Assembly: GCA_016182565.1 (NCBI GenBank)
Contig: JACPGI010000004.1
Location: 174,775-238,774 of the forward strand
DNA: 64,000 bases
Direction: 5' to 3'
Source of the DNA: a candidate division WWE3 bacterium
GTDB taxonomy: Bacteria; Patescibacteriota; WWE3; UBA101185; UBA10185
In this document: positions 1-64,000 of the stretch, piece after piece
How the letters are laid out: the number at the start of each line of letters is the position of its first letter
How positions within the stretch are numbered: position 1 is the first letter of the stretch
Program-made: the position numbers and the translations under genes
The notes under the pieces: model-generated
Told to the model about the DNA's origin: nothing
Databases searched by the model: none
The model's input: only the letters and a program-made list of their open reading frames with translations

Positions 1-1154
1 AAATCCTCAATGCCTTCATTTAAGTTTGCTTTTACAGGTAAGTTCGGGTCGTACACAAAACCTGCAAACGATTGGTTTTCTTCGATAGCATAAGTTTCTG
101 CCATATGCTCCCTGTACTGTTCGTGAATTGCTTTTATGTCTTCCTTCAATTTATTAAGTTGTCTTAAGTCAAAACTTGAAATATCTTTTTCTAGGTTTAG
201 ATCAAACTTAATAGCCATCTCCTCTCTAAATACTAGCTTATAAATAAGATCTCGTACTGTGCCGTAGTTAATATCAAAAATACCAAGTTTTGGAAACAGT
301 GTAGAAAGATATCCTACTAGTATTTGGTTTTTTGCTATCAGAATTGATCTATTTGCGTGAATTAAATCTGGAAAGTTAAAAAAGATATGAGAAAGCTTGT
401 GAATTGCTACTGTGCTTTTACCACTTCCGACTGTTCCTTGAACGATACAAACCTGCCTTGGATCCGCTTCTATTATTTCATGTTGATTTTCCTGAATTGT
501 TTCAACAATATCTTCCAAAACTCCCCCGGTACGTTCGGATATCTTATCAGCAATTATTTCGCTTTCGTCAAGCTTAATGTCGTTATTGTAGAATTTGATG
601 AGCTCACCATTGTCTATCTCAAATGTCCTTTTAAGTAATAAGTCGGTTTTGACTATCCCGTCAGGGGTTTCATAAACTACACCTTTTTGTGGATATCTAT
701 ACCTGTAATAGATAGAAGCTACTTTTGAACGCCAATCTAAAACTAATGGTTTATCTTCTTCTGTATAACCAAATTTACCTATGTAATGTGTACTGTGATT
801 AAGATCTACTTTTTTATCACCCCTTAAGTTTTTTGTATCGCCATTTGTAATATCAATTCTTGAAAAATAAGGCTCTTTAGCTAAGTTTGTAAGTTCCTCA
901 AGCCTTTTGTACTTATCGGGAATATTAAAAGCGTCACTTTTATTTTTTAACATATCCATAAACTGCAAAAAGTCTGATGAGTTGGCAGCTGGATTGTCAC
1001 GAAGTTCTTTTAGTTTATCTAAATTAAAAGCCCCAAGTGCCTTCATTGCGCTTTCTAAGGTATCTTTTGCCTTGGAAACTTTTACTATTACCTGCTTTAA
1101 GTGGGTGTTTTCATGAATAAGTTCAGTATCTTGTGTTGTATTATTTATTTTCAT
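1..1154 (-). CDS. UvrD/HelD-like superfamily 1 DNA helicase, N-terminal part (gene continues beyond window start)
   Basis: My own reverse-strand translation is stop-free from an ATG at 1152-1154 to position 1. The product begins MKINNTTQDTELIHE... and carries the HelD-type N-terminal motif YFSRIDITNGD...HYIGKFG...VLDWRSKVASIYY and the Walker A motif GTVGSGKST. It is missing from the ORF track, presumably because its stop lies outside the window. Confidence 0.6.
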   Translation of the reverse strand, partial: MKINNTTQDTELIHENTHLKQVIVKVSKAKDTLESAMKALGAFNLDKLKELRDNPAANSSDFLQFMDMLKNKSDAFNIPDKYKRLEELTNLAKEPYFSRIDITNGDTKNLRGDKKVDLNHSTHYIGKFGYTEEDKPLVLDWRSKVASIYYRYRYPQKGVVYETPDGIVKTDLLLKRTFEIDNGELIKFYNNDIKLDESEIIADKISERTGGVLEDIVETIQENQHEIIEADPRQVCIVQGTVGSGKSTVAIHKLSHIFFNFPDLIHANRSILIAKNQILVGYLSTLFPKLGIFDINYGTVRDLIYKLVFREEMAIKFDLNLEKDISSFDLRQLNKLKEDIKAIHEQYREHMAETYAIEENQSFAGFVYDPNLPVKANLNEGIED

Positions 1155-1830
1155 CAAAGCCCTCCTTTGCAATAAGTACAACAAATTCACCTTTTTCTTT
1201 AATTTTTCTTTGAAGAAGATCGGCTACCCTTCCCCTTAAAACCTCCTCAAAAATTTTAGTTAGTTCTCTTGCAACGCATACAAATCTATTCCCAAGTGCG
1301 GTGTTAATTTCCTCAAGTAAATGCACGATTCTAAATGGTGATTCATAGATTATGATAGTAGAATCAAGTTTTCCGTATTGCTGTAGGATCTCTTTTCTGT
1401 GTAACTTACTTTTTGGTAAAAATCCAATAAAAGTAAATTTATCAGATGGAAGTCCTGAGATGCTTAATGCTGAAATAACTGCGGAAGGCCCCGGAATACT
1501 TATTACCTTAAAGTTTTCTGATAGAAGCCTAGCAACTAATTTAAACCCCGGATCTGAGATAACAGGGGTTCCTGAGTCTGTAACTAAGGCTAGATTAACC
1601 CCTTCTTCAAGCATTTTTATAATGTCGTTAATTATTGAATCGTGGTTTTGGTCTCGATATGATCTTTGGTGTGTTTTTATCTCGTATTTATCAAAAACCT
1701 TCTTGGTTTCTCTAGTATCCTCGGAGAGCACAATATCAACACTTTTTAGCACCTCTATTGCTCTTAGGGTTATATCAGTTAAATTACCAATTGGGGTTGA
1801 AACTACATATAAAGCTCCGCGTTCAGACAT
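1141..1830 (-). CDS. rsmI: 16S rRNA (cytidine1402-2'-O)-methyltransferase, tetrapyrrole-methylase fold
   Basis: 229 aa. The N-terminus GALYVVSTPIGNLTDIT and the overall RsmI/TP-methylase architecture match. Confidence 0.8.
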   Translation of the reverse strand: MSERGALYVVSTPIGNLTDITLRAIEVLKSVDIVLSEDTRETKKVFDKYEIKTHQRSYRDQNHDSIINDIIKMLEEGVNLALVTDSGTPVISDPGFKLVARLLSENFKVISIPGPSAVISALSISGLPSDKFTFIGFLPKSKLHRKEILQQYGKLDSTIIIYESPFRIVHLLEEINTALGNRFVCVARELTKIFEEVLRGRVADLLQRKIKEKGEFVVLIAKEGFDENK

Positions 1831-1855
1831 TGTTCTATTTTAACACAGCGGCGCA

Positions 1856-2614
1856 TCACTCTTTTTGATTTGCGTAAAATTCCTCCGCCATCTTCCAAAA
1901 CATCTCCGGGCCTTTTTGGTCGGCTGCACATTCAGCAGCTTCTGCCATCTTCTGAGCTTCTGGGTGGGCTTGTCTTAGAGGAAAGTGTCTATATATCCAA
2001 AGTACATTATCAACTTTTGTAAGCATAGATCCTGTTTGATGAAATTTAGCACAGTACGGGCACTCTAAATCTGAGTATTCAATTAAAACTATGTCTGCAT
2101 CCGGATTTCCCATTTTATGATCATCATCCCCAACTACAGGAAGATTGGGAAATTTTTCAACAACAAGTTTAACTTTTTTATCATCACTTTCAAAAGCGAT
2201 ATCACCTTCTTTTGCGTTTGAATCACGTAATTTTTTGATAGATGTTACTAATATCTCATATGGGTATGATCCTGGAGCAAAAACCCCAAGACCGGTATTT
2301 TTATTAAAAAGGTAGTTTGCTGGTGTACCGGAAATATTTAATTTTCTTGCGTCATCATAATTAGAATTTACTTTTGAGGTAAATTTAGCTTCGTCTAAAC
2401 ACTGTTTTAATTTGGCTTTATCAAGTTCAAATTTATCTGCTATCTCAGAAAGACCTGTGATAGGAAATTCAATAAGTGCGGTTTTACATTTTTCACCGCA
2501 AGCTTCTTCTAGTTTTGTCACTTGTCTTCCAAGCTTTACGCTTTGAGAATAAAAATAAATAGAAAAACCAGCAAGTGTTAGCATAATTAATTTTTGATAT
2601 ATGTTTTTTTCCAT
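1856..2614 (-). CDS. DsbA-like thiol:disulfide oxidoreductase (thioredoxin fold), membrane-anchored
   Basis: It has an N-terminal TM helix, a CPYC active-site motif and a C-terminal thioredoxin-like region. Confidence 0.7.
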   Translation of the reverse strand: MEKNIYQKLIMLTLAGFSIYFYSQSVKLGRQVTKLEEACGEKCKTALIEFPITGLSEIADKFELDKAKLKQCLDEAKFTSKVNSNYDDARKLNISGTPANYLFNKNTGLGVFAPGSYPYEILVTSIKKLRDSNAKEGDIAFESDDKKVKLVVEKFPNLPVVGDDDHKMGNPDADIVLIEYSDLECPYCAKFHQTGSMLTKVDNVLWIYRHFPLRQAHPEAQKMAEAAECAADQKGPEMFWKMAEEFYANQKE

Positions 2615-2667
2615 GCGAAAACTGTAACTAGGATATTGATAGGTGTCAATCTTTAGTTTCTTCGTTT

Positions 2668-2886
2668 TTACTTTTTGTGACTTTCCAACTCCGAAGTAAT
2701 TGTACCCTTAAGCGCTTTTTCTCCACCCGGCGTATTAAGTGCGAAAAGCAGCGATTCAAGTGCATCATTATTTTCTCTTAGGTTTACAAGCTCTTGAGAA
2801 TCTAGCGTCTCATTTTGGGGATTAGATTCGCGTAATTGCCCTTTTTCATTATTAGATCTAGATGAGTTTTGTGCTTTGTTTATCAT
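2668..2886 (-). CDS. hypothetical small polar protein
   Basis: 72-aa ORF sitting between dsbA-like and the transglycosylase; no recognisable motif. Confidence 0.3.
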   Translation of the reverse strand: MINKAQNSSRSNNEKGQLRESNPQNETLDSQELVNLRENNDALESLLFALNTPGGEKALKGTITSELESHKK

Positions 2887-2890
2887 AAAA

Positions 2891-3595
2891 TTAACCTAAG
2901 AACTCTCCTGCCTTATTAAACCATTTTTGGAACTTTTGTACATGACCATGTGTGGGATTAGAAAATGGACTCCCCGCATTGTATGCAGTTACAAGCTGCT
3001 CATTGCTTAAATCTTCACCAAACATAGCTTTATTTTTTACATAGTACCTTCCTATAAGATCGATATTTACCTCGGGGTCATATAAATCCTCTTTCTGGCC
3101 CTCAAAACCAATCCACCTCGCAGTTCGAAAAAGAATTTGGCCTAAACCGTAACTTGAATCATTTATGTGGGGTTCATATCTTAGTGCATAGGTATTTCCT
3201 CCCGATTCAATCATAATTGTTGCAAAAATAAGTTTGGGGTCGAGTTTATATTTTTTGGCTACTCTATCTATGATGTGACCATATCTTTTATAAACAAGTT
3301 CTCCTTTTTCTTCTTCAGACTTACCCATAAGTTCCCCGACTTGAATTATTTTTGTTTCTATAGACATTGGGGCAAGTTTTTCTGGTCTATTAATCCCCCT
3401 TGCATTTGATATGGGAGTTATATACGAGGCAAAAAGTACTACAACAGCAATAGCTATTGCAGAAAAGTAAGCTTTAAGGTCAGTAGGATCAATATTATTT
3501 TCGACCATCCAAAGATAGAAATCCTTGTGTTTTGCTTTTAAAAGCTCGACAAGAAGTTTTTGGCGATTTTTTAAATAATCAAGCTCAGCATTCAT
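2891..3595 (-). CDS. lytic transglycosylase (SLT domain) protein
   Basis: Contains the SLT motif ESGGN...YGLGQIL and an N-terminal TM helix. Confidence 0.75.
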   Translation of the reverse strand: MNAELDYLKNRQKLLVELLKAKHKDFYLWMVENNIDPTDLKAYFSAIAIAVVVLFASYITPISNARGINRPEKLAPMSIETKIIQVGELMGKSEEEKGELVYKRYGHIIDRVAKKYKLDPKLIFATIMIESGGNTYALRYEPHINDSSYGLGQILFRTARWIGFEGQKEDLYDPEVNIDLIGRYYVKNKAMFGEDLSNEQLVTAYNAGSPFSNPTHGHVQKFQKWFNKAGEFLG

Positions 3596-3632
3596 ACAAT
3601 TAATAGTAGCCTATTTACGATATAATTTCATA

Positions 3633-4235
3633 ATGATTTTTACGCACGCATTCGCAGGTGCAATTCTTGGAAAATACTTGAAAGAAAAGATGCAAATAGA
3701 AGATGTTGTTGGTGAAAAAGAAACCACCACTACATCAAAGTCGCTAACTAGAAATGTTTCTTTAATTTACTTCTTTTCTATCTTAGGCTCTATTTTTCCC
3801 GATTTCGACTTACTTCTTTTGGTATTTAATCAAACCTTACACCATAGGTATCTAGTTACACATAGTCTTGTACTTTATTCAATGTTTTTTTGTGTAGCAT
3901 TACTATTTAGGAAGAAATTTAATATTAGATTTATACCGTATTTCTATTTGGGAGTTTGCCTACACTTATTATTGGATTTCTTTGCGGGAGGAATAGTGCT
4001 TTTTGCACCAGTTTCTTATAAATTATTTGGGATGCAATTTAGGTACTTTGGCAGTGCAAAAATTAATTTTGTGGATATGTACTTTAAATCAAACTATATG
4101 CTTTTTGAGCTTGGGTTATTTTTTTCTTATATACTTTTCGTCTTTCAAAAAGAAACTAATTTCATAGCCAGAAAGCTACCTTTTATATTACTTATTGTTT
4201 CAATTGTTACGCTTGGGATTTTTGTAGTTTTATAA
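3633..4235 (+). CDS. membrane-bound metal-dependent hydrolase-like protein (YdjM/DUF457-like)
   Basis: Polytopic membrane protein with His-rich segments (LHHRYLVTHS). Confidence 0.45.
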   Translation: MIFTHAFAGAILGKYLKEKMQIEDVVGEKETTTTSKSLTRNVSLIYFFSILGSIFPDFDLLLLVFNQTLHHRYLVTHSLVLYSMFFCVALLFRKKFNIRFIPYFYLGVCLHLLLDFFAGGIVLFAPVSYKLFGMQFRYFGSAKINFVDMYFKSNYMLFELGLFFSYILFVFQKETNFIARKLPFILLIVSIVTLGIFVVL

Positions 4236-4268
4236 AACATAGCATTAATTAATCTGTATAATTTACCT

Positions 4269-5363
4269 ATGAAAATACTTGTAACTGGTGCCGCAGGTTT
4301 TATAGGAAGTTATGTTTCAAGGGCATTAATATGGCGAGGTGATGAGGTAGTAGGTATCGATAATTTTAATGATTATTATCCAAGAAAATGTAAAGAATTT
4401 AATATAAATTTAACTGACTTGGCTGCTAAAAATCCACCGACTTTTCAAAACAAAGGCGATTCAGAAAATATAGTTAAAGTTTTTGACAAGTTAAAAAACT
4501 ATCACGGATTAACTACTCTCAGTAAAATTAAATTAGGAAAATTTGTCTTTAAAGAACTTGATATTATAGATTTTGATAAACTCACAAAACTATTTGCAAA
4601 AGAAAAATTTGATGCGGTAATACATCTTGCAGCAATGGCCGGTGTACCACTATCTATTAAAAAACCAAAAGAGTACACACAAGTCAATGTAGATGGCACA
4701 GTAAATCTTGTTACTGCTGGAAAGGACAATGGACTGAAAAAATTTGTGTTTGGTTCATCTTCATCAGTGTATGGAAATCGAGACGATAAAAAAGTTACAG
4801 AAGAAGATGATGTGATGCACCCAGTTTCTCCATATGGAGCTTCTAAAGTAGCGGGAGAGGTTTTATTACACTCGGCAAGTAAAGTTTATAAAATTGATGT
4901 TGTAATAGCTAGAATTTTTGGACCAATTTATGGACCTCTCCAAAGACCATATGGCATGTTTATGCAAAGAGCAATTAACTATGTATACAACAATAAAACT
5001 GTACAAGTTTATGGTAGGAAAGGGCTTGACTCTGCAAAAGACAGTACTTATATAGATGATCAAGTTAACGGGCTTTTGAAATGCCTTGATTACAAAACTA
5101 AGTTTGATGTTTTCAATATTGGCACATCTGATCCAAAATCAATTAAAGATTGGTTTTATGCGATTGAAAAAAACTACGGTAGAAAAGTAAACTACGAAAT
5201 AATAAATGTTGATAAGGGAGACGTTGCATCATCTGCAGACATTTCAAAAGCAAGAATGTTATTAGGATATGCACCCAAAGTATCTCTTGATGAAGGAGTT
5301 GCAAGACAAATTGAGGTTTTTAATCTAATGCCTGACTGGTATAAAAAACTCTCTACCGTGTAA
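4269..5363 (+). CDS. NAD-dependent sugar-nucleotide epimerase/dehydratase (SDR family)
   Basis: Carries the TGAAGFIGS Rossmann motif and the catalytic SPYGASK (YxxxK) motif. Confidence 0.8.
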   Translation: MKILVTGAAGFIGSYVSRALIWRGDEVVGIDNFNDYYPRKCKEFNINLTDLAAKNPPTFQNKGDSENIVKVFDKLKNYHGLTTLSKIKLGKFVFKELDIIDFDKLTKLFAKEKFDAVIHLAAMAGVPLSIKKPKEYTQVNVDGTVNLVTAGKDNGLKKFVFGSSSSVYGNRDDKKVTEEDDVMHPVSPYGASKVAGEVLLHSASKVYKIDVVIARIFGPIYGPLQRPYGMFMQRAINYVYNNKTVQVYGRKGLDSAKDSTYIDDQVNGLLKCLDYKTKFDVFNIGTSDPKSIKDWFYAIEKNYGRKVNYEIINVDKGDVASSADISKARMLLGYAPKVSLDEGVARQIEVFNLMPDWYKKLSTV

Positions 5364-5414
5364 AACCTTGTTTTTAACTAGAATCTTTTTCCATAAAAGT
5401 TAATAACCTTATAG

Positions 5415-5444
5415 TTACACATTTTATTCAAACGGCTGTATAAT
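5415..5444 (+). promoter_or_regulatory. putative sigma70 promoter (TTACAC-N18-TGTATAAT) upstream of the GC-rich SH3b gene
   Basis: -35-like TTACAC at about 5415-5420 and TG-TATAAT at 5437-5444. The tandem 12-mer GGCCAAAATTCA x2 (5458-5481) and the RBS AAGGAG follow. Confidence 0.4.
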
Positions 5445-5505
5445 CCCAAAATTAAAGGCCAAAATTCAGGCCAAAATTCAGACCAAAAAAACAAAAGGAG
5501 ATTGT

Positions 5506-6117
5506 ATGAGCAAGCAAAAGTTTATTGATGTAGTGTTTGGCTTTTCGTTGGCGTTGATTTTGTTTATGCTTCTTTTTTGGTCTCTGCCCTACTTTGGGTA
5601 CACCATCACATTGACGCAAACAGCGCCTGTAAAGCCAATTGTCGTTGACCTGGGCGCGGAAATGCCCACTGCGGCAGATGCACAAACGCTGCCTGCGGCA
5701 ACTACAACGGCAACTGTCACTCCCTCTTCAACGGCTACAGTTTTCCCATCAACAGCATGTAATGTGTGGAAGCTAAAAGCCGGGGGAGCAACATTATATT
5801 CTGAACCTGACGGAGACACCGCAACTCAAATCTCAGTTTCATCAAGTCCTGATGCTGCGACTGTATGCATTCAGGCTATCAAAGGCAACTGGGTAAAAGT
5901 TACGGTGTGGGCGGTAAATATCGGGAATAAGAATGAACCCCACCGTGCCTACGATGGGTGGATATATATCACCAGGCTGGAAGGCTTCGATGACGAGGCT
6001 GGGAAGATAAAACCTGAGGAAAGACTTGTTCTTGGAATCCCAACGTACTTTTCCGGAGCACTCCCGACAATGATCCCGCCTCCTGAAGTTACTATGACCC
6101 CATCACCAAGTCCCTAG
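5506..6117 (+). CDS. membrane-anchored Thr/Ala/Pro-rich protein with SH3b-like domain; compositionally foreign (GC well above local average)
   Basis: N-terminal TM helix, a TTTATVTPSSTATV low-complexity linker, an SH3b-like region (ATLYSEPDGDT...GNWVKVTVW...GWIYITRLEGF) and a Pro-rich C-terminus. Confidence 0.6.
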   Translation: MSKQKFIDVVFGFSLALILFMLLFWSLPYFGYTITLTQTAPVKPIVVDLGAEMPTAADAQTLPAATTTATVTPSSTATVFPSTACNVWKLKAGGATLYSEPDGDTATQISVSSSPDAATVCIQAIKGNWVKVTVWAVNIGNKNEPHRAYDGWIYITRLEGFDDEAGKIKPEERLVLGIPTYFSGALPTMIPPPEVTMTPSPSP

Positions 6118-6153
6118 CCAAGCCCATCTCCGTGATTAACCGTTAAGTAGAAC

Positions 6154-6180
6154 TAGCCCAGCGATCTCTCAACTGGGCTA
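6154..6180 (+). terminator. stem-loop (TAGCCCAG-N11-CTGGGCTA) shortly after stop of 5506..6117
   Basis: 8-bp perfect inverted repeat seen directly; the downstream U-tract is weak. Confidence 0.4.
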
Positions 6181-6647
6181 GTCTATAAATTTAAATTTCG
6201 GAATTTGTAAAAAAATATCAAAATGCTAAACTACAAAACAAAAAAAAGCTAATAGTGTAAATCCACAGTTGGAAAATAAACGCATTTCATGTCAAGGCAC
6301 AAAATGCGTTTATATCTAGAAACAAGGCTCAGGAAAATCAAAACTCACAGTCTTGTCAGCGAGGTATGGTACTGCAGTATATCTGCATACACATGCCATC
6401 TTAAAGCCGTCAGTACCGTGGCAAATCACTTTAGCCTCGTTTCCATCTAATATATGGGTTGTTCCAACCCCCCCACCCTAAAGAATCAAGATATCTTGTC
6501 ACCCAAACAAGCAGATCATTAGATACCACAGCAACCTCCTACAATACGCAGAGTTTTTTTAAATCTACTCTAGAATATTTTGCAGTTCAATAGCTACTAA
6601 TAGTTTGGGGTTTAGGAAGTAAAATTGCAATAAAGTATAATCTGTAG

Positions 6648-7400
6648 TTGACTAAGATTATGAACATTCCGATGCAAAAAAATACAATAAATTCGATCAA
6701 ATATTTAGATAAAATTATAGAATTCGAAACTTTTTACAGTGATAGACTAAAGACCATAAAAATTTCAATCGATCCAAGTAAAAAAATACGAGTTTATGCA
6801 CCAAAAAACACTCCTGTGATAAATATGGGGGAAATAGTAAAAAATAAAGGTATGTGGATACTCAAAAAATTTAGTTATTTTGACTCATTAAATGTTGAGC
6901 CAAAAAACCTTGAATTTAAAAATGGAGAAACGCATTTTTACTTAGGGGTCGCTTACGTGCTAAATATAGTGCAAGGAACAGCGACAAAAGTATACCTGGA
7001 AGATAAAAAATTAGTTGTAGTAAGTACAAACTTCACGAACGAATTATTTACAAAGAAACTAATTGATAATTGGTACTGGGAGAATGCCAAAACTCTATTT
7101 GAGAATGAATTGAATAATAAATTCTTGGAATTTAACGTGTATAACTTAGCAAAACCAATAATGACAGTTGAAAGATTAAAGAAAAAATGGGGTCAGTGCA
7201 GTAGTAAAGGACATATTAAATTGAATAAGGAGTTAGTCAAACTACCCTTAGAATGTTTAAATTACGTTATCGTGCATGAACTCTGTCATCTTATTGAACA
7301 TAATCACAGCCCAAGATTTTATAAACTTTTAGGAAAACACTATCCTGACTGGAAGAAACAAAAAGAAAAATTGAATAATTTTAGGTTAAAACTAATATAA
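6648..7400 (+). CDS. YgjP/DUF45-family predicted metal-dependent hydrolase
   Basis: C-terminal HELCHLIEHNHSPRFYKLL zincin-like motif, typical of DUF45. Confidence 0.7.
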   Translation: MTKIMNIPMQKNTINSIKYLDKIIEFETFYSDRLKTIKISIDPSKKIRVYAPKNTPVINMGEIVKNKGMWILKKFSYFDSLNVEPKNLEFKNGETHFYLGVAYVLNIVQGTATKVYLEDKKLVVVSTNFTNELFTKKLIDNWYWENAKTLFENELNNKFLEFNVYNLAKPIMTVERLKKKWGQCSSKGHIKLNKELVKLPLECLNYVIVHELCHLIEHNHSPRFYKLLGKHYPDWKKQKEKLNNFRLKLI

Positions 7401-8465
7401 CAGTTTGTATATACCAACTCTTACAGTCTTCACAACTTTTCTTATCGTAATTGCAAAGAGTAAAAACACAAATATATATAGAAGGGTAGCTATGTAAGCA
7501 GGCATAAATTTATATAAGAAATCGAAATGATACGTAAGTGGCCACTGAATTAAATAGATCTCATATGAGTAAATACCAATTAAAGAAAAAAACCTAGATT
7601 CTAAATTTTTCAATTGAATCAAAAAATACAAAGAGAACATAGAAATTAAACTAAAAAGTTGTTCACTAAAAACACTTTTACCAACACTAGAATTTATAGC
7701 TGTATAACAAAAAATACAAAACAAAACTAGCATTATTGAAAATTTCCATAAATAGTTTACGCCTAAGGATAAGGGATGTTTTAAACTAGCAAGTAGCATA
7801 CCAAGCGGAAATGCGTATAGATGTAATAGATAAAGTTTATGAACATCTTTAGTTACAGGAAGAGGAAGTTGAACAAGTAAATAACTTGCAGCAAATATAA
7901 TAACCGCGGATATAAATGGGTACTTTCTTGAAAACAAAATAGGAAATATTAAATAATAAAAAACAATAAAAGAGAAATACCAAAGAGGTGAATTTAGACT
8001 AGTGTAAATATCGGCAACAGGAAAAAATCCTATATAACTACTCAGGATATCCTTAACTACTGGAATCTGTTTTAATATCAAAAAATTAGCTAAGTACAAA
8101 ACAGAGATAGCAATCCACATCGGCAAATAAATATTTGAGAATCTTTTCCTATAAAACTGAGAAATACTAAGTTTTGTTCTGATTGCAGACGCAGTTAAAC
8201 CATATCCTGATAAAAATAGAAAAAGATTTACCCCAACCCCAGCAAATACTGAAAGTGGAAATAGAAATCTAGTGTCTTTAGCTAAGTAGTAACCGGTATG
8301 TGCAAATATAACCATCAAAATAGCAATACCACGCAATTCGTATGAATTTGATTTGATATATTTGCTTTGTTTAGGTTTCTTCGTGGTAGTTAAAATAACT
8401 ACAAAAAACAAAAGTAAAGAAAATAATATTGTTTGTAGAACAGGATTTGGTGTATCAATCATCAT
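7392..8465 (-). CDS. acyltransferase family 3 (AT3) membrane O-acyltransferase
   Basis: Polytopic; ELRGIAILMVIFAH hallmark of Acyl_transf_3. Confidence 0.75.
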   Translation of the reverse strand: MMIDTPNPVLQTILFSLLLFFVVILTTTKKPKQSKYIKSNSYELRGIAILMVIFAHTGYYLAKDTRFLFPLSVFAGVGVNLFLFLSGYGLTASAIRTKLSISQFYRKRFSNIYLPMWIAISVLYLANFLILKQIPVVKDILSSYIGFFPVADIYTSLNSPLWYFSFIVFYYLIFPILFSRKYPFISAVIIFAASYLLVQLPLPVTKDVHKLYLLHLYAFPLGMLLASLKHPLSLGVNYLWKFSIMLVLFCIFCYTAINSSVGKSVFSEQLFSLISMFSLYFLIQLKNLESRFFSLIGIYSYEIYLIQWPLTYHFDFLYKFMPAYIATLLYIFVFLLFAITIRKVVKTVRVGIYKLLY

Positions 8466-9210
8466 TTAAAAATTGTCCCCATAAGTTGTATCCATAACCG
8501 GACGGATGATATAAGTCAGATGAGTAGTACTTATCATCGTTTTTTGCGTGTTTCAATGTAGTGCTGTATAAATCAAATACCTTAATCCTGCCTGTATCTC
8601 TAAGAGCTACTTCGTATATCACTGAATTAAATTTCTTGGTTCTAAACTCCATATATTGACTAAACGGTGGTAATACCAGATAACGAGATCCAATATAAGG
8701 AATTGTCAATAAATTAATCTTTGCGTCTGTGCTTGCAAGTAAAGTATCTACAATAAATTCATAATTAGTCTTAAAATTAACGGTGCTTTTCTTGTTGTGA
8801 ATATCATTTACCCCTATTAATAAAGTAATTACATTAGGTTTGGCTTCAATTGCCTTCTGCAATTGCATTGTAATAACCTCATCCGTCCTTGCACCAGGTA
8901 TTCCAAAATTTGATACCTCAACCTCACTATGTTTTTGAGCTAGCTTCTGAGCAAACCTATAAACATAAGTATCAACTACTGTGTCACTTCCTACCCCGGC
9001 AGTTAGACTATCGCCTAATGCTACATATTTTAAAGATAGGGGATTTTCAGTAATAGAAAATTCCTTTCTGCTATCTAATATAAAAGAGTTTTTAATATAA
9101 GGGCTTTTCAAACTTTTATAACCAATAAAATGATAGAAACCTACATAAATAACGAGTAAATAGCCAAGAATTAAAACTAAAATTAATGCAGTATTCATGA
9201 ATAATTTCAC
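8455..9210 (-). CDS. SGNH/GDSL hydrolase-family protein
   Basis: GDSL block YVALGDSLTAG plus an N-terminal TM helix. It overlaps the AT3 gene by 11 nt on the same strand. Confidence 0.75.
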   Translation of the reverse strand: MKLFMNTALILVLILGYLLVIYVGFYHFIGYKSLKSPYIKNSFILDSRKEFSITENPLSLKYVALGDSLTAGVGSDTVVDTYVYRFAQKLAQKHSEVEVSNFGIPGARTDEVITMQLQKAIEAKPNVITLLIGVNDIHNKKSTVNFKTNYEFIVDTLLASTDAKINLLTIPYIGSRYLVLPPFSQYMEFRTKKFNSVIYEVALRDTGRIKVFDLYSTTLKHAKNDDKYYSSDLYHPSGYGYNLWGQFLNDD

Positions 9211-9298
9211 TCAAAAATTATACCTTAAATTTGCCTGTAGCCTCAAAAGTACTACTAGTATGGTACCAAGTGAGGCCTAAAGCATTTGAATTTTGTGA

Positions 9299-9547
9299 CT
9301 AACTTCTTAACATTCGACCAATATATATCACTACTACTGCACCAAATACTGCAACTAAAAAGCTGTATAGGTTAAAGCCTGTAATACCTGTTTGGCCAAC
9401 CAAACTCATTATAAAACCACCAACAATAGCACCAATTACACCCATCACTATATCTAGCATGGTATCTTGATTTGAGTTGGTGTTCATAATTACTGAAGCT
9501 GCCCAACCTGAAATTGCCCCAAAAACTATCCAAAGAAGAATTCCCAT
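9299..9547 (-). CDS. GlsB/YeaQ/YmgE-family small membrane protein
   Basis: 82 aa; GILLWIVFGAISGWAAS...GVIGAIVGGF pattern. Confidence 0.7.
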   Translation of the reverse strand: MGILLWIVFGAISGWAASVIMNTNSNQDTMLDIVMGVIGAIVGGFIMSLVGQTGITGFNLYSFLVAVFGAVVVIYIGRMLRS

Positions 9548-9595
9548 TTTTACTCACATCCTTACATAACTTAGCACTTAACTACTTAGTCAAAC

Positions 9596-9856
9596 TTAAT
9601 TGGCAGGTTTCACATTAACATCAATGCTATTTGGTAACTCTATTTGAGGAGCCGGCATTGTTATTTGTGGGGCTGGAACATTCACTTGTACAGGTCCCAT
9701 CTCTCTTATAATTGGTAAGCCGAAATACAATACCGCTAAAAGGAATAGCACTAAAATCACTACCCCAATCATAAATCCGCTGCCACTATTATCTGCAACT
9801 ACTGCTACCGGTGTTGGGTTTTGTACTGGATTATTTACTACTGTTGTCATATTCAT
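9596..9856 (-). CDS. hypothetical small membrane protein (PAPQI repeats)
   Basis: 86-aa ORF with one TM helix and the repeat VPAPQITMPAPQIELP. Confidence 0.4.
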   Translation of the reverse strand: MNMTTVVNNPVQNPTPVAVVADNSGSGFMIGVVILVLFLLAVLYFGLPIIREMGPVQVNVPAPQITMPAPQIELPNSIDVNVKPAN

Positions 9857-9918
9857 TCACCTACTTTCAAAAATATATTAATACTAAGTAATCGGGTGAT
9901 TTTTGATTTTTCAAAAGA

Positions 9919-10092
9919 TTACCTTGTCAGTTTTGGCTTCTTTATAATTGTGGCTTTGGGTAAATACAATATAAGTGCTTTTTCAACAAGACTTGTTAAA
10001 GAGATATTATCTACGACTGCCTGAGCTCTACCTTGTTTAACAATCGAAGGTTCAAGAAATAATGTGACTCGTTGTTTTGTAGTAGTTGACAT
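9919..10092 (-). CDS. putative ribbon-helix-helix (CopG/Arc-like) DNA-binding protein, 57 aa
   Basis: My own translation gives MSTTTKQRVTLFLEPSIVKQGRAQAVVDNISLTSLVEKALILYLPKATIIKKPKLTR. The strand-helix-helix pattern is RHH-like. It is below the 60-aa cut-off of the ORF track. Confidence 0.35.
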   Translation of the reverse strand: MSTTTKQRVTLFLEPSIVKQGRAQAVVDNISLTSLVEKALILYLPKATIIKKPKLTR

Positions 10093-10584
10093 ACTTAATA
10101 CAGTACACCTAGTTGTAGCAATTGTATATAGGCAGATTTAGTCTTAAGTTTGATAGAAAAAATTTATTAGTCGATTTGAGTGAATTGTCAGTTTATAAGT
10201 TTAGTAGTAGAGCATATAAACCTGCCTCAGTTTCAAATTCCTCTGATAGCAGGTCTATAACAACCTATATTTTATGCTTTGATAGGAGTTTCTTCTGTAG
10301 TCTCAGTTGTAGTTGTAACTTTTACTTCTTCTACTTTAGTTTCTGTTACTTTAGACTCAGTAGTATCTATTGGGGTTACTGGTGTAACATCTGTGCTTAC
10401 TACATCATTTGTTTGTGTGTTTACGTCTGTCATATTAAGTCACCTGCTTTTCAATTTTAATTTGATACGTTGTAATCTAGAGTTTTATTAATGGGGCTAT
10501 TCGAGGAATAAAAATATAGGTACTCCGTTATTATACCTGAATTTAAAAAATAGTATATGGTTATGGTATTACGACTGTTACTGT

Positions 10585-11325
10585 TTAATCTGCAACTACG
10601 TATCTAAATCTTTCCCATCTTCTATCGGAGCCTTCAATTACTGTGAAATAGTCAGTAGTATCTTTCGAATATGTTTCTGAATACTGAGAGGCATGGCAAA
10701 TAAGAGCTTTTGTTCTTATTTCTACAGTTGATGTTATATCTATAAAAATTTCATTTGAAAGATTATAAGAATCTACAAATAAATACTCACTCACTTTATG
10801 TGATGTGATATTTTTGTCTTGAAACTGTTCTGGAAAAAATAATAAATCTCGGCTGTAAGGATATGTAGCATCAACAACAGACATACCTGTGTTCCTATGA
10901 TCACGATGATTTATCCAACTATCGCTTTCGTTAAATTTAATGATTACATTTTCTGGATTATGTGTTATTACCAAATCCGGTTTAAATAATCTAATCTGCT
11001 TAACTAGTGGTTCTATTGTCCTCATATCATTAAGGATTTCACCATCGCCTAAATTTAAGTAAATATTGTTTTCGGGAGCTATTCCCAAAATTTTCATCGC
11101 TTGAGTGTCCTCATTTTCTCTTAATGCTTTTAAGTCTTTTTCGGATATACTCTCACCTCTGGCACCTTTGTTGCCTGACGTTACCTTAACTACCCTCACT
11201 TCTTTACCGTCGGCTGTTAAACGTGCTATTGTACCGCCGCAGTATATTTCAGCATCATCTGGATGAGCAAATACAATAAGAATCCTTTGTTTATTTCCAA
11301 AAATTTTGCTGTATGAATCTTCCAT
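10585..11325 (-). CDS. PIG-L/LmbE-family N-acetylglucosaminyl deacetylase
   Basis: AHPDDAEIYCGG motif; about 246 aa. Confidence 0.75.
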   Translation of the reverse strand: MEDSYSKIFGNKQRILIVFAHPDDAEIYCGGTIARLTADGKEVRVVKVTSGNKGARGESISEKDLKALRENEDTQAMKILGIAPENNIYLNLGDGEILNDMRTIEPLVKQIRLFKPDLVITHNPENVIIKFNESDSWINHRDHRNTGMSVVDATYPYSRDLLFFPEQFQDKNITSHKVSEYLFVDSYNLSNEIFIDITSTVEIRTKALICHASQYSETYSKDTTDYFTVIEGSDRRWERFRYVVAD

Positions 11326-11473
11326 ATAGTATTATGTGAGCACTTAATTTTACTGATTAATATTATACACGATTAAATCTTGGTCGAGGGTAGTGTTGTA
11401 ATTAAAAATTGCTTTTTCCAACAGATATACTATATTTAGGCAAAGAAAATAGATAATAAGAAAAGGAGCAACT

Positions 11474-11737
11474 ATGAGCCTGCTTGCATGTATAGGTGGT
11501 TTGATTTTGGGGTATGGTTTTGGAAGATTTTCTGCAAGCGTAGATAAAGCTAGAAACAATGTTGCAACAGACAAGATACGGCACGCAAGACATTTTTTCT
11601 TATTTGGTTGGTTGTATCTTACCATCCTGGTTGTTGTACTTCTTCTTAACTATCACCCGATAGTTATTTTGATAGTTTCAATGATGGCGGGAGTTGAATT
11701 TACTCTTCTTTATTTTTGTAAAAGAGATCTGCATTAG
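11474..11737 (+). CDS. hypothetical small membrane protein
   Basis: An AAGGAG RBS lies 7 nt upstream of the ATG and the protein has two TM helices. It is preferred over the overlapping antisense ORF 11350..11625. Confidence 0.45.
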   Translation: MSLLACIGGLILGYGFGRFSASVDKARNNVATDKIRHARHFFLFGWLYLTILVVVLLLNYHPIVILIVSMMAGVEFTLLYFCKRDLH

Positions 11738-11753
11738 CCATGAGATCTCTTTT
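11720..11753. terminator. bidirectional intrinsic terminator hairpin (AAAAGAGATCT-N12-AGATCTCTTTT) between convergent genes
   Basis: 11-bp perfect inverted repeat with A/T runs on both sides. Confidence 0.55.
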
Positions 11754-11757
11754 GATC

Positions 11758-12087
11758 TTATTCACTAATTAACTCCTTATATATTACAACTGCAACGGTG
11801 CCAATTACTCCCCAAAAAAGCATCATCTGAACCGGTACACCTAAAAAACTAGGACCAGTATAGCTCCACATATGACCAAAATTCACTAATATGATTTCGG
11901 TAAAACCACCAACACCACTTATCAAAACAAACCACAACAACTCTTTTTTAATAGGGATCACAATATGTTTTGCATATGCGATAAGTATAAGCAAACACAA
12001 AAGTAGAATAACTTGCTCCCACAAAAAAAGAATAAGGAAGGTGGTAAGAAATAAAAAAGCTAATGAGTATGAGATTCTACGATTCAC
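11758..12087 (-). CDS. hypothetical membrane protein
   Basis: 109 aa with 3 predicted TM helices. Confidence 0.4.
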   Translation of the reverse strand: MNRRISYSLAFLFLTTFLILFLWEQVILLLCLLILIAYAKHIVIPIKKELLWFVLISGVGGFTEIILVNFGHMWSYTGPSFLGVPVQMMLFWGVIGTVAVVIYKELISE

Positions 12088-12215
12088 AGTACAAATTATA
12101 CAAAACTTCTGGTTATTAAAAAATATGCACTTATATTAAATCTCGAAGTTATATTAGGTGTTGAGGTCCACATTTGGGTACAAATCGTATTTTCTGCTGC
12201 GTTAATCCGGGATTA

Positions 12216-12291
12216 TGGGGTGGCTGACGGGGATCGAACCCGTGACATCCGGCTCCACAGGCCAGCGTTCTGCCTCTGAACTACAGCCACC
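12216..12291 (-). tRNA. tRNA-His (GTG) with encoded G-1, C73 and CCA
   Basis: Manual cloverleaf: acceptor GTGGCTG/CAGCCAC with the extra 5' G pairing C73, anticodon loop CUGUGGA, T-loop TTCGATC. Confidence 0.85.
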
Positions 12292-12340
12292 GTAGAAAGT
12301 TAATCAAAACGACTTATGACTGCAGTATTATACATGAGGT

Positions 12341-13762
12341 TTAATTGGTCTGTATCCTTTTCCAGTTGTAAAAATCCAGAAATCTGTCTCCGGTAGTAAA
12401 TGTGTACTTGTCACCTATTCCATCAATATATTTTGAGATATAGTAGTTTACATATGGGTGGTATAAAAATATGGCTGGGACTTCACTTTCCATAACATCC
12501 TGAAACACATTGTAATGAATAAGCCTTGCTGCATAATCGACTGCATTTCTCCCTTCTTCTAAAGCTCTGTCAGCTTTTACCTGTTCAAACCCTGTTAAAT
12601 TCAAATTTGGAAACTCTTTCTGTGTTGAGTGCCAATTTACATATCTGTCTGGATCACGACCCACTTCTTGGCCATACAATAAAATTTCAAAATCCCTGTT
12701 TTGTAAAACTTCTTCCATTATTTTACTCGGATCAACTTCTCTTATTTGTACGTCTAAACCAAATTTATTCTCCCAAATATTTTTAATCTTTTTTGCCACA
12801 TCTTTGTGGTCAGATAGGTTTGGCACAGTTATAGTTATTTTCTTTTGGATTACCTCAGAAGCTAGAGCTTTATCAAAATGATTTGTGTCTACGGACTCTT
12901 TGGTAAAAATACTTTTACTAATAGCGCCTTCCACCGGTATACCATAAGGCTGGATTAGTTCATCAATAGGTAAAGAGGCACGAAGTTTCCTTCTAAATTC
13001 GACGTCTTTAAATGTGTCAGTTCGCAAATTAAACATTAATGAATAGTAGACGCTTTGGATTGGAAACTTCTTATTTGTGTAGTTTTCAAATTCAAAGTGA
13101 CTCGCACTTACAAAACCGTCAATTTCACCAAGTTTGGCTGCAAGTTCTAGCTCATCATCATTCGCATAATATCTAAACACAAGTTTATTTATCTGGGTTG
13201 CCTTATTTTGGTTATACAAAGTGACTTCCTTTATCACCGGCCCGCCTCTTTTCACACTGATAACCCTAAAATCGGCACTTGTGACTGGATTTAATTTATT
13301 TTGGTTTTCTTCAGAATTTGATTTCATCACCCCAATAGTCATGATACTAAGGAAAGGTGAAAATTTGTTCGGAAGCGTATAACGCACGGTCCTATCATCT
13401 ACCTTGTCTGTTGCAATACCTGCAAGTGTTGGTGTCTTAAAAGCTGTGTATATAAGATCATCAGCATTTATTGTACTTCCGTCACTCCATTTTTGATCAC
13501 TTTTAATTGTGATTGTATAAACAATGCCATCTTCAGATACTATCCAACTATCGGCTAAGTCTGGGATTAAAGTGCCATAAATATCGTATTTAAAAAGTCC
13601 TCGGAATATAAGACTTGAGATTGTTTTGTCAGTACGGTTTTGGGCTTGACTGGGAAAAAATGAGTCGGGCTGTCCTACAACACCTTCCGTAAAACGAACA
13701 CCGGGTGAAATGCTAAGTATAAGTGCTGAAATATTTAGAATGACTTTATCAAGAAGTTGCAT
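12341..13762 (-). CDS. ABC transporter substrate-binding protein, family 5 (peptide/nickel type)
   Basis: 473 aa. The SBP_bac_5-like N-terminal region reads LFKYD..G.LIPDLADSW.VSEDG..YT..I..D.KWSDGS.I. No permease gene is adjacent. Confidence 0.65.
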   Translation of the reverse strand: MQLLDKVILNISALILSISPGVRFTEGVVGQPDSFFPSQAQNRTDKTISSLIFRGLFKYDIYGTLIPDLADSWIVSEDGIVYTITIKSDQKWSDGSTINADDLIYTAFKTPTLAGIATDKVDDRTVRYTLPNKFSPFLSIMTIGVMKSNSEENQNKLNPVTSADFRVISVKRGGPVIKEVTLYNQNKATQINKLVFRYYANDDELELAAKLGEIDGFVSASHFEFENYTNKKFPIQSVYYSLMFNLRTDTFKDVEFRRKLRASLPIDELIQPYGIPVEGAISKSIFTKESVDTNHFDKALASEVIQKKITITVPNLSDHKDVAKKIKNIWENKFGLDVQIREVDPSKIMEEVLQNRDFEILLYGQEVGRDPDRYVNWHSTQKEFPNLNLTGFEQVKADRALEEGRNAVDYAARLIHYNVFQDVMESEVPAIFLYHPYVNYYISKYIDGIGDKYTFTTGDRFLDFYNWKRIQTN

Positions 13763-13951
13763 CTGCGATATGATTTTATCAGATATTCGGTTAAGCTGCC
13801 GGATACTGCACAGGCGGAAGATTAAATGCAGTAGCGGGACATTTTAACCATGCTTTATTGTACTTGAAGAGGCAATGTTAAGTATTTGCCATAGTACTAG
13901 TAATGTTGGTAAAATACCGCAGTTACATGCTTATTTTAATCACGCAATCAT

Positions 13952-14026
13952 GGCCCCATCGTCTAACGGTTAGGACGCCAGGTTTTCATCCTGGTAATCG
14001 GAGTTCGATCCTCCGTGGGGTCACCA
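13952..14026 (+). tRNA. tRNA-Glu (TTC)
   Basis: Cloverleaf folded by hand; anticodon loop UUUUCAU; CCA encoded. Confidence 0.85.
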
Positions 14027-14032
14027 AAATCT

Positions 14033-15004
14033 ATGCTTGAAAACTATTTTAAGAATTCAGTATTTAATAACTTTTTCAAAATTGAATTAAATCCTGTTGA
14101 ACTTTCTATAGCGAAAGAGTCAATAACTAGTAAATATACGCAAGGTCTAAAGGCTAGTCTTTTATACGGAGTACTAATAATCCCCACCCTTCTTTTTGTT
14201 GACACTACAGTACTTGGAAGTGTACTTATACCTATCACAATGGTATCCGGAACTGCGTGGTTTGCAGTTTCGTTGGTAAACATTAAAAGAAAGTTTGAAC
14301 CTTTTGGAAACGAACTAACAATAGATCTATACAGAGCATTTACAACATCTCTCATGTTTCTTGCCCTGATGGCTTTAATTTCACTAAACTCACAAATCTT
14401 CGGGCGTGTAACTGCGTGGGGAATAAATTACCCATTGGTAAGTTATGTAGCAGGGCTTATTGGCACTCTTCTTGTTTTCAAGATGATTTATGACGTTTTT
14501 CTCGGTGCAACAAAATATGATATGAATGATTCAATGCTTACAGGTCAAAGTGAAGCGGCACAACAATTCTTTACAAAATCACTCGATTTTTCTCACCAAG
14601 TGACAGATCTTATAAGACGCGATGAAAACATCCAAACTACAAACTACTACATTAGTGATGGGTTTTCTAGAATTTTTAATACAATAATGATGATTCAGCA
14701 ACAAAGGGGTGTGAGTTTTACAAAAGCACAAAACTTAAATGAGCAAATTTTAACAGTACTAAAACATCCTGATATGCCACAAGAAGAAGTTGAAAAAATA
14801 TTTTTTAGTTCTTTACTAGGTTTTAAAGATTTACTAAATAAAAATAACAATTCAGCAAAGAAAATTGGTTATGTAGATATCGAAATAGAATGCTTAAAAT
14901 CAAATACGGCTGAGAGCAGCCGTATTAAAGCACTGAGGTATGCGACTGTATTCACCCTAATGTACGAAATCGTTACTGATGAGGGACAGGATATCTTTGT
15001 ATAA
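14033..15004 (+). CDS. hypothetical membrane protein
   Basis: The track ORF 14015.. overlaps the tRNA-Glu 3' end, so the start was moved to the internal Met (MLENYF...). Confidence 0.45.
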   Translation: MLENYFKNSVFNNFFKIELNPVELSIAKESITSKYTQGLKASLLYGVLIIPTLLFVDTTVLGSVLIPITMVSGTAWFAVSLVNIKRKFEPFGNELTIDLYRAFTTSLMFLALMALISLNSQIFGRVTAWGINYPLVSYVAGLIGTLLVFKMIYDVFLGATKYDMNDSMLTGQSEAAQQFFTKSLDFSHQVTDLIRRDENIQTTNYYISDGFSRIFNTIMMIQQQRGVSFTKAQNLNEQILTVLKHPDMPQEEVEKIFFSSLLGFKDLLNKNNNSAKKIGYVDIEIECLKSNTAESSRIKALRYATVFTLMYEIVTDEGQDIFV

Positions 15005-15081
15005 ACTCATCTAGTAAGTAGTAAAAAGATCCTTAATAATTAAGCAATCGGTGTGATTCTCTTATAAACCTGAAAAACCAT

Positions 15082-15816
15082 ATGAAAGTTGTTATCCAAG
15101 GTATATTAACTAATTACGAAATAATTGGGAGGGGTGAAAAAACCCTTGTAATACTACATGGTTGGCAACGATCAATTGTAGATTGGTTGCCATTTGCAAA
15201 GTCAATATCGGATAGTTATAGGGTTGTTTTGTTAGACCTACCTGGATTTGGTACTACGCCAAGACCCACAAATACTTTTGATACATATGACTATGCTCGC
15301 TTTGTGAAAGACTTTCTGCATAAAACCGGTATCTTGCACTATTCTTTACTTGGGCATTCTTTTGGTGGGAGACTATGTATAATTCTTGCATCTGAAACAA
15401 ATAATATTTCTAAACTTGTCCTTGTAGACAGTGCTGGTATTGAAGCAAAAACTTTTGAAATAAAATTGAAAATCTATTTATTTAAACTTTTTATAAAACC
15501 GTTCAAAAAATTATCAACCACATTTGGAATAAATATTAAAAGCCTTATTGGGAGCCATGATTACAAAAAAGCCAATAATATGCGCGATATATTTGTAAAG
15601 GTGGTAAATCAAGACCTGTCAAACTTAATTCCAAAAATCTTAGTAAAAACTTTAATAGTCTGGGGAGATAAGGATGAAATTTTGCCAGTAAATCAAACGA
15701 AAAAATTTAAACAAATCCCAAACTCCGCCGTTAAGATTGTTTGGGGAGCTGGGCATTCACCACACATCGAAAAACCTGGAGATTTTACACAGACAGTTAA
15801 GGAATTTCTATGTTAA
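15082..15816 (+). CDS. alpha/beta-fold hydrolase
   Basis: HGW oxyanion region and the nucleophile elbow GHSFGG. Confidence 0.7.
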   Translation: MKVVIQGILTNYEIIGRGEKTLVILHGWQRSIVDWLPFAKSISDSYRVVLLDLPGFGTTPRPTNTFDTYDYARFVKDFLHKTGILHYSLLGHSFGGRLCIILASETNNISKLVLVDSAGIEAKTFEIKLKIYLFKLFIKPFKKLSTTFGINIKSLIGSHDYKKANNMRDIFVKVVNQDLSNLIPKILVKTLIVWGDKDEILPVNQTKKFKQIPNSAVKIVWGAGHSPHIEKPGDFTQTVKEFLC

Positions 15817-17204
15817 AAAAATTAATACCAATAGAACTTCAATTAAATATCTTTCAACTAGAAGAGTATTCAGTATCAAGATTTATATTGTGGCTTAAAA
15901 ATAACCTTTACACAAGAAAACTTGAGGAAAAAAAGAAGTTAGTTTGGACACATAAAGCAAGATTTATCTATAGATTTGCTCTATTTTACTTTTTTAGTTT
16001 TGTGACTATTGCATACGTTATATTTGGAGTCATAGGGCTTTTATTGTCACTTCTTTCTATCACACAACCATATCTATTTTTAATTCTTGGACTTCTTACA
16101 AGATTCCCTTACGAATTTGTTAATCGTAGGCACACAAAAAACCAAACAAATATAAAACTTAAGACATTTAGCAAACTTAAAGTAATTGGTATTACAGGAT
16201 CATACGGAAAAACCAGTGTAAAAGAATTTCTGTATACAATTTTAAAGCAAGAATACAATGTGTTAAAAACACCTGAAAGTTACAATACTTTATTTGGTAT
16301 CTCAAAGGTTGTCGATTTGGAGCTTGATGGGAGCTACGATTTCTTTATATGTGAAATGGGCGCATACAAAATTGGGGAAATAAATGAGTTATGTGAGATG
16401 GTAAATCCAACCTATGCAATACTTACTGGTATAAATGAACAGCATTTGGAACGTTTTGGCTCAATTGAAAATACTACAAAAGCAAAATTTGAACTTATAA
16501 ATTCTCTACCTGAAAATGGTTTTGGTTTAGTCAATATAGATAATAAGATAATCCTAAACAATTATAAAAAATATGCAAAGAAATTAATTGAGTACGGACA
16601 CAACTCGAGTTTTAATACAGTTACTAACTGTATTACGACACTAGAAGGAACTAAATTTGATTTAATGCTCAATGGAGTTACATATCAGTGTTCAACACAC
16701 CTTATTGGAAATAGTAATCTTACAAATCTAGTGGCTGCAGCTACAATGGCTTACAACCTCGGGACTCCAATAAATCAAATACTTCACGGTATTTCGTTAC
16801 TTAGATCAGTGCCACACCGACTTGAACTAAAAGTATTACAGGTACAAGGCATAACCTTGATTGATGATGCGTATAATAGTAATCCCACAGGATTTCATGA
16901 GGCCCTTGAAACCTTGAAGCTATTTACTAACCACACTAAAGTGCTAGTAACACCAGGGATTGTAGAACTTGGTCAAAGTAGTGAAAAAATTCACCATGAT
17001 ATTGGGGAAAAGGCTGACTATATATGCGACTTTATTTTTCTAGTAGGAAACAATGATAGAACAAAAGCACTAGCAAATGGTGTAAAAAACAAAGAAAAAA
17101 TTATTATGCTAAAAGGTATAAGTGAGCTTTGGCTAGAGATTACAAAATTAAAACTTACTAATCCGGTTGTGCTTATAGAAAACGATTTACCAGATAATTA
17201 TTAA
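15810..17204 (+). CDS. murF: UDP-MurNAc-tripeptide:D-Ala-D-Ala ligase (MurF) with unusual N-terminal transmembrane segment
   Basis: Mur ligase P-loop GITGSYGKTS, the MurF hallmark DDAYNSNP, and roughly 60 hydrophobic residues at the N-terminus. Confidence 0.65.
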   Translation: MLKKLIPIELQLNIFQLEEYSVSRFILWLKNNLYTRKLEEKKKLVWTHKARFIYRFALFYFFSFVTIAYVIFGVIGLLLSLLSITQPYLFLILGLLTRFPYEFVNRRHTKNQTNIKLKTFSKLKVIGITGSYGKTSVKEFLYTILKQEYNVLKTPESYNTLFGISKVVDLELDGSYDFFICEMGAYKIGEINELCEMVNPTYAILTGINEQHLERFGSIENTTKAKFELINSLPENGFGLVNIDNKIILNNYKKYAKKLIEYGHNSSFNTVTNCITTLEGTKFDLMLNGVTYQCSTHLIGNSNLTNLVAAATMAYNLGTPINQILHGISLLRSVPHRLELKVLQVQGITLIDDAYNSNPTGFHEALETLKLFTNHTKVLVTPGIVELGQSSEKIHHDIGEKADYICDFIFLVGNNDRTKALANGVKNKEKIIMLKGISELWLEITKLKLTNPVVLIENDLPDNY

Positions 17205-18424
17205 TTAAGTTTAGGCGACTTTGCCCCCGTATTAAAACCCTCAAGAATATTGTTCTCAAAAGTAGTAATATTTTTTCTAGTGTCTTCCCATTTTTCGTAT
17301 GCAAGGTCGATTAGCTGTGTAATTAACTCTTTAAAACTTATTCCAGTTGCTTCCCAGAGATAAAAAGCCATACTTCCAGGCGTTGTATTTATCTCTACAA
17401 CTATGAATTCATTTGTGCTCTCATCTAGTAAGAAATCAACCCTAGCAAGTCCGGAACAATCAAGTATTTGGAAGGTTTTGACTGCAGTTTCCCTTATCCT
17501 ACCCTCTAGTTCTTTGGAAATATCTGCCGGTATTTTTCGGCGAGCAGATACCATACCAGAGGATTTGCCACTCCCTATATACTTATCTTCAAAATTTAGG
17601 AAATCACTTTTTGCATAAACCTCTTCACAAACCGAAGCTTTAATTGTAGAACCACTGTTTCCCATCACTGAAACATTTATTTCCTTTGTGTGCATAAAAC
17701 CCTCTTCTACTATGATTTTTCTATCAAATGTAGCTGCCACCTCAATACCATTCTGTAGTTCTACCTTATTTGTAACCCTACTTATGCCTATACTAGACCC
17801 GGCGTTGGCAGGTTTTACAAATAAAGGATACTTAAGACTCATATCAATTTCAGAAATAACTTTTTCGGGTGAAATTTCCCAATCTTTTCGGTAAAACCAA
17901 AAGTAGTTTGCAGTTGGAATATTATGTTGTTTAAAAATGTCCTTCATAACTATCTTGTCCATACCTGTAGCAGACCCTAAAATGCCGGATCCAACATAAG
18001 GTATCTCTGCAAGTTCTAACATACCCTGTAAACCACCGTTCTCGCCAAGTCCACCATGGAAACATGGAAAAATTACATCTATATTTTCTTGGGGTGCATA
18101 TTTAAATGGGGCTAGGAAGGTTTTATTTTTTTGAACAAGCGAAAAATTTGAACTACTTGACTCCAGACCTCTCAACAACTCATTTGACTTTTCTGGTATT
18201 GAATATAGATTCCTGTAAGTCTCAATTTTATCCAAATCTTTCCCTGTATGCCATGAACTAAACTTGGAAACATATATAGGTAGGACATCATATTTTTCTT
18301 TATCAATATTATTTATTACTTGAATACCTGTAATTATAGATACTTCGTGCTCTGCAGACTTACCTCCAAAAAGCACGGCAATTCTTTTTTTGGTCTTATT
18401 TTGAACTTTTGAACTTAACTTCAC
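17201..18424 (-). CDS. ddl: D-alanine--D-alanine ligase
   Basis: N-terminal RIAVLFGGKSAEHEVS and the ATP-grasp core; convergent with murF. Confidence 0.8.
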   Translation of the reverse strand: MKLSSKVQNKTKKRIAVLFGGKSAEHEVSIITGIQVINNIDKEKYDVLPIYVSKFSSWHTGKDLDKIETYRNLYSIPEKSNELLRGLESSSSNFSLVQKNKTFLAPFKYAPQENIDVIFPCFHGGLGENGGLQGMLELAEIPYVGSGILGSATGMDKIVMKDIFKQHNIPTANYFWFYRKDWEISPEKVISEIDMSLKYPLFVKPANAGSSIGISRVTNKVELQNGIEVAATFDRKIIVEEGFMHTKEINVSVMGNSGSTIKASVCEEVYAKSDFLNFEDKYIGSGKSSGMVSARRKIPADISKELEGRIRETAVKTFQILDCSGLARVDFLLDESTNEFIVVEINTTPGSMAFYLWEATGISFKELITQLIDLAYEKWEDTRKNITTFENNILEGFNTGAKSPKLN

Positions 18425-18506
18425 TGGTTAATTATAACATCAGGACTATATCTGCAAGTAAGGGGCTGTCCTCAAGTGTTTCAAACACTATGATAATATA
18501 TTTAAT

Positions 18507-18983
18507 ATGAGGCCACTTATGAAGATTTATACTTTTGTCACTATTATATTGCTTTGTATCCTAAGTTTTTTACACATAACAAGGTTAGATGTTATTGTTC
18601 CAAAAATTAGTTTTAGATTTATTTCACCCACCAACCAAGAACTGGAGGTTGAATATAACTTCTGCTTCTATGAAGAAGATATGATAAGAGGAGATAAGTT
18701 TGGTGGTTTTAGTTGTTCAGATTTAGCAAACACAAAAACAGGTAGTATTGTAACTATTCCAGAGAAAAGATTAGTAAGTTATTGGCCATTTTCAAAATTT
18801 AATAATGTAACAATGTGGGGTAACCAGAAAGACGACAACTCCACACAATGCAGTTGGTTTGTCAACCTATGGTCTGAATACTATGAGTCAAGACTGGGAG
18901 CAGATGTGAAACCTGAAGGACATTACAATGAATATAGGTTAAAAGACATAAAAGATAAGATTATTGATATTGCGTGCCGGTAA
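18507..18983 (+). CDS. hypothetical secreted Cys-containing protein
   Basis: Signal-peptide-like N-terminus; no recognisable domain. Confidence 0.35.
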   Translation: MRPLMKIYTFVTIILLCILSFLHITRLDVIVPKISFRFISPTNQELEVEYNFCFYEEDMIRGDKFGGFSCSDLANTKTGSIVTIPEKRLVSYWPFSKFNNVTMWGNQKDDNSTQCSWFVNLWSEYYESRLGADVKPEGHYNEYRLKDIKDKIIDIACR

Positions 18984-19023
18984 AGTGCTAAAGTAAGATA
19001 AATTAATTGTAAAATCTATAGAT

Positions 19024-20091
19024 TTATTTTTGAGCCAGCCCTTTATTTATTAACCCAACTATCTCAGGACCCTCAAAGATAAGCCCGGTTATCATCTGGA
19101 TCAGATCAGCACCAGCCTCAAGTTTAGACTTAGCGTCTTTCACATTAAAAACACCACCACACCCTATGATTACGATATCTCTCCTATACATCCTCCTATA
19201 TCTTTTAATCCAATAATTAGAGTTTTCAAATGTTGGAAGACCGCTCAAGTTACCAGCTAGTCCTTTCATCTTTTTTAGGTCATCAGGATGAATATATTTA
19301 CTTTTTCTATCCTTTGCTAAATTAGAAAAAATAAAATTCTTTATTCCGTGTGAAAAGGCAATTTCTACAAGTTTATCCATCACCACCTCATCTCCCTCAT
19401 TTGGCATTTTAATGAATAATGGTTTATTTAATTCAAGAGCCAAAACTTCTTTTAGTAAACGTTCAAAGTTATTAGGATTCAAAAAGTTTTCAGTAAGACA
19501 GGTATTTGGACAACTTATATTAAGTTCATAATATTTTATATATGAATTTGTCTTTAGTTTTTTAAAACATTCAACATAATCTTGGATCGCCTTCTCAACA
19601 GTATCTATCACAGGCACATTACTACTCCCCACACTCACTCCAAACATAATATCTTTAAAAAATGGGTCATTTATTCTTTTAAGTAAGCTTTCTACCCCTT
19701 CAGATTTAAAACCTTTATTAACTAAAATAGATTTGGATTTTATAAGTCTTGTATATAAAGGTTTTACATTTCCACCATATGCTCTATTTGTAACTGTACC
19801 AATTGTTGCAAAACCAAAACCAACTGATGGCATTATTTTTGCAAGTTTGCCATCTGCATCAAAACCAGCTGAGAGCCCTATCGGATTTTTAAATTTTAGT
19901 CCAAAAAAGTTTTTTTCAAGTTTTGGATTTTCATAATAAAAAAGTAGTTTTGTGAAAAACCTTAAAAATGAAGAATTTCCTGCAATATTACCAAAAAAAG
20001 TCATGTAGTCGTGGACAAGATCAGGGCTAAATAGGAAAAGCACTGGTTTTGCTAGTTTTATGTAAAGAAGTCTGATAATCTGTGCTTTCAT
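19024..20091 (-). CDS. pyrD: dihydroorotate dehydrogenase (quinone), class 2
   Basis: NPIGLSAGFDADGK motif plus the N-terminal membrane-association extension. Confidence 0.8.
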   Translation of the reverse strand: MKAQIIRLLYIKLAKPVLFLFSPDLVHDYMTFFGNIAGNSSFLRFFTKLLFYYENPKLEKNFFGLKFKNPIGLSAGFDADGKLAKIMPSVGFGFATIGTVTNRAYGGNVKPLYTRLIKSKSILVNKGFKSEGVESLLKRINDPFFKDIMFGVSVGSSNVPVIDTVEKAIQDYVECFKKLKTNSYIKYYELNISCPNTCLTENFLNPNNFERLLKEVLALELNKPLFIKMPNEGDEVVMDKLVEIAFSHGIKNFIFSNLAKDRKSKYIHPDDLKKMKGLAGNLSGLPTFENSNYWIKRYRRMYRRDIVIIGCGGVFNVKDAKSKLEAGADLIQMITGLIFEGPEIVGLINKGLAQK

Positions 20092-20191
20092 AGATAGAAT
20101 TCTACACCAGTAAAGCTAGCTAGTGTTATACTAAACAAGCCTTTTATACCTAGCATAACTTATGTATAATGGCACCTGTTTAAGGTCATTT

Positions 20192-20266
20192 GGGGGCGTA
20201 GCTCAGTGGTAGAGCATCTGGCTTTTAACCAGAGTGTCGTGAGTCCGATTCTCACCGCCCTCACCA
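20192..20266 (+). tRNA. tRNA-Lys (TTT)
   Basis: Cloverleaf folded by hand; anticodon loop CUUUUAA; CCA encoded. Confidence 0.85.
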
Positions 20267-20391
20267 AGTAATATACCACTATAAAATAGAGGGCATTCTT
20301 GACTACACAGTAAATTCCATGTAACACTTTTCTAAATTAGCCTAAATTTGTCTATAATCCAAAATCTAAATAATAATCGGGAAGGTGAGAA

Positions 20392-20730
20392 ATGGAACCC
20401 TGGGAAAAAAATGCATTGGCCGAAGTAGAACAGGAATTGGCTCAGGATTTGTACAGAAATTTACTGGAAAATCTTAGATTACATGAGTTTATCTCAAAAT
20501 CAAACGGTCGAAATAGAAAACGTCGAAAGCGTTCACGTGAAGTTGTTCTTGTGAGCACTGGAAGAAAAACCATATCTATAAATGGGAAATTAACAAAGAG
20601 GGTAGAATATCTATTACAAGACTACTTTCCAGAACCAGAGCGGGGGATAAATGGGGAAGATTGGGTACAACAATTTCTTACCCAGTTAAGAAATGCTGAA
20701 AGAATTAGACCAAAATCAAGAAAGTCTTAA
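20392..20730 (+). CDS. hypothetical basic protein
   Basis: 112 aa; Arg/Lys-rich stretch RNRKRRKRSR; slightly higher GC than its neighbours. Confidence 0.35.
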   Translation: MEPWEKNALAEVEQELAQDLYRNLLENLRLHEFISKSNGRNRKRRKRSREVVLVSTGRKTISINGKLTKRVEYLLQDYFPEPERGINGEDWVQQFLTQLRNAERIRPKSRKS

Positions 20731-20841
20731 TTTGAAACTTCGGTAAATAAAAACACTGAAGTTTCATAATTATACTAAGTTATAGGAGCTTAAACATAGT
20801 TTTAGATATAGAAATGAAATTCATCCTACTATCGATGTATA

Positions 20842-21204
20842 ATGTTTTGTGTGGGAGATTATTCAACCAAAACTGCATTAAATAATGTAAAATGCCAATT
20901 TTGCCATAAAGAAATTACACAAAATAGTTTATATTGTGCATTCTGTGGCCAAAAACAAGAAAACACAAATATCCCACTCTCGACAGCAGAAAAAATAAAG
21001 ATCTATACTATCACGGTACTTCTTGCACCTATTGGGCTTTATTGGTTTTTTAAATATTACAAAAGTACATCAAATGATAAGAGAAATACTGCTTACTGGG
21101 TGCTTGGAATAACTATTGCAGTAATTGTTTTGACCTTATACATCAGCGCTGATTTTTATAGAGGACTTAGCTTGTACGAAACTTCGATCCCTAATTTGTA
21201 TTAA
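20842..21204 (+). CDS. zinc-ribbon-containing small membrane protein
   Basis: CQFCH...CAFCG zinc ribbon followed by two TM helices. Confidence 0.4.
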   Translation: MFCVGDYSTKTALNNVKCQFCHKEITQNSLYCAFCGQKQENTNIPLSTAEKIKIYTITVLLAPIGLYWFFKYYKSTSNDKRNTAYWVLGITIAVIVLTLYISADFYRGLSLYETSIPNLY

Positions 21205-21640
21205 GATTTAGCGCCTTAGCAGCTTTTTGAATTTCAGCTACTATCGAATTTTTTTCAGAATCTGTAAGTAGCGTTCTATCTTCAAAATTTATACTTATAT
21301 CTTCAATTCTAGCGTTTGGTATGATGTTGAAATGTAGATGGGCTACACTCTTTGACTGGGCTTTGCCATCTCTAAGTAATAAAGTACAGTCATTATGTCC
21401 CAAATTACCAAGACACTTTATTCCCAAAACTACAAGTTCGAGACACTTCACATGCTCATCCCAAGTTAGATCACACATATATTCAACATGTCTTTTTGGA
21501 ATAACTAAAATATGATGTTTATGATATGGAGAGATTGAGTAAGTCAAAAACGCAAAATTATTTTCAAATATTTTTCTTGCCCCTACCCCCTCACAAAAAG
21601 TACAAGTTGTAATTGTAGTTAAATACTCCTTATATTTCAT
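21191..21640 (-). CDS. HIT-family (histidine triad) nucleotide hydrolase
   Basis: The triad sits in VAHLHFNIIP. Confidence 0.75.
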   Translation of the reverse strand: MKYKEYLTTITTCTFCEGVGARKIFENNFAFLTYSISPYHKHHILVIPKRHVEYMCDLTWDEHVKCLELVVLGIKCLGNLGHNDCTLLLRDGKAQSKSVAHLHFNIIPNARIEDISINFEDRTLLTDSEKNSIVAEIQKAAKALNLNTN

Positions 21641-21724
21641 CCATATAAGTGTAGCTTAAAAAAATAGTTGTAACATATAGTTTGTTGTTTACATCTCTAA
21701 TGCCCACATATAAACTTAAAAAAT

Positions 21725-22339
21725 ATGTATATAGTATTTGAAGGCGTTATTGGAACCGGTAAAACAACACAATCAAAAAAATATCTTGATTATTTGAAAA
21801 ATAAATTTCCCCAAAAACAGATTGTTTGGACTAGAGAACCTGGAGGTGATGAAATAGCTGACTCAATAAGAAAACTAGCCCAATCAATAAAATTTGAACA
21901 AGAGATGGTACCTATTTGTGAAGCTTATTTATATGCCGCCTCTAGAGCACAGGCTTTAAGAACTATAGCCCAACCAGTCTTAGATGCTGGTGGGATTGTA
22001 ATATCAGATAGAAATTTTCTATCATCACTTACTAACCAAGCGTACGGGAGAGACTTAAGCTTTGATACTGTATTATCCATAAACAAAGAGGCAATTTCTG
22101 GATTTATGCCAGATAAAATCGTATTTTTAGATCTACCTATAAGGGAAGGAATTCAAAGAAGTTTTGATAAAGACGGTGATAAATTTGAAAGTCTTGGAGA
22201 AGATTTTTATGAGCTGGTATATCAAGGCTATAAAGAAATAAGCATTCGGGATGAATTTAAAGATTGTTGGATTAACATAGACGCTAAGGGTTCTACCGAT
22301 GAGGTCTATGCAAGAATAGTCAAATCGCTTAAACTATAA
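21725..22339 (+). CDS. tmk: thymidylate kinase
   Basis: FEGVIGTGKTTQ P-loop and the REPGG motif. Confidence 0.85.
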   Translation: MYIVFEGVIGTGKTTQSKKYLDYLKNKFPQKQIVWTREPGGDEIADSIRKLAQSIKFEQEMVPICEAYLYAASRAQALRTIAQPVLDAGGIVISDRNFLSSLTNQAYGRDLSFDTVLSINKEAISGFMPDKIVFLDLPIREGIQRSFDKDGDKFESLGEDFYELVYQGYKEISIRDEFKDCWINIDAKGSTDEVYARIVKSLKL

Positions 22340-22359
22340 TCCTGTTGTATAAATGGTTG

Positions 22360-22746
22360 TTATTTGGTTAGATCTTTTGGTTCTTTGATTTTTAAAGCAG
22401 CACGGCCTATTTTATCTCGTAGGTAATAGAGCTTAGCTCTTCTCACAGCACCTCTTTTAACAACTGCAACAGATTCGATATTTGGAGAAAATTTAGGAAA
22501 TATTCGTTCAACACCAATCCCATCATTTCCAATTCTTCTTACAGTAAATGTCTTTGAAATGCCCGCGTTTTTCTTTGCTATCACAATACCCTCAAATGGC
22601 TGGATTCTAAAAGACTCGCCCTCTTTAATCTTATAGTTTACTTTTACTGTGTCGCCTACATTAAACTCACTTGTTTTTGGAAGTGCATTTTGTGAGACTA
22701 TACCAGGATTATCTTGTGTTTTTTCTTGTGTGATTGTGTCAGTCAT
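22360..22746 (-). CDS. rplS: 50S ribosomal protein L19
   Basis: GDTVKV...[11 protein letters not shown]...FTVRRI...[10 protein letters not shown]. Confidence 0.85.
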
Positions 22747-22890
22747 ATGCTTAAATTTTTAGTTTGAAGGCCTTTTTGGCTTTCTAACCTAGTGAGATTA
22801 CCAAATCTTTGGCAGTTTTTCAAGTTATTGCTCCAAGTTAGGCTTTCAAACCATTAATATGCTATAGGATAAAGATTTGGGTGGGGATTT

Positions 22891-24990
22891 TTAATGTGCA
22901 GCTACCATTGCTTTACTTAAAACATCAATCTTAATTTTTGTAGGTGTTGCTGTGATCTTGGCATTTCCGCCATCTTCTAAATCCCCCTTTATCATAAGGG
23001 TTGATAACTCATTTTCAATCTCTTTCTGTATTAATCTTTTAATCGGTCTAGCACCATACTCTTCACTATACCCCTTTTCTACAAGATACTTCTGGGCCTT
23101 CTTATCAAAAGATACTGTAATTGCATGATCTTTAAGAAGTTTTTCTACCTTTTTAAGTTCAAGTACTGCAATTTTTTCAACCTCGTCTTTAGTAAGACCT
23201 TTAAAGAAAATTACCTCGTCTAGTCTATTTAAAAATTCGGGCTTAAATTTATCTTTTAGTGCCTTTTCTATAATTCTTTCGATTTCAAAATCTCCAACAT
23301 TCTTTTTTGTACCACCCTCTCTATCAAACCCAATTTCAGATTTTCTTAATTGTTCTGAGCCTATGTTTGATGTCATTATTATAATTGTATTTTTAAAGTC
23401 AACCGTTCGACCTTTACTGTCAGTCATACGCCCATCTTCCATTATTTGAAGCATTGAGTTAAACACATCAGGATGAGCTTTCTCTATCTCATCAAGAAGC
23501 ACAACAGAAAACGGTTTTCTTCTTACTATTTCAGTTAACTGACCACCATCATCAAATCCAATATATCCAGGAGGAGACCCAATCATTTTTGAAACTGAGT
23601 GTTTTTCCATATACTCACTCATATCAAGTCTTACAATCATGTCTTCATTCCCATATAAAACCTCTGCTAAAGCTTTTGAAAGCTCAGTCTTACCAACTCC
23701 AGTTGGGCCTAAAAATAAAAAGGTGCCAATAGGACGTTTTGGATCTTTAAGTCCTGTTCGAGCCCTTCTTATAGCCTCTGACACCCTAGAAACTGCCTGA
23801 TCTTGTCCTATGATCCTGTCGTGTAAAAGACTCTCAAGCTTCATTAAACGATCCTTTTCGATCATGCTCAGGTCCTCTACCGGAATACCCGTCATTCGAG
23901 CAATTACCTTAGCTACATCTATTCGTGTGACATCTGGAATCTCCTCAAGTTTTGTTTTAGTCCAAATTTCCACAAGGTCAACTTTGACTTTTTCAAGATC
24001 CTCAGTTTTTTTGATTAGTTTAGCTTTTTCTTCATCAGATAAGCCCTTCTTTCTAAGCTCAGACTTAAGCATCACAAGCTCATCTTCAACCTGTTTTAAA
24101 TTTTCCGGTTCCTTTACTTGAGAAAGTCTAACTTGAGCTGAAGCCTCATCAATAACATCAATTGCCTTATCAGGCAAAAACCTATCATTAATATATCTTT
24201 CAGAAAGTTTTACAGCTTGTTCTATGGCTTCGTCTGTTATTTTTACTTGATGATGGGATTCGTAGCGATCTCGAAGGCCTTTTAATATAGAAACTGTGTC
24301 TTCAGTATTTGGCTCTTTGACGATAATGTGCTGAAATCTTCTTTCGAGTGCCGCGTCTTTTTCAATGTGCTTTCGATACTCATCAATTGTAGTTGCACCA
24401 ACCATCTGCAACTCACCCCTAGCAAGCGCTGGTTTTAACATGTTAGCAGCATCAATTGCACCTTCTGCTGCACCAGCACCAACTATAGTATGAAGTTCAT
24501 CTAAAAATAATATGATCTGACCCTGCGCATCTACTACCTCTTGGATAATTTCTTTGAGTCTACTTTCAAACATCCCTCGATGGGAAGTTCCTGCAATAAT
24601 GGAAGCAAGGTCAAGTGCAAATACTCTTTTGCCTCGTAGTGGTTCAGGAACTTGACCATTTACTATCTTTTGGGCAAGGCCTTCAGCAATTGCAGTTTTG
24701 CCAACTCCCGGATCACCTATTAGCACTGGGTTATTTTTTGTTCTTCTGGAAAGTATATGAATAACGCGCTCAATTTCCTCTTTACGGCCGATGACTGGAT
24801 CAAGCTTACCCGCTTTTGCCATATCCGTAAGATCGCGTCCAAACTTGCCAAGTGTAGAAGTCTTTTGTGTCTGTTCTTGAATTTCGTTGTAGCAAACCTC
24901 ACATAACGCCATATAAACCTGGCGTCCATCTACTATTCTGTTTGTTGAAATTACTGCAGGTCTTTGACCGCATCTGTGGCATATAACCAT
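22891..24990 (-). CDS. clpC: ClpC/ClpE-like double-AAA+ chaperone ATPase with N-terminal zinc-ribbon
   Basis: Two Walker A motifs ([16 protein letters not shown]) and the N-terminal CHRCG...CEVC. No Clp-N repeat domain is present. Confidence 0.75.
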
Positions 24991-25076
24991 TTTTAAATGT
25001 TAGCGTGTTTAGCACTCTTAGTCAATGAGTGATTAGCTATTTTAAAAACTTGTATGTGTTTTATCTGGTAATAGCT

Positions 25077-26909
25077 TTAATGTTCCCAAACATCGCCTAT
25101 AAACGGCTCCGCAATAACTGGTACCTCTTTGATAAAAAGTTCGCCAGCTTTTTCCATCTCTTCTTTTTGAATTGGGCCCCACATCTCAGCTTGATCTTCT
25201 CTAACCTCACAAACTATTTCGTCATGAACAGTTAGAATAATTCTCGCATCAACTTTTTCTTTGGCAATCCTATCTTTAAGAAAGACTAAAGCATATTTAA
25301 CAGCATCGGCATTTGTCCCTTGAATCGGATGGTTTTTTGCCTGCCTTTGTATAGAGGAAATTTTACGTTTATATTCAGGGTCGGTTTTTACTGGCCTGTC
25401 ATACCATCTTTTTCTTCCCGCCGGTGTCATACTCCAACCAACTTGTACTGCTTTTGTTGCGGAAGATTCTAAGTACTCTTTAACCTTAGGAAAGGCATTA
25501 AAGTAATTTTTCATATATTCCTCTCCCACTTCTTTTGTAACTCCTATTTGGGTTGCAAGTCCAGCAGGACCCATACCGTACATCAATCCAAACCCGATTG
25601 CTTTTGCAGCTTGGCGCAGTTCGGGATATTTTTTCTTAAAATCATCAGCATATTCCTTGTTAAACATTAGTGCCGCAGTAAAAGAGTGCATGTCAAAACC
25701 CTCTTTCATACCTTTTATCATCTGGGGGTCTTTAGAAAGATCAGCAAGAATTCGCATTTCAAATGAAGAGTAATCTGCTGTCACAAGCTTATAACCTGGT
25801 TCAGAATTAAAACATTCCCTAAACGGAGCTTCTTTAGAGTTTCTAGGAATCTGCTGTAAGTTTGGATTAGAACAAGCAAATCTACCTGTTGCTGTACGTA
25901 ATTGTTGAAAATCCGGATGAAGTCTATGGGTCACTGGATTTACCTTTTCAAGTAAACTTTCACCAAAAGCAGAAATTAATTTTTCAAAGCCGCGATATTC
26001 TAAAAGCTTTTTAGCAATAGGGTGTTGCAGAGTTGATAAAATTTCTACTCCGGTAGATGGCACATTCAAACCTAATTTATTATTTAAAAGATCCAAAAGT
26101 TGGACATTGCTGTTTAAATTAATAGCGTCCCCATATCCATCACTTGTAAACATATCCATCTGATTTACGGGATAATAAGGACGGATCACATCTTGGAATT
26201 CTTTAGCCACAAGGTCGCGTTTAGTCGAAAGTTCACTAATAATTGATCGCCACTTTGTAACATCTATGTAAATACCATTTAGTTCCATATCCCCAACCAC
26301 AGTCGTTGTAGCAAATTCTAGTTTTGCTATTTTTATTAGATTTTCTTTTTGAAGAAGGGGCCACTGTTTGTTAAACACCGGAAATAAAACTAAAGTATCC
26401 ATAGCACCATATGCTAACTGTTCCTGTGTGAATACTGAACCCTTATGTAACTTTTCAAAAGTTTTTCGAATACTTTTATCAAGATCTATATTTACATACT
26501 TTCTTACAATTGTAAGAAGTCCAAGTTGTGTGCCAAGCCCAGCAGTTAAAATTGCTTCAGCAAGCATAGTGTCATAGATATTGTTGATTTCTATTTTTAG
26601 TTGAATTTTTATCATTTTGTAATCGAATTTTCCGTTTTGAAGAAGCTTTAAAATTTTTGGGTTTTCAAGTAGGCTTTTAAGTCGCGGGTTTTCTTTTAAA
26701 TTAAGGAGTCTGGCATCAAAAATGTAGCTTATTTCTTCGGTGCCTATCTGGACAATTAGAAGAAGTGCGGTATACGGGTCAAGTCCGGTAGATTCGATAT
26801 CAACTGCAATTATTGGCTCTTTTTCAAGAAGTGCTATAGCATTTTCAAACGCGTCGGGAGTAGTAATATACTCATATTTTGGTTTTTCTGGATCAAATTT
26901 TAATTCCAC
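25077..26909 (-). CDS. polA: DNA polymerase I, 3'-5' exonuclease + polymerase domains only (no 5' nuclease domain)
   Basis: 610 aa. An exo-like N-terminus (IAVDIESTGLDPY) precedes the family-A polymerase motifs (RQAAKAIGFGLMYG, HDEIV). Confidence 0.8.
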   Translation of the reverse strand: MELKFDPEKPKYEYITTPDAFENAIALLEKEPIIAVDIESTGLDPYTALLLIVQIGTEEISYIFDARLLNLKENPRLKSLLENPKILKLLQNGKFDYKMIKIQLKIEINNIYDTMLAEAILTAGLGTQLGLLTIVRKYVNIDLDKSIRKTFEKLHKGSVFTQEQLAYGAMDTLVLFPVFNKQWPLLQKENLIKIAKLEFATTTVVGDMELNGIYIDVTKWRSIISELSTKRDLVAKEFQDVIRPYYPVNQMDMFTSDGYGDAINLNSNVQLLDLLNNKLGLNVPSTGVEILSTLQHPIAKKLLEYRGFEKLISAFGESLLEKVNPVTHRLHPDFQQLRTATGRFACSNPNLQQIPRNSKEAPFRECFNSEPGYKLVTADYSSFEMRILADLSKDPQMIKGMKEGFDMHSFTAALMFNKEYADDFKKKYPELRQAAKAIGFGLMYGMGPAGLATQIGVTKEVGEEYMKNYFNAFPKVKEYLESSATKAVQVGWSMTPAGRKRWYDRPVKTDPEYKRKISSIQRQAKNHPIQGTNADAVKYALVFLKDRIAKEKVDARIILTVHDEIVCEVREDQAEMWGPIQKEEMEKAGELFIKEVPVIAEPFIGDVWEH

Positions 26910-26961
26910 AGGTGAATTGTAATGAATATAATAAGAAACTAAAAGAGATTAGTAAAAATAC

Positions 26962-28290
26962 TTATTTTAATCTCCCAATGAGTAAGTCTCGAACAACTAG
27001 CGCATCAGCAGTTCCTTTACTTTTTTTCATCACTTGTCCAACTAGAAACTCTATTACGCTAATTTTTCCTAATTTATACTGAGACACAACTCCGGAGTTC
27101 TCTTGAACAACACTTTTTATGATTTCATCAAGATCTGCACTATCAATAGATTTACTATTTGTTTCCTGCATTTTTTTTATAAAATCCTGAGAACTTAGCT
27201 CTCGATACTCCTGTTTATTAATTAATAAATTGGCTACTTTTTCCGGCTCTAAATTGTTGGAACAAAGTTCCTCGAATCTATTAAGTAATTCTAGTCCCTG
27301 ACCTTTAGTCAAAAAGTCAGCATTTTTTACTGAAAGACTATATTCACTAACTAATCTTGTTTTTATTTTGGACGGAAGTTCCGGTAACTCCTCTCTTAGC
27401 TGTTCAAAATAGTCTTCATCGAAAACCATTGGTGGAATATCGGGTTCCGGAAAATACCTATAATCGTGTGCATCTTCTTTGCCTCGTTGGCTAATCGTCA
27501 AATTTTTGTCTTCATCATAACCTCTGTTTTCTTGTATTGGTTGAGAGCCATTTTCAAGTAAACCCCTTTGTCTTATAATCTCGGCCTTCACAGCCTTTTC
27601 CATAAACTTAAACGAATTTATATTTTTAATTTCCACTTTGTATGTTGGAATTTTTCCTTCTCTTTCCATTTCAGTAGTTCTTAAAGATATATTAGCCTCA
27701 AGACGCATTTGACCTTTTTCCATATCCCCATCAGCAATACCTAGTATACGAATCGCATCTTGTATTCTTTTTGAAAACTCCACCGCATCATCAATTGTTT
27801 TAAATGTAGGTTTAGTGACTATTTCTACAAGTGGCATTCCTGACTTATTAAAATCAATTAATGTTTTGTCTACTTTGTGCATTGATTTTGCGGTATCTTC
27901 TTCCAAGTGAATTCGCTCAATATCTGCTTTTTGACCGGAGGACAACTCTATAAAACCACTTTCGCAAAAAGGTTGTTGATACTGACTTATTTGATACCCC
28001 TTTGGTAAATCTGGGTAAGAGTAGTGTTTCCTATCAAATCTTGTATGTTCATTTAAACTACATCCTAAAGCCAAACCAAGAAGTTGTGTTTTACGAACTG
28101 CCTCAAAGTTTGGTATCGGTAAAGCACCGGGTAATCCTAAACAAACTGGGCAAGTGTGGCTGTTTGGAGCTGAATCATATATTTTTGCATCACAATAACA
28201 AAACATTTTAGTTTTTGTTTTTAAATGTAAATGAATTTCAAGTCCTAGGACTAACCTATATTCACCTAAAAGTTTTTCTAAATCTGTCAT
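26962..28290 (-). CDS. gatB: Asp-tRNA(Asn)/Glu-tRNA(Gln) amidotransferase subunit B
   Basis: GLEIHLHL...FCYC N-terminus and the GatB/YqeY-like tail. Confidence 0.85.
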   Translation of the reverse strand: MTDLEKLLGEYRLVLGLEIHLHLKTKTKMFCYCDAKIYDSAPNSHTCPVCLGLPGALPIPNFEAVRKTQLLGLALGCSLNEHTRFDRKHYSYPDLPKGYQISQYQQPFCESGFIELSSGQKADIERIHLEEDTAKSMHKVDKTLIDFNKSGMPLVEIVTKPTFKTIDDAVEFSKRIQDAIRILGIADGDMEKGQMRLEANISLRTTEMEREGKIPTYKVEIKNINSFKFMEKAVKAEIIRQRGLLENGSQPIQENRGYDEDKNLTISQRGKEDAHDYRYFPEPDIPPMVFDEDYFEQLREELPELPSKIKTRLVSEYSLSVKNADFLTKGQGLELLNRFEELCSNNLEPEKVANLLINKQEYRELSSQDFIKKMQETNSKSIDSADLDEIIKSVVQENSGVVSQYKLGKISVIEFLVGQVMKKSKGTADALVVRDLLIGRLK

Positions 28291-28293
28291 ATT

Positions 28294-28689
28294 TTAGACC
28301 CATAAAGTAACTCCCAACTGTTCGACTGCGTTTTTAAGAGTGTCTATAGCCTCTTCTAATAAATAATAACTGGGTTCATATCCTGATTCGTGCACTAAGG
28401 CGTTTCTTGTTTTATGTGCATTCCATATACGATTGTAGGTATCTTGATCGAATCTGGTTTTTGCATTTTTTAATCTTTCTCCCATAGTTTCACCATCAAA
28501 TAAATCACGCATAACATTATCCAAAGTTTTGTCCGCAGAAATAAGAGCTTGGCGAAGTTGGCTTGGACCCCCTTTTTTCTTCAAGGTTTCAATATTTTTC
28601 CACTCACGACACACAGCCTCTCTAGTCTGGAGTGTTAGATTTTTTGAGCCCCACAGATCAAGTCCAAATAAACTACTTAAAAAGCCCAT
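28294..28689 (-). CDS. HEPN-like (HepT/DUF86-type Rx4H motif) helical protein inserted between gatA and gatB
   Basis: The internal Met MGFLSS was chosen because the track start overlaps gatA. The ATG lies 1 nt after the gatA TAA and the stop lies 3 nt before the gatB ATG. The C-terminus carries RNALVHESGY. Confidence 0.5.
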   Translation of the reverse strand: MGFLSSLFGLDLWGSKNLTLQTREAVCREWKNIETLKKKGGPSQLRQALISADKTLDNVMRDLFDGETMGERLKNAKTRFDQDTYNRIWNAHKTRNALVHESGYEPSYYLLEEAIDTLKNAVEQLGVTLWV

Positions 28690-28690
28690 A

Positions 28691-30139
28691 TTATTTTTCC
28701 CCCATGGTTGGAAATTTAGTATGAAAATCTGTATGTTGTTGGTAAACGTAAGAAATTCCCAAAACTTTGTTTTCATCAAAATAATTGCCTATTAGTTGAA
28801 AACCTACAGGAAGACCTTGTGAAAAGCCACATGGCACAGTAACAGCGCAGAGCCCTGCAATAGAGCTTGGCTCTTGTAAAATATCAGCTAATTCACCAAA
28901 AAGTGGGGAGGCATCTGCAGCACCTAATTCCGGAGCAATACCTGGCATAGTGGGACCCAATATAACATCTACTTTTTTGTAGGCATTGTTAAAGTCTTCA
29001 AGGATTAAAGTTCTTACCTTTTGAGCTTTTGCATAGTACTGATCATAGTAACCGGCACTTAAAACATATGCCCCAAGCATCATTCTTTTTTTAGCCTCAA
29101 AACCAAACTGGGTTCTAGGACCTCCATATCTTATTCCATCAAGTCTTGCAAGATTTGAAGATACCTCTGATCTTTGTAAAATTGTATAAACTCCAATCGA
29201 ATACTTTGGATCAAGTAAATCTATTTCTACGATAGTTGCTCCCAGATCTTCTAATTTTTTGATCGCACCTTCAACTGATAATCTGACACCGTCTTCAAGC
29301 TCTAGGGTGAAATAAGATTTTGGAATTCCAATTTTCATACCTTTTATATTAAAGTCCAAAATTTGAGAAAAATAATCCGAAGGTTTTTCTGGTGAAGTTG
29401 TTGCATCAAATTCGTCTTTGCCAGCAATTAGCGACAAAACTTGGGCCGAATCCATTACACTTTTTGTAATCAATCCGGGAGAATCAGTTGATGAAGCCAT
29501 AGCTACAACACCATACCTACTCACTCTACCGTATGTTGGTTTAAGACCTGTAACTCCGCACCATACTGCAGGTCCTCTTATACTCCCAGCCGTCTCACTA
29601 CCAATTGCAAATATACACATATTTGAGGCTACAGCAACAGCTGATCCACCGGAGGATCCACCGGGGACTCTTGTTTTATCCCATGGATTTTTTGTAGGAA
29701 AAAAATCTGAGTTTTCAGTAGAGGAACCGTGAGCAAAGGCATCCATATTAGTCTTTCCAAGCATGATAGCACCGGCGTCTTTAAGTTTTTTTGTGACTGT
29801 TGATTCAAATGGTGGGATATAATTTTTTAGAATACTTGAACTGGCTGTTGTTTGTACTCCAAGTGTAGAAAAATTATCTTTACAGGCGTAAGGTATGCCT
29901 AAAAGCGGTTGGGTACTAAAAGCTCCAACTCCTTGGTTTTTTATTTTTTTATCTGCAAGTTCTGCCTCTTTTAATGCAGTTGCTTTTTGAAGATATATAA
30001 AGGCTTTCAGTTCCGGATCAAATCTTTCTATCTGCGAAAAGCAATCCTCAACAAGTTGAGTTGATGAAATTTCACCAGATTTGAGTTTTGTGATCGAATC
30101 TAAAAGTGTAAGGTAATTTGTGTTTTTCGTATTGTTCAT
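28691..30139 (-). CDS. gatA: Glu-tRNA(Gln) amidotransferase subunit A (amidase signature)
   Basis: Amidase signature GGSSGGSAVAVAS; 482 aa. Confidence 0.9.
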   Translation of the reverse strand: MNNTKNTNYLTLLDSITKLKSGEISSTQLVEDCFSQIERFDPELKAFIYLQKATALKEAELADKKIKNQGVGAFSTQPLLGIPYACKDNFSTLGVQTTASSSILKNYIPPFESTVTKKLKDAGAIMLGKTNMDAFAHGSSTENSDFFPTKNPWDKTRVPGGSSGGSAVAVASNMCIFAIGSETAGSIRGPAVWCGVTGLKPTYGRVSRYGVVAMASSTDSPGLITKSVMDSAQVLSLIAGKDEFDATTSPEKPSDYFSQILDFNIKGMKIGIPKSYFTLELEDGVRLSVEGAIKKLEDLGATIVEIDLLDPKYSIGVYTILQRSEVSSNLARLDGIRYGGPRTQFGFEAKKRMMLGAYVLSAGYYDQYYAKAQKVRTLILEDFNNAYKKVDVILGPTMPGIAPELGAADASPLFGELADILQEPSSIAGLCAVTVPCGFSQGLPVGFQLIGNYFDENKVLGISYVYQQHTDFHTKFPTMGEK

Positions 30140-30157
30140 ACTAAATCTTAGGTAGTG

Positions 30158-30457
30158 CTACTTCCTATCAAAAACAGCTTTTGTACCAAAGTAGTTATTT
30201 ATATTTTCTGAAGCATTGCTCAATGCCTGTTCAACACTTAAGGATTTAACACTGTCCCCATTCTGAAAAATATTTGTAAGTCCTGTTACTTGATAAGTTT
30301 CTTTTATTTTTGAGGTATCTAACTCCCCAAGCATATCCATATATTTTAAGGTATCTGTAAAAAATATTGAAAATTTGGAAATTTCCTCTTGGGTAAGAGT
30401 TAAATTACAAAGTTTTGCAACTTTTTGCACAGTTTCATGAGTAACAGCAGCTTGCAT
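30158..30457 (-). CDS. gatC: Asp/Glu-tRNA amidotransferase subunit C
   Basis: 99-aa GatC-like protein immediately upstream of gatA. Confidence 0.7.
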   Translation of the reverse strand: MQAAVTHETVQKVAKLCNLTLTQEEISKFSIFFTDTLKYMDMLGELDTSKIKETYQVTGLTNIFQNGDSVKSLSVEQALSNASENINNYFGTKAVFDRK

Positions 30458-30508
30458 AATCTTTGGTATTATAGGGCTTTAATACTGTAGGGGCAACGAT
30501 TAATTAAG

Positions 30509-31420
30509 CTACATCGATAAAAGTTTTTTTACTCTTTCTTGGACAGGTGGGTGGGTATTAAAAAGTGATGAAAAAAATCCGTCATGACCGCCTTTTAACG
30601 GATTTGCGATATAAAGATGGGCTGTTGCTCCGTTTGCAGCTTCTAATACCTCGGTATCACCGGAAATTTTTACCAAAGCGTCGGCCAAACCTTTGGGATA
30701 TCTTGTAAGCATAGCTGATGAAGCGTCAGCTAAGTATTCTCGGCGTCTACTTACAGCAAGCTTTATAAGGGTTGCGATAATTGGGCTTAAAATTACCAAG
30801 ATTAAACCAACTATCAAGATAATTCCGTTTAGTCCAGATTCAGAATTTGAACTACGTCGTCTATTTCCCCCATAAAAAATTCCTCTTGTAAACCAATCTG
30901 CCATCAGTGTAATAGTACCAACTAAAATACTTACAATAGACATAAGTAGTATGTCGTAATTTATAATATGGGAAAGTTCATGAGCAATTACACCCTCTAG
31001 TTCTCTTTTTTCTAGTTTTGAAAGGATTCCGGATGTAAAACAAATGACCGCATGCTGTGGATCTCTACCTGTAGCAAAGGCGTTTGGGGCGCTGTCCTCA
31101 ATAAGATAAATTTTTGGTTTTGTTACTAAACCTGCGGCGATGCACATGTTCTCAACCAAATGATAAAGTTCTGGATTATCATTAAAATCCACCTCTTTCG
31201 CCCCTGAAATTGCAAGAACTATCTTGTCAGAATTATAGTAAGATATAAAGCTGGAGATACCAGAAAAAACCATAGCAAGACCTATAAAAGAAACACCTGC
31301 GCCATCAAAGTAAAACTCACCAATAAACCAACCTATAAAACTAATTACAACCATAAAGCCAAACATAACAAATATGGTAGCTCTTTTATTTTCTGTTATA
31401 TGTGAATAAGTAGACTGCAT
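30509..31420 (-). CDS. htpX: M48 zinc metalloprotease HtpX
   Basis: HELSHI zincin motif within a TM topology typical of HtpX. Confidence 0.8.
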   Translation of the reverse strand: MQSTYSHITENKRATIFVMFGFMVVISFIGWFIGEFYFDGAGVSFIGLAMVFSGISSFISYYNSDKIVLAISGAKEVDFNDNPELYHLVENMCIAAGLVTKPKIYLIEDSAPNAFATGRDPQHAVICFTSGILSKLEKRELEGVIAHELSHIINYDILLMSIVSILVGTITLMADWFTRGIFYGGNRRRSSNSESGLNGIILIVGLILVILSPIIATLIKLAVSRRREYLADASSAMLTRYPKGLADALVKISGDTEVLEAANGATAHLYIANPLKGGHDGFFSSLFNTHPPVQERVKKLLSM

Positions 31421-31500
31421 ACAGTTATTATAGCTTACCTATAAAATAAGTCATTGCAATTTATCATCCTGTGTTCTAAAAACTATAGGAAAATGAAATT

Positions 31501-31749
31501 TTGATTGGAATTAAACAAATCTCTGGAAAACTTTTGATGAAGGAGCACAACATGGGCATAGTTGAACCGAAAATCATACTAATCTCACCTCTTTTGAGTC
31601 TGGAACAACATGATTTCTTGTTGGGACTGGTAGGTATCGATTTCAAATACATAAGGATGAATGACTACCGGGCCAAACTTTCTTATCCTCCTGCATATCA
31701 TGACCGGGTTTTAAAAAAACTTGAGGAATGGCAAATAAAACTAATTTAG
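31501..31749 (+). CDS. hypothetical small protein
   Basis: An AGGAG lies 7 nt upstream of the internal Met MGIVEPK, so the true start may be at about 31552. Confidence 0.3.
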   Translation: MIGIKQISGKLLMKEHNMGIVEPKIILISPLLSLEQHDFLLGLVGIDFKYIRMNDYRAKLSYPPAYHDRVLKKLEEWQIKLI

Positions 31750-31760
31750 TTTGAAACATA

Positions 31761-31799
31761 AAAGCGCTGAATTTCTCTCCAGCGCTTTTTTGCTTTTTT
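31761..31799. terminator. intrinsic terminator hairpin AAAGCGCTG-N10-CAGCGCTTT followed by TTTTGCTTTTTTG
   Basis: 9-bp stem plus a T-tract, lying between the convergent 31501..31749(+) and lemA(-). Confidence 0.6.
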
Positions 31800-31837
31800 G
31801 TTCAATATTTAAAACTCACAAAAAATACATAAGAAAG

Positions 31838-32389
31838 CTAAAATGTAACTTTTGGAGCCACCTTAGAGACTTCTTCAGCTTCAAAAAATTTCTCATCACT
31901 AAATCCAAACATGTTTGCAACAAAACTGTTTGGGAAAGTTACAAGCATAGTATTGTAATCACGAACTACAGTATTGAAGAATTGTCTTGAATAAGAAACT
32001 TTATCTTCTGTATCACTCAACTCTTTTTGTAAATTGATAAATCCCTCTTGAGCTTTAAGTTCAGGATAGGCCTCGGCTACAGCAAAAAGACTTTTTAATG
32101 CGCCTGAAAGCATATTATCTGCTTTTCCAGTTGCTTCTACACCTGTTGCACCCATTAACGCCGCTCTTGCCTTAGTAACATTTTCGAATACCTCTTTTTC
32201 ATGAGCAGCGTAGCCTTTTACTGATTCTACAATATTTGGGATTAAATCAATTCTTCTTTTTAACTGGACATCTATTTGACTCCATGCCTCTTTGATTCGT
32301 ACTTTCATTGTGGCAAGAGTGTTGTAGACATATAAGAAATAGAAAGCCAAACATATAACAAGCACAAAAAGTATTGTAGTTATTTGCAT
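31838..32389 (-). CDS. lemA: LemA-family membrane protein
   Basis: N-terminal TM helix and the LemA-conserved core AWSQIDVQLKRRIDLIPN. Confidence 0.8.
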   Translation of the reverse strand: MQITTILFVLVICLAFYFLYVYNTLATMKVRIKEAWSQIDVQLKRRIDLIPNIVESVKGYAAHEKEVFENVTKARAALMGATGVEATGKADNMLSGALKSLFAVAEAYPELKAQEGFINLQKELSDTEDKVSYSRQFFNTVVRDYNTMLVTFPNSFVANMFGFSDEKFFEAEEVSKVAPKVTF

Positions 32390-32453
32390 AAATCTCCTGT
32401 TAAGTAATTAACTGTGGTAATTATACTAAATATTCGGGTATAAAAGAAATTTA

Positions 32454-32475
32454 CCCCGCTCGAAGATAAGCGGGG
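32454..32475 (-). terminator. hairpin CCCCGCT-N8-AGCGGGG with T-run on minus strand, downstream of 32495..32872
   Basis: 7-bp GC-rich stem; on the minus strand TAAATTTCTTTTAT follows. Confidence 0.5.
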
Positions 32476-32494
32476 CAAAAGTTTGGAAGCAATC

Positions 32495-32872
32495 TTACAC
32501 AAATGAGAATGATTTTTTGCTCGGACTGACAATACGAATCTTAAGCTTCGCCTCAATGTTCTCCAGTTTGGCTAAAATCAATTTGCGCAACTCTAATGGA
32601 ATATCATTAGAGTATATTTCGATTACGAACTGATCCGGCATCTGTAAAGATTCAGCAATCTTCAATAACAACTGTTTACCAACCGGTAGATTGAAAACCC
32701 ATTGAAAAAGCTGGATTCTCCAAAAACTCTGGTGTTCAATGGTTATCCAACGATCTGGAATTGCTCTGTGTCCATTGAGATAGACAGAAATCTCTGGATA
32801 TTCTTTGAATGCATTTTCGATGGCTTCATGAAGATCACACACACCGACAGTTCTTTTTTTCTTCTTGTTCAT
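32495..32872 (-). CDS. hypothetical protein
   Basis: 125 aa; no recognised motif; somewhat higher GC. Confidence 0.4.
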   Translation of the reverse strand: MNKKKKRTVGVCDLHEAIENAFKEYPEISVYLNGHRAIPDRWITIEHQSFWRIQLFQWVFNLPVGKQLLLKIAESLQMPDQFVIEIYSNDIPLELRKLILAKLENIEAKLKIRIVSPSKKSFSFV

Positions 32873-32936
32873 GATTTCTCCTCGAGTTGACTATTTATGA
32901 AATGAAGTAGATTTGCTTAGCCTATTTACTTTTATA

Positions 32937-34676
32937 CTAATGTAAGATGTTTTGCAATTCTTTATATGTCAGTGTATTTAAAACCTCTTTTTTTGTGCAC
33001 CATCCACGCCTCGCAACATCAATTCCACTTTTCATATATAAAAGGTCGGTTACAGAATGAGCATCAGATCCTATCATCATAGGTATTCCCATTTTGATTG
33101 CGTCATATACAAGATGATCTGGTAAATCAAGCCTTGATGGCTGACCGTTTATTTCAAGTATCTTTTTATTCTTTAATGCTGCTTCAAATACTTTTGTCCA
33201 ATCAAGATCCAGTGCTTCACGCTGGTTTATAGTTCTTCCGGATGGATGACCAAGAATTGTTACATATGGGTTTTCTAGAGCTGCAATTGTTCTTTTTGTA
33301 ACTTCCTCACGTGGCATATCAAATGAGGTATGGATTGATGCAATCACATAGTCAAGTTTTTTAAGAAGCTCATCAGGCATCGCAAGTGTTGCATCTTTTA
33401 AGATGTTTACTTCATATCCAAACAAAACTTTTATCTTCTTCTGAGATGAGTTTATTTTCTCTATCTCCTCACGTCTTTTTTGCATAATTTGTTCTACCTC
33501 TTTAATCCCACGATTTATAACACTTGGGGCGTGATCTGCTATACCTATAAATTCGTAACCCAGCTCAATTGCCGCCTCAACCATCTCATTTAAAGTGTTA
33601 ACTCCATCAGATGCTGTTGTATGGACATGTAAGTCGCCTTTTATATCAGATACTTTCACAAGCTCTGGAAGTGCATTAAGTGCTGCTAGCTCTATCTCGT
33701 CTTTGCCTTCGCGTAATTCCGGTGGCACAAAGCTAAGTCCCATAAATCCATAAAACTTTTTTTCATCTTCAAATTTTTTTAATTTATTACCTTGTTTAAT
33801 ACCGTATTGAGAAAGTGACAACCCAAGGTCAAGTGCATGTTGGCGAAGTCTTATGTTGTGTTGTTTGGAACCAGTGAAATGTTGCAACAGCGATCCATAA
33901 GAATCTATGTCGGATACGAGTACATCAATTTGAGTATCATTTGTCAGAATAACAGTGGACATACGGTCTCCTTTTGATTCAACATTTTTTATCTCTGGAT
34001 ATGTTATGAAGTGTTCTATAACTTTTTCTGGGTTCTTTGACGAAACTGCTATATCAAGATCTCCCACAGTTGCAGCGCGTCTTCTTAGAGAACCCAATGA
34101 AATTGCCTCATTAACTTCTGGGATCTGTTTTAAATAAGAGATAATTCTGGATGAAATATCTTCAGCTTGGGAAAGAAGCATTCTTTGCTTTTCTTGTTTA
34201 CTTTTTTTAAGTTGATCAACGGAATCTAAAATATCTTTTTCAGATTTTGGACCAAAACCAGGAAGTTTTTGAATAAGTCCTTTTTTGGCGGCTTCTTTGA
34301 TTTTTTCCAATGCATCAATTCGGCTTAAAATATTAAATTCCTTTGAAAGTTTAAAAGCAGTTTTAGCCCCAACTCCCCTTAATACAAGTAGAGCAAACAT
34401 ACCATCTGGTAAATCTTTTTTCTTATTTTCCCATTCGGTGGCTTTTCCGGTTTTAAATAATTCAGATAAATGTTGGACTAAAGCTGCTCCAACACCACTT
34501 ATTTCACCCAAACGATCATTTTCCCAAAGATCATAAACACTCATGGTCAAGCCTTCTATCGAGGAAATAGCGTTTTGGTAAGCCCGGATACCAAACTTGT
34601 TATCGCCTTTTATTTCCATGGCTGCCACAGCCTCTTTTAACATCACAAGAACTTCTTTGTTTGAAAATCTTGGCAT
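32937..34676 (-). CDS. polX: family X DNA polymerase with C-terminal PHP phosphoesterase domain (PolX)
   Basis: Pol-beta-like HhH/fingers and palm at the N-terminus; C-terminal PHP histidines (HVHT..SDG, DAH). Confidence 0.8.
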   Translation of the reverse strand: MPRFSNKEVLVMLKEAVAAMEIKGDNKFGIRAYQNAISSIEGLTMSVYDLWENDRLGEISGVGAALVQHLSELFKTGKATEWENKKKDLPDGMFALLVLRGVGAKTAFKLSKEFNILSRIDALEKIKEAAKKGLIQKLPGFGPKSEKDILDSVDQLKKSKQEKQRMLLSQAEDISSRIISYLKQIPEVNEAISLGSLRRRAATVGDLDIAVSSKNPEKVIEHFITYPEIKNVESKGDRMSTVILTNDTQIDVLVSDIDSYGSLLQHFTGSKQHNIRLRQHALDLGLSLSQYGIKQGNKLKKFEDEKKFYGFMGLSFVPPELREGKDEIELAALNALPELVKVSDIKGDLHVHTTASDGVNTLNEMVEAAIELGYEFIGIADHAPSVINRGIKEVEQIMQKRREEIEKINSSQKKIKVLFGYEVNILKDATLAMPDELLKKLDYVIASIHTSFDMPREEVTKRTIAALENPYVTILGHPSGRTINQREALDLDWTKVFEAALKNKKILEINGQPSRLDLPDHLVYDAIKMGIPMMIGSDAHSVTDLLYMKSGIDVARRGWCTKKEVLNTLTYKELQNILH

Positions 34677-34785
34677 AACCTTATTGTAATGTATTTTTTG
34701 GCTATATGTGAAATACCCATGTTTAGGCGTAATTTCATTGACGCACCAGTCTTGATAACCTAAAATACCCTCGCTTCCACATTTG

Positions 34786-34863
<78 letters not shown>

Positions 34864-34966
34864 TAAAATGGATAAGTTACATGGCTGCCTTAACGCTATC
34901 CTTAAAAAAATAAAGAGGCTTAAAACCTCACATTAATAATACAAGGAGGTGAATTGTTAAGGTTAA

Positions 34967-35473
34967 ATGAATAAACTATTAGACTATCTTAGAAAAATTG
35001 ATTTCAAAGAAGAAAAAGTAAAAGATTTTATAGCGGGCGCTTTGGCGTTGTTTTTTTTGATTTCAGCAGGATTTATCGCAATGGATAAATTTGATAAATC
35101 GAATAAGGATGTACTACCGCTTGGTAAAGGTGGCACAAATGGGGAGATTGTGACCAACGATGAAAACAACAAAGGTACTACAACAAGAGACACAAAAACT
35201 CAGGGCTTGGAAAATGGTGGGGAAGGTGAAACTGCTATGGTTGAGGGGGCAGCAAGTACAAGATGGGTCGCAAACGACTATGTAAAAGGCGATATTAAAA
35301 ACGGTGATTACAAAGTAGTATCTGGCGATACTCTTTGGGAAATTGCAGAAGCAGTTTATGGAGATGGCACACAATGGACAAAAATACTAGAAGCAAATTC
35401 TAAAGATATAGGTTTTTTGCCTAACGGTTCACAGGCGTTGATAACAGTAGGACAGGTTTTGCAAATACCGTAA
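34967..35473 (+). CDS. LysM-domain membrane-anchored protein
   Basis: C-terminal LysM: YKVVSGDTLWEIAEAVYGDGTQWTKILEAN. Confidence 0.7.
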   Translation: MNKLLDYLRKIDFKEEKVKDFIAGALALFFLISAGFIAMDKFDKSNKDVLPLGKGGTNGEIVTNDENNKGTTTRDTKTQGLENGGEGETAMVEGAASTRWVANDYVKGDIKNGDYKVVSGDTLWEIAEAVYGDGTQWTKILEANSKDIGFLPNGSQALITVGQVLQIP

Positions 35474-35592
35474 GTTGAAATAGAAACCACATTAGTTACT
35501 GTCTGGCGGCAGTTCGGGTGGTACTATTTACATGTTTGGTATAGTTATATAAACCAATAGAGAGTTTGAGTTGTAGTTTGGTTTGCGGGCTG

Positions 35593-35667
35593 GCGGGTGT
35601 GGCTCAGTGGTAGAGTGTCTCCTTCCCAAGGAGAAGATCGCGGGTTCGAGTCCCGTCACCCGCTCCA
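35593..35667 (+). tRNA. tRNA-Gly (CCC)
   Basis: Cloverleaf folded by hand; anticodon loop UUCCCAA; CCA encoded. Confidence 0.8.
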
Positions 35668-35692
35668 AAAATTGAACTTAATTCAATATCAT

Positions 35693-36235
35693 ATGAAACA
35701 TAAAATTTTAGTTTTAGCATATCCAGGCTCAGGTAAAACTTATCTAGCAGATCATTACAAGAATATAAGTGATTTTGAATTCCAGCACTATAGATATGAT
35801 TATGGGGAACTTAAACACTTGCCACTCGAACAGCTAAAAGGCAGAACAGAGATTAGAACAAACAATCCAGATTGGCCACACAACTTCTTTAAAGCATTGG
35901 ATGGTGAACTTAAAAAAGGAAGGATTGTATTAGTCCCATTTGCAACATCATTACTAAAAATACTAAATCACCTTGAAACTTCTAGTGGAACTAGAATTAT
36001 ATTTGCAATACAAAATAAAGATTTCTTTGAACAATTAGCAGAAAATTTTAGAAATAGAGGAAATAGCGATGAATTTATAGAAAGACGTAGAAACGATTTT
36101 CAAAAATGTCATGAAATAATTGCGAATTCAAAATTTGAAAAAGTATATATCAGCAATAATGAGTTTTTAGAGGACGCATTGTCAAGGATCGGAGTTAAAT
36201 TCGAAGAAGGACAAGGTTTGAAAAATTATGTTTAG
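35693..36235 (+). CDS. P-loop NTPase/kinase-like protein
   Basis: The track start overlaps tRNA-Gly, so the start was moved to MKHKILVLAYPGSGKTYLA (Walker A). Confidence 0.5.
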   Translation: MKHKILVLAYPGSGKTYLADHYKNISDFEFQHYRYDYGELKHLPLEQLKGRTEIRTNNPDWPHNFFKALDGELKKGRIVLVPFATSLLKILNHLETSSGTRIIFAIQNKDFFEQLAENFRNRGNSDEFIERRRNDFQKCHEIIANSKFEKVYISNNEFLEDALSRIGVKFEEGQGLKNYV

Positions 36236-36303
36236 TATCTAATAGCCTGGAGAATATAGTTTGCTTAGGAGTTTTCAGACTCAAATAGTGTTCTAAAACT
36301 AAA

Positions 36304-37116
36304 ATGTATCAAACGGTTAAACTCACAAACCAGATAAAACTTAATGATCTACAAAAGAAAGTAATATCAGATGTAGCTTACGACCTTAATTTAATAAAAA
36401 CCAAAGTTAATTTTCTTGATGATATAGTAGTGCGTGCGGGCTTTGTTGCAGATACTTTATTTAACGTGGAACCACACGACATAGATGCTTATTACACAAC
36501 AAAAGAGCAAATCGGAGTAAAATTTCAAAAGTGTCGCTGCGATGAAATAAGAAACTTAATAAAAGATTGTAACTTTAAATTAATGAATACAAAATATGAG
36601 CTAGATTTGGGGCATTCTGGCGAGGGAGAATTATATATCCCGCCGGTAGCAAAAATGACTGGATTTTTTTCACATTTATGGGAAGTTGCAAACATGGTCT
36701 GCATTGATAGCAACGCAGATGTATGGGGAAATAAAGAAGCGTTTGATTGTATTACAAACCGCATACATGAAATAAGATTTGATGGCTGGTTATACTACCC
36801 TTATTTTATAAGAGAATTTCCTCATGTAGATTATTACTACTATTACGCTAATAATTGCCTACGTGGACTACGCACCATATTTATTAAAAAATACACCGGA
36901 ATTGGACCAAACTATAAAATGCTACTTGAAAATGCAAAACTTATTCTAGATTATGTTGTAACTGTACCTGAGTATAAAGAAGAATATAGAAACTACCACA
37001 AGAAGAAAATGTACAATATGAGTTTAGATGATTTGAAACTAGCACTAAAGGTAACAAAAGTTAACAATCAAGACTATTTATTAGAGAAGTTTGCGGAAAT
37101 ACTTTTTAACGACTAG
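36304..37116 (+). CDS. hypothetical protein with pol-beta-superfamily nucleotidyltransferase-like motif
   Basis: AGFVADTLFNVEPHDID resembles the hG[GS]x9-13DhD NTase signature. Confidence 0.35.
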   Translation: MYQTVKLTNQIKLNDLQKKVISDVAYDLNLIKTKVNFLDDIVVRAGFVADTLFNVEPHDIDAYYTTKEQIGVKFQKCRCDEIRNLIKDCNFKLMNTKYELDLGHSGEGELYIPPVAKMTGFFSHLWEVANMVCIDSNADVWGNKEAFDCITNRIHEIRFDGWLYYPYFIREFPHVDYYYYYANNCLRGLRTIFIKKYTGIGPNYKMLLENAKLILDYVVTVPEYKEEYRNYHKKKMYNMSLDDLKLALKVTKVNNQDYLLEKFAEILFND

Positions 37117-37186
37117 AGTCGTTTGTAAAAATGGGAATTAGCCTGTTAGTTCTAACTCCCATTTTAGTAAAACGAATCTTTGCGAC

Positions 37187-38248
37187 TTAAAATGTCACGT
37201 CATATCTTCTACCATCGCCCAACATAGGAAACTTTTTCAGAAGTGTTGCCCACTCTTGGGGGTTTGCTGTTAGTGCTCTTTTTAAGTCCGCTATAGTACA
37301 CTTATCACCATGTGATAGATATACACGAGGTGATAGCCAAATACGACTTGACCAATTTCTGACTATCTCAGCCAATGTTCCACGCGGATCACTGTAGTCA
37401 CGCACAAGAAGTGCTGGCTTAACTAGCAAACGACTGGAAAGGTAGTATGAAGATTTTCCGGATACTCTACCCCCAAGTTTAAACGTAGCCTCCCATAGAG
37501 TCAGACTATCCCAATTTTCTTTCCAAGGAAAACCGCCCTTACATCCCGAAGGACTTGGACTTCTATCACTTTTCGCTACAATAATCCCATCTTTTTGTCG
37601 ACGAATTGCGTGATACACTGTTTCTTGCATCTGATGACTACAAACCGGACATGGAAACTTCAAAATTACACCCCCATCAGGTACTGCCTTAGTTAGACTT
37701 GATACCCTCATTCCTGCAAACTGGGATTCAAAAATACGAACTTGGTAACCAAAAACTCTGATCAAATTCCCAAAACCCAAATAGGGAATCATCAAAAGCC
37801 ACATACCGATGACCGTAAACCAACGTCCAAGTACAGCCCAGTAAACTCCACTAGATATTGGTGCAAATTTTGGTGATATGCGGTCCATAATCCCAGTCTT
37901 TTGATAAAATCTGAGCCAAAATTTATTTGCACTGGGGGAAATTTTCCAAAGTTTTCCGTATTCGTCATGAGTTCCGCCACAACCAACTTCGGTAACTACT
38001 CGCACTAGTGGGCTTGTATGAATAAGTGCAACAAGAGACACAAATGCTTCTTCGACACGGAAGTTTGGAACAGGTGAGCTTGCATCACTTACCAAAAGCC
38101 TTCCAAACAATGGGATTTTTCGGGCATTTAAACGCTTTCCCCAACGAGCAAGGTACACTGGGACTGCTTCAAGAATACCGCCTGAAACCACCGTAGAGCT
38201 TGTAACTTTTACCATTCTTCTCTCCTTTGTTTGATATAAAAAGCTCAA
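37187..38248 (-). CDS. hypothetical protein, GC-rich relative to surroundings; last gene of PIG-L/GT4 operon
   Basis: The track start is a TTG. A likely internal ATG start MVKVTSS lies about 33 nt downstream. No confident family assignment. Confidence 0.45.
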   Translation of the reverse strand: MSFLYQTKERRMVKVTSSTVVSGGILEAVPVYLARWGKRLNARKIPLFGRLLVSDASSPVPNFRVEEAFVSLVALIHTSPLVRVVTEVGCGGTHDEYGKLWKISPSANKFWLRFYQKTGIMDRISPKFAPISSGVYWAVLGRWFTVIGMWLLMIPYLGFGNLIRVFGYQVRIFESQFAGMRVSSLTKAVPDGGVILKFPCPVCSHQMQETVYHAIRRQKDGIIVAKSDRSPSPSGCKGGFPWKENWDSLTLWEATFKLGGRVSGKSSYYLSSRLLVKPALLVRDYSDPRGTLAEIVRNWSSRIWLSPRVYLSHGDKCTIADLKRALTANPQEWATLLKKFPMLGDGRRYDVTF

Positions 38249-39417
38249 CAGATTTTGTTGTCTTTTTTTAATACACTTTCATAAAATTTACCTAGCTGTT
38301 TAGCTTGGTTTTTAAAAGTGTACTTTCTTTGAACATATTTCATTGCCTCAAGTGCCTTGCGCTTTTCTTTTACTAAGTTTTTAGCACCAAAAGCCCGGTG
38401 TATCTTTTTTGCTAAATCCCGAGCATCTGCCGGCTCTACCAGAATTGCAAATCGGCCCTTATTTGTAGCCTCAGTTAACCCACCCACATTTGTACAGATC
38501 ACTGGAATTCCCATAGCCAACGCTTCAATAACCGCATTTCCCCAAGATTCGGTCAACGATGGGTGTATATAAAAATCAGTTTTTGCTAAGTAGTTACATA
38601 TTAGTGAATTCTCTATATAACCAGTAAACTCAATATTCTCTTCTAACCTGTGATACGTAACTAATCTTTTCATTTCAAGCTCATCTGATCCTCCGCCAAT
38701 TAATCGCACTGAAAAATCCATACCTTGCTTTTTCAAAATTTTTATAGCATCAATCAAATAATTAATCCCTTTCAAAAAAGATATTTCCCCAACATAGGTA
38801 AGATTTACACGCCTCACTTCAGAATAAGCTTCCAAGTTTTTCTGTACAGTTGTGCAGCCGTTTCGAATGACTTGAACTTTTTTACTTATACCGAGCTGTA
38901 GTAAGGTGTCATTTACGCTATTAGATGGGCCTGACAAATACACATTTGGGGCCATTAGATACTGCTTTAGTTCACTAAATTTTCTATCCTTTTCAAGATG
39001 TGTATCAGTGTAAACAGCAGAAAACGGAATGTGATCATACACAGTTCGGAACGCAAAAATGCATGGCTTGTTTGTTTCGACGCAAATTTTTAATCCGATC
39101 ATACTTGCAGGTCGAAACGAAAAAGTGAAATGTATATGTACGATGTCAGCTTCCTCTATAAGTTTCTCCAACTGTGCTACAGTTGTTAAATAGACAAGCT
39201 TTACCTCATCTGTTACCAAAACATTGGAAACATTTTTAACAGTTTCTGATGTAAGCCGACTCGTAGCTATTGTCGTATCATAACCAAGTGTTATTAAGTG
39301 CTTATTCGTCTCAAATGTATTCACCTCTACACCACCACCTTCTTTGGGTGGGTAGTCATGAATATTTAAAATTTTCCTCTTTATTTCGTTTTGCATTTTT
39401 GTTTCACCAAATAACAA
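38245..39417 (-). CDS. GT4-family (GT-B) glycosyltransferase
   Basis: E-x7-E region ESWGNAVIEALAMGIPVI. Confidence 0.8.
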   Translation of the reverse strand: MLFGETKMQNEIKRKILNIHDYPPKEGGGVEVNTFETNKHLITLGYDTTIATSRLTSETVKNVSNVLVTDEVKLVYLTTVAQLEKLIEEADIVHIHFTFSFRPASMIGLKICVETNKPCIFAFRTVYDHIPFSAVYTDTHLEKDRKFSELKQYLMAPNVYLSGPSNSVNDTLLQLGISKKVQVIRNGCTTVQKNLEAYSEVRRVNLTYVGEISFLKGINYLIDAIKILKKQGMDFSVRLIGGGSDELEMKRLVTYHRLEENIEFTGYIENSLICNYLAKTDFYIHPSLTESWGNAVIEALAMGIPVICTNVGGLTEATNKGRFAILVEPADARDLAKKIHRAFGAKNLVKEKRKALEAMKYVQRKYTFKNQAKQLGKFYESVLKKDNKIC

Positions 39418-39439
39418 TTACTAAGACACACCAAAACAC

Positions 39440-40192
39440 TCAACTTCCAATTTCAACAAACTCATTCAAAATCCGAGCAGCCTCCGGTTTGAACTTAAAC
39501 CATGTTGGGTTCAAAAAATCATAGCTTTCCCCATATTTAAATCCGACCCTCGATCCACGCATCATTGCTTGACCTTCTGCAAAACTGTTTAAGTAATCAT
39601 CAATTCTTCCGTCATAAGCTATTTTTGACGCTTCAATTTTCGCACTGTGAGTACTTGATGTATTAAACGTAATCAAAGGGTTTGGTAATACATTCAAACC
39701 GTCTGATTGCAAAAGTATGCCTGTTTTCAATGGTTCCCCAAGCTCAGGACAAGTTTTTCGGCAAGCAAACTCAAACGCTCTTGCACCAATTAAATGAGAT
39801 ACGGTATGCTCGAAGTGATAATCCTCTTTATTCATCAAAACAGTCACATCAGGTCTTATTGCACGCATTATCTTTGTGACTGCAAAAACCATCTCCTCAT
39901 TTTCAGCAAAAATTCTTTTTTCTGAATCTAAAACTATGGGTTTTTGAGCGCCTAATAACTCGCAGTACAGTGACACTTCTTTTATTCGGTTATGCTTAAT
40001 TTGCTCCGATGTTATTTCCCCAGTACCACTTATTGCGTTCTTTCCCGGTGTACATACAATTTCATGTACAAGCCAACCACTGTCTGCCAATTTTTTCATG
40101 GTACCCCCGACTTCAATGTCATCGTCCGGATGGGCACAAATATATAAAAATGTTCGCGATTTCTGCTTTTTTTCTGTTACTTTTTCTTTCAT
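39440..40192 (-). CDS. PIG-L/LmbE-family deacetylase (second copy in window)
   Basis: CAHPDDDIEVGGT motif. Confidence 0.75.
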   Translation of the reverse strand: MKEKVTEKKQKSRTFLYICAHPDDDIEVGGTMKKLADSGWLVHEIVCTPGKNAISGTGEITSEQIKHNRIKEVSLYCELLGAQKPIVLDSEKRIFAENEEMVFAVTKIMRAIRPDVTVLMNKEDYHFEHTVSHLIGARAFEFACRKTCPELGEPLKTGILLQSDGLNVLPNPLITFNTSSTHSAKIEASKIAYDGRIDDYLNSFAEGQAMMRGSRVGFKYGESYDFLNPTWFKFKPEAARILNEFVEIGS

Positions 40193-40570
40193 AAAAGTCC
40201 TTTCTAACCAAAATTAATAAGAAAAAACAAAAAACCTCCCGATTTTTGGAGGTTTGTAAAAGTTGGGCTTTTTAAATTTTTGCTTTTGTTTTACAAATTA
40301 CCTCCTAACAAGTTTTCCCACAAAATAAATCTTGTATACATATGAACACCTTTAAGTAAGAGGTGTTTTGGGGTGGAGATATTTGAAATGTTTTCTAAAG
40401 CTAAAATTTGCATATTTTTATACATGGCTTTATATCTAAATTTTACGTGGATGTCAAATAATTGTCCAATATTTCAAAACCCCATCGATAACCCTTACAC
40501 CAAACACTTAGGTAGGGTGGCCTAAATACTAGATTCAAAGTATTGTAAGTACAGGCCGGCAACTAAACTC

Positions 40571-40599
40571 TTGACAGTTAACATAGTCTTGGGTATGAT
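40571..40599 (+). promoter_or_regulatory. near-consensus sigma70 promoter TTGACA-N17-TATGAT
   Basis: TTGACA at 40571-40576 and TATGAT at 40594-40599, with a 17-nt spacer. Confidence 0.55.
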
Positions 40600-40634
40600 G
40601 CCTAGACTCTCATTAATTTATTAGTGGGAATAGA

Positions 40635-40665
40635 AATAACTCCGCAAGGAGTTATTTCGTTTTCT
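40635..40665 (+). terminator. hairpin AATAACTCC-GCAA-GGAGTTATT + TCGTTTTCT about 30 nt downstream of predicted TSS
   Basis: 9-bp perfect stem, a GNRA tetraloop and a U-rich tail. Confidence 0.5.
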
Positions 40666-40826
40666 ACAAGAAAACTCCTCAACTAACAAATAATACTTTG
40701 GTTTAAATAAATTACCCACAAAACTATAACTACAGTGTAATGTTGAAATGTTTGATAAAATGAAGCTAGAAACAGAACATTTGACGTAATTTGGGGCACC
40801 TCAAAGTCTACATGTCTAAAAACCAA

Positions 40827-40901
40827 GCCGGAATAGCTCAATGGTAGAGCAATTGCATCGTAAGCAATAGGTTGTGGGTTCGATTCCCACCTCCGGCTCC
40901 A
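40827..40901 (+). tRNA. tRNA-Thr (CGT)
   Basis: Cloverleaf folded by hand; anticodon loop AUCGUAA; one A-C mismatch at the base of the acceptor stem; CCA encoded. Confidence 0.75.
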
Positions 40902-40929
40902 ATAATTCTATGGTAAAATTTCAACAATA

Positions 40930-41682
40930 ATGAAACGCAACACTTTTCAACAAAACAAAACAAAAAGCAATATAAAAAATGAAAGTCTTACTGAAGATGA
41001 GCTTGTTGTAAAACTTAAAAAGAACTTATCCATATTTCTTATTATTTTGGCTGTTTTAGTTGTAGCATTTGGTTTTTTTGGACCAAAGGTGGGATCACTT
41101 TTTTTTATCTTTTCTAAACATAGAAATGATAAAGAACTTGGTGATATTGTTCCTCCTGCCACGCCAATATTTTCCCAAATTCCCGAAGCCACAAACAAAA
41201 ACACAATCACATTTAACGGCGTTACTGAACCAGATGTTGCTGTCTCAATTTTTGTAAATGGTCCTGAAAGACAAAAAACAACAACTGACAAAGATGGGTC
41301 ATTTACTTTTGCAGATATAAAACTAGACTTGGGACAAAATATCATATTTGCAAAGGCTAAAGATAACTCCGGCAACGAGAGTGATAAATCTAAAATTTAT
41401 TATGTAGTGTTTGATGAAAAAAAACCTGAAATAAAAATAAATGAACCAAAAGAAGGCTCTGTTGTAAAAAATCTAAACAAAAGAGTATTAGTAAAAGGGG
41501 AAATCAACGAAACCGCTGAAGTAAAAGTAAATGGATTAAATGCATTAGTCAAATCTGACAATACTTTTGAGATTGTGCTTGGAGTAGATAGCGGTGAAGT
41601 AGAAATAAAAATACAGGCAATTGATGCCGCTGGAAATAAAGGTGAGAAAACAATTAAGGTTACTTATCAAAAGTCTTCTTAG
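40930..41682 (+). CDS. membrane-anchored bacterial Ig-like domain protein
   Basis: TM helix followed by two roughly 80-aa beta-rich repeats (VNGPERQ..., VKVNGLNA...). Confidence 0.5.
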   Translation: MKRNTFQQNKTKSNIKNESLTEDELVVKLKKNLSIFLIILAVLVVAFGFFGPKVGSLFFIFSKHRNDKELGDIVPPATPIFSQIPEATNKNTITFNGVTEPDVAVSIFVNGPERQKTTTDKDGSFTFADIKLDLGQNIIFAKAKDNSGNESDKSKIYYVVFDEKKPEIKINEPKEGSVVKNLNKRVLVKGEINETAEVKVNGLNALVKSDNTFEIVLGVDSGEVEIKIQAIDAAGNKGEKTIKVTYQKSS

Positions 41683-42877
41683 TAACTTTTAGCAAATTTA
41701 GATCCATTAAAATTGGCCAAATAAAAAGCATTGGCGGATAAAAAAGACTATTTACAAATTGAGAGTGTAACAAAAGAGAGCCAAAAACAGATATTAGAAC
41801 CAAATTCCATTTTACAAAAAATGCTTCGAGTACCACTTTGAAAATAGGAAAAACAAAAAAAACAAAACCAACAAGACCTGTTGTAGCTAAAACTAAAAGT
41901 AAACTTGAATCAGCCCCCGCCCCGGAATTGCCCCCTGACTCCCCCGCCTCAATAAACCCATAATCTCTTTGAATATAACGATATGTGTTGTAGCCTACCC
42001 CAAATAGTAAATTGTCTTTGGAGATAGAAATAGCATTTTGCCAAGAAGTTAATCGAAACGCAGCAGAATCAGCCGGATCTGTAATACCAGAGATACGTGT
42101 TTGTACTCTAGGTACTGCAAAATACGCCCCAAAAATAATAAGAAGGGATAAAATAAGTAGTACCCTTGATTTAAAAATCCCATATATAAAAATAGAAACG
42201 GCAAGCATAGCCCAGCTGCTTCGTGAAAATGTTAAAAAGATTGCAGAAATAGGAATCAATATATATAAAATAAACCTTTTTATATCCCACCTATAAAATT
42301 CAAATAAATAGCTTCCTATGGCTATTGCTACAACCAAACTCAAATATCCACCTGCAAAATTTGGATCTAAAAAAGTAGAAGCTAATCTATTTTTGTGGGG
42401 GTCAAGACCTAAAATTGGATCAAGTTTTGTAAAATCAGGTATGAGTATCAATTGCACAAAACCAGCAACAGCTATAAATAGACTTGAGTTAAAAAGATGC
42501 GTCAAAAAAGTTTTTTGGCCTAAAATATTCATTTTTAAAAGATTACTTGTCACTAAAACCGCCACCAAATAGATAATAAATCTTGCAAGATAAAAGATTG
42601 AAGCCAAAACTTGGGAATCATTTAGATTAGTTAAACCAAATGGTAAAGTTAAAATTGCCCAAGCTACAAAGAAAATAAAATAAACGTAGGGCTTACCAAT
42701 ATAAAAATTTTTCTTCACAACAATAAAGAGATAACACCCAAGTACTGCATACAAAGACACAACTAGATCAAACACGTATAACTTAAAATCACCAAGCCTA
42801 GCTAAAATTGCAAGTTGCCCAAGACATAGAGTAAAAAGGGACAGTTTAAATAAAATTATAGTTATGGAACTTAACAT
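41660..42877 (-). CDS. O-antigen ligase/polymerase-like (Wzy_C) polytopic membrane protein
   Basis: About 10 TM helices and a periplasmic loop with an SRSSWAM-type region. Confidence 0.55.
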   Translation of the reverse strand: MLSSITIILFKLSLFTLCLGQLAILARLGDFKLYVFDLVVSLYAVLGCYLFIVVKKNFYIGKPYVYFIFFVAWAILTLPFGLTNLNDSQVLASIFYLARFIIYLVAVLVTSNLLKMNILGQKTFLTHLFNSSLFIAVAGFVQLILIPDFTKLDPILGLDPHKNRLASTFLDPNFAGGYLSLVVAIAIGSYLFEFYRWDIKRFILYILIPISAIFLTFSRSSWAMLAVSIFIYGIFKSRVLLILSLLIIFGAYFAVPRVQTRISGITDPADSAAFRLTSWQNAISISKDNLLFGVGYNTYRYIQRDYGFIEAGESGGNSGAGADSSLLLVLATTGLVGFVFFVFPIFKVVLEAFFVKWNLVLISVFGSLLLHSQFVNSLFYPPMLFIWPILMDLNLLKVTKKTFDK

Positions 42878-42892
42878 ATATAAATTAGCCTA

Positions 42893-44185
42893 TTAAACTT
42901 GTTTTGCATATTTTTTCTTCCAAGCCTTATTTGCAAAGAACATAAGAAGCATTAAAATTAATCCTTCCGTGAATATCGTGATGTAGGAAGAAGCTATAAA
43001 TGAAAATCTTGGTATAAAATACCAATTTAGACTAACACTAAACACAGCCCCCAAAAGATAGATAAAGGGTAAATACTTTTGGCTTCCGAGTGTAACTATT
43101 AGCCAGGAGATAGGTTGGGTCAGATAAAAAACAAATATACCGCCCATTAGTATTCTAAGAGGAAAAACCGAATGACTAAACTCCTCTCCCCCCAGGGCCC
43201 TTATTATAAACGGTGCAAATATATATCCTACTACTCCAATTAAAATTCCAAAAACCAAAAGTCCTTGAAGTGATTTTAAAAAAGTAATCTTTAGTGCACT
43301 AGCGCTCTCATTCATTTTTTTGACATAAAATGGATAAATAGCATTCATAAAAAAAGTAGGAATAACAAGACAAACTTCAAAAATTTTATAAGCGAGTCCA
43401 TAAATCCCTACGGATTCAGTATTATTAAAAGAGTACAAACTAGGTAATTTCAAAACAGAAAGTAAAAGTGTGTCCGACCTAAAATTAACTTGGCTAAAAA
43501 TAAACATAAGTCCAAGAGGCAAAGATTCAAGTAGAAAAAATTTAACTATTTTTGCATCAAATTCAAAGCCAATGGTTAAACCTAACTTCTTCAAGAAATT
43601 TAAATTTACAAAAAAAGTAACTAGTCCCCCTAAGACATAAGAAAAATTCACCCAAGCTACACCTAAGTTTAATTTCATTGAAAAAATGGCAAAAAGAAAT
43701 AAAATCGCGTAACCCGAAATAAGTCCGATTGTTGACATATCATATCTAAGCTTCACTTGAAAAGCGATGTTAGTTGTAGTAAATAATGCCTGGGTTAGGA
43801 TTAAAAAAAGCCCAAACTGCGTACCCACAACAAGTGCCTTCGAGTAAGGGAAAAAAAGCAAGAGTACTGAGGCTATAAATATAAGGCAAAGGGATAAAAT
43901 AATTCTTAAACTTAAAATGTTTGAAAGGTATTTTTTGGCCTTTGTCCAGTCAGTTGTAAGTTCCCGCGTTGCAATAGCGTTCATACCAAAATCTGCGATG
44001 ATAAAAAATATAGCAGGAAAAGACTGCATTATATTAAACTCACCGTAACCACTTCTTCCAAAGTTTCTCGTAATAAGAACTGTTAAAAAAAGAGTGATAA
44101 TGGCAGTTACCACTTTACCCAATAATTGAAATGCTGTATTAAAGATTATTTTTTTAACTGAAACAGAGTTTAAAATATGCAACAT
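42893..44185 (-). CDS. polysaccharide biosynthesis flippase (Wzx/MOP family)
   Basis: 430 aa and about 12 TM helices; N-terminal FQLLGKVVTAIITLFLTVLITRNFG. Confidence 0.65.
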   Translation of the reverse strand: MLHILNSVSVKKIIFNTAFQLLGKVVTAIITLFLTVLITRNFGRSGYGEFNIMQSFPAIFFIIADFGMNAIATRELTTDWTKAKKYLSNILSLRIILSLCLIFIASVLLLFFPYSKALVVGTQFGLFLILTQALFTTTNIAFQVKLRYDMSTIGLISGYAILFLFAIFSMKLNLGVAWVNFSYVLGGLVTFFVNLNFLKKLGLTIGFEFDAKIVKFFLLESLPLGLMFIFSQVNFRSDTLLLSVLKLPSLYSFNNTESVGIYGLAYKIFEVCLVIPTFFMNAIYPFYVKKMNESASALKITFLKSLQGLLVFGILIGVVGYIFAPFIIRALGGEEFSHSVFPLRILMGGIFVFYLTQPISWLIVTLGSQKYLPFIYLLGAVFSVSLNWYFIPRFSFIASSYITIFTEGLILMLLMFFANKAWKKKYAKQV

Positions 44186-44205
44186 CCTGGTGATTATAAA
44201 ACTAA

Positions 44206-45393
44206 TTATCTTTTATCGCACCCCAGAGCGCTTACTGACGCAAGGTTTAGTCTTTCCGGGTTTCCTGCTACTTTCTTCATAGCTTTAACTACCTGGAATT
44301 GTTCATAAGGAGAGCCATTTTGGTCAACCCATGCGAAATGATCCGCAGGGGATTCGTACCAAATAGTAAATGGCATAACCGCTTGAACTTTAGGGTCAGA
44401 AAGCCAAACTTTTTCGTATGCCGCTTTTATATTCTGGGCTGTCTTTGAACCTAACATATAATTAGAGTTGTATTTTTTACCTTCTGCATGAGCCCAACCT
44501 GTCTCTGTAATAAATACTGGAAGCTCTTTTGTTACCTGTAATGTATCTTTCAGAAATGCGAGTTCCACCTCATAACCGCGAATTGAAGCACGTCCTGTAT
44601 CTGTTGGGCTTCCTGAAAAATCAGGTTGGGGATAAGAATGAGACGCAAAGCCATCTAATTTATCAAAAATTCCGGGAACCTCTTCGTCCATTTTTTTCAT
44701 ATAATCAAATGCGTCCATGTATCCTGAAGCATTTGGTGCTGTGAGATTTAAAGCACCATTCATAACAAAAAAGTCATTATCTTGTGCTTTAAAGATTTCT
44801 ATCGTCTTATTTAAAATTTTTGCGTATTCTTTAGGATCCACTCGGTTGTACCAAAAATTTGCGTCATTTGGTTCATTATATGCACTAATGTATTTTTGTT
44901 TTACTGGCCATAAAAATTGGTTCAAGAATTTTGCAGCTTTTTTTGTATCCGATTCAACTTCATCTGGATTTATATTCCATAGCTGTACAACAGGAATTAG
45001 ATGTTTTTTGTGCAACAAGAAAAAAAGCCTTTGCCATTTTTCCTCATCCGTATCTTGCAGATTATAGGGGATTAAAACATAGCCCCAATCACCGCCGTTT
45101 GAGTTGACTAGTTCGTCAGCAAGTTTAACAAACTGCTCGCTGTCAGGATAGATATATAGACCAAATTTATTGTTTGAACGCACTCCTTTATCTGAACTAT
45201 CATAATAATAAAACTCTATTGCATCAGTCCGTGAACAAAGATCCGGGCTTTGTGGTACTGCCCGCTTAAACGTAGTGTATTCGATAGGATTAATCAAAAC
45301 CCTGGTTGAAAATCTTGTAAAGTAAATATAGAATCCTCCGGCCCCAATTAATGCTATTGCAAAAATAATGGTTAATATCTTTAACGCCTTCAT
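44206..45393 (-). CDS. membrane-anchored glycoside hydrolase, clan GH-A (GH5-like)
   Basis: NEPN (acid/base) and ITETGW (nucleophile) blocks. Confidence 0.55.
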   Translation of the reverse strand: MKALKILTIIFAIALIGAGGFYIYFTRFSTRVLINPIEYTTFKRAVPQSPDLCSRTDAIEFYYYDSSDKGVRSNNKFGLYIYPDSEQFVKLADELVNSNGGDWGYVLIPYNLQDTDEEKWQRLFFLLHKKHLIPVVQLWNINPDEVESDTKKAAKFLNQFLWPVKQKYISAYNEPNDANFWYNRVDPKEYAKILNKTIEIFKAQDNDFFVMNGALNLTAPNASGYMDAFDYMKKMDEEVPGIFDKLDGFASHSYPQPDFSGSPTDTGRASIRGYEVELAFLKDTLQVTKELPVFITETGWAHAEGKKYNSNYMLGSKTAQNIKAAYEKVWLSDPKVQAVMPFTIWYESPADHFAWVDQNGSPYEQFQVVKAMKKVAGNPERLNLASVSALGCDKR

Positions 45394-45427
45394 ATATTAC
45401 AATCATATCATCTGCTAAAATGAGTAA

Positions 45428-46663
45428 GTGAAAAATCAAATCAGAATTATGCTTACTATAAATATCTTAGCTGCAACCATGGCCTCAACGTCATTTTTCC
45501 TACAAGATGTTAAGATGCCTAATTATTTTGTATCACCACGTGGGAGCGCTTTTAGTGTTTTGGCAGCAAAAACAAAGATTGAAAGACCTAAAGATATAAT
45601 TTATGGGTATCTTCCATACTGGACACTTGGAGCAACAAAGCACCTGCAATTAGACAAGCTTACTGATATTGCCTACTTTGCGCTTCGTATAAATAAAGAT
45701 GGAAAAATAAGAACCCTTGATGAAGACGGAAATATAGATTCCGGGTACAACAAATGGAAAAATAGTGATGAGTTAGATGCTTTAATTTCTGAGGCTAAAA
45801 AAAATGGGGTACGTTTTGCACTTACTATAATTTCCCATGAAGATGATGTGAGTAGAGAATTTCTAAATTGCAGAGAATGCTGGGAAACATTGTTGACTGA
45901 AATAGCTCGTGAACTTAAAGCTAAAAATATAAAGGACTTGAACATGGACTTTGAGTTGGTTGAAGCAGATGCAGAACCAGATCTTTCATTAAAATACAGT
46001 CAACTGGTAAATTTTTTGAATCGTGGCCTTGACGATAAATTCGGCAATTCTTACGTAGTCACTGCAACTCTTCCTGACTCAGTTTATAAACCTCGTATTA
46101 CTGACATAGAAACTTTGGGTAGAGCTTCAGATGCATTGTTTATCATGGCTTACGACTTTCATAGGCCAACTTCAGATAATGCTGGGCCGGTAGCACCGGT
46201 TGATGGTAAGGGAACCCACTCGGAATATGACGTGCGCACTATGCTTGACGATTATATGAAAAAAGCCCCTTCAAGTAAGCTGCTTCTTGGAGTTCCTTAC
46301 TATGGTTATAACTGGCTTGTAGAAGATCCAAACCCTAATGCGAAAAGAATTTCAGGTACTGATGAACTTGGATTTTCTTTTTCACAAAGTTATGATGATG
46401 TTGCTGAAACAATTTTGAAATATAAACCCGATATACAATGGGATAAGCAGGGACTTGTTCCATACTTTACATACACCGATTCAGAAAAAGGAACAGCAAG
46501 GCAAGTTTACTACGAAAATATTGATTCATTAAAAATAAAATATAACTTGGCAAAAGATAATAAATTAGCTGGGGTTGGTATCTGGGCACTTGGGTATGAT
46601 GGTGGTTATCAAGAACTTTGGAAACTTTTGGGAAGTGAGTTTATTGGTATTGATAAAAGGTAG
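45428..46663 (+). CDS. secreted GH18-family (chitinase-like) protein
   Basis: LNMDFELVE (a variant of DxxDxDxE), YGYNW and GVGIWALGYD blocks. Confidence 0.6.
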   Translation: MKNQIRIMLTINILAATMASTSFFLQDVKMPNYFVSPRGSAFSVLAAKTKIERPKDIIYGYLPYWTLGATKHLQLDKLTDIAYFALRINKDGKIRTLDEDGNIDSGYNKWKNSDELDALISEAKKNGVRFALTIISHEDDVSREFLNCRECWETLLTEIARELKAKNIKDLNMDFELVEADAEPDLSLKYSQLVNFLNRGLDDKFGNSYVVTATLPDSVYKPRITDIETLGRASDALFIMAYDFHRPTSDNAGPVAPVDGKGTHSEYDVRTMLDDYMKKAPSSKLLLGVPYYGYNWLVEDPNPNAKRISGTDELGFSFSQSYDDVAETILKYKPDIQWDKQGLVPYFTYTDSEKGTARQVYYENIDSLKIKYNLAKDNKLAGVGIWALGYDGGYQELWKLLGSEFIGIDKR

Positions 46664-46697
46664 TATTTTAAGTAAAAATATTCGGATAGGATAAAAA

Positions 46698-46774
46698 TGG
46701 TGGGCCCATCAGGACTCGAACCTGAGACCTCTGCAATGTGAATGCAGCGCTCTAACCAACTGAGCTATGAGCCC
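46698..46774 (-). tRNA. tRNA-Val (CAC)
   Basis: Cloverleaf folded by hand; anticodon loop UUCACAU; CCA encoded. Confidence 0.8.
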
Positions 46775-46853
46775 CAATATTTCTTGTGCGAAACATTACG
46801 ATAAACAGCCACTTTTTCTTGCTTATATTTTACTACACCGCTAAAATTCTAAA

Positions 46854-47423
46854 GTGAAAAAGTTATCTAGCCCACTCACCAAACAACTTCTAATTCAACT
46901 CAAGCAATCTTTCAAAGAATTTCTTACACTTACTTTCATTTCAACCGGAGTCATTATACTTATTTTCTGGCTTATTGGCCAACCGCTTGAAATATCGGGA
47001 GATTCAATGACACCTACATTACTAAATGGTGAGCACATAATCATAGAAAAACTAAGTATCAAAAATACTCTACCTAAACGCGGTGAAATATATGTAGTGA
47101 GACATCCTGACAATAATTCGGTTTTTGTAATAAAAAGAGCAATTGGTCTTCCTGGTGACAAGATAAAATTGTCCAATGGTAATGTTTATATAAATGAGGT
47201 AAAGGTTGTAGAACCTTATCTTGCAAACAAAATAAAAACATCTGGAAAAACTTTCCTAAAGGATGATACGAGCTTTCTACTTCCGACAGATAGTTATTTT
47301 TTTCTTGGAGATAATAGAGAGAATAGCGCTGATTCAAGAACCTGGGGAACCATTAAACTTGATAAAATTATAGGAAAGCCTGTAATAGTTTATTATCCGT
47401 GGGAAAACTTTAGAATTCTTTAA
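46854..47423 (+). CDS. lepB: signal peptidase I
   Basis: GDSMTPTL (Ser box), the RAIGLPGD block and the GDNRENSADSR motif. Confidence 0.85.
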   Translation: MKKLSSPLTKQLLIQLKQSFKEFLTLTFISTGVIILIFWLIGQPLEISGDSMTPTLLNGEHIIIEKLSIKNTLPKRGEIYVVRHPDNNSVFVIKRAIGLPGDKIKLSNGNVYINEVKVVEPYLANKIKTSGKTFLKDDTSFLLPTDSYFFLGDNRENSADSRTWGTIKLDKIIGKPVIVYYPWENFRIL

Positions 47424-47439
47424 AATCTTTAAAATACGG

Positions 47440-47706
47440 CTATTCTTGTGGAGTTACATCAATTTTCTTGCGATCAGAATCTCTTCTTACTTTAACAAAT
47501 TTCACAATACCTGAAATCAAAGAAAATATTGTAAAATCACGCCCCATACTAACATTTGCACCTGGAATAAAAGTTCTTCCCCTTTGTCTTACAATTATTT
47601 CGCCGGCCTTTACAGGACTTCCGCCAAAAGTCTTAACTCCAAGTCTTTTTCCTATTACATTTCCGCCTTGTCCAGCTTTTGAACCTCCGGCTTTCTTATG
47701 TGCCAT
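47440..47706 (-). CDS. rpmA: 50S ribosomal protein L27
   Basis: MAHKKAGGS...[10 protein letters not shown]...[14 protein letters not shown]. Confidence 0.85.
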
Positions 47707-47709
47707 AGC

Positions 47710-48255
47710 TTATTTTACTTTCCCAGTACCTTTCTTGACAACTTTTATCTTTTTGTTTGGTTCAGTGGCTTTTTTAGATTCCTCATTGGTTTTTTCTTTG
47801 GCAGAAGCGTCAACTGAAGATTTTTTTGTAGTCTTGGTAGGTGATTTTGCGGTTTTTTCACTCATTTTAGTAGTTTTTTCTGTTTTTGGGTTTGCATCAA
47901 CTTTCTCAGATTTTACCTTTGTCTTAGCCTCAGCTTCAAATTTGGCTAATTCTTCAGATGTACCAAAAGAAACGATTTTAACCCTAGTCAGGGGCTGTAC
48001 ATGGCCATATACTCTTCTATGTCTGGATTTAGATCTAAATCTGGCAACTCTTATCTTTCTTGCTCGCTCTTCTCCTAAATTCTCGGCCATTACCTTAATA
48101 TCAGTCAAAAACGGCTCACCTACTAAGTATTTTTTACCATCAGAATAAAAGAGAACGTCGATATCAAGCTTTTCTTGCCTTTCAAGTGTAAAAATGTCTC
48201 CTTCAGAGACTATAAATTGTTTTGCACCTAATTTTATTATTGCGTATTTTTCCAT
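47710..48255 (-). CDS. rplU: 50S ribosomal protein L21 with Lys-rich C-terminal extension
   Basis: YAIIKLGAKQFIVSEGD L21 core plus an 80-aa K/T/E-rich tail. Confidence 0.8.
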   Translation of the reverse strand: MEKYAIIKLGAKQFIVSEGDIFTLERQEKLDIDVLFYSDGKKYLVGEPFLTDIKVMAENLGEERARKIRVARFRSKSRHRRVYGHVQPLTRVKIVSFGTSEELAKFEAEAKTKVKSEKVDANPKTEKTTKMSEKTAKSPTKTTKKSSVDASAKEKTNEESKKATEPNKKIKVVKKGTGKVK

Positions 48256-48356
48256 ATAATATCGGGATAAATCCCGGTTCCTTTACGTCATTGAGATCTT
48301 ACTATAAATCCATTGGTCTGGCAAGATATGTACGAGACTGGGTACAAAGGTGGGCG

Positions 48357-48665
48357 TTAAAAGAATTCTAAGACATTCAACTTTTCAATTAACCCCATAG
48401 AGTCGTCCCCCGCTACCCTATTTTTCCTTATTTCTTGGCATTTTTGACACTGATGCACTAAAACCTCCTCACCGTCCGGTTTATATATTTTTCCTATTGG
48501 TGCCATAGGGCCTCGGCAAGCTGATTTACGATCACCAATTCTTACATCAACATGTGCGGAGTAAAGACAAAATGGACAATGATTGCGGTTTTTAGTACCC
48601 CAAGCCTGCAAACTTACAGTTTTGCTGCAATTTATGCACTTGAAGCTACCAGTGTTAATTTGCAT
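48357..48665 (-). CDS. RNHCP-domain zinc-ribbon protein
   Basis: Carries the literal RNHCPFC motif and further Cys pairs. Confidence 0.5.
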   Translation of the reverse strand: MQINTGSFKCINCSKTVSLQAWGTKNRNHCPFCLYSAHVDVRIGDRKSACRGPMAPIGKIYKPDGEEVLVHQCQKCQEIRKNRVAGDDSMGLIEKLNVLEFF

Positions 48666-48734
48666 ATTTGATAGAAAACATAAAAGTAAGTTCTTAGAAA
48701 AAACTATGTATCAAGCCCTAAAACTTTTTCTTTA

Positions 48735-50084
48735 TTAGTTTACCTGAGCAGTACCTGCAATTATTAAAGTATCATAAGTCAAATTTGCATCTAATTCCTT
48801 ACCAATCTCAACTTTTGTAAATTTCTTGTTTAAATCAGATACAACTAGATCCTTGTATATGGAATTTGCGCTCTTAAATCTTATAAGTACAGCCTCCCTG
48901 TTGGACTCCTCAGCATCTCCTATTGCTACTACCTCGTAACCTAAGTTAGTTAAATAATCCCTAGTTCTTCCAGCAAGTCCGGCTATGCTTGTACCATTTT
49001 CTACTCGAATTTTAAGATAAGCTCTTTTTAATTCCGGCTTTTCGACACTGATTTCAGTAGGTTTTGCAGTAGGTGATGCCTCAACTGTGCTTTGAGAAGT
49101 ATTTTCTTTAGTTTCACTTAGAACACTTGATTCTGAGGCTGGAGCTTGGGCGAGATTATTTTGAAAGTTTTTCAAATATTTAGGTCCAAACGCCACCCCA
49201 CCTAGCACAAGAAGAGCTGCTGTAACCGCCCCCACATAAACTAAAGAATTTGAACGTTGTTTTACAGGCAGTGGGAGCAGATTCAACAAATTAGTCTGGC
49301 TTTCAAGAAGTTCTTGGTTTGCTTTGGCTAAGAAAATAAGGTTTGGATTTGTAAATGAAAGTTGTGTCACCTCAAAATCATCACCAAAAGTAAGGCCTGG
49401 CATATTCATAGAATAAATCTTTTTTATTGGTTTGGATCTCTCATACACCGAAAGTTTTTTTACAAGATCTGTAAGACCGTGAATATCTGTACTGTCTTTT
49501 ATTGACCCTATATGATAGATGCCATTTAATTCAGAAAGTACAAGCCCCACTCTGTCTTCGCTTGCCACAATAAAAATCTCAGGTTCGCCGGTATTTGTCA
49601 TTAATGATGGCAGAAGCATACCCCAAGGAACTATAGAGGCTAAAGAAAGACCTAAATTTGAGGAAACTTCAAGTAAACTCTCAATAATTTCTTTTTTTAC
49701 GGCCAAAAATTGATAAACGAATGGCGCAATTTTAAGCGCTGAAACAAAGGTGTCTTGCGCGTTAAGTTCCAAGTCAGTCAGTTTTTTTGAAATCTCTGCC
49801 TCTATAAAATCCTGCTCAGAGATAGATTCATTTTTATTGCTTAAAATAAATTTTGGATAAAAATCAGGTAAATCAATCAAAAAATGCAGGACTTGCTTTG
49901 GGGCTTTGCTCCCATAATTTTCAAAAATAAGCTGGCCTATAATTTCTGAGAGGGCTTTTGGATCTAAAATCTTAGAACCAAGCAATATATCATCTGAGAC
50001 TTTTTTTTCAAAAACGGTATCAGGAATAATTTGAGAGGAAATCCTAACAATACTGTTTGCTAAAAATATTACATAACCATTCAT
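48735..50084 (-). CDS. membrane protein with C-terminal LytR_C (LytR cell-envelope-related attenuator C-terminal) domain
   Basis: C-terminus IRVENGTSIAGLAGRTRDYLTNLGYEVVAIGDA. A central TM helix and an unassigned N-terminal cytoplasmic domain of roughly 270 aa. Confidence 0.5.
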   Translation of the reverse strand: MNGYVIFLANSIVRISSQIIPDTVFEKKVSDDILLGSKILDPKALSEIIGQLIFENYGSKAPKQVLHFLIDLPDFYPKFILSNKNESISEQDFIEAEISKKLTDLELNAQDTFVSALKIAPFVYQFLAVKKEIIESLLEVSSNLGLSLASIVPWGMLLPSLMTNTGEPEIFIVASEDRVGLVLSELNGIYHIGSIKDSTDIHGLTDLVKKLSVYERSKPIKKIYSMNMPGLTFGDDFEVTQLSFTNPNLIFLAKANQELLESQTNLLNLLPLPVKQRSNSLVYVGAVTAALLVLGGVAFGPKYLKNFQNNLAQAPASESSVLSETKENTSQSTVEASPTAKPTEISVEKPELKRAYLKIRVENGTSIAGLAGRTRDYLTNLGYEVVAIGDAEESNREAVLIRFKSANSIYKDLVVSDLNKKFTKVEIGKELDANLTYDTLIIAGTAQVN

Positions 50085-50099
50085 AGAAAATAATATAGC

Positions 50100-51161
50100 T
50101 TAATTAGCCTTATTTATCCAGACTGAATGCACAATCCCAAGAAGAATCATTGAAGTTAAAAGAGAACTCCCACCATACGATACCAAAGCAAGAGGAATTC
50201 CGGTTACTGGCATAAGTCCTAAATTCATCCCAATATTTATAAAAAACTGTGCAAAAAAAATAATAAATACACCCATTGCAAGAAAACTTCCAAAAGCGTC
50301 AGTTGCTTTAAGGGAGATGTACAATATAACCCCAAGTAGAGTTACATAAAGTGTTACTAAGCCCAAAACCCCTATAAATCCCCATTCTTCAGAAAAAGCT
50401 GCAAAGATAAAATCTGTCCAATAGATAGGCAAAAACTGAAGGTGAGACTGCGTGCCTCTACCAAATCCCCTACCATAAATTTGACCGGATCCTACAGCAA
50501 TCATAGACTGAATTACATTGTACCCGGCGCCAAGTGTATCAAGTGTCGGGTTTAGAAAAACCAAGATTCTTTGCTTTTGATAATCTTTAAGAAGTTGCCA
50601 TACCGGTTGAGAAAAAACCCCTACAACTAAAAAGGCAACTAAGTAATATAGTTTATTTAACCCCGCATACCAAAATATTCCAGCACTTACAAACAAAAGT
50701 ATCATGGAAGTTCCTAAATCGGGCTGTAAAAACACTAACAAAAAAAATGGCAATGTAACCAGAAATATAAAACCTAATTTTTTAAAGTTATAAATGCTTT
50801 CTTTATCCCTAGCAATTAAATGAGAAATTATTATTACAACAGCTATCTTTGCAAACTCGGATGGTTGCAAATGAAAAGCCCCAAGATCAAGCCAGCGGGT
50901 GGAGCCTAAAATTTCCTTGCCTATTACCACAACTGTAATAAGAAGTCCTATTGTGACGCCAAATATGGCCTTCCATAGATGTCCAAGCATTTTGTAATCA
51001 AAAAGGGACATTACCCAAAATACAATGTAGCCGACTAGGAAAAAAACTATCTGACTTGTAGATAAATCGGGATGAGTTGAAATAAGTGTGGTTTCACCAA
51101 GTGAAAAAATCAGTATAGGTAAGATAGCAAGAAACCAATTAATTTTCTTTTTTGATTGCAT
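50100..51161 (-). CDS. SEDS-family peptidoglycan glycosyltransferase (RodA/FtsW paralog)
   Basis: LQPSEFAKIA motif and 10 TM helices. Confidence 0.8.
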   Translation of the reverse strand: MQSKKKINWFLAILPILIFSLGETTLISTHPDLSTSQIVFFLVGYIVFWVMSLFDYKMLGHLWKAIFGVTIGLLITVVVIGKEILGSTRWLDLGAFHLQPSEFAKIAVVIIISHLIARDKESIYNFKKLGFIFLVTLPFFLLVFLQPDLGTSMILLFVSAGIFWYAGLNKLYYLVAFLVVGVFSQPVWQLLKDYQKQRILVFLNPTLDTLGAGYNVIQSMIAVGSGQIYGRGFGRGTQSHLQFLPIYWTDFIFAAFSEEWGFIGVLGLVTLYVTLLGVILYISLKATDAFGSFLAMGVFIIFFAQFFINIGMNLGLMPVTGIPLALVSYGGSSLLTSMILLGIVHSVWINKAN

Positions 51162-53979
51162 AATCCAAACCTGCTGTTAGAGAAATAGCCCCGACTGCGG
51201 CCTTGATTGATTCTTCAAATTTCAAAATAACATTTACTATTTCGGGCTTATTAGGATAAGTCACTTCTATAACATCTCCTACCTGTAAGCCCTCATTTTT
51301 TCGAAGACTTTGAATTGTTCTTATTATTTCCCTTAGTACTCTTTCTGATTCAAGCTCTTTGGAAACTTCGGTGTTTAATATGGTAAGTGGTACTTGTAAA
51401 GCGTTAAACTCGATATCTTTAACATTAACCTCATCTTTTACTATATCCTCGAAGTTAACCTTAATCTTTGAGCTAAAAGATTGTAGGGGTTGTCTTACTG
51501 GAATAGCGCTTACAACTCTTTGGGCTAAAGCTGCTGTTACAACCTCCCTGTCACTTTTCATCATCTCAACCAAAGATTCGTTTTGTTCAATGTAAGATGA
51601 ATCAGCTGTAGGATAAAAATCTAAATGCACCGATTCGAGCAAAGAATCATCATATGCCTTAAGGGACAGGTAAATTTTTTCGGTAAGAAATGGTATGAGA
51701 GGGGCTGAAGTTTTTGAAAATTGCAAAAGCACAAAATAAAGGGTGCTTAGCGCATCCACGTCTCCGTTTGAAATACGATCTCTTGATCTTCGGACATACC
51801 ATCTTGACAGATCATCCACAAAATCCTCAATAACTTTTACAGCAGATGGTACAGTATAATTTTCAATATACATAGAAAAATCTCGAATAGCCTCGTTTAA
51901 TCTTACTATTACCCATTGGTCTAAAACATTTTTACTTGTTGGGGTTTTTCCGCTTTGTAGATTTGTTGCTTTCCAGTTAAATTGGTCGGCATAAATCTTA
52001 AAAAAGTTTAAGGAATTTAACAGTGGGTTTAGCACGTTTCTTGATTTTGTCTTAAGTTCTATCTCGTCGAAATTAGCATTTTCCCCAATCATTAAAGGAG
52101 AAGCCATAAGATACAGTCGTAGGGCATCACCGCCAATTTTTTCAAGAAGTTCCTTTGGATCAGCGTAATTTCCATAAGTCTTACTCATCTTTCGGCCATC
52201 ATTACCAGCCATTGTGCCTGTAGCTATGACATTTTTAAATGAACTTTTACCAAAAATCGCCGTAGAAAGTCTATGCATCACATTAAACCAAGCCCTCACT
52301 TGCGCGATATATTCGACAATATAATCACCGGGAAAGTTCTCTTCAAATTTCTTAGTGTTCTCAAAAGGATAATGAAACTGAGCAAAGGGCATAGATCCGG
52401 CTTCAAACCAAGAGTCTAAAACCTCCTCTCGTCTTGTGTAGACTTTACCGCCTTTATTGATGACTATTTCGTCAATAAATGGTCGATGTAAATCAATTAC
52501 TTTCTGTCCGGAAAGCTTTTCTAACTCAGCAATTGATCCTACAACAATCCTATCCCCATCTTCGGCTTCCCATACTGGCATTGGAGTTGCCCAAAAACGT
52601 GTTCTTGAAATACACCAATCAGGAGAATTTTCGATGATTTGTTGAAACTGACCATCTTTTATATGTGATGGTACCCAATTTATAGTTTCATTGTTTTTGA
52701 GCATTTCGGGCTTTAAAGCTTGAACATTTATAAACCAAGAACTTTGGGCTCTGTGGATAAGCAAAGTGTCGCATCTATCATGGAATGGAAATCTGTGGGT
52801 GATTACAGAATCTTTAAACATGTTACCCTTTATCGTTAAATCTTCGCGGATAAACTTATTAGCTTTTTTGTAAAACATTTTCTCCCAAGGATTTGCGTTT
52901 TTGTCCCCCGGCTTAAAGTTTCCCTCATCATCAATTGCCATAGTCATAGAAAGACCATAGTGCTGTCCCATGTCAGTATCAATTTCTCCAAAACCCGGAG
53001 CGCTATGTACTATCCCAGTCCCCTCTTCCATGGTAACCATACCGGTGTAAGAATAACCTCTAAAATCTTTTTCATTTGAAATATAGATATCGTATAAAGG
53101 CTCATAAGAAAGTCCTACCAAATCCAAACCTTTAATTTCTTTTAGCACTTTTGCATTTTGAGAAAAATATAGACCAAATCTGTCTTTAGCAATTATGTAG
53201 TTAAAAGAGCCATCCTCTACTAGAAAATAAGTTGAGGACTCATCCACTACAAGAGCTCTATTTGAAGGTAAGGTCCAAGGAGTTGTAGTCCAAGCCAAAA
53301 TATAGGAATCTTTAAAAACACCTTCTGTTGTAACTTTAAATTTTATTGTAACTGCAGGATCTTCCACGTCTTTGTAGGAATTATCCATTGCAATCTCAAA
53401 GTTCGAAACGGGAGTTCCACAAGTTGGACAGTACAATGAAGTTCTCACACCTTCATAGATAAGTCCCTTGTCGTATAGCTGCTTAAATGCCCAAATGACA
53501 GACTCCATATATGTCTTATCAATTGTTTTGTAAGCATGTTCCATGTCCACCCATCGACCTATTTTGTCTATGTACCACTGCCACTCAGCTGATATTTCGG
53601 AAGTATATGTGTAACACTCTTTTGTAAATTTTTCCAAGCCAAAACTCAAAATATCACGTCTATTTTTTATGTCTAATTTTTTTTGAACTTTGTTTTCTAC
53701 AGTTAAGCCATGAGCATCCCATCCCCATATTCTCTCTACCCTTTTGCCCTTCATAGTGAAATATCTTGGAATAAGATCTTTAGCAATCGATCCTAGTAAA
53801 TGCCCATAATGGGGAAGTCCTGAAATAAATGGTGGGCCATCATAAAACACATATGAATTTTTTGGGTCTCGCTGAGTTACTGATTTCTCAAAGATTTTAT
53901 TTCTTCTCCAAAATTCCAACACCTCATTTTCAAGTTCCGGCATCGTTTTGTTTGTAGGTGTATTTAAAGATTTGTCCAT
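51139..53979 (-). CDS. ileS: isoleucine--tRNA ligase
   Basis: 946 aa; HIGH variant PHYGHLL; KMSKT; a C-terminal extension. Confidence 0.85.
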   Translation of the reverse strand: MDKSLNTPTNKTMPELENEVLEFWRRNKIFEKSVTQRDPKNSYVFYDGPPFISGLPHYGHLLGSIAKDLIPRYFTMKGKRVERIWGWDAHGLTVENKVQKKLDIKNRRDILSFGLEKFTKECYTYTSEISAEWQWYIDKIGRWVDMEHAYKTIDKTYMESVIWAFKQLYDKGLIYEGVRTSLYCPTCGTPVSNFEIAMDNSYKDVEDPAVTIKFKVTTEGVFKDSYILAWTTTPWTLPSNRALVVDESSTYFLVEDGSFNYIIAKDRFGLYFSQNAKVLKEIKGLDLVGLSYEPLYDIYISNEKDFRGYSYTGMVTMEEGTGIVHSAPGFGEIDTDMGQHYGLSMTMAIDDEGNFKPGDKNANPWEKMFYKKANKFIREDLTIKGNMFKDSVITHRFPFHDRCDTLLIHRAQSSWFINVQALKPEMLKNNETINWVPSHIKDGQFQQIIENSPDWCISRTRFWATPMPVWEAEDGDRIVVGSIAELEKLSGQKVIDLHRPFIDEIVINKGGKVYTRREEVLDSWFEAGSMPFAQFHYPFENTKKFEENFPGDYIVEYIAQVRAWFNVMHRLSTAIFGKSSFKNVIATGTMAGNDGRKMSKTYGNYADPKELLEKIGGDALRLYLMASPLMIGENANFDEIELKTKSRNVLNPLLNSLNFFKIYADQFNWKATNLQSGKTPTSKNVLDQWVIVRLNEAIRDFSMYIENYTVPSAVKVIEDFVDDLSRWYVRRSRDRISNGDVDALSTLYFVLLQFSKTSAPLIPFLTEKIYLSLKAYDDSLLESVHLDFYPTADSSYIEQNESLVEMMKSDREVVTAALAQRVVSAIPVRQPLQSFSSKIKVNFEDIVKDEVNVKDIEFNALQVPLTILNTEVSKELESERVLREIIRTIQSLRKNEGLQVGDVIEVTYPNKPEIVNVILKFEESIKAAVGAISLTAGLDYAIKKEN

Positions 53980-54091
53980 ATTTATTTTAATTTATTTAAC
54001 TGAAAACAAAGCTAAAGTCATGGGGATATAGTAACACCTGCAGGTAATTGGGAAAACTCCTTTTAGTATAGGCTTAAGCTTAGCAACTGCC

Positions 54092-54211
54092 TTACTTTGT
54101 TGAATTACTGCCAAAAATACCAAAAATACCACCAATAACTCCACCTATTACGGCGTCGATTACGGCAACTATTGGGGCAATTATGGCACCAAATATGGCA
54201 TCTATTATCAT
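54092..54211 (-). CDS. putative glycine-zipper micro-membrane-protein (39 aa)
   Basis: My own translation gives MIIDAIFGAIIAPIVAVIDAVIGGVIGGIFGIFGSNSTK. No strong SD precedes it; it sits on the same strand between ileS and the adenosyltransferase. Confidence 0.25.
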   Translation of the reverse strand: MIIDAIFGAIIAPIVAVIDAVIGGVIGGIFGIFGSNSTK

Positions 54212-54281
54212 GCAGACACATTAGCACACAAGGAATTTTATGTAAAATAGGAAATTTTGGCTAAATAAGAAAAATTACCAC

Positions 54282-54854
54282 TTAAACCTTACTTTCGGTG
54301 ACATTCCAAATTACATCTCTAACCCCGGCTAACTCATTTAGCTTTCTTGCCATAACAAAGAAAAAATCAGACATTCTATTTAAAAATTTTATGGCTTCTA
54401 GAAATTCCGGACATTCCTCTTTTAACTTGGAGCTTTCAAAAAAACTCACCAACTCCCTTTCGGCTCTTCTACAAACACTTCTACATAAATGACAAATTGC
54501 AGAAGACTCAGATCCACCCGGTAATATGAAATTGTTTAATGGGGTTAGTGAATTCTCAAGCTCATCAATAAGATTTTCTAATAATCTGGTTTTAGAAAAA
54601 AAGTCTAAATAAGCTTTGGGCTTCGTAGATGGATTTCCAACAAATGCTCCTAAAACTAAAAGATCATTTTGAAATCCCACTAAAACATCTCTTGCCTCAA
54701 CTGTAAATTTGCACGAGGCAATAAGTAGACCAACCCAACAATTTAATTCATCCAGGCTTCCTAAAACAGAAAATAACGGTTCAGACTTTTTCATTCGGTT
54801 TCCACCAAATGTACCTGTAGTTCCATTATCTCCTGTTCTAGTATAAATTGACAT
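54282..54854 (-). CDS. PduO-type ATP:cob(I)alamin adenosyltransferase
   Basis: N-terminus IYTRTGDNGTTG...DELNCWVG. Confidence 0.75.
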   Translation of the reverse strand: MSIYTRTGDNGTTGTFGGNRMKKSEPLFSVLGSLDELNCWVGLLIASCKFTVEARDVLVGFQNDLLVLGAFVGNPSTKPKAYLDFFSKTRLLENLIDELENSLTPLNNFILPGGSESSAICHLCRSVCRRAERELVSFFESSKLKEECPEFLEAIKFLNRMSDFFFVMARKLNELAGVRDVIWNVTESKV

Positions 54855-54860
54855 GTTTAG

Positions 54861-57446
54861 TTAGCATAAAGAAAATCCACATCCATAGCATTTTTGACAA
54901 CCTTCTTCTTTTACCAAAGTATGATTTCCACAATCAGGGCACATATCAGCAATTGCAAACGAAGAATATTTAGGCGTCTCTTTTGCTATTTGATTTTCGG
55001 GAGATTCTACTTTGGTAGTTCCGTTAATGTGGACTCGTAAGTTGAATTCTTCTGTAAAAACCTTTGCTAAAGCGTCCGGAATTGAAGTTACCTTATTTTG
55101 ACCAAATCCAACACTTCGTGAACCACCAATACCTACAAACTGAGAAACAATTTCCCTTACGGTATTAAGCGGATTTACGGAAGCCTGAAGCCAGCCGGAT
55201 AAAGCCCTCCCAAGTGCTTCTGATAAAGCAGCCACATCGCTTCCGGCTTTACCTACATTCATAAAAAGTTCTACAGGGTTTCCATCTATATCACGGTTTA
55301 GGGTTATATATGCTTTTCCTTGCGGAGTGGCCACTTTATACGTTGCCCCCATGAGTTTGTATTCTCTATCAGTAGAGCTTCCTCTTGTCACAGATGGCTC
55401 TGAGGAAGTTCTTGGAGTAACTAGCTTTTCAGATGCCACACTAGCGTCAGATATCTTTGCATCTTTGGTGGCTTTTGTTTCAAGAACAACTTCATCTCTA
55501 CTTCCAGTCACATACACGGTTAAACCCTTACAGCCTAATTCCCAACCCATTTTATATACCTTAGAAACATCTTCAGGTGTTGCACCGGCTGGGAAATTAC
55601 AAGTCTTTGAAATTGAGTTATCTATAAAAGCTTGGATAGATGCCTGCATCATGATGTGCTCCTCTGGTGTTATATCTGCAGAAACTACAAATGTGTTCTT
55701 CAACTCATCTGGAATACCTTTTATCTGCTGGCATGTGCCGGTATTTACAATCTCATCAACTATAGCTTTACGTTCATCTCCTATAATCCCCGCCTTGTCC
55801 AAAGCTTGAAGAAATGTGGGACTTACGTATGTAAGTGTTAAACCATTCTCGTCCATGGCAGCTTGATAAACATTTCTATAATAGGCAAGGGCAAAAACTG
55901 GTTCACAGCCATAGCCTTCAATGCCTGCAACAGTTGAGATGGTACCAGTTGGTGCAATTGTAGTTTGAGCGGCATTTCTAATACCATAAGTTTTGATGTC
56001 ACTTACTATCTCGTTCCAATCTAAAGAAGGTCTTTCAAAGTCCCTTCTGTATGGTCTAAGAGGTACTGGGGGAGTAAACGTAAAGTTTTCAGGATCATAC
56101 ATGCTTCCCTTAAAGGCCTTATATGTACCTCGCTCTTTTGCAAGCTCTATGGAAGTTTTCATAGAATGATATCTCATAAATTCTGCAACTTGCGCACTAA
56201 ATTCCTGACCAATCTCACTACCATACCTTATACCCACCTTATACATAACATCAGAAAGTCCCATAAAGCCAAGACCGATCCTTCTTGAATTGTCTGCAGC
56301 TTCTCGAAGCTGTGGTACCTCTGGAACAAAACCATTTGCAGTTACAACATTATCTAAAAATCTTGTAGACAAAACTATGCTTCTTCTAAACTCTTCCCAG
56401 TCAAATTTACCTCCCTTGGTAACATGCTCAGCAAGATTAATAGAACCTAAGCAACAGTTTTCGTAGGGCCCAAGCCATTGTTCACCACAAGGGTTTGTTG
56501 CTTTAAGATCATATAAGTGGGGCACAGGGTTTGATCTATTTGCAGCGTCCACAAATAAAACTCCAGGTTCACCATTTTTATGAGCATATTTTACAATCAT
56601 GTCATAAATCTCCCTTGCTCTTGGAGTTTCAGTAATTTGTTTGGTATGTGGGTCAATTAATTCATACGTCGTATCATCTTCTACAGCACGCATGAAAACA
56701 TCAGTAATAGCTATTGAGATATTAAAGTTTGCTACATGGCCTTCAGAAGATTTACATTTAATAAAATCCCTTACATCCGGATGATCCACACGAAGTACTG
56801 CCATATTTGCACCGCGTCTTACACCACCTTGGGCAATAACTCCAAATGCAGCATCATAAACTTCCAAAAAACCTACAGGGCCTGTTGCCTTTCCACCACT
56901 TCTTGAAACATAAGACCCCTTTGGTCTAAGATCAGAAAAAGAAAAACCATTCCCACCGCCGGTTTGTTGGATTAAAGCCGCATTTCTAAGAGTGGAAAAT
57001 ATCCCATCTTTACCTCTACCCATATCATCATCAATCGGGAGTACAAAACACGCTGCAAGCTGTCCCAATGGTGTACCCGCTCCTGTAAATGTCGGGGAAT
57101 TTGGAAAAAACTTTCTTGTAGTTAAAAGGTTATAAAATTCAATTTTGGAAAGTTCAACGTCACGGTACCCACTATCCGCTTGTGCAATAGCACTGGCTAT
57201 TCGGTCAAACATGCCTTCTATTGTTTCGCACGGTGTACCATCAGAATTTTTACGTAAATATCTTTTTTCAAGAATAGTCCTTGCATTATCAGACAATTCA
57301 ATTTTTTTGTTTTTTTCAGGGTAATTAGACAAGGCGGAACTTGCATTATCCCCTGACTTTAGAACGGAAGAATCATCCGCTGGTTCTAACCATTTCATAT
57401 AGGCAGAAGATTTAACGAGGCAACAAGCTTCCACTGCCGGAAACAA
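54861..57446 (-). CDS. nrdJ: adenosylcobalamin-dependent (class II) ribonucleotide reductase
   Basis: NPCGEQWL...CCLGSINL active-site region; C-terminal Cys-rich zinc ribbon; 861 aa. Confidence 0.85.
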
Positions 57447-57602
57447 GATTATCGTCTCGCAAAATCTAGATTATAAATATTTACTTAGTACTTTGCTAAT
57501 ATTGCAGATTAACTGTTAGCAAACAATAGCTTTTATGTGCTGAAATTGAGTACAAATATTTGGGAACAATGCAATAAGATAATAAACCAATTTAAAAATT
57601 TG

Positions 57603-58976
57603 TTATTTACCTCTTAGAAATGCGGGAATATCGTATTTTCTATCTTCGTCTGATTCTTTTTCAGATTGATATATCACTTTTTGTGGTGTTTGAAAATTTT
57701 TCTGGCCTTGTTGACTTGAAAGATTACTTGAGTTACGTATAGATTCTTGATCAACCTGAGCTGGTTTAGATTGTGTTTTATTACTTTCTAAGTCGTAGTT
57801 GGGGGTTATCGTTGTATTTAAACTATCTGATACATCAGAAGGTAATATATAGTTACCGGGAATTCCCCCGCTTACGTTTACTGGAGTATTTAACATCTCC
57901 TCAGTGTAGTTATCTTTTCCAGAATTATATGTATCTCTTATAGTCTCTCTTGCTGTTCGTCTTGGAGAAAGTGAATCAGAAATTCTAACTTCTTTCATAC
58001 CTAACTGTGTTTTAATATCACCACCAGTTTCAAAACCGGTCGCAATAACGGTAATTTTTATCTGGTCTCTTAGGCTTGGATCAATTGTAGTACCAAAAAT
58101 TATGTTGGCATCTGTACTTGCGGCTTCATTTATAATCTTTGCGGCTTCATCCACTTCTCTCATGCTCATGTCAATTCCACCCACAATATTAAACAAGATG
58201 CCAGTAGCACCTTCTATATCAACTTCTAAAAGTGGTGAGGATATCGCAGCACGGGCAGCAGTTACAGCCCTATTTTCACCGGTACCAATACCAATCCCCA
58301 TCAAAGCAGATCCGGCATTTTTCATAACAGTTCGAACATCTGCAAAATCTACGTTAATAAGTCCTGGCATAACAATAAGGTCAGATATACCTTGTACACC
58401 CTGGTGCAAAACACTATCAGAAACTCTGAATGCATCAAGGACAGACATTGTCTCATCCGCAATTTCAAGTAGCTTTTGGTTTGGAATAGTAATTAAAGCA
58501 TCGACTTCTTTTTTCAGGGCAGTTGCCCCTCTTTCGGCATTTGCCATACGCTGAGCACCTTCAAAGTTAAATGGCTTTGTGACTACACCTATTGTTAATG
58601 CGCCTAAATCTCTTGCGATAGCGGCAATCGTAGGAGAAGCGCCAGTTCCCGTACCTCCACCCATGCCAGATGTAACAAAAACCATATCACTTCCTTCAAG
58701 ATTTGCTTTTATGATCTGCAAAGATTCTTCAGCAGCCGTTTTTCCCACCTCAGGGTCAGCACCTGCACCAAGACCTTTTGTAATATCTTGTCCAATCGGG
58801 ATTTTAATAGCAGCTTTATTTACAGAAAGTGCTTGAGCGTCGGTATTGATTGCAATGAATTCAACACCTTGAATTTGTTGAGATTCGATCATGGTATTAA
58901 TAACGTTGCAACCTGCACCACCAACGCCTACCACTCTTATTTTTGCAAATTTTTCTATTTCTGGTTTTACAAACAT
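57603..58976 (-). CDS. ftsZ: cell division GTPase FtsZ
   Basis: GVGGAGCN and GGGTGTG tubulin signature; a long, variable C-terminal tail. Confidence 0.9.
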   Translation of the reverse strand: MFVKPEIEKFAKIRVVGVGGAGCNVINTMIESQQIQGVEFIAINTDAQALSVNKAAIKIPIGQDITKGLGAGADPEVGKTAAEESLQIIKANLEGSDMVFVTSGMGGGTGTGASPTIAAIARDLGALTIGVVTKPFNFEGAQRMANAERGATALKKEVDALITIPNQKLLEIADETMSVLDAFRVSDSVLHQGVQGISDLIVMPGLINVDFADVRTVMKNAGSALMGIGIGTGENRAVTAARAAISSPLLEVDIEGATGILFNIVGGIDMSMREVDEAAKIINEAASTDANIIFGTTIDPSLRDQIKITVIATGFETGGDIKTQLGMKEVRISDSLSPRRTARETIRDTYNSGKDNYTEEMLNTPVNVSGGIPGNYILPSDVSDSLNTTITPNYDLESNKTQSKPAQVDQESIRNSSNLSSQQGQKNFQTPQKVIYQSEKESDEDRKYDIPAFLRGK

Positions 58977-59037
58977 GTTAAAAAAATACGCTACACAAAT
59001 AAACTTGCATAACGCTTCCTTGTCTGTCCGTTAAATT

Positions 59038-60288
59038 TTAGGGCAGGAATGATTTAATCTTGTCGAACAAACTAGACAGGATATTTCCTATCTTACCTTT
59101 TTGAGAATCAAATGACAACAAGTTTCCGCTCTTTATAAGTTTAGCTCCGTATACAAGCTGGCCAACTGTAGAGGCGAATGCTGGACTTTCTATTTCATCT
59201 ATAAGTCCTGTGACCCCCTTTGGATATCCAATTCGTACAGGAGTTCGTAAAATCTGTTTTGCAACCCTTTCAACTCCCGCAGTCATAGCCCCACCCCCGG
59301 TAACAACAACCCCTGCGGGAAGCTTACCCACTAAATCTGCTTTTTTTATTTCAAGGGCAATTAAGCTAAAAATTTCATTGAGTCTAGCATCAATTATTCC
59401 ATATAATAATTTTCTAGGAACTGTATCAAGGTCAAGGCCATATTCTGCAACATTAAAATCCTCACCTTGATCTTTATCAAAAGAACTAAACTTATTCTTT
59501 TCATCACTAAGTCTTATTTTTATATTCTCGGAAGCCTCCATATGAGCACGAAGTCCAATGGCTAAATCACTTGTTATATGCTTTCCACCAATTGGTAAAA
59601 CATCAGAATAAACTGGGCTTCCATCAAGAAATGCAATAAGTGAAGTTGTACCACCACCAATATCGACAAGAAGTGTACCAAGTTCTTTTTCAGTGTCTGT
59701 CAAGACAGCTTCAGCTGCTGCAACACCAACGTACACCATAGCTTCAACACCTACATTTACCTGCTCGACACATTTAGCCAAGTTTCTCATGGCAGTAGAA
59801 GATCCATGAATAATATTTGTTTCAACTTCAAGCCTTATACCAGACATACCAACAGGATCTTTGATGCCATCCTGTGAATCTACAATAAAATCTCTTGGAA
59901 TAACATGAATTATTTCACGTGAGTTGGGTAAAGACACAGCTTGAGCCGCTTCTGTGACACGAGCAACATCCTCAGAAGTAATTTCAGCTCCTTGATGGGA
60001 CACTGCTACAACTCCGTGGGAATTTAAAGTTTCGATATGGGAACCATTTATGGTAACAAAGGCTGAAGACACAGAAACTCCAGCCATTCTCTCGGCTCTT
60101 TCTAAGCTAAAAGAAATTGCTTGTACTGCCTCATCAATATCAACAACATTACCTTTTTTGATACCTTTTGAGGGTACAGCACCACTCACACCAATAACTG
60201 AAATTCTATTTTCAACTAAAGCGGCGATAATTGTGCTTATTTTTGATGATCCGACGTCTATTGCTGTAATTATTTTTTCTTTGGGCAT
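59038..60288 (-). CDS. ftsA: cell division protein FtsA
   Basis: Actin-fold with the AIDVGSSKI N-terminus; 416 aa; located upstream of ftsZ. Confidence 0.85.
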   Translation of the reverse strand: MPKEKIITAIDVGSSKISTIIAALVENRISVIGVSGAVPSKGIKKGNVVDIDEAVQAISFSLERAERMAGVSVSSAFVTINGSHIETLNSHGVVAVSHQGAEITSEDVARVTEAAQAVSLPNSREIIHVIPRDFIVDSQDGIKDPVGMSGIRLEVETNIIHGSSTAMRNLAKCVEQVNVGVEAMVYVGVAAAEAVLTDTEKELGTLLVDIGGGTTSLIAFLDGSPVYSDVLPIGGKHITSDLAIGLRAHMEASENIKIRLSDEKNKFSSFDKDQGEDFNVAEYGLDLDTVPRKLLYGIIDARLNEIFSLIALEIKKADLVGKLPAGVVVTGGGAMTAGVERVAKQILRTPVRIGYPKGVTGLIDEIESPAFASTVGQLVYGAKLIKSGNLLSFDSQKGKIGNILSSLFDKIKSFLP

Positions 60289-60366
60289 TAGTTTTTTGTT
60301 TCTTTTTCTAAATTTAAAGCTACTTTTCCTTTAATATTAGCTTTTTTCCTATTTTCCATTGATCAA

Positions 60367-61188
60367 TTACCTATATGATACTATTACTTTATCAAACCGT
60401 AAATCAATCTTTTGAATGTTCTTTCCTCCCGTCTTTAATTGAGTTACAAGTTGTGAGACTACCTCCATACTTTTTTTGATATTTTTGTCATTACCAATCA
60501 ACACTTCAACTGAATCATCAATATACATGGAAAGGTAATCACTGTGTAGACTCATACTACTAGATTTCAATTTTTCAATATCAACTGCTTTTAAAACTTC
60601 AAAATAAACGGCTAGTGAATCCTTATCTAAAAAGTAGCCCACCGAAATATCACCTTGATACAAAATTCTCGGCAGATTAGTTTTTGTCTCATCCACAATA
60701 CCAAGTACATAACCATCGATATCTACAATAAAATAGTCCTGTGTTTTACCATTTGAAACTACAGCTATAGGTGTGCGTTCTATTATTTTAACTTTAATTT
60801 TATTTGGTAAATTCTTTGTAATATAAACTGAACTTGCTCCCTGAAAGTTTTTTGTCAAAGAATCCTGCAATTCCTTAATATTGAATGTAAAAAAATTTTT
60901 GTTATAGGAGCGGTTCTTAGCAAGTTCCAGTACATCTGTAGCGCTAACAAAAGTTTTAGCCCCTTCTACAGATATATCAGAAATGTAAAAATTCCCGAGT
61001 TTAAAAACAACAAAATAACCTGCTAGTAATATTATGAGTAAAACAAGGATAGGGGTAAGAACATGCATAATTTTTGCTAACAGATGATTTGATTTTTTAG
61101 GAACAATAGGCACAACAGGCTTACTTACACTGCGTCTATCAAAATAGGAGGCCTTAGTTTGTATTGGAAATTGATATGATTTCATCAA
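60367..61188 (-). CDS. ftsQ: cell division protein FtsQ/DivIB (POTRA)
   Basis: Single TM helix followed by POTRA-like region; positioned between murG and ftsA. Confidence 0.65.
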   Translation of the reverse strand: MMKSYQFPIQTKASYFDRRSVSKPVVPIVPKKSNHLLAKIMHVLTPILVLLIILLAGYFVVFKLGNFYISDISVEGAKTFVSATDVLELAKNRSYNKNFFTFNIKELQDSLTKNFQGASSVYITKNLPNKIKVKIIERTPIAVVSNGKTQDYFIVDIDGYVLGIVDETKTNLPRILYQGDISVGYFLDKDSLAVYFEVLKAVDIEKLKSSSMSLHSDYLSMYIDDSVEVLIGNDKNIKKSMEVVSQLVTQLKTGGKNIQKIDLRFDKVIVSYR

Positions 61189-62356
61189 CTATAAGTTTTG
61201 CTGAATTTTTATTCACTAAGGTATCTATTTTATCGTTAGCGGAAAAATTTGAGATATTTAAAAGCATTAATTTCAAAGTACTTACAAAAGTTTTGGAATC
61301 TAAATCTTTTTCTTCAAGTATCTGAACAAGGCCACAACTTGCAGCAAATTTAGCGTTCTCAAATTGTTCATTATGTGAAACCCAGGAAATTGGGATTAAA
61401 AGCGCTATCTTTCTAAGAGCTAAAATTTCAGCTACTGTGTGGGCCCCGGCTCGTCCGACAACTAAGTTCGCTTTGGAATATGCCTCACCTATCTCATCTG
61501 CTAAAACAAATTTCCGAAGAAAATATATGCCCTTAAAAGACGCCTCATTTTTAAATGACTTTAATTTTTTATAGATTTGCTCAAGTTGTTCAAAATCATT
61601 TGTTTTAGAATAATCTCCAGTTTGATGAATTACATTACAAAACCCCAAAATTTCGCCTAAACACTCTCCGATGATTGTATTTATAGTGTGTGACCCTGAT
61701 TTACCGGTAGTAATATAAATTGTCGGTAGGTTATTAGTTGATACAAAATTATTGGATTTGGGGGTAAAAATTTCAGTTCGAAGAGGGATACCTGTTTCCA
61801 CAATTTTGTCTTTATCAAAATAGTTAGCTGACTGTGGCCACGAAATTAAAATCTTTTTAACAAATTTTGCTATGAATTTATTTGCATAACCTGAAACTAT
61901 TGTCTGTTCATGGGTAAGACTTGGAACACCTTGTAACCACCCGCATACAACAATCGGAACAGCAAGATAGCCACCGAAAGAAAGAATAACAGTTGGTTTT
62001 AGTTTTAATAAAAGAAAAAATGCCTGAATAAAGCCAAGTGGCACCTTAAGAAGTCTTTTCAAATTAAAGTTCCGATATACTTTTCCTGCATTCAGTTCAT
62101 AAAACGGAATTCCTAGTGATGTTATCTCTCTATACTCTAAAGTTGTATTTTTATCATTAAGAAGGCTGTGTTTATGGCCAATCCAAGTTATCCCAAGTGA
62201 TACTAAATTCTTCTTTTCGTACTTTTTTAGCTCTTCAATTACAGGCATTGCACTTGAGTGATGTCCTCCCGTAATAACAATCTTTAAGGTTTTGGGTGAC
62301 AATATATTTTGAGGATCTTTTAAGTCTTGTGGCATTGCGAATTTATTATCCCACAT
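61154..62356 (-). CDS. murG: undecaprenyldiphospho-muramoylpentapeptide beta-N-acetylglucosaminyltransferase
   Basis: GT28 family; GRAGAHTVAE C-terminal motif; dcw context. Confidence 0.75.
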   Translation of the reverse strand: MWDNKFAMPQDLKDPQNILSPKTLKIVITGGHHSSAMPVIEELKKYEKKNLVSLGITWIGHKHSLLNDKNTTLEYREITSLGIPFYELNAGKVYRNFNLKRLLKVPLGFIQAFFLLLKLKPTVILSFGGYLAVPIVVCGWLQGVPSLTHEQTIVSGYANKFIAKFVKKILISWPQSANYFDKDKIVETGIPLRTEIFTPKSNNFVSTNNLPTIYITTGKSGSHTINTIIGECLGEILGFCNVIHQTGDYSKTNDFEQLEQIYKKLKSFKNEASFKGIYFLRKFVLADEIGEAYSKANLVVGRAGAHTVAEILALRKIALLIPISWVSHNEQFENAKFAASCGLVQILEEKDLDSKTFVSTLKLMLLNISNFSANDKIDTLVNKNSAKLIVDEIISISNTN

Positions 62357-62413
62357 TAAAGCTAAGGTTAAAAACTGGATTTCAGATATAAGATAAATAG
62401 ATAAAAAATATTT

Positions 62414-62439
62414 AAGGCGCCGTTGAAATGTGGCGCCTT
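62414..62439 (-). terminator. hairpin AAGGCGCC-N10-GGCGCCTT downstream of 62460..63302
   Basis: 8-bp GC-rich stem with an A/T-rich flank on the minus strand. Confidence 0.45.
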
Positions 62440-62459
62440 AAAATTAAAGTGACATTGAA

Positions 62460-63302
62460 TTACTCCCTCTTCTTTGTCCACATGTGCAGGAAGTACATAT
62501 CTAAGTGAAACCAAATAACAAGAAGGTAAATCAAAGTCCAAACGCATATCCCAATTGGATTTAACCCCTTCATGGGTGAAATCAACATTAAGAATAAGGC
62601 GAAGGGCCAAGACTGAACACTAAACAAGTCACGGTATTTAAGTTTATCGGGATCTATTTGTCCTCCCCGAGTGACATCATTGATTCGGCTTAATGCATAG
62701 CTCGCAGCGTAGATAAAAAATACCATTACCATAAGCTGAACCAAGCCGAAATTTTGGCCCCAAATTATGCTTTTTGAACCGAAACCCAGGAAAAGCAGAA
62801 CTGCCACAGTTATACCCCTAAAATTACGCAGGACCAGTCTTATTAATTGACCCAAACCTGTAATCAAATGGAGAAGTTCGGTGTCTGGTGCAGGTGGGTA
62901 TTTCCAATTGAAAGCCAATGTCGCCATAACCACCCCAAAGAATATCAAAAACACGTAAAGGTAGTTGAATGGGGAGCTTAGTGTTGCTACCCAAAGCATC
63001 CCAATACATATAAACATGATCGCGCCGGCTGTGTCTTCAAAGAAATGATAGTCCTTTGAAACTTGTCCTTTATTCCCACTTCCTGCCACGATAACCACCT
63101 CATGCACCCGCACAACGCGCGTAAGTAGGTAACAAATCAAGGTGATAATGGCAAAATTTTGCCATATTGGCGCATCAGCCGGCCAGAGAAGTTTGCGAAA
63201 AACCACCCCACCAAACACAACCAGCAGAAACAATATGGCATCAAAGATAAAGGCCAATGTCTTCACCCCAGCACCAGTCTTAATTAAATTCAAGCTGTTC
63301 AT
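62460..63302 (-). CDS. hypothetical polytopic membrane protein embedded in dcw cluster
   Basis: 280 aa, about 8 TM helices; no family-diagnostic motif recognised; GC slightly above local average. Confidence 0.5.
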   Translation of the reverse strand: MNSLNLIKTGAGVKTLAFIFDAILFLLVVFGGVVFRKLLWPADAPIWQNFAIITLICYLLTRVVRVHEVVIVAGSGNKGQVSKDYHFFEDTAGAIMFICIGMLWVATLSSPFNYLYVFLIFFGVVMATLAFNWKYPPAPDTELLHLITGLGQLIRLVLRNFRGITVAVLLFLGFGSKSIIWGQNFGLVQLMVMVFFIYAASYALSRINDVTRGGQIDPDKLKYRDLFSVQSWPFALFLMLISPMKGLNPIGICVWTLIYLLVIWFHLDMYFLHMWTKKRE

Positions 63303-63420
63303 GGAAGTCTCCTAAATTTTCTTTTTTTCTTTGGATTTGAAAAATCTTGAAGTTGATTATATTTCTTCTTAATTCGCACTTTAGCACTTGGAGTAATATT
63401 TCTCAACTTATACCTAAGGA

Positions 63421-64000
63421 TTAATAATTCTTATTTTGAGATGAAATATTCACCAGAAGACCCAAAGCCATCAAGCTAAAAACCGTAGAGGAACCACCAT
63501 ATGAAACCAGGGGCAAAGGAACACCTGTCAGCGGAATGATTCTTGTCATTGCAGCAATATTTATAAAAAACTGACCTGCAAGCCAAGTAGTAATACCAGT
63601 TGCCAAAATCCTGCCAAACAAATCCTGAGATTTTTCAGCCACCGAATAACCCTTGTAAATAAGAAAACTAAATGTTAACACAAATAAAGTTGTACCAATA
63701 AATCCAAACTCCTCTCCAATAATTGCAAAAATAGAATCTGCTGCAACTTCCGGTAAATACTGAAACTTCTGCCTTGACTGCCCAAAACCTAGTCCAAACA
63801 GTCCCCCAGATCCCAAAGCAATTTGAATTTGTTTTATGTGGTAACCAAGAGATAAATCGCCCCCATCACCAGGACTTAAGAAAGTTAAAAGTCTTGCTCT
63901 TCTATAAGCTGAAGAAAACATAAAACCTAAACCAAGAATTGACATAATAGGAGTCAAAATTAAGATTGGTGCTATGGGAGCACCTGAAACAAAATACATC
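63421..64000 (-). CDS. ftsW: SEDS-family FtsW/RodA, C-terminal part (gene start lies beyond window end)
   Basis: SEDS C-terminal blocks (PLTGVPLPLVSYGGSS). The reading frame is open to 64000. Sits upstream of murG. Confidence 0.75.
   Translation of the reverse strand, partial: MYFVSGAPIAPILILTPIMSILGLGFMFSSAYRRARLLTFLSPGDGGDLSLGYHIKQIQIALGSGGLFGLGFGQSRQKFQYLPEVAADSIFAIIGEEFGFIGTTLFVLTFSFLIYKGYSVAEKSQDLFGRILATGITTWLAGQFFINIAAMTRIIPLTGVPLPLVSYGGSSTVFSLMALGLLVNISSQNKNY

Follow-up and report, generated by a model that had tools for sequence, protein, structure and literature searches.

The gatC-gatA-X-gatB locus and its conservation

Within the window, the whole 64-kb stretch of DNA analysed here, the listed open reading frames (ORFs) and the nucleotide sequence itself place four genes on the minus strand in the order gatC-gatA-X-gatB, where X denotes the small gene under study. 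The first of these, gatC (30158..30457), encodes 99 aa and matches the Pfam family GatC at E 4.9e-10, gatA (28691..30139, with its TAA stop codon at 28691-28693) encodes 482 aa with a Pfam Amidase match at E 2.2e-125, and gatB (26962..28290, with its ATG at 28288-28290) encodes 442 aa with matches to GatB_N (E 1.2e-101) and GatB_Yqey (E 2e-13). In the same database, the GatF model gave a weak sub-threshold match to GatC and none to X. Gene X itself lies at 28294..28689, starting at the ATG at 28687-28689 and ending at the TAA at 28294-28296, and its 131-aa product, for which a HEPN fold is predicted, has the same sequence (100% identity) as HYV31_02375, an NCBI hypothetical protein from a candidate division WWE3 bacterium. 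The first-pass annotation had described a 131-aa ORF wedged tightly between gatA and gatB, and this was confirmed from the ORFs and the sequence, as a single spacer base at 28690 separates the gatA stop codon from the X start codon (TAA-t-ATG) and three spacer bases at 28291-28293 separate X from gatB (TAA-aat-ATG). The corresponding junctions are abutting or overlapping in many relatives of the locus, including distant lineages whose flanking genes differ. A longer ORF with a TTG start, extending to 28779 and encoding 161 aa in overlap with gatA, was considered and rejected because 120 close homologues all start at a conserved M-G/F-L/F-F... N-terminus corresponding to M1 of X.

With respect to expression signals, a GGGGG run read from the sequence on the minus strand at 28699..28703, within the 3' end of gatA and 9 nt 5' of the X start codon, could be a ribosome-binding site for X. 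The number of promoter-like consensus sites in the region was not above the shuffled expectation, and the sole such site in a sensible place, TTGCCC-17-TATAAT at 30468..30496 on the minus strand, immediately 5' of gatC, is a consensus match only and a possible operon promoter. Rfam and tRNA scans returned nothing within or beside the gat operon.

The position of X was compared across two samples of loci, one collected through X itself and the other collected through GatB. Among 80 species-level genomes found through X, 75 carry gatA-X-gatB on one strand, in 54 cases tightly packed and in 21 with extra DNA; three of the remainder have one gat partner in the available DNA, one has X upstream of gatC, and one, on a contig labelled Methylophilaceae, has no gat gene. 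The second sample comprised 80 metagenome loci seeded with GatB and hence unbiased as to X, and here X lies between gatA and gatB in all 24 loci with GatB identity of at least 50% and enough upstream DNA, as well as in one locus with GatB at 43% identity (L114). An apparent exception (L100) ends inside a short-chain dehydrogenase-type (SDR) gene, which follows X in 17 other loci. Apart from L114, X is absent from the GatB-seeded loci with GatB identity of 46% or less, which belong to ordinary bacteria and in many of which gatA abuts gatB, no gatA being found in the available DNA of the others. In WWE3 the wider neighbourhood forms a collinear string, PolX-LemA-HtpX-gatC-gatA-X-gatB-PolA-ClpB, and across the loci an SDR gene occurs inside the gat operon in 18 cases and a cyclophilin gene in seven. 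Taken together, the X-seeded and GatB-seeded loci show that X belongs to the operon as a fixed component specific to this clade. The first-pass annotation had taken gatCAB operons to have no intervening genes, which holds for the ordinary bacteria in the GatB-seeded sample but not for this clade, where X, SDR, cyclophilin and a two-helix mini-protein are all found within the operon. It had also asked whether the insert is variable and had named presence at this position in all relatives, as a conserved accessory domain, among the observations that would count against its proposal. X does occur in the same place in essentially all relatives, and a variable insert is not supported.

Homologues of X are numerous. 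A word-index search recovered at least 284 close homologues, all from WWE3 or Patescibacteria and all 126-141 aa in length save one 103-aa fragment, and an exhaustive profile search over clusters formed at 50% identity recovered 2,284 of them with E<=1e-3, or 794 with E<=1e-10. When each GTDB species was represented by a single genome, at least 515 species proved to encode a relative of X, and the family, at approximately 2,300 clusters, is apparently confined to Patescibacteria. Nei-Gojobori estimates from unsaturated pairs gave a dN/dS of about 0.01-0.07 for X, with values of 0.02-0.11 for gatA and 0.05-0.12 for gatB in the same genome pairs, such that purifying selection on X is as strong as on its two neighbours. 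Given the close homologues, the breadth of clusters and this level of constraint, X is a real gene.

Fold, motif and the comparison with HepT

A structure of the window protein predicted with AlphaFold from an alignment with 35 homologues (pLDDT 88.1, pTM 0.80) places a HEPN-like helical core at residues 20-124 (28318..28632, minus strand), built from helices at residues 20-39, 42-63, 69-75, 82-100 and 108-124, and a second, independent model of a relative bearing a transmembrane helix (P0191) reached a pLDDT of 90.8. The predicted all-alpha, up-down bundle superposes on solved HEPN domains. Foldseek returned matches with a probability of approximately 1.0 at weak E-values of 0.02-0.2, and HepT toxins from MNT-HEPN systems are among the nearest solved structures. 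The family signature, HKTRNALVHE (H92-E101; 28387..28416, minus strand), contains the Rx4H residues R95, N96 and H100. An Rx4H motif by itself is weak evidence in a protein of 131 aa. The first-pass annotation had noted that RNALVHESGY, residues 95-104 of X, fits the Rx4-6H motif of HEPN ribonucleases, and that proposal is upheld by the family as a whole: across 60 diverse cluster representatives D53, G66, W89, H92, R95, N96 and H100 are invariant and D57, R72, L73, A91 and K93 near-invariant, while of 332 family members 331 contain RNxxxH and 326 the extended form H[KR]xRNxxxH[EDNQ]. In HEPN motifs the Arg is usually followed by a polar residue, here N96.

For direct comparison with DUF86, three genuine DUF86 proteins encoded on plasmids, each beside an MNT gene, were retrieved with a consensus sequence as query. 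In hhalign the KxRNxLVHE of the X family was placed on the DUF86 sequence GMRNRIIHE, over a short segment and with a probability of 22-25%, a low value attributable in part to the shallow DUF86 alignment (Neff about 1.8), for which the word-index search gave near-identical sequences alone. In the solved HepT structure 5yep, the segment to which these plasmid DUF86 proteins align is LRNIAVHDY (R97/H102/Y104). This alignment of the X motif with the catalytic motif of HepT agrees with a HEPN assignment, being concordant rather than conclusive.

The window protein had no threshold match in Pfam, NCBIfam, PADLOC or PHROGs, and Pfam scans of 35, 10 and 60 relatives yielded sub-threshold matches at most, which in six of the 60 were to HEPN_Swt1, HEPN_Cthe2314, Hypoth_Ymh and HEPN_RiboL-PSP (best E 0.0045-0.035). 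All four of these models belong to the HEPN clan. No HEPN chain turned up when PDB sequences were searched with the family profile, the top matches being at chance level (Avr3a, ribosomal protein S20), and a broader profile search gave 1,293 matches, of which the best 120 all lack a Pfam domain. The name DUF4145 (PF13643), attached in UniRef to one homologue (P0003), was rejected, as hmmscan at E<=10 gave no PF13643 match for that homologue or for 94 further members. Similarly, neither X nor its relatives matched PF01934, which true DUF86 proteins in the same database do carry. As there is no significant match to a curated HEPN family, HEPN membership rests on the predicted structure and the motif, which support X as a HEPN-superfamily domain by fold and motif and a new family by sequence. 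The HEPN identity put forward in the first-pass annotation is thus sustained by the helical-bundle prediction and the motif and finds no counterpart in a significant Pfam or DUF86 sequence match.

Alternatively, X could be a non-catalytic HEPN protein, serving as a small adaptor made of helices or as a module that binds nucleotides or RNA, with the conserved R, N and H contacting a ligand instead of cleaving RNA, on the model of the sacsin HEPN domain or the substrate-binding domains of nucleotidyltransferases. The missing inhibitor would be easier to square with such a harmless binder. However, the superfamily survey generally records no Rx4-6H motif for HEPN families without catalysis (PMC3710099), the RNxxxH of X is essentially invariant and flanked by an additional invariant His and a near-invariant Lys, and no nucleotidyltransferase is encoded nearby, leaving a non-catalytic role improbable.

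The structural matches to HepT, together with the HepT-like size and motif of X, also raise the reading of X as a toxin, belonging to an inserted toxin-antitoxin, addiction or defence module within gatCAB. The absence of an adjacent MNT-type partner, already remarked on in the first-pass annotation, was borne out on a larger scale: an HMM built from three MNT antitoxins, which recovered its three positive controls, found no MNT-like ORF across the 1.55 Mb made up of the window and 180 related loci, the Pfam domains listed for genes around X include none of MNT type next to it, and no other small partner gene is consistently adjacent. The HepT tyrosine that is the AMPylation site, named in PDB titles as Y104A and Y109F, has its equivalent at +2 from the motif histidine in one of 332 members (RNxxxHxY) and is absent from the other 331; the window protein reads HESGY, with its tyrosine at +4. 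The position of X is fixed in all close relatives, its dN/dS is as low as that of gatA and gatB, and it has no relatives among IMG/VR viral contigs, PLSDB plasmids or INPHARED phages and no PADLOC match. An origin of X from a mobile element was rejected on the basis of the same three collections. The toxin or addiction reading, one of those offered in the first-pass annotation, is consequently highly improbable, being not supported and largely refuted by the fixed position, the constraint, the lack of the +2 tyrosine and the lack of relatives in mobile collections. Instead, X belongs to the vertically inherited core genome of WWE3 and related Patescibacteria, with neither partner nor mobility.

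Among known systems, X would nevertheless work most like the HepT/DUF86 ribonucleases (PF01934; Shewanella SO_3166, PDB 5yep; Aphanizomenon, PDB 7ae2). The two share RNxxxH[ED] at nearly equal residue numbers (R95/H100 in X against R97/H102 in 5yep) and, by analogy, probably the same metal-independent RNA-cleavage chemistry. Unlike HepT, X has no MNT antitoxin gene, no +2 AMPylation tyrosine and no significant match to PF01934, and its family adds invariant H92 and D53, near-invariant K93 and a GxTMGERLK element, as well as an N-terminal membrane anchor or hydrophobic stub. It further differs from HepT in being a core-genome, vertically inherited gene within a housekeeping operon.

Membrane features and the association with GatCAB

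The N-terminus of the window protein is an F/L-rich hydrophobic stub, MGFLSSLFGL (28660..28689, minus strand), modelled at low pLDDT. A census of the N-termini of 120 homologues gave the pattern M-[GFC]-[LF]-[FLD]-[FD]-[LF]-[FLI]-[FG]-[GK]-K, and the WWE3 subfamily has a conserved F/L-rich stub of the form MGFFDFLFG..KK with no transmembrane helix, none being predicted in the window protein either. Elsewhere in the family a clear N-terminal transmembrane helix is present in 69 of 150 cluster representatives, and a strong one in 82 of 212 relatives, in which it starts approximately four residues from the N-terminus and is flanked by a net charge of -0.2 before the helix and +3.0 after it. These flanking charges imply an N-out/C-in topology with a cytoplasmic HEPN domain. 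The transmembrane form is exemplified by a CPR2 homologue (L084) within a gatA-cyclophilin-X-gatB arrangement. In 23 WWE3-type loci a mini-protein, Y, of 60-68 aa with two hydrophobic helices and no Pfam match is encoded between gatA and X, in one metagenome-assembled genome (MAG; L047) in frame with gatA; no homologue of Y was found anywhere in the 64-kb window. Taken as sequence features, these observations suggest that the X family works at the membrane, and membrane association of the window protein itself is a conjecture that follows from them.

The depth of the association with GatCAB was assessed from 10 representatives of distant members, five of which are gat-linked: one has X and gatB overlapping (P0181), one has gatC-gatA-X-gatB with different flanking genes (P0191), one has X-gatB (P0221), one has gatA-PPIase-X-gatB (P0216) and one has gatA-X-Lgt (P0253). 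The other five lie outside gat operons, at sites beside GlyRS, beside Obg, beside glutaminyl cyclase, between DUF1761 and fasciclin genes, and between phosphoglucomutase and PPDK. With half of the sampled distant members outside gat operons, X thus has a strong and long-standing association with gatCAB that is not obligatory, and as SDR and cyclophilin genes also sit in the operon, position is by itself no proof of a functional tie to GatCAB.

It is against this background that X could be read as a dedicated partner of GatCAB or the transamidosome, for example a fourth subunit or a tRNA-directed factor that binds or cleaves mis-acylated Glu-tRNAGln or Asp-tRNAAsn, or one that tethers the amidotransferase to the membrane, such that its function would make sense solely together with GatCAB. 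The gatA-X-gatB order is kept at 37-60% identity of X in lineages with different flanking genes, the start and stop codons overlap or abut in the manner typical of proteins made in a fixed ratio, and half of the sampled distant representatives are gat-linked (counting gatA-X-Lgt), with two more adjoining the translation genes for GlyRS and Obg; the reading frame shared by Y and gatA in one MAG points in the same direction. However, the distant members at non-gat sites argue against an exclusive role, there is no fusion of X to GatA, GatB or GatC among the 270 relatives listed, the operon accepts unrelated passenger genes, and the WWE3 synteny spans the whole PolX...ClpB string and so partly reflects general collinearity. 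On balance a dedicated partnership appears unlikely.

Proposed role and relation to known systems

The reading preferred here, and considered probable, is that X is a housekeeping, membrane-proximal HEPN ribonuclease without an antitoxin that is co-expressed with GatCAB. Under this proposal, the gatCAB transcript would yield X by translation coupled to that of gatA and gatB, which would make X and the tRNA-dependent amidotransferase rise and fall together in expression. On the pattern of HEPN enzymes of solved structure, X would most likely act as a homodimeric, metal-independent endoribonuclease, with an active site formed from R95, N96 and H100 together with the family-specific H92, K93 and D53. 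Its site of action would probably be on or close to the membrane, on the cytoplasmic side, as suggested by the transmembrane helix in many relatives and, for the WWE3 form, by the stub and the upstream mini-protein. The substrate would probably be a translation-related RNA, such as tRNA, the mRNA of the operon itself or other mRNAs, and a physical or functional link to GatCAB may accompany the shared expression.

One point against this reading is that a HEPN ribonuclease expressed constitutively and lacking an inhibitor should do harm, unless it is highly specific or under regulation. A role for X as a regulator of tRNA quality, which the first-pass annotation had also put forward, is possible. 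A more specific version of the proposal, doubtful at present, is that X forms the nuclease arm of a membrane-tethered, Patescibacteria-specific transamidosome, in which a domesticated HEPN ribonuclease held in a fixed ratio with GatCAB would cleave Glu-tRNAGln or Asp-tRNAAsn that is still mis-acylated, or tRNA generally when the amide donor is exhausted. If true, this would represent quality control by destruction, carried out by a fold that in prokaryotes is otherwise known from toxin and immunity systems.

To our knowledge, bacterial HEPN ribonucleases are found almost solely in conflict systems, namely toxin-antitoxin and abortive infection systems, CRISPR accessory nucleases and anticodon nucleases. 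There, a partner or a signal holds them inactive. In contrast, X has an intact predicted catalytic signature yet behaves as an essential-type core gene without a partner, an unusual housekeeping context for the HEPN fold. In its role as a conserved cellular gene, X has its parallels in eukaryotic Las1 and Ire1 and in none of the bacterial HEPN proteins characterised so far. Las1 functions in pre-rRNA ITS2 processing and Ire1 and RNase L carry KEN domains, all three being large multidomain eukaryotic proteins; unlike X, they operate with partner kinases or other domains, and no specific relatedness to X is evident. Lineage-specific extra proteins associated with GatCAB also exist, in the form of Hp0100 of the Helicobacter Asn-transamidosome and mitochondrial GatF, but unlike X neither is known to be a HEPN domain or to have its gene between gatA and gatB. 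The literature searched contains nothing linking HEPN domains with GatB or gatCAB and nothing describing the X family.

An architectural parallel is offered by membrane-associated bacterial HEPN proteins, which were predicted by Anantharaman et al. 2013 and proposed to process RNA at the inner face of the membrane (PMC3710099). These proteins combine a single transmembrane segment with a cytoplasmic, apparently catalytic HEPN domain, as in the X family. The groups set out there nonetheless differ from X, comprising DUF4145-like proteins with a WP transmembrane signature, Abi2/Swt1-like proteins with an extra N-terminal domain, and a HEPN-2TM-Zn-ribbon group, none of the membrane groups described there being reported in gatCAB or in Patescibacteria (PMC3710099). 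The X family matches no Pfam model, and the likeness is one of architecture only.

Should X prove to be an active ribonuclease, it would be a candidate for a missing housekeeping enzyme of RNA processing or decay in the Candidate Phyla Radiation, whose genomes are reduced, and might connect RNA cleavage with indirect tRNA aminoacylation. The case of X also cautions that not every mini-protein with an Rx4H motif should be annotated as a toxin. At a minimum, X represents a new family deserving of a Pfam model, with many of its approximately 2,300 clusters membrane-anchored.

A mini-protein gene between gatA and X

Between gatA and the gene for X, the 131-aa HEPN-fold protein, 23 WWE3-type loci carry a gene for a conserved mini-protein of 60-68 aa with two hydrophobic helices, here termed Y. 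This was seen in L008 (5807-5998) and in the further related loci L004-6, L009, L012, L013, L015, L020, L023, L026, L028, L033, L037, L041, L047, L049, L082, L097, L101, L107/8 and L113. No Pfam match was obtained for Y, and no homologue was found across the 64 kb of the window. A possible role for Y is that of a detached membrane anchor or of a partner for X. At one of these loci (L047 5700-6002, CAYZRJ010000029.1), gatA and Y share a reading frame with no intervening stop codon, the sequence at the junction being ..FHKEMAKNMSPRELFP.., which could represent a GatA-Y fusion, i.e. a GatA tethered to the membrane. This arrangement was observed in a single locus, and an assembly or sequencing artefact could account for it.

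Gene content and order around the operon

Other genes were also observed at the gatA-gatB junction. In 18 loci (L008 6384-7082 and 17 others), X is separated from gatB by a short-chain dehydrogenase-like gene of approximately 230 codons, and CPR2-type loci (L084 5054-5887 and six others) have a gene for a membrane-anchored cyclophilin in the gatA-X interval, indicating that the junction accepts several unrelated genes in these lineages. In the window, the operon forms part of an unbroken co-directional gene string (22891-34676, minus strand) in the order PolX/PHP, a 125-aa ORF, LemA, HtpX (M48), gatC, gatA, X, gatB, PolA and ClpB. The order from PolX/PHP to ClpB was also found in WWE3 contigs whose X is only ~52-55% identical to that of the window, and a large share of the local synteny may therefore reflect general collinearity.

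Gene calls

A longer, TTG-initiated version of the X ORF (28294-28779, minus strand; 161 aa), overlapping the last 89 nt of gatA, found no support among homologues and ought to be left out of the annotation. In two independent ENA contigs (L004 and L005, 3394-4819) gatA was called as two ORFs of 328 and 126 aa, and the near-identical Logan contig L006 has an intact gatA of 475 aa; the split is a frameshift or assembly error.

Taxon labels and members outside gat operons

An X-family member occurs on a contig binned as 'Methylophilaceae' (L058, CAXBPZ010000034.1), another (P0274) on a contig labelled 'Candidatus Aenigmarchaeota archaeon', and numerous WWE3-like loci carry the label 'uncultured Candidatus Saccharibacteria'. 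All three assignments look like mis-binning or coarse labelling, rather than true presence outside Patescibacteria. Two family members outside gat operons, each anchored by a transmembrane helix, directly adjoin other translation genes (L088 2198-4017 and L173 206-1664), one following glycyl-tRNA synthetase and one preceding the Obg GTPase.

Follow-up and report, generated by a model that had tools for sequence, protein, structure and literature searches.

A tRNA-Gly(CCC) gene of a candidate division WWE3 (CPR) bacterium is followed by two genes, one encoding a P-loop protein and the other a protein with a nucleotidyltransferase signature (NT). Does this pair constitute a kinase-nucleotidyltransferase module on accessory DNA, as an initial annotation had proposed, or do the two genes have separate histories? 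We addressed this question in a window of 64,000 nucleotides (the whole stretch of DNA that was analysed) and in related loci, which are designated L001, L003 and so on. The explanation that we prefer, with a probability of about 0.6, is that the locus is a variable segment of the WWE3 chromosome, bounded by tRNA-Gly(CCC) and tRNA-Thr(CGT), whose genes would have been acquired or retained independently. Among them are a gene for a protein with an NMP-kinase fold and an NT cassette derived from a CCA-adding enzyme, and the two would not form a module.

Organization of the locus

The order of the tRNA and the two genes was confirmed by ARAGORN, Rfam and the open reading frames (Table 1). The P-loop gene does start close behind the tRNA, at a distance of 25 nt after the CCA and not of 26 nt as annotated. 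tRNA-Gly(CCC) is the left anchor of the variable segment that closes at tRNA-Thr(CGT), and Rfam, run on the whole window and on 35.4-41 kb, returned tRNAs only. GC content and codon usage, which had been suggested as a check for foreign DNA, did not set the two genes apart: in GC and GC3, the P-loop gene and the NT gene both deviate by less than 1 sd from the 59 ORFs of the window.

Table 1. Features of the segment from tRNA-Gly(CCC) to tRNA-Thr(CGT), in window coordinates
Feature	Position	Strand	Remarks
tRNA-Gly(CCC)	35593..35667	+	CCA encoded; ARAGORN and Rfam RF00005, 71.4 bits
180-aa P-loop protein	35693..36235	+	ATG at 35693; Walker A AYPGSGKT
Spacer, 68 nt	36236..36303	+	Between P-loop gene and NT gene
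270-aa nucleotidyltransferase (NT)	36304..37116	+	G-x12-DxD motif; contains RAGFVADTLFNVEPHDID
Imperfect hairpin	37130..37164	no strand	11/12 pairs, 11-nt loop; read by eye from the sequence
~342-aa protein	37187..38215	-	ORF to 38248 from TTG; homologues suggest start M12
GT4-family glycosyltransferase (BshA/MshA-like)	38245..39417	-	PF00534 1.8e-31, PF13439 1.7e-11
PIG-L family de-N-acetylase (BshB/MshB-like)	39440..40192	-	PF02585 8.6e-18
tRNA-Thr(CGT)	40827..40901	+	ARAGORN and Rfam; right boundary of variable segment

The hairpin behind the NT gene lies between this gene and the convergent 342/353-aa ORF and, judged from its sequence, might serve as a terminator in both directions; it was not among the calls of the consensus terminator scan. 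The three genes further downstream (37187-40192) had been described as accessory-type, and this holds. They are variable content, since the syntenic relatives L008-L011 do not have them: in these, tRNA-Thr(CGT) comes directly after the NT gene, at a distance of ~120 nt, and the 3.7-kb segment including the gene of the ~342-aa protein is missing. This protein has five full-length homologues (341-345 aa, 49-55% identity) and no Pfam, NCBIfam, PHROG or PADLOC match. The high GC content of its ORF (42%) is due to the amino-acid composition, as GC3 is ordinary. A structured RNA hidden in the GC-rich ORF at 37.2-38.2 kb was also considered and rejected, as the Rfam result is empty and the protein family is genuine. 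The glycosyltransferase and the de-N-acetylase also match TIGR03999 (BshA, 6.8e-23) and TIGR04001 (BshB1, 1.1e-12), both below the cut-offs of these models.

The P-loop gene and the NT gene occur independently

The initial annotation read the P-loop kinase and NT as a two-enzyme module on DNA integrated at tRNA-Gly, which might heal and tail RNA ends as Pnkp/Hen1 systems do, take part in nucleotide signalling or modify antibiotics. Several observations speak for such a module. The genes are adjacent on one strand, no terminator is predicted in the 68-nt gap between them, both the kinase fold and the nucleotidyltransferase fold were confirmed (see below), and an RNA-end kinase acting together with an RNA-end nucleotidyltransferase would be biochemically coherent. 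However, the distribution of the two genes argues against it. None of five independent P-loop loci (including L012/L013, L014, L015/L016 and L027) carries NT, and the P-loop gene is missing at at least eight NT loci (L001, L003, L017, L018, L023, L024, L025 and L026). Wherever the gene upstream of NT is visible at another locus, it is not the P-loop gene, so that the adjacency was found in the window genome only, and no neighbour of NT is conserved across the NT loci. The families also differ greatly in abundance: at 90% identity, the P-loop protein has ~100 clusters and NT has 7. PADLOC gave no match for NT and matches at noise level only for the P-loop protein, whose best folds are small-molecule NMP and sugar kinases; polynucleotide kinase is missing among its best 50 PDB matches.

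The P-loop gene and the NT gene thus do not appear to form a functional module; the module reading is largely refuted by the distribution of the genes, and we consider it highly improbable. With only 68 nt and no predicted terminator between them, the two genes may be co-transcribed, and an opportunistic functional link may exist in the window genome alone.

The P-loop protein is a conserved protein with a kinase-like fold

Homologues of the P-loop protein form the ~100 clusters mentioned above; they are ~180 aa long, 55-87% identical and found CPR-wide, and the PGSGKT motif is invariant or nearly so across the family. In the AlphaFold model (pLDDT 91.2), the protein is predicted to have an NMP-kinase-like fold. 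Its best PDB matches are guanylate kinase (8egl), gluconokinase (3t61), UMP/CMP kinase (1uky) and adenylate kinases, with E values from 2e-3, TM scores of 0.44-0.55 and probabilities up to 0.99. It shares with these enzymes the five-stranded parallel sheet and the Walker A loop, but the likeness is modest at these TM scores and at E values of 2e-3 or above. An arginine-rich helical segment (R123, R133) is found where NMP-kinase-fold kinases have the LID, and the strongly conserved segment 28-66 (SDFEFQHYRYDYG...LPLEQLKGR...WPNNFF) has no counterpart in the matched families. No Pfam or NCBIfam model was matched at cut-off; the only solid match was to phrog_4182 (E 1.9e-11), which is annotated as unknown function. 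The protein would most likely phosphorylate a small nucleotide-like substrate.

The gene is strongly constrained (pN 0.08-0.24 vs pS ~0.7). The protein is 74-82% identical to the copies in L012/L013 and L014, whereas the identity of GatA and GatB in these genome pairs is only 38-46%; the conservation of the P-loop protein between CPR classes is thus about double that of these two proteins. Recent horizontal transfer as the cause of the 75-87% identity across classes was rejected: because synonymous sites are saturated, the high identity reflects constraint. The order tRNA-Gly(CCC)-P-loop...tRNA-Thr(CGT) recurs in L012/L013 and L014 (Dojkabacteria). The P-loop gene is therefore a conserved syntenic gene, ancestral at tRNA-Gly(CCC), and its product would be an ancient one. 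With conserved synteny and ordinary composition, it does not fit the description of tRNA-adjacent accessory DNA that had been given to both genes; for the NT gene, which is patchy and cassette-like in relatives, the description stands.

NT is related to class II tRNA nucleotidyltransferases

The assignment of the second protein as a nucleotidyltransferase was borne out by its motif and its fold. In an alignment of 34 family members, with identities down to 17-30%, only G46, D50, D59 and D61 are invariant. Since these are the sole invariant columns at such identities, the motif is genuine and no chance match. In the family consensus VRGGFVLDxLLGxxPxDID, the residues are spaced exactly as in the class II motif A (GGxVRDxLLGxxxxDxD; the shared pattern is GG-x-V-x-D-x-LLG-x4-D-x-D); the window protein has AG instead of GG. 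D59 and D61, and probably D101, are the candidate catalytic carboxylates, as read from the alignment.

When the AlphaFold model (pLDDT 94.8, pTM 0.90) was compared to the PDB with Foldseek, all 38 matches with E<=1e-3 were class II CCA-, CC- or A-adding enzymes or E. coli poly(A) polymerase (PAP), except for one FAM46B chain; further FAM46 chains matched at weaker E. The matches to class II enzymes had E values of 1e-6 to 1e-3 and TM scores of ~0.5 when normalised to the query, and of only 0.3-0.4 when normalised to the targets. The family profile searched against PDB sequences likewise gave class II enzymes as the top ten hits, at motif A (E 0.008-0.09). PF01743 was weakly matched by 9 of the 34 family members (best E 0.011), and the window NT matched neither this model at the gathering threshold nor any other Pfam or NCBIfam model above threshold. 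Taken at the level of the model, NT is a pol-beta-superfamily nucleotidyltransferase consisting of head and neck, of the class II CCA-adding-enzyme/poly(A)-polymerase-like type. These are its real relatives, and not the CD-NTase, MNT and aminoglycoside nucleotidyltransferase (ANT) families initially considered; these three are missing among the best 50 PDB matches. A phage origin of NT was rejected as well, because IMG/VR holds no relative of NT and tblastn against the INPHARED phages found nothing for NT (nor for the P-loop protein). Matches in BFVD were to viral tRNA nucleotidyltransferase/PolyA_pol proteins and no closer than those in the PDB.

CCA-adding enzymes have a head-neck-body-tail architecture of ~400 aa that docks the tRNA elbow; class II enzymes measure the tRNA by body and tail and choose nucleotides by motifs B and D. 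Class II tRNA nucleotidyltransferases (PF01743 head; PDB 5hc9, 3h3a, 1miv, 4wc2), the best structural and PDB profile matches, resemble NT in having a pol-beta-type head followed by a helical neck. Unlike them, NT has neither body nor tail domain, with 270 aa in the window and 242-275 aa among full-length family members, and has two additions, an N-terminal helix and a conserved CxC pair (C77, C79). In class II enzymes, motif B (DxxRRD) recognises the ribose and motif D (EDxxR) is the amino-acid template for CTP and ATP (PMC2910056). The RRD of motif B is conserved nowhere in the family alignment, and an hhalign comparison to an approximate E. coli CCA sequence aligned motif A and placed the motif B segment in a gap of NT. 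The nearly invariant R187 belongs to an xxxxRGL helix that on inspection resembles PLRxLR, and no conserved E or D precedes it (NNCLR in the window). By sequence alignment, DxxRRD thus appears to be missing from NT and EDxxR to be represented by its R alone.

Bacterial poly(A) polymerase I (PcnB; PDB 3aql, 3aqm) is a member of the same superfamily; it came 4th among the fold matches, and the profile search placed it at ranks 2 to 4. Its substrates are RNA 3' ends in general, and it does not measure a tRNA. Unlike NT, it comprises ~415 aa or more and possesses a body, a tail and regions that bind RNA; the signature of PAPs behind motif A, [LIV][LIV]G[RK][RK]Fx[LIV]h[HQL][LIV] (PMC2910056), was not seen in the NT family alignment. 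The FAM46/TENT5 non-canonical poly(A) polymerases (PDB 6jyj, 8exf), which appear among the fold matches from rank 28 on, share with NT the compact head, the helical domain and a size of ~300 aa, but are eukaryotic, match at TM 0.37-0.48 and have no sequence similarity to it.

The NT family is small. Among 1.84 billion representatives at 50% identity there were 40 matches with E<=1e-3, and at 90% identity there were 7 clusters. All members are ~265 aa long, the size of a head plus neck, and those with names are CPR (WWE3, Shapirobacteria and Dojkabacteria). With pN ~0.1 vs a saturated pS of ~0.7, NT, like the P-loop gene, is a real gene under strong purifying selection. Its copies in L001 and L017 contain one and two nonsense mutations, respectively, which show that the gene is dispensable.

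These data bear on two other views of NT. It might be the host's housekeeping CCA-adding or CCA-repair enzyme, slimmed like many CPR proteins. The closest folds, the retained motif A, the purifying selection and the position of the gene next to tRNA genes are in line with this. However, a housekeeping gene would not be expected to be so rare in the CPR or to carry premature stops in two lineages; NT has no tRNA-holding body and tail and appears to lack RRD and the ED of EDxxR (motifs according to PMC2910056), and all seven tRNA genes of the window already encode CCA. We regard this possibility as quite improbable; compared to housekeeping class II enzymes, the NT gene is rare, dispensable and cassette-like.

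Alternatively, NT could be a toxin-like or defence nucleotidyltransferase that blocks a target. MenT-type toxins add nucleotides to tRNA acceptor ends, and NT might do so at tRNA-Gly, or else nucleotidylate a small molecule or antibiotic. The patchy distribution, cassette-like location and repeated pseudogenisation would agree with a toxin, as would a nucleotide pocket whose divergent sequence suggests a non-canonical substrate; one family member also weakly matches the aminoglycoside nucleotidyltransferase model PF10706 (E 0.16). Against this, NT has no PHROG or PADLOC match, MNT, AbiEii, ANT and CD-NTase folds are not among its top matches, and dN/dS values of ~0.06-0.2 at saturated dS indicate long, stable retention. 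No conserved neighbour could act as antitoxin or immunity protein, for which reason a toxin-antitoxin or conserved-partner system was rejected. A toxin-like role is, in our estimate, unlikely.

NT genes are associated with tRNA-Gly and tRNA-end repeats

In relatives, NT genes follow three tRNA-Gly isoacceptors in unrelated gene neighbourhoods: tRNA-Gly(TCC) in L001, tRNA-Gly(GCC) in L017 and tRNA-Gly(CCC) in L023, at distances of 2, 10 and 255 nt, respectively. In L003, tRNA-Gly(CCC) is followed by an unrelated minus-strand gene, a repeat, NT and a second repeat, while L008-L011 and L026 have a tRNA 3'-half remnant upstream of NT. The distant family members L018, L024 and L025 are not located beside tRNAs.

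The repeats around NT in relatives are direct, 25-45 nt long and copy the tRNA 3' end together with its downstream flank. They have the form TTTCCAGACTCGAC-N4-GCTCCA and are clear in L003, L017, L023 and L008-L011. In L017, an exact 13-nt copy of the 3' end of the upstream tRNA-Gly(GCC) (CCCGTTTCCCGCT) is found 8 nt past the NT stop codon, and the inserted DNA enclosed by this tRNA and the copy contains NT only. The core TTTCCAGACTCGAC is conserved across genomes though unlike the local tRNA sequence. With an nhmmer profile of the repeat, more copies outside the seed were detected at gene boundaries (E 2e-5, 5e-5 and 3e-3). No copy of the repeat was found in IMG/VR, and the possibility that it is a structured RNA was rejected, as no consensus structure was found.

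In the window, the search for a direct repeat of the tRNA-Gly 3' end, which the initial annotation had recommended, yielded no copy within 3 mismatches of 17 nt. An intact tRNA-end repeat is absent there, and the evidence for a cassette therefore comes from the relatives. By its sequence, the part of the spacer at 36272-36300 (TTTTCAGACTCAAATAGTGTTCTAAAAC), directly upstream of the NT start, looks weakly like a decayed copy of the repeat, and its position corresponds to that of the repeat in L003 and of the tRNA remnant in L009. The 14-mer at 36272 has 3 mismatches, and the window contains 6 such matches vs 3.3 expected by chance; the nhmmer profile did not detect this copy. Rfam did not recognise the tRNA-like remnant of L009 or the window spacer upstream of NT as tRNA, and both are at most tRNA 3'-half remnants.

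The loci L003, L017 and L023 resemble tRNA-targeting integrative elements and integron-like cassette arrays in having single ORFs in either orientation and short direct repeats that copy the 3' end and flank of the adjacent tRNA. They differ from these systems in that no integrase was found, that the units comprise only ~0.5-1 kb, and that the repeats have no inverted-repeat or RNA structure and are unrecognisable in the window. Integrase or recombinase genes were found neither among the window genes at 32.9-42.9 kb nor beside NT in L001, L003, L017, L018 and L023.

Because composition is native and pS is saturated between all NT copies, any transfers of the gene must be old, and long-term vertical inheritance with local rearrangement is possible. 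In its strict form, this would mean that NT is immobile, that its link to tRNAs is ancestral synteny combined with local rearrangement, and that the repeats are by-products of recombination between neighbouring tRNA genes. Apart from saturation and composition, the age of the tRNA-Gly(CCC)...tRNA-Thr(CGT) bracket and the lack of a recombinase are in favour of an immobile gene. It is hard to reconcile, however, with the presence of NT behind three native tRNA-Gly isoacceptors in unrelated neighbourhoods, with the L017 insert that contains nothing but NT, and with a repeat core that is conserved across genomes despite differing from the local tRNA. We thus think it rather unlikely that NT is immobile. 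Patchy, nonsense-bearing, found at three tRNA-Gly isoacceptors and repeat-flanked in relatives, the NT gene behaves as accessory DNA.

Proposed origin and function of the NT cassette

In the variable segment that we propose, NT would represent a family that is small, restricted to the CPR and descended from class II tRNA nucleotidyltransferases/poly(A) polymerases. It would have kept the catalytic head, with motif A, the two DxD carboxylates and a probable third one (D101), and also the helical neck, in which the nucleotide-templating helix carries the conserved R187. The losses would comprise RRD as the ribose sensor, the ED of EDxxR and, in their entirety, the body and tail by which the tRNA elbow is docked. 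Such an enzyme would be expected to catalyse template-independent, two-metal nucleotidyl transfer to a 3'-OH, most probably of an RNA end, and its nucleotide and substrate specificity should not be the canonical one of CCA addition.

At the DNA level, the gene would be a single-gene cassette, which in close relatives is found directly after tRNA-Gly genes with three anticodons. Since NT is bracketed by direct repeats of tRNA 3' ends and occurs in three anticodon contexts, we infer that it was inserted by site-specific or short-homology recombination at tRNA 3' ends. A more far-reaching idea is that NT is a minimal, single-gene mobile cassette of the CPR that homes to tRNA-Gly 3' ends and is functionally tied to its target, either as an enzyme that modifies the tRNA-Gly 3' end or by recognising the acceptor end during insertion. 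This would be a previously undescribed kind of cassette, with a CCA-enzyme head-and-neck remnant as the sole encoded protein; we give it a very slim chance.

To our knowledge, the mobile elements of CPR genomes are poorly characterized, and the repeated placement of NT after tRNA-Gly genes, with copies of tRNA 3' ends on either side, suggests that gene cassettes are turned over in these organisms by a route that has not been described so far. As a family under strong selection that consists of head and neck only, NT shows what else the scaffold of CCA-adding enzymes can do, and it is a ready target for biochemistry. The P-loop protein, in turn, is a candidate for a missing essential kinase in the reduced genomes of the CPR.

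The P-loop gene and the nucleotidyltransferase-like gene

The initial annotation read a P-loop gene and a nucleotidyltransferase-like gene (NT) next to tRNA-Gly(CCC) as an accessory module for RNA repair, signalling or antibiotic modification. All three features were found at the coordinates it had given. The database records of the two exact proteins (HYV31_02430 and HYV31_02435) are hypothetical proteins of a candidate division WWE3 bacterium, which belongs to the Candidate Phyla Radiation (CPR). Loci from other genomes that carry homologues of either gene are designated L001-L027.

Features of the window and of related loci
Locus	Feature	Position	Description
Window	tRNA-Gly(CCC)	35593-35667	CCA encoded; ARAGORN and Rfam
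Window	P-loop ORF	35693 (ATG) to 36235 (+)	180 aa; Walker A AYPGSGKT; start 25 nt past CCA
Window	NT ORF	36304-37116 (+)	270 aa; contains RAGFVADTLFNVEPHDID
Window	ORF rich in W, R, G	37187-38248 (-)	342-353 aa; GC 42% (z +2.1), GC3 ordinary
Window	Candidate small RNA	40571-40668 (+)	Sigma-70-like promoter TTGACA-17-TATGAT (11/12 matches); ~35 nt later 11-bp hairpin and T-run
Window	Composition outlier	5506-6117 (+)	GC 48.5%, GC3 45%
Window	Composition outlier	62460-63302 (-)	GC3 47.5%
Window	PolX-family DNA polymerase	32937-34676 (-)	HHH_8, pol-beta palm/thumb, PHP domain; just upstream of tRNA-Asp
L001/L002	NT	7722-8531 (L001)	tRNA-Gly(TCC), 2 nt gap, NT ATG
L017	NT	3370-4179	tRNA-Gly(GCC), 10 nt gap, NT ATG
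L023	NT		tRNA-Gly(CCC), 255 nt, NT
L003/L021	NT		tRNA-Gly(CCC), unrelated 168-aa gene (-), then NT
L008-L011, L026	NT		tRNA 3'-half remnant upstream of NT; acceptor strand matches local tRNA-Thr(CGT)
L003	Non-seed repeat copy	2659-2690	E 2e-5
L023	Non-seed repeat copy	2119-2146	E 5e-5
L017	Non-seed repeat copy	4721-4745	E 3e-3
L003	Single-ORF array	876-2700	
L017	Single-ORF array	3285-4750	
L023	Single-ORF array	405-2150	

NT is related to class II CCA-adding enzymes

Scans against the Pfam, NCBIfam, PHROG and PADLOC models gave no match for NT. Only 7 clusters came up when 5.8 billion proteins were searched by word index, and searching 1.84 billion representatives with a profile gave 40 matches at E ≤ 1e-3, with full-length members of 242-275 aa; the named members belong to WWE3, Shapirobacteria and Dojkabacteria. 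When 34 sequences were aligned, the sole invariant columns were G46, D50, D59 and D61, with L28, Y64, C77, C79, D101, R187 and G201 nearly invariant. In the consensus VRGGFVLDxLLGxxPxDIDxxY, residues are spaced precisely as in motif A of class II enzymes (GGxVRDxLLGxxxxDxD).

Several independent lines point to class II enzymes as the relatives of NT. The top ten matches of the family profile to PDB sequences were class II CCA-adding enzymes or poly(A) polymerases (E 0.008-0.09), every one aligned at motif A, and PF01743 was weakly matched by 9 of the 34 family members. The AlphaFold model, built with the family alignment (pLDDT 94.8, pTM 0.90), had 38 Foldseek matches in the PDB at E ≤ 1e-3, which were class II CCA-, CC- or A-adding enzymes or E. 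coli PAP except for one FAM46B chain; more FAM46/TENT5 chains followed at weaker E. TM scores were about 0.5 when normalised to the query, as against 0.3-0.4 when normalised to the ~400-aa targets. Matching viral structures were of the same enzyme kind and no nearer. Motif spacing, profile matches and predicted fold bear out the nucleotidyltransferase assignment. The CD-NTase, MNT and aminoglycoside NTase families that had been put forward were not among the matches, and we consider it unlikely that NT is a toxin-like or small-molecule nucleotidyltransferase.

By definition, a class II enzyme combines a head-neck-body-tail architecture with motif A, a BxA motif, motif B (DxxRRD), a flexible loop and motif D (EDxxR) (PMC2910056). 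The NT family keeps motif A, and D101 is the probable third carboxylate. However, it lacks the RRD of motif B, and this segment fell in a gap of NT in an hhalign comparison with an approximate E. coli CCA sequence; of the EDxxR helix, the arginine alone remains (R187, within xxxxRGL), and the protein stops after the helical neck. We therefore place NT outside the canonical CCA-adding enzymes, as a truncated and divergent branch of the class II superfamily: it has the head, with motif A intact, and the neck, without the tRNA-docking domains and the canonical ribose/base-selection residues. That it is a slimmed housekeeping CCA enzyme, which would share the same fold matches, seems to us improbable; CCA is encoded by all 7 tRNA genes of the window. 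NT would catalyse two-metal, template-independent nucleotidyl transfer onto a 3'-OH, most likely of RNA, presumably with non-canonical specificity.

Two NT copies carry in-frame stops: a single one in L001 (Y64 to TAA), found also in L002, in two sequencing runs, and two in L017 (codons 144 and 190). Both are otherwise intact and conserved, which suggests recent inactivation or, possibly, read-through. Among all pairs of copies, these included, nonsynonymous differences (pN) were about 0.1-0.35 with saturated synonymous differences (pS). The sequences indicate that intact NT genes are functional and that some hosts can do without the gene.

The P-loop gene and NT do not form a module

Homologues of the P-loop protein (about 100 clusters, ~180 aa, 55-87% identity) occur in WWE3, Dojkabacteria and other Patescibacteria. 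Curated models (Pfam, NCBIfam) matched the P-loop itself only, and the single solid family match was phrog_4182, of unknown function (E 1.9e-11). The best PDB folds for its structure model (pLDDT 91.2) were guanylate kinase, gluconokinase, UMP/CMP kinase and adenylate kinases, with modest scores (E at least 2e-3, TM 0.44-0.55); the best 50 contained no polynucleotide kinase. Segment 28-66 is nearly invariant, and R123 and R133 are conserved where kinases have the LID. From the model, we infer a kinase whose substrate is probably small. Genomes that share only 38-46% identity in GatA/GatB have P-loop proteins 74-82% identical, roughly double that conservation. With saturation at synonymous sites (pS about 0.7) and a low pN (0.08-0.24), this identity reflects constraint and not recent transfer. 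Between the window and L012 or L014, the constraint is unusually strong for a protein without assigned function.

L012 and L013 (82% identical P-loop protein) have the order tRNA-Gly(CCC), P-loop gene, unrelated genes, tRNA-Thr(CGT); the Dojkabacteria locus L014 (75%) shares this order, with a cupin gene between tRNA-Gly(CCC) and the P-loop gene, and has a tRNA-3'-like remnant ~80 nt downstream of the P-loop gene. NT is absent from all three, as it is from L015/L016 and L027 (the closest relative, 87%), where the P-loop gene has other contexts. Conversely, the NT loci L001, L003-L007, L017-L021 and L023-L026 lack the P-loop gene, and an all-against-all comparison of NT neighbours revealed no conserved partner. 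The proposed functional pairing is not upheld: adjacency in the window notwithstanding, a true kinase-nucleotidyltransferase module is highly improbable, and the P-loop protein would be a kinase-fold enzyme unrelated to NT.

Gene turnover in the window

NT is followed by three minus-strand genes, for a ~342-aa protein of unknown function, a GT4 glycosyltransferase and a PIG-L deacetylase. Their description as accessory held, as they are missing from L008-L011, where tRNA-Thr(CGT) follows NT. With its varying gene content, the interval from tRNA-Gly(CCC) to tRNA-Thr(CGT) marks a gene-turnover hotspot.

The ~342-aa ORF, rich in W, R and G, matched no family; its five full-length homologues (341-345 aa, 49-55% identity) make it a real, rare protein family. 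Since it adjoins the BshA-like GT4 and BshB-like PIG-L genes, its product could be the third enzyme in a pathway to a glycoconjugate or thiol based on GlcN. The candidate small RNA (~60 nt, without an Rfam match) lies in a 630-nt gene-free stretch ahead of tRNA-Thr(CGT). The two strongest composition outliers of the window have no Pfam match and may be foreign genes; the product of 5506-6117 is probably secreted, given a hydrophobic N-terminal segment and a good GGAG ribosome-binding site. The PolX gene encodes a second pol-beta-fold enzyme nearby, unrelated to the NT finding.

tRNA linkage of NT

In the window itself, the signs of an NT cassette are weak: the GC/GC3 check showed native composition instead of the expected foreign-DNA signature, the tRNA-Gly 3' end has no second copy there, and a decayed repeat 14-mer at 36272 is not significant by itself. 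NT relatives of at least 50% identity, however, in every case follow shortly after a tRNA or tRNA remnant, and the three NT-linked tRNA-Gly genes differ in sequence and have unrelated neighbourhoods. L017 has its own tRNA 3' end copied 8 nt after NT (13 nt exact, CCCGTTTCCCGCT), and the copy runs on into GATGTTTGAAGTTCCGA, the sequence directly after tRNA-Gly(CCC) in L003 and L023. Repeats of the form TTTCCAGACTCGAC-N4-GCTCCA-(A/G)ATG... stand on either side of NT in L003, and the same TTTCCAGACTCGAC-N4-GCTCCA repeat follows NT in L008-L011. Non-seed copies detected with an nhmmer repeat profile were all on the same strand and at gene boundaries. The NT-flanking repeats have no conserved RNA structure, which suggests a DNA-level site. 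No integrase was found near any NT locus, and no phage link of the family.

The arrays in L003, L017 and L023 consist of small single ORFs in either orientation, separated by TTTCCAGACTCGAC-N4-GCTCCA(A/G)ATG..., which mimics the tRNA-Gly 3' end and flank. A second cassette is common to L003 and L017 (68-aa and 109-aa proteins, 38% identity over 61 aa), and no integrase is in view. Such a layout looks as if cassettes had accumulated at the tRNA-Gly genes of CPR genomes.

Probably the NT gene moves, or once moved, as a single-gene cassette that recombines at the 3' ends of tRNA genes. A purely vertical origin of the tRNA linkage, by synteny and local rearrangement, is favoured by the native composition in the window but is less likely. 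The initial interpretation is partly supported: accessory tRNA-linked DNA fits NT, as seen in its relatives' loci, but not the P-loop gene, whose synteny in distant relatives and ordinary composition (GC z -0.5, GC3 z -0.5) are what the annotation itself had named as speaking against it. The P-loop family is a highly conserved, uncharacterised CPR protein, and the NT family, unusual in its genomic habit, represents a truncated variant, undescribed so far, of a well-known class of enzymes.

Follow-up and report, generated by a model that had tools for sequence, protein, structure and literature searches.

A probable divergent intergenic control region of a WWE3 bacterium with a candidate ribosome-mediated attenuator and a promoter–hairpin cassette

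The attenuators of the trp, his, leu, thr, and pheA operons of E. coli and Salmonella combine a leader peptide with mutually exclusive 1:2, 2:3, and 3:4 pairings of the leader RNA. In the pyrBI leader, an open reading frame (ORF) of 44 codons runs through the terminator, and the erm and ABC-F leaders are attenuators with upstream ORFs (uORFs) that respond to antibiotics or to stalling and were found by Term-seq. The leaders of polysaccharide operons are acted upon by NusG paralogues—RfaH, with ops, and LoaP. To our knowledge, gene regulation is poorly understood in CPR/Patescibacteria, a group of uncultured bacteria whose reduced genomes contain few recognisable regulators, and a full-text literature search returned no paper joining CPR, leader peptides, and attenuation.

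The DNA analysed here is a 64-kb stretch (the window) from a candidate division WWE3 (CPR) bacterium. Its spacer of 737 nt at 40193–40929 is flanked by a PIG-L gene on the minus strand and by an Ig-like gene on the plus strand (Table 1); it is the longest spacer in the window, as a preliminary description of this DNA had it, only if small ORFs in 9299–10092 are genes. A consensus scan of both strands of the window finds two sigma-70 sites that match at least 11 of 12 positions, and both lie inside this spacer, directed apart—one of them, P1, as the preliminary description had placed it. We consider it somewhat more probable than its opposite (roughly 0.55) that the spacer controls two back-to-back units in divergent directions, each of which would start at one of these promoters: a leftward ribosome-mediated attenuator and a rightward P1–hairpin cassette beside genes that have their own promoters, P2 and P3. 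Wzy and flippase genes adjoin the PIG-L operon.

Table 1. Features of the spacer and its flanking genes (positions in the window).
Feature	Position	Strand	Basis or remark
342-aa protein without recognised family	37187–38215	−	third in PIG-L operon, after GT4
GT4 glycosyltransferase	38245–39417	−	second in PIG-L operon, after PIG-L
PIG-L/LmbE-family deacetylase	39440–40192	−	first structural gene of the putatively controlled operon
Intrinsic terminator: AAACCUCC, 8-nt loop, GGGAGGUUU (40255–40232), then UUUGUUUUUU (40231–40222)	40222–40255	−	fold
Segment 3 (CUUUUACAAACCUCC), antiterminator 3' strand and terminator 5' arm	40248–40262	−	duplex test
Segment 2 (AGGAGGUAAUUUGUAAAAC), antiterminator 5' strand	40288–40306	−	pairing tests, folds
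Leader ORF, 44 codons + TAA (MYKNMQILALENISNISTPKHLLLKGVHMYTRFILWENLLGGNL)	40291–40425	−	ORF list; conserved in five more loci
Segment 1 (CCAAAACACCUCUUAC), candidate anti-antiterminator, partner of segment 2	40356–40371	−	weak in window
Promoter TTGACA-17-TATAAA, 11/12	40429–40457	−	consensus scan of 64-kb window
Alternative promoter TGGACA-17-TAAAAT, overlapping the former	40440–40468	−	sequence
Promoter P1, TTGACA-17-TATGAT, 11/12	40571–40599	+	consensus scan of 64-kb window
Perfect 11-bp hairpin with GCAA loop (40633–40658) and GUUUUCU tail, candidate terminator of a ~60-nt P1 transcript	40633–40665	+	
Second small hairpin GUUUUCU-ACA-AGAAAAC	40659–40675	+	absorbs U-tail of GCAA hairpin
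P2, extended −10 (TGATAAAAT), 66 nt upstream of tRNA-Thr	40753–40761	+	motif search
tRNA-Thr(CGT), CCA end encoded	40827–40901	+	Rfam scan
P3, extended −10 (TGGTAAAAT), 10 nt upstream of Ig-like ATG	40911–40919	+	motif search
Ig-like-domain protein gene (Big_13, Glucodextran_B)	40930–41682	+	domain search

Like the attenuators of amino-acid operons, the leftward leader starts from a strong promoter with a short ORF close behind it—which makes the spacer partly coding, where the preliminary description had seen nothing that protein-coding features would explain. At the equivalent site, the sequences of L004, L005, and L006 read as an exact TTGACA −35 element together with a TG-extended −10 element. 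The window ORF starts 3–14 nt past a −10 element and differs from the known amino-acid-operon leaders in having no Shine–Dalgarno sequence and almost no 5' untranslated region. Its true start codon is uncertain, as only 3 nt separate the best −10 element from the first ATG, and a second in-frame ATG follows at 40413. The long inverted repeat formerly described at 40350–40490 shrinks to arms of 11 nt (40382–40392 and 40468–40478), and comparable pairs, this one included, number 37 in the AT-rich sequence here; at this background level, the extended structure proposed for it loses its support, and since the arms flank the minus-strand promoter, no predicted transcript holds both.

Between the ORF and PIG-L lies an intrinsic terminator (dG −11.1, z −3.2)—again as in the amino-acid-operon attenuators, whose 3:4 hairpin immediately precedes the first structural gene. 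Between its end and the PIG-L ATG, 30 nt remain, too few for a recognisable promoter. The preliminary description had correctly seen a hairpin just upstream of the PIG-L start, which has 8 bp and an 8-nt loop (40232–40255), but had given it T-runs on both strands; a T-run follows the stem on the minus strand only (TTTGTTTTTT), and the plus-strand fold does not stand out from shuffled sequences (z = −1.0). This hairpin is part of a predicted minus-strand unit of promoter, ORF, antiterminator/terminator switch, and PIG-L, to which the left third of the spacer belongs and which the preliminary description had missed.

The resemblance extends to the RNA, in which four segments with mutually exclusive 1:2, 2:3, and 3:4 pairings are present in silico. 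Segment 2 contains the last four codons of the ORF (GGA GGU AAU UUG), the stop codon (40291–40293), and 3 nt beyond. Its duplex with segment 3 amounts to −14.6 kcal/mol in the window (P = 0.002) and to −14 to −20 kcal/mol across loci, with P ≤0.032 in all five loci tested. The 1:2 duplex of the window (−12.0 kcal/mol) is not significant with P = 0.10; in L003, L004, L005, and L006, its P lies at 0.002–0.046, which makes ≤0.046 in four of five loci. When the transcript ends before segment 4, the antiterminator is the fold in the window—there as the minimum-energy structure—and in L005, L006, and L003, and an analogous alternative helix appears in L008, whose geometry differs. The best upstream partner of the terminator 5' arm is the stretch 11–19 nt before the stop codon in five of six loci; pairing between ORF end and terminator arm is found in the window and four relatives, with L008 being different.

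From these features, their conservation, and the computed pairings, we infer the transcript itself, the translation of the ORF, and the direction of regulation as follows. The leftward transcript would open almost at once with an ORF of 40–44 codons. Segment 2 (GGAGGU...) might pair either with segment 1 inside the ORF or with segment 3, which in the alternative state would join segment 4 in the intrinsic terminator 30 nt ahead of PIG-L. A ribosome at the stop codon would mask segment 2, so that the terminator forms and transcription stops, whereas a ribosome lagging or stalled in the ORF would leave segment 2 free for the antiterminator and allow for read-through into PIG-L. The placement of the stop codon such that a terminating ribosome would mask segment 2 is shared with the amino-acid-operon attenuators; its position inside the antiterminator strand itself is not.

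The ORF and the terminator directly upstream of the PIG-L operon are found at all six loci that encode a PIG-L of at least 48% identity and have upstream DNA available: the window, L004, L005, L006, L003 (Saccharibacteria), and L008. L003 is the one locus that came from a PIG-L scan of genome contigs; two metagenome scans, with PIG-L peptides and with a tRNA-Thr pattern, yielded no loci. L001 and L002 do not differ from the window in sequence and are hence uninformative for the comparison, and at L013, with a PIG-L of 43% identity, ORF and terminator are not present. The five relatives carry terminators equivalent to that of the window and, at the equivalent site, ORFs of 32–45 codons; across the six loci, the ORF starts 3–18 nt past the −10 element. 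The frame is open in all six, with a shuffle chance of 0.02–0.2 per locus and a product of 5.6e-7—to be read with the limit that only five leader sequences are effectively independent, L004 and L005 being close, and that the helix register differs between loci. The other two frames of the leader contain 0–6 stops each.

Such a conserved frame would also be expected if the ORF were an ordinary small-protein gene, either first in the operon or separate, with the hairpin as a plain, partly leaky terminator and no ribosome-dependent switching. Part of the peptide looks conserved—K-x-x-H-[FM]-[YR] followed by a hydrophobic tail—so that the product of the ORF could be a functional small protein, instead of or besides a leader peptide; the motif is loosely kept, and the C-terminal half is hydrophobic in L003, L004, and L005. 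However, the window peptide is not hydrophobic, and the leader peptides are only 23–37% identical to that of the window, against 62–77% for the neighbouring PIG-L. A Pfam search with the leader peptides matched no family, and a profile search with five of them returned only the peptide of L005 itself. The nucleotide motif ACACCU, as read from the sequences, is kept among the leaders in differing reading frames, which counts against an ordinary small-protein gene. The stop codon, moreover, sits in a helix with the terminator arm at five loci. The ending GGA-GGU-NNN-NNN-stop is common to the window, L004, L005, and L006, and the extensions flanking the GGAGGU/ACCUCC core vary in sequence from locus to locus while their complementarity is kept: UUGUAAAA/UUUUACAA in the window, UCUUG/CAAGA in L006, GUUA/UAAC in L005, and GGGGGC/GCCUCC in L003.

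The close pair L004 and L005, whose ORFs are separated by a 12-nt in-frame indel, bears on the same question. In their PIG-L genes, the codon differs at 45% of the conserved residues and at most 8 consecutive codons are identical, whereas the leader ORFs agree in 16 consecutive codons. As codon identity is thus higher in the leader than in PIG-L, the comparison indicates a constraint at the RNA level in addition to that on the frame. This nucleotide identity exceeds what coding would need, and taken together, we regard a mere small-protein gene as unlikely.

An RNA-level constraint might also be that of a metabolite riboswitch in which the ORF is incidental. The predicted fold of the L004 and L005 leaders is a three-way junction with the 1:2 helix as its closing stem (z −3 to −5), and the coding DNA next to these leaders is less conserved than they are. 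Against this stand the frame that is open at all loci, the leader that is almost wholly filled by the ORF, the lack of an Rfam hit, and the absence of a conserved ligand-binding core, or of unpaired nucleotides common to the window, L006, L003, and L004/L005. Only within the pairing segments do the leaders of L004/L005 align with the other three. Within the 1:2 helix, L004 and L005 show no compensatory change; their differences sit in an internal loop. We hold a riboswitch to be very unlikely.

With the ribosome-mediated attenuator as the preferred reading of the leftward unit, its differences from the described classes come into focus. The leaders have no common run of codons for a single amino acid as the amino-acid-operon attenuators do: tandem regulatory codons shared by the leader ORFs were not found, and Leu-Leu-Leu occurs in the window only. 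As no codon run is shared, the leader is, judged by its sequence, not in the amino-acid-sensing class. Its operon—a deacetylase and a glycosyltransferase—likewise has nothing of amino-acid biosynthesis, and the leader occurs in a CPR bacterium. The Rfam model Phe_leader reaches only 26.9 bits on the spacer, where 55 are required, and does so on the opposite strand; this hit and one to SSRC34 are driven by the terminator. With pyrBI and the erm/ABC-F attenuators, the leader has in common that read-through would follow the position of the ribosome relative to RNA polymerase without a codon run. The pyrBI leader ORF is also of similar size; unlike it, the window ORF stops 35 nt before the terminator, an explicit antiterminator is present, and the downstream genes are neither pyrimidine nor resistance genes. 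As with the RfaH/ops and LoaP systems, a glycan-related operon, here near Wzy and flippase, carries an intrinsic terminator in its 5' leader, whereas the conserved ORF and the antiterminator with its embedded stop codon are not known from those systems. A prfB-like +1 frameshift at the Shine–Dalgarno-like GGAGGU before the stop was considered and rejected on reading the sequences, in which the +1 frames close within a few codons.

A bolder and much more tentative proposal is that CPR bacteria—WWE3 and at least one of the Saccharibacteria—share an undescribed switch, a uORF nearly devoid of a 5' leader and with its stop codon in the antiterminator, which would sense ribosome progress and here would stand beside a divergent ~60-nt orphan RNA transcribed from the one remaining consensus promoter. 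In such a module, stalling by the nascent peptide at K-x-x-H-[FM]-[YR] would perhaps turn on an operon for GlcNAc transfer and de-N-acetylation. If the attenuator is real, it would show that CPR bacteria use classic cis-acting sensing by RNA and ribosome, and it would offer a compact, testable regulatory part. It would also flag the operon of PIG-L, GT4, and the third protein as conditionally expressed, which bears on the cell-surface biology of episymbionts.

The rightward unit begins at P1, whose transcript is expected to start at ~40604–40606. The GCAA hairpin sets in 27 nt after this start, as the preliminary description had roughly noted, with a stem of 11 rather than 9 bp. No other perfect hairpin of the window matches it in length, and it is unique there rather than a repeated element; folding it—a check that had been suggested—gives −15.6 kcal/mol (z = −7.9 vs shuffles). 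Its tail GUUUUCUA, with five U in eight, passes a simple terminator scan, but only four of its 11 pairs are G-C, and the tail can pair into the hairpin at 40659–40675. Promoter and hairpin are statistical outliers and look like a minimal promoter–terminator cassette, which partly supports the original small-RNA or attenuator proposal; its version as a tRNA leader loses plausibility, given P2 and P3.

A stand-alone gene for a ~60-nt trans-acting small RNA would account for an 11/12 promoter that is followed, 27 nt after the expected start, by the strongest hairpin of the window and a U-rich tail; near-consensus promoter, stable stem-loop, and U-rich tail within ~60 nt are what generic bacterial small RNA genes offer. 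P1 also lacks a start codon 6–15 nt past its −10 element, unlike the leader-poor mRNA promoters of this genome, and the downstream tRNA and Ig-like gene have conserved promoters of their own. In contrast to established small RNA genes, the hairpin has no family match, conservation, or identified target. The Rfam search, which the preliminary description had called for on the spacer, returned tRNAs only at the gathering threshold over the whole window and the relatives, and a permissive scan of the spacer gave best hits below threshold (29.5 bits vs 64 and 26.9 vs 55). The U-tract GUUUUCU is short and interrupted, and pairs into the second hairpin. Pairing in trans of the P1 RNA with the minus-strand leader (P 0.05–0.10) or with nearby ribosome-binding sites is not significant. 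A 12-nt complement of the tRNA T-arm at 40624–40635 was set aside, since by our estimate chance alone would supply about one pair of this kind in the region. A trans-acting small RNA thus falls noticeably short of an even chance.

The comparison with relatives, likewise called for beforehand, gave the cassette no counterpart. L009, L010, and L015 keep the tRNA-Thr/Ig-like synteny, and none of the three has a counterpart of 40458–40826, including P1 and hairpin, for which blastn gave no match and which also has no homologue elsewhere in the window; the nearest WWE3 relative found is 74% identical in the neighbouring Ig-like protein. What L009 does keep are the promoters of the two genes: the P2 counterpart TGTTAAAAT lies 84 nt upstream of a tRNA identical to the tRNA-Thr(CGT) of the window, which the preliminary description had rightly recognised, and the P3 counterpart TGATAAAAT lies 9 nt before the start codon. 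TGNTAAAAT occurs in L009 at exactly two sites, one ahead of the tRNA and one ahead of the Ig-like start, as in the window. The position of P3 implies an Ig-like mRNA with almost no 5' leader. As P2 and P3 are conserved in position, P1 should be dispensable for tRNA-Thr and the Ig-like gene, and as both genes have their own promoters, P1 and its hairpin would form an additional module.

P1 nevertheless faces the tRNA without an intervening gene, and might be a distal promoter of tRNA-Thr and possibly of the Ig-like gene, with the hairpins as attenuator, 5' stabiliser, or processing site and no discrete small RNA. The tail of the GCAA hairpin makes a weak terminator, and a 20-codon GTG ORF (40624–40686) that we read across both hairpins could melt them when translated. 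Yet the promoter-like sites of three other tRNAs in the window have their −10 element ending 21–37 nt upstream, compared with 228 nt for P1; the spacers upstream of the tRNA in relatives measure only 58–199 nt; and P2 and P3 are conserved in L009 while P1 is not. This makes a distal promoter doubtful and a stand-alone P1 transcript more plausible than a tRNA leader. The lineage-specific cassette most likely would yield a ~60-nt RNA with some read-through; such an RNA, absent from the relatives, is plausible and would, if real, join the few candidate small RNAs of CPR.

In relatives, the PIG-L locus and the tRNA-Thr/Ig-like locus lie apart from each other, and P1 with its hairpin might be a non-functional relic of the rearrangement that joined them; the orphan stretch 40458–40750, without homologue, would fit. 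Without selection, however, neither the perfect 11-bp stem nor the 11/12 promoter should last long, and this genome is compact, with the spacer as the longest gap in the 64 kb when counted as above. As to a pseudogene or mobile-element relic in 40458–40826, neither blastn nor tblastx matches, and tblastx finds no pseudogene remnant. A relic is quite improbable; were it true, and the leader ORF a mere small-protein gene, the region would be ordinary. Upstream of the leader promoter, L004 and L005 carry a cupredoxin-like gene, and upstream of the tRNA, L009 carries a membrane-protein gene.

In the spacer between the divergent PIG-L and Ig-like genes, the best-supported feature had escaped the preliminary description: a predicted, conserved attenuator that is built around a leader ORF and would control the PIG-L operon. 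The observations of that description were largely right in detail, but its interpretation is only partly supported. The PIG-L protein shows 100% identity to one from a candidate division WWE3 bacterium, which belongs to the CPR. In a scan of the 64 kb on both strands, only two sites match the sigma-70 consensus at 11 or more of 12 positions. Both lie inside the spacer and point in opposite directions: the plus-strand promoter P1 already described, which is real, and a second one on the minus strand. Read in the direction of PIG-L, the left third of the spacer carries this consensus promoter, an ORF, an intrinsic terminator, and the PIG-L start codon. The terminator hairpin had been credited with T-runs on both strands; it is present, and a U-run follows in the minus-strand reading only. 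The long inverted repeat proposed earlier shrinks to 11-nt arms, which flank the minus-strand promoter and are found among 37 comparable pairs.

Features of the spacer and related sites (window positions)
Feature	Position	Strand	Remark
342-aa protein gene	37187-38248	minus	PIG-L operon
PIG-L gene	39440-40192	minus	
Spacer	40193-40929		
Intrinsic terminator	40255-40232	minus	then UUUGUUUUUU; PIG-L start codon 30 nt further
Leader ORF	40425-40291	minus	44 codons, without Shine-Dalgarno
Minus-strand promoter	40457-40429	minus	TTGACA-17-TATAAA
Inverted repeat	40525-40544		AATACT-N8-AGTATT
P1	40571-40599	plus	TTGACA-17-TATGAT
GCAA hairpin	40633-40658		11-bp perfect stem
Second small hairpin	40659-40675		
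Extended -10 motif	40753-40761	plus	TGNTAAAAT, 66 nt before tRNA-Thr
tRNA-Thr(CGT)	40827-40901		
Extended -10 motif	40911-40919	plus	TGNTAAAAT, 10 nt before Ig-like ATG; TGNTAWAAT site
Ig-like-domain protein gene	40930-41682	plus	
TGNTAWAAT before start codon	1837-1845	minus	
TGNTAWAAT before start codon	13773-13781	minus	
TGNTAWAAT before start codon	18431-18439	minus	
TGNTAWAAT before start codon	45413-45421	plus	

Six loci of PIG-L relatives were fetched: L004 (Logan assembly) and L005 (JGI metagenome), each with 77% PIG-L identity to the window, L006 (ENA assembly, 65%), L003 (Saccharibacteria genome, 62%), and L008 and L013 (Logan assemblies, 48% and 43%). In the first four, a TTGACA and/or TG-extended -10 promoter, a 38-45-codon ORF, and a terminator stand immediately 5' of PIG-L. 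In L008, the unit—here with a 32-codon ORF—precedes a 347-aa operon partner, which itself precedes PIG-L; the region upstream in L013 bears no ORF-terminator unit. Several results indicate that the reading frame is kept: the probability of an open frame after shuffling is 0.02-0.2 per locus (product 5.6e-7 over five quasi-independent loci), the two other frames of the leader contain 0-6 stops each, and a 12-nt indel between L004 and L005 is in frame. The encoded peptides are poorly conserved (23-37% identity to that of the window), match no Pfam family, and find no homologue in a protein-database search except L005's own peptide. At L003 3780-3975 (Saccharibacteria MAG, CAZXUJ010000001.1), the arrangement of small ORF, terminator, PIG-L, and GT4 occurs in a different CPR phylum. 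Either the module is old, or it has spread by horizontal transfer.

The ORF ends GGA-GGU-NNN-NNN-stop in the window, L004, L005, and L006, and the arrangement GGAGGU ... CCUCC ... GGAGG was found nowhere else in the window or loci. With the earlier ORF part as segment 1, the ORF end and stop as segment 2, and the terminator arms as segments 3 and 4, the pairings 1:2, 2:3, and 3:4 would be anti-antiterminator, antiterminator, and terminator. When the stretch that begins 15 nt ahead of the stop codon and runs through the terminator 5' arm is folded, five loci show a helix with an energy of -12 to -19 kcal/mol, equal in stability to the terminators themselves (-10 to -16 kcal/mol). In five of six loci, the 5' arm finds its best upstream partner 11-19 nt ahead of the stop. 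Compared with shuffles, the 2:3 duplex reaches P <= 0.032 in all five loci tested and the 1:2 duplex P <= 0.046 in four of five (window P = 0.10). The flanks of the GGAGGU/ACCUCC core vary in sequence among loci and keep their complementarity; in L003, the core itself reads GGGGGC/GCCUCC, and the terminator has changed to match. Transcripts ending before segment 4 take up the antiterminator fold in the window, L005, L006, and L003—and an analogous helix in L008—and once the translated part is masked, just the terminator is left. The leader ORFs of L004 and L005 share 16 consecutive identical codons, whereas their PIG-L genes use different codons at 45% of conserved residues, which argues for a nucleotide-level constraint on top of the reading frame. 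These identical 48 nt span L004 3877-3924 and L005 263-310 (PIG-L genes: 78% nucleotide identity); in an adjoining R-to-W codon change, a predicted GGUCGU hairpin is kept via G-U pairs.

Taken as a model, the ORF, terminator, and alternative pairings together have the anatomy of a ribosome-mediated attenuator. For the direction of control, we infer that a ribosome at the leader stop codon would favor termination and a lagging or stalled one read-through. This proposed working mode resembles classic leader-peptide attenuation. It differs in three respects: the ORF here has almost no 5' leader, its stop codon lies within the antiterminator, and regulatory codons are absent. No run of them common to the leader ORFs was found, and, hence, the leader does not belong to the amino-acid-sensing class. 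mRNAs whose 5' leader is very short or missing seem to be common in this WWE3 genome, as suggested by five of the 11 TGNTAWAAT sites in the window, which end 6-10 nt before start codons of protein genes; this is consistent with a leader ORF lacking a Shine-Dalgarno sequence. Overall, the motif is not enriched in the window (11 found versus 15.6 expected).

The products of the operon, which adjoins Wzy and flippase genes, are a deacetylase (PIG-L/LmbE), a glycosyltransferase (GT4), and a 342-aa protein without family. PIG-A/PIG-L, MshA/MshB, and BshA/BshB are established pairs of GlcNAc transfer and de-N-acetylation. By analogy, the PIG-L and GT4 pairing suggests a module that might add GlcNAc and then de-N-acetylate it; matches to the BshB/MshB and BshA/MshA models are below cutoff only. 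The third protein (342-353 aa) is a constant PIG-L partner, usually together with GT4 (L004, L005, L008, L013). Sequence searches of Pfam, NCBIfam, and PDB gave no match to it (sole PDB hit E = 0.028, 16 bits), and its GC content is 41-47% versus 35% for the window.

Downstream of P1, the GCAA hairpin—described with 9 bp, and found with 11—has a dG of -15.6 (z -7.9), is unique in the window, and is also its longest perfect hairpin; its tail GUUUUCU doubles as 5' arm of the second small hairpin. Spacers upstream of the tRNA in the Ig-like relatives' loci L009, L010, and L015 contain no P1- or hairpin-like sequence, and 40458-40826 has no blastn or tblastx match in any locus or the rest of the window. 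P1 and the hairpin, judged by sequence, thus appear to be an extra, lineage-specific cassette. Rfam matches in the window are all tRNAs, a permissive spacer scan gives only sub-threshold, terminator-dependent matches, and pairing of the P1 RNA with the neighboring leader is not significant. A discrete ~60-nt RNA from P1 is a reasonable reading, as a candidate without conservation, family match, or target. Just 5' of the hairpin, 12 nt (40624-40635) are complementary, except at one position, to part of the tRNA-Thr T-arm (its 3' half, 40879-40890); chance alone would give roughly one match of this kind in the region. The small AATACT-N8-AGTATT repeat, flanked by GGCC...GGCC, occupies the interval that separates the divergent promoters, 27-46 nt ahead of the -35 element of P1; it could be a regulator binding site but is statistically indistinguishable from background. 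Simple terminator-like and sigma-70-like sites are not above shuffle expectation in the whole window, and convincing intrinsic terminators follow few genes only (e.g., ends near 32450-32479 and 58988-59015).

The tRNA-Thr(CGT) is kept upstream of the Ig-like gene in L009, L010, and L015 (Ig-like identity to the window 74%, 66%, and 57%; spacers upstream of the tRNA 199, 58, and 112 nt). L009 has just two copies of TGNTAAAAT, placed before the tRNA and before the Ig-like start as in the window; each of these genes thus has its own conserved predicted promoter. The order tRNA-Thr(CGT), Ig-like gene, and convergent Wzy_C ligase (window 40827-41682) is conserved in these WWE3 relatives at 57-74% protein identity, with an extra small gene between tRNA and Ig-like gene in L010 and L015 (74 aa, and a NUDIX protein).
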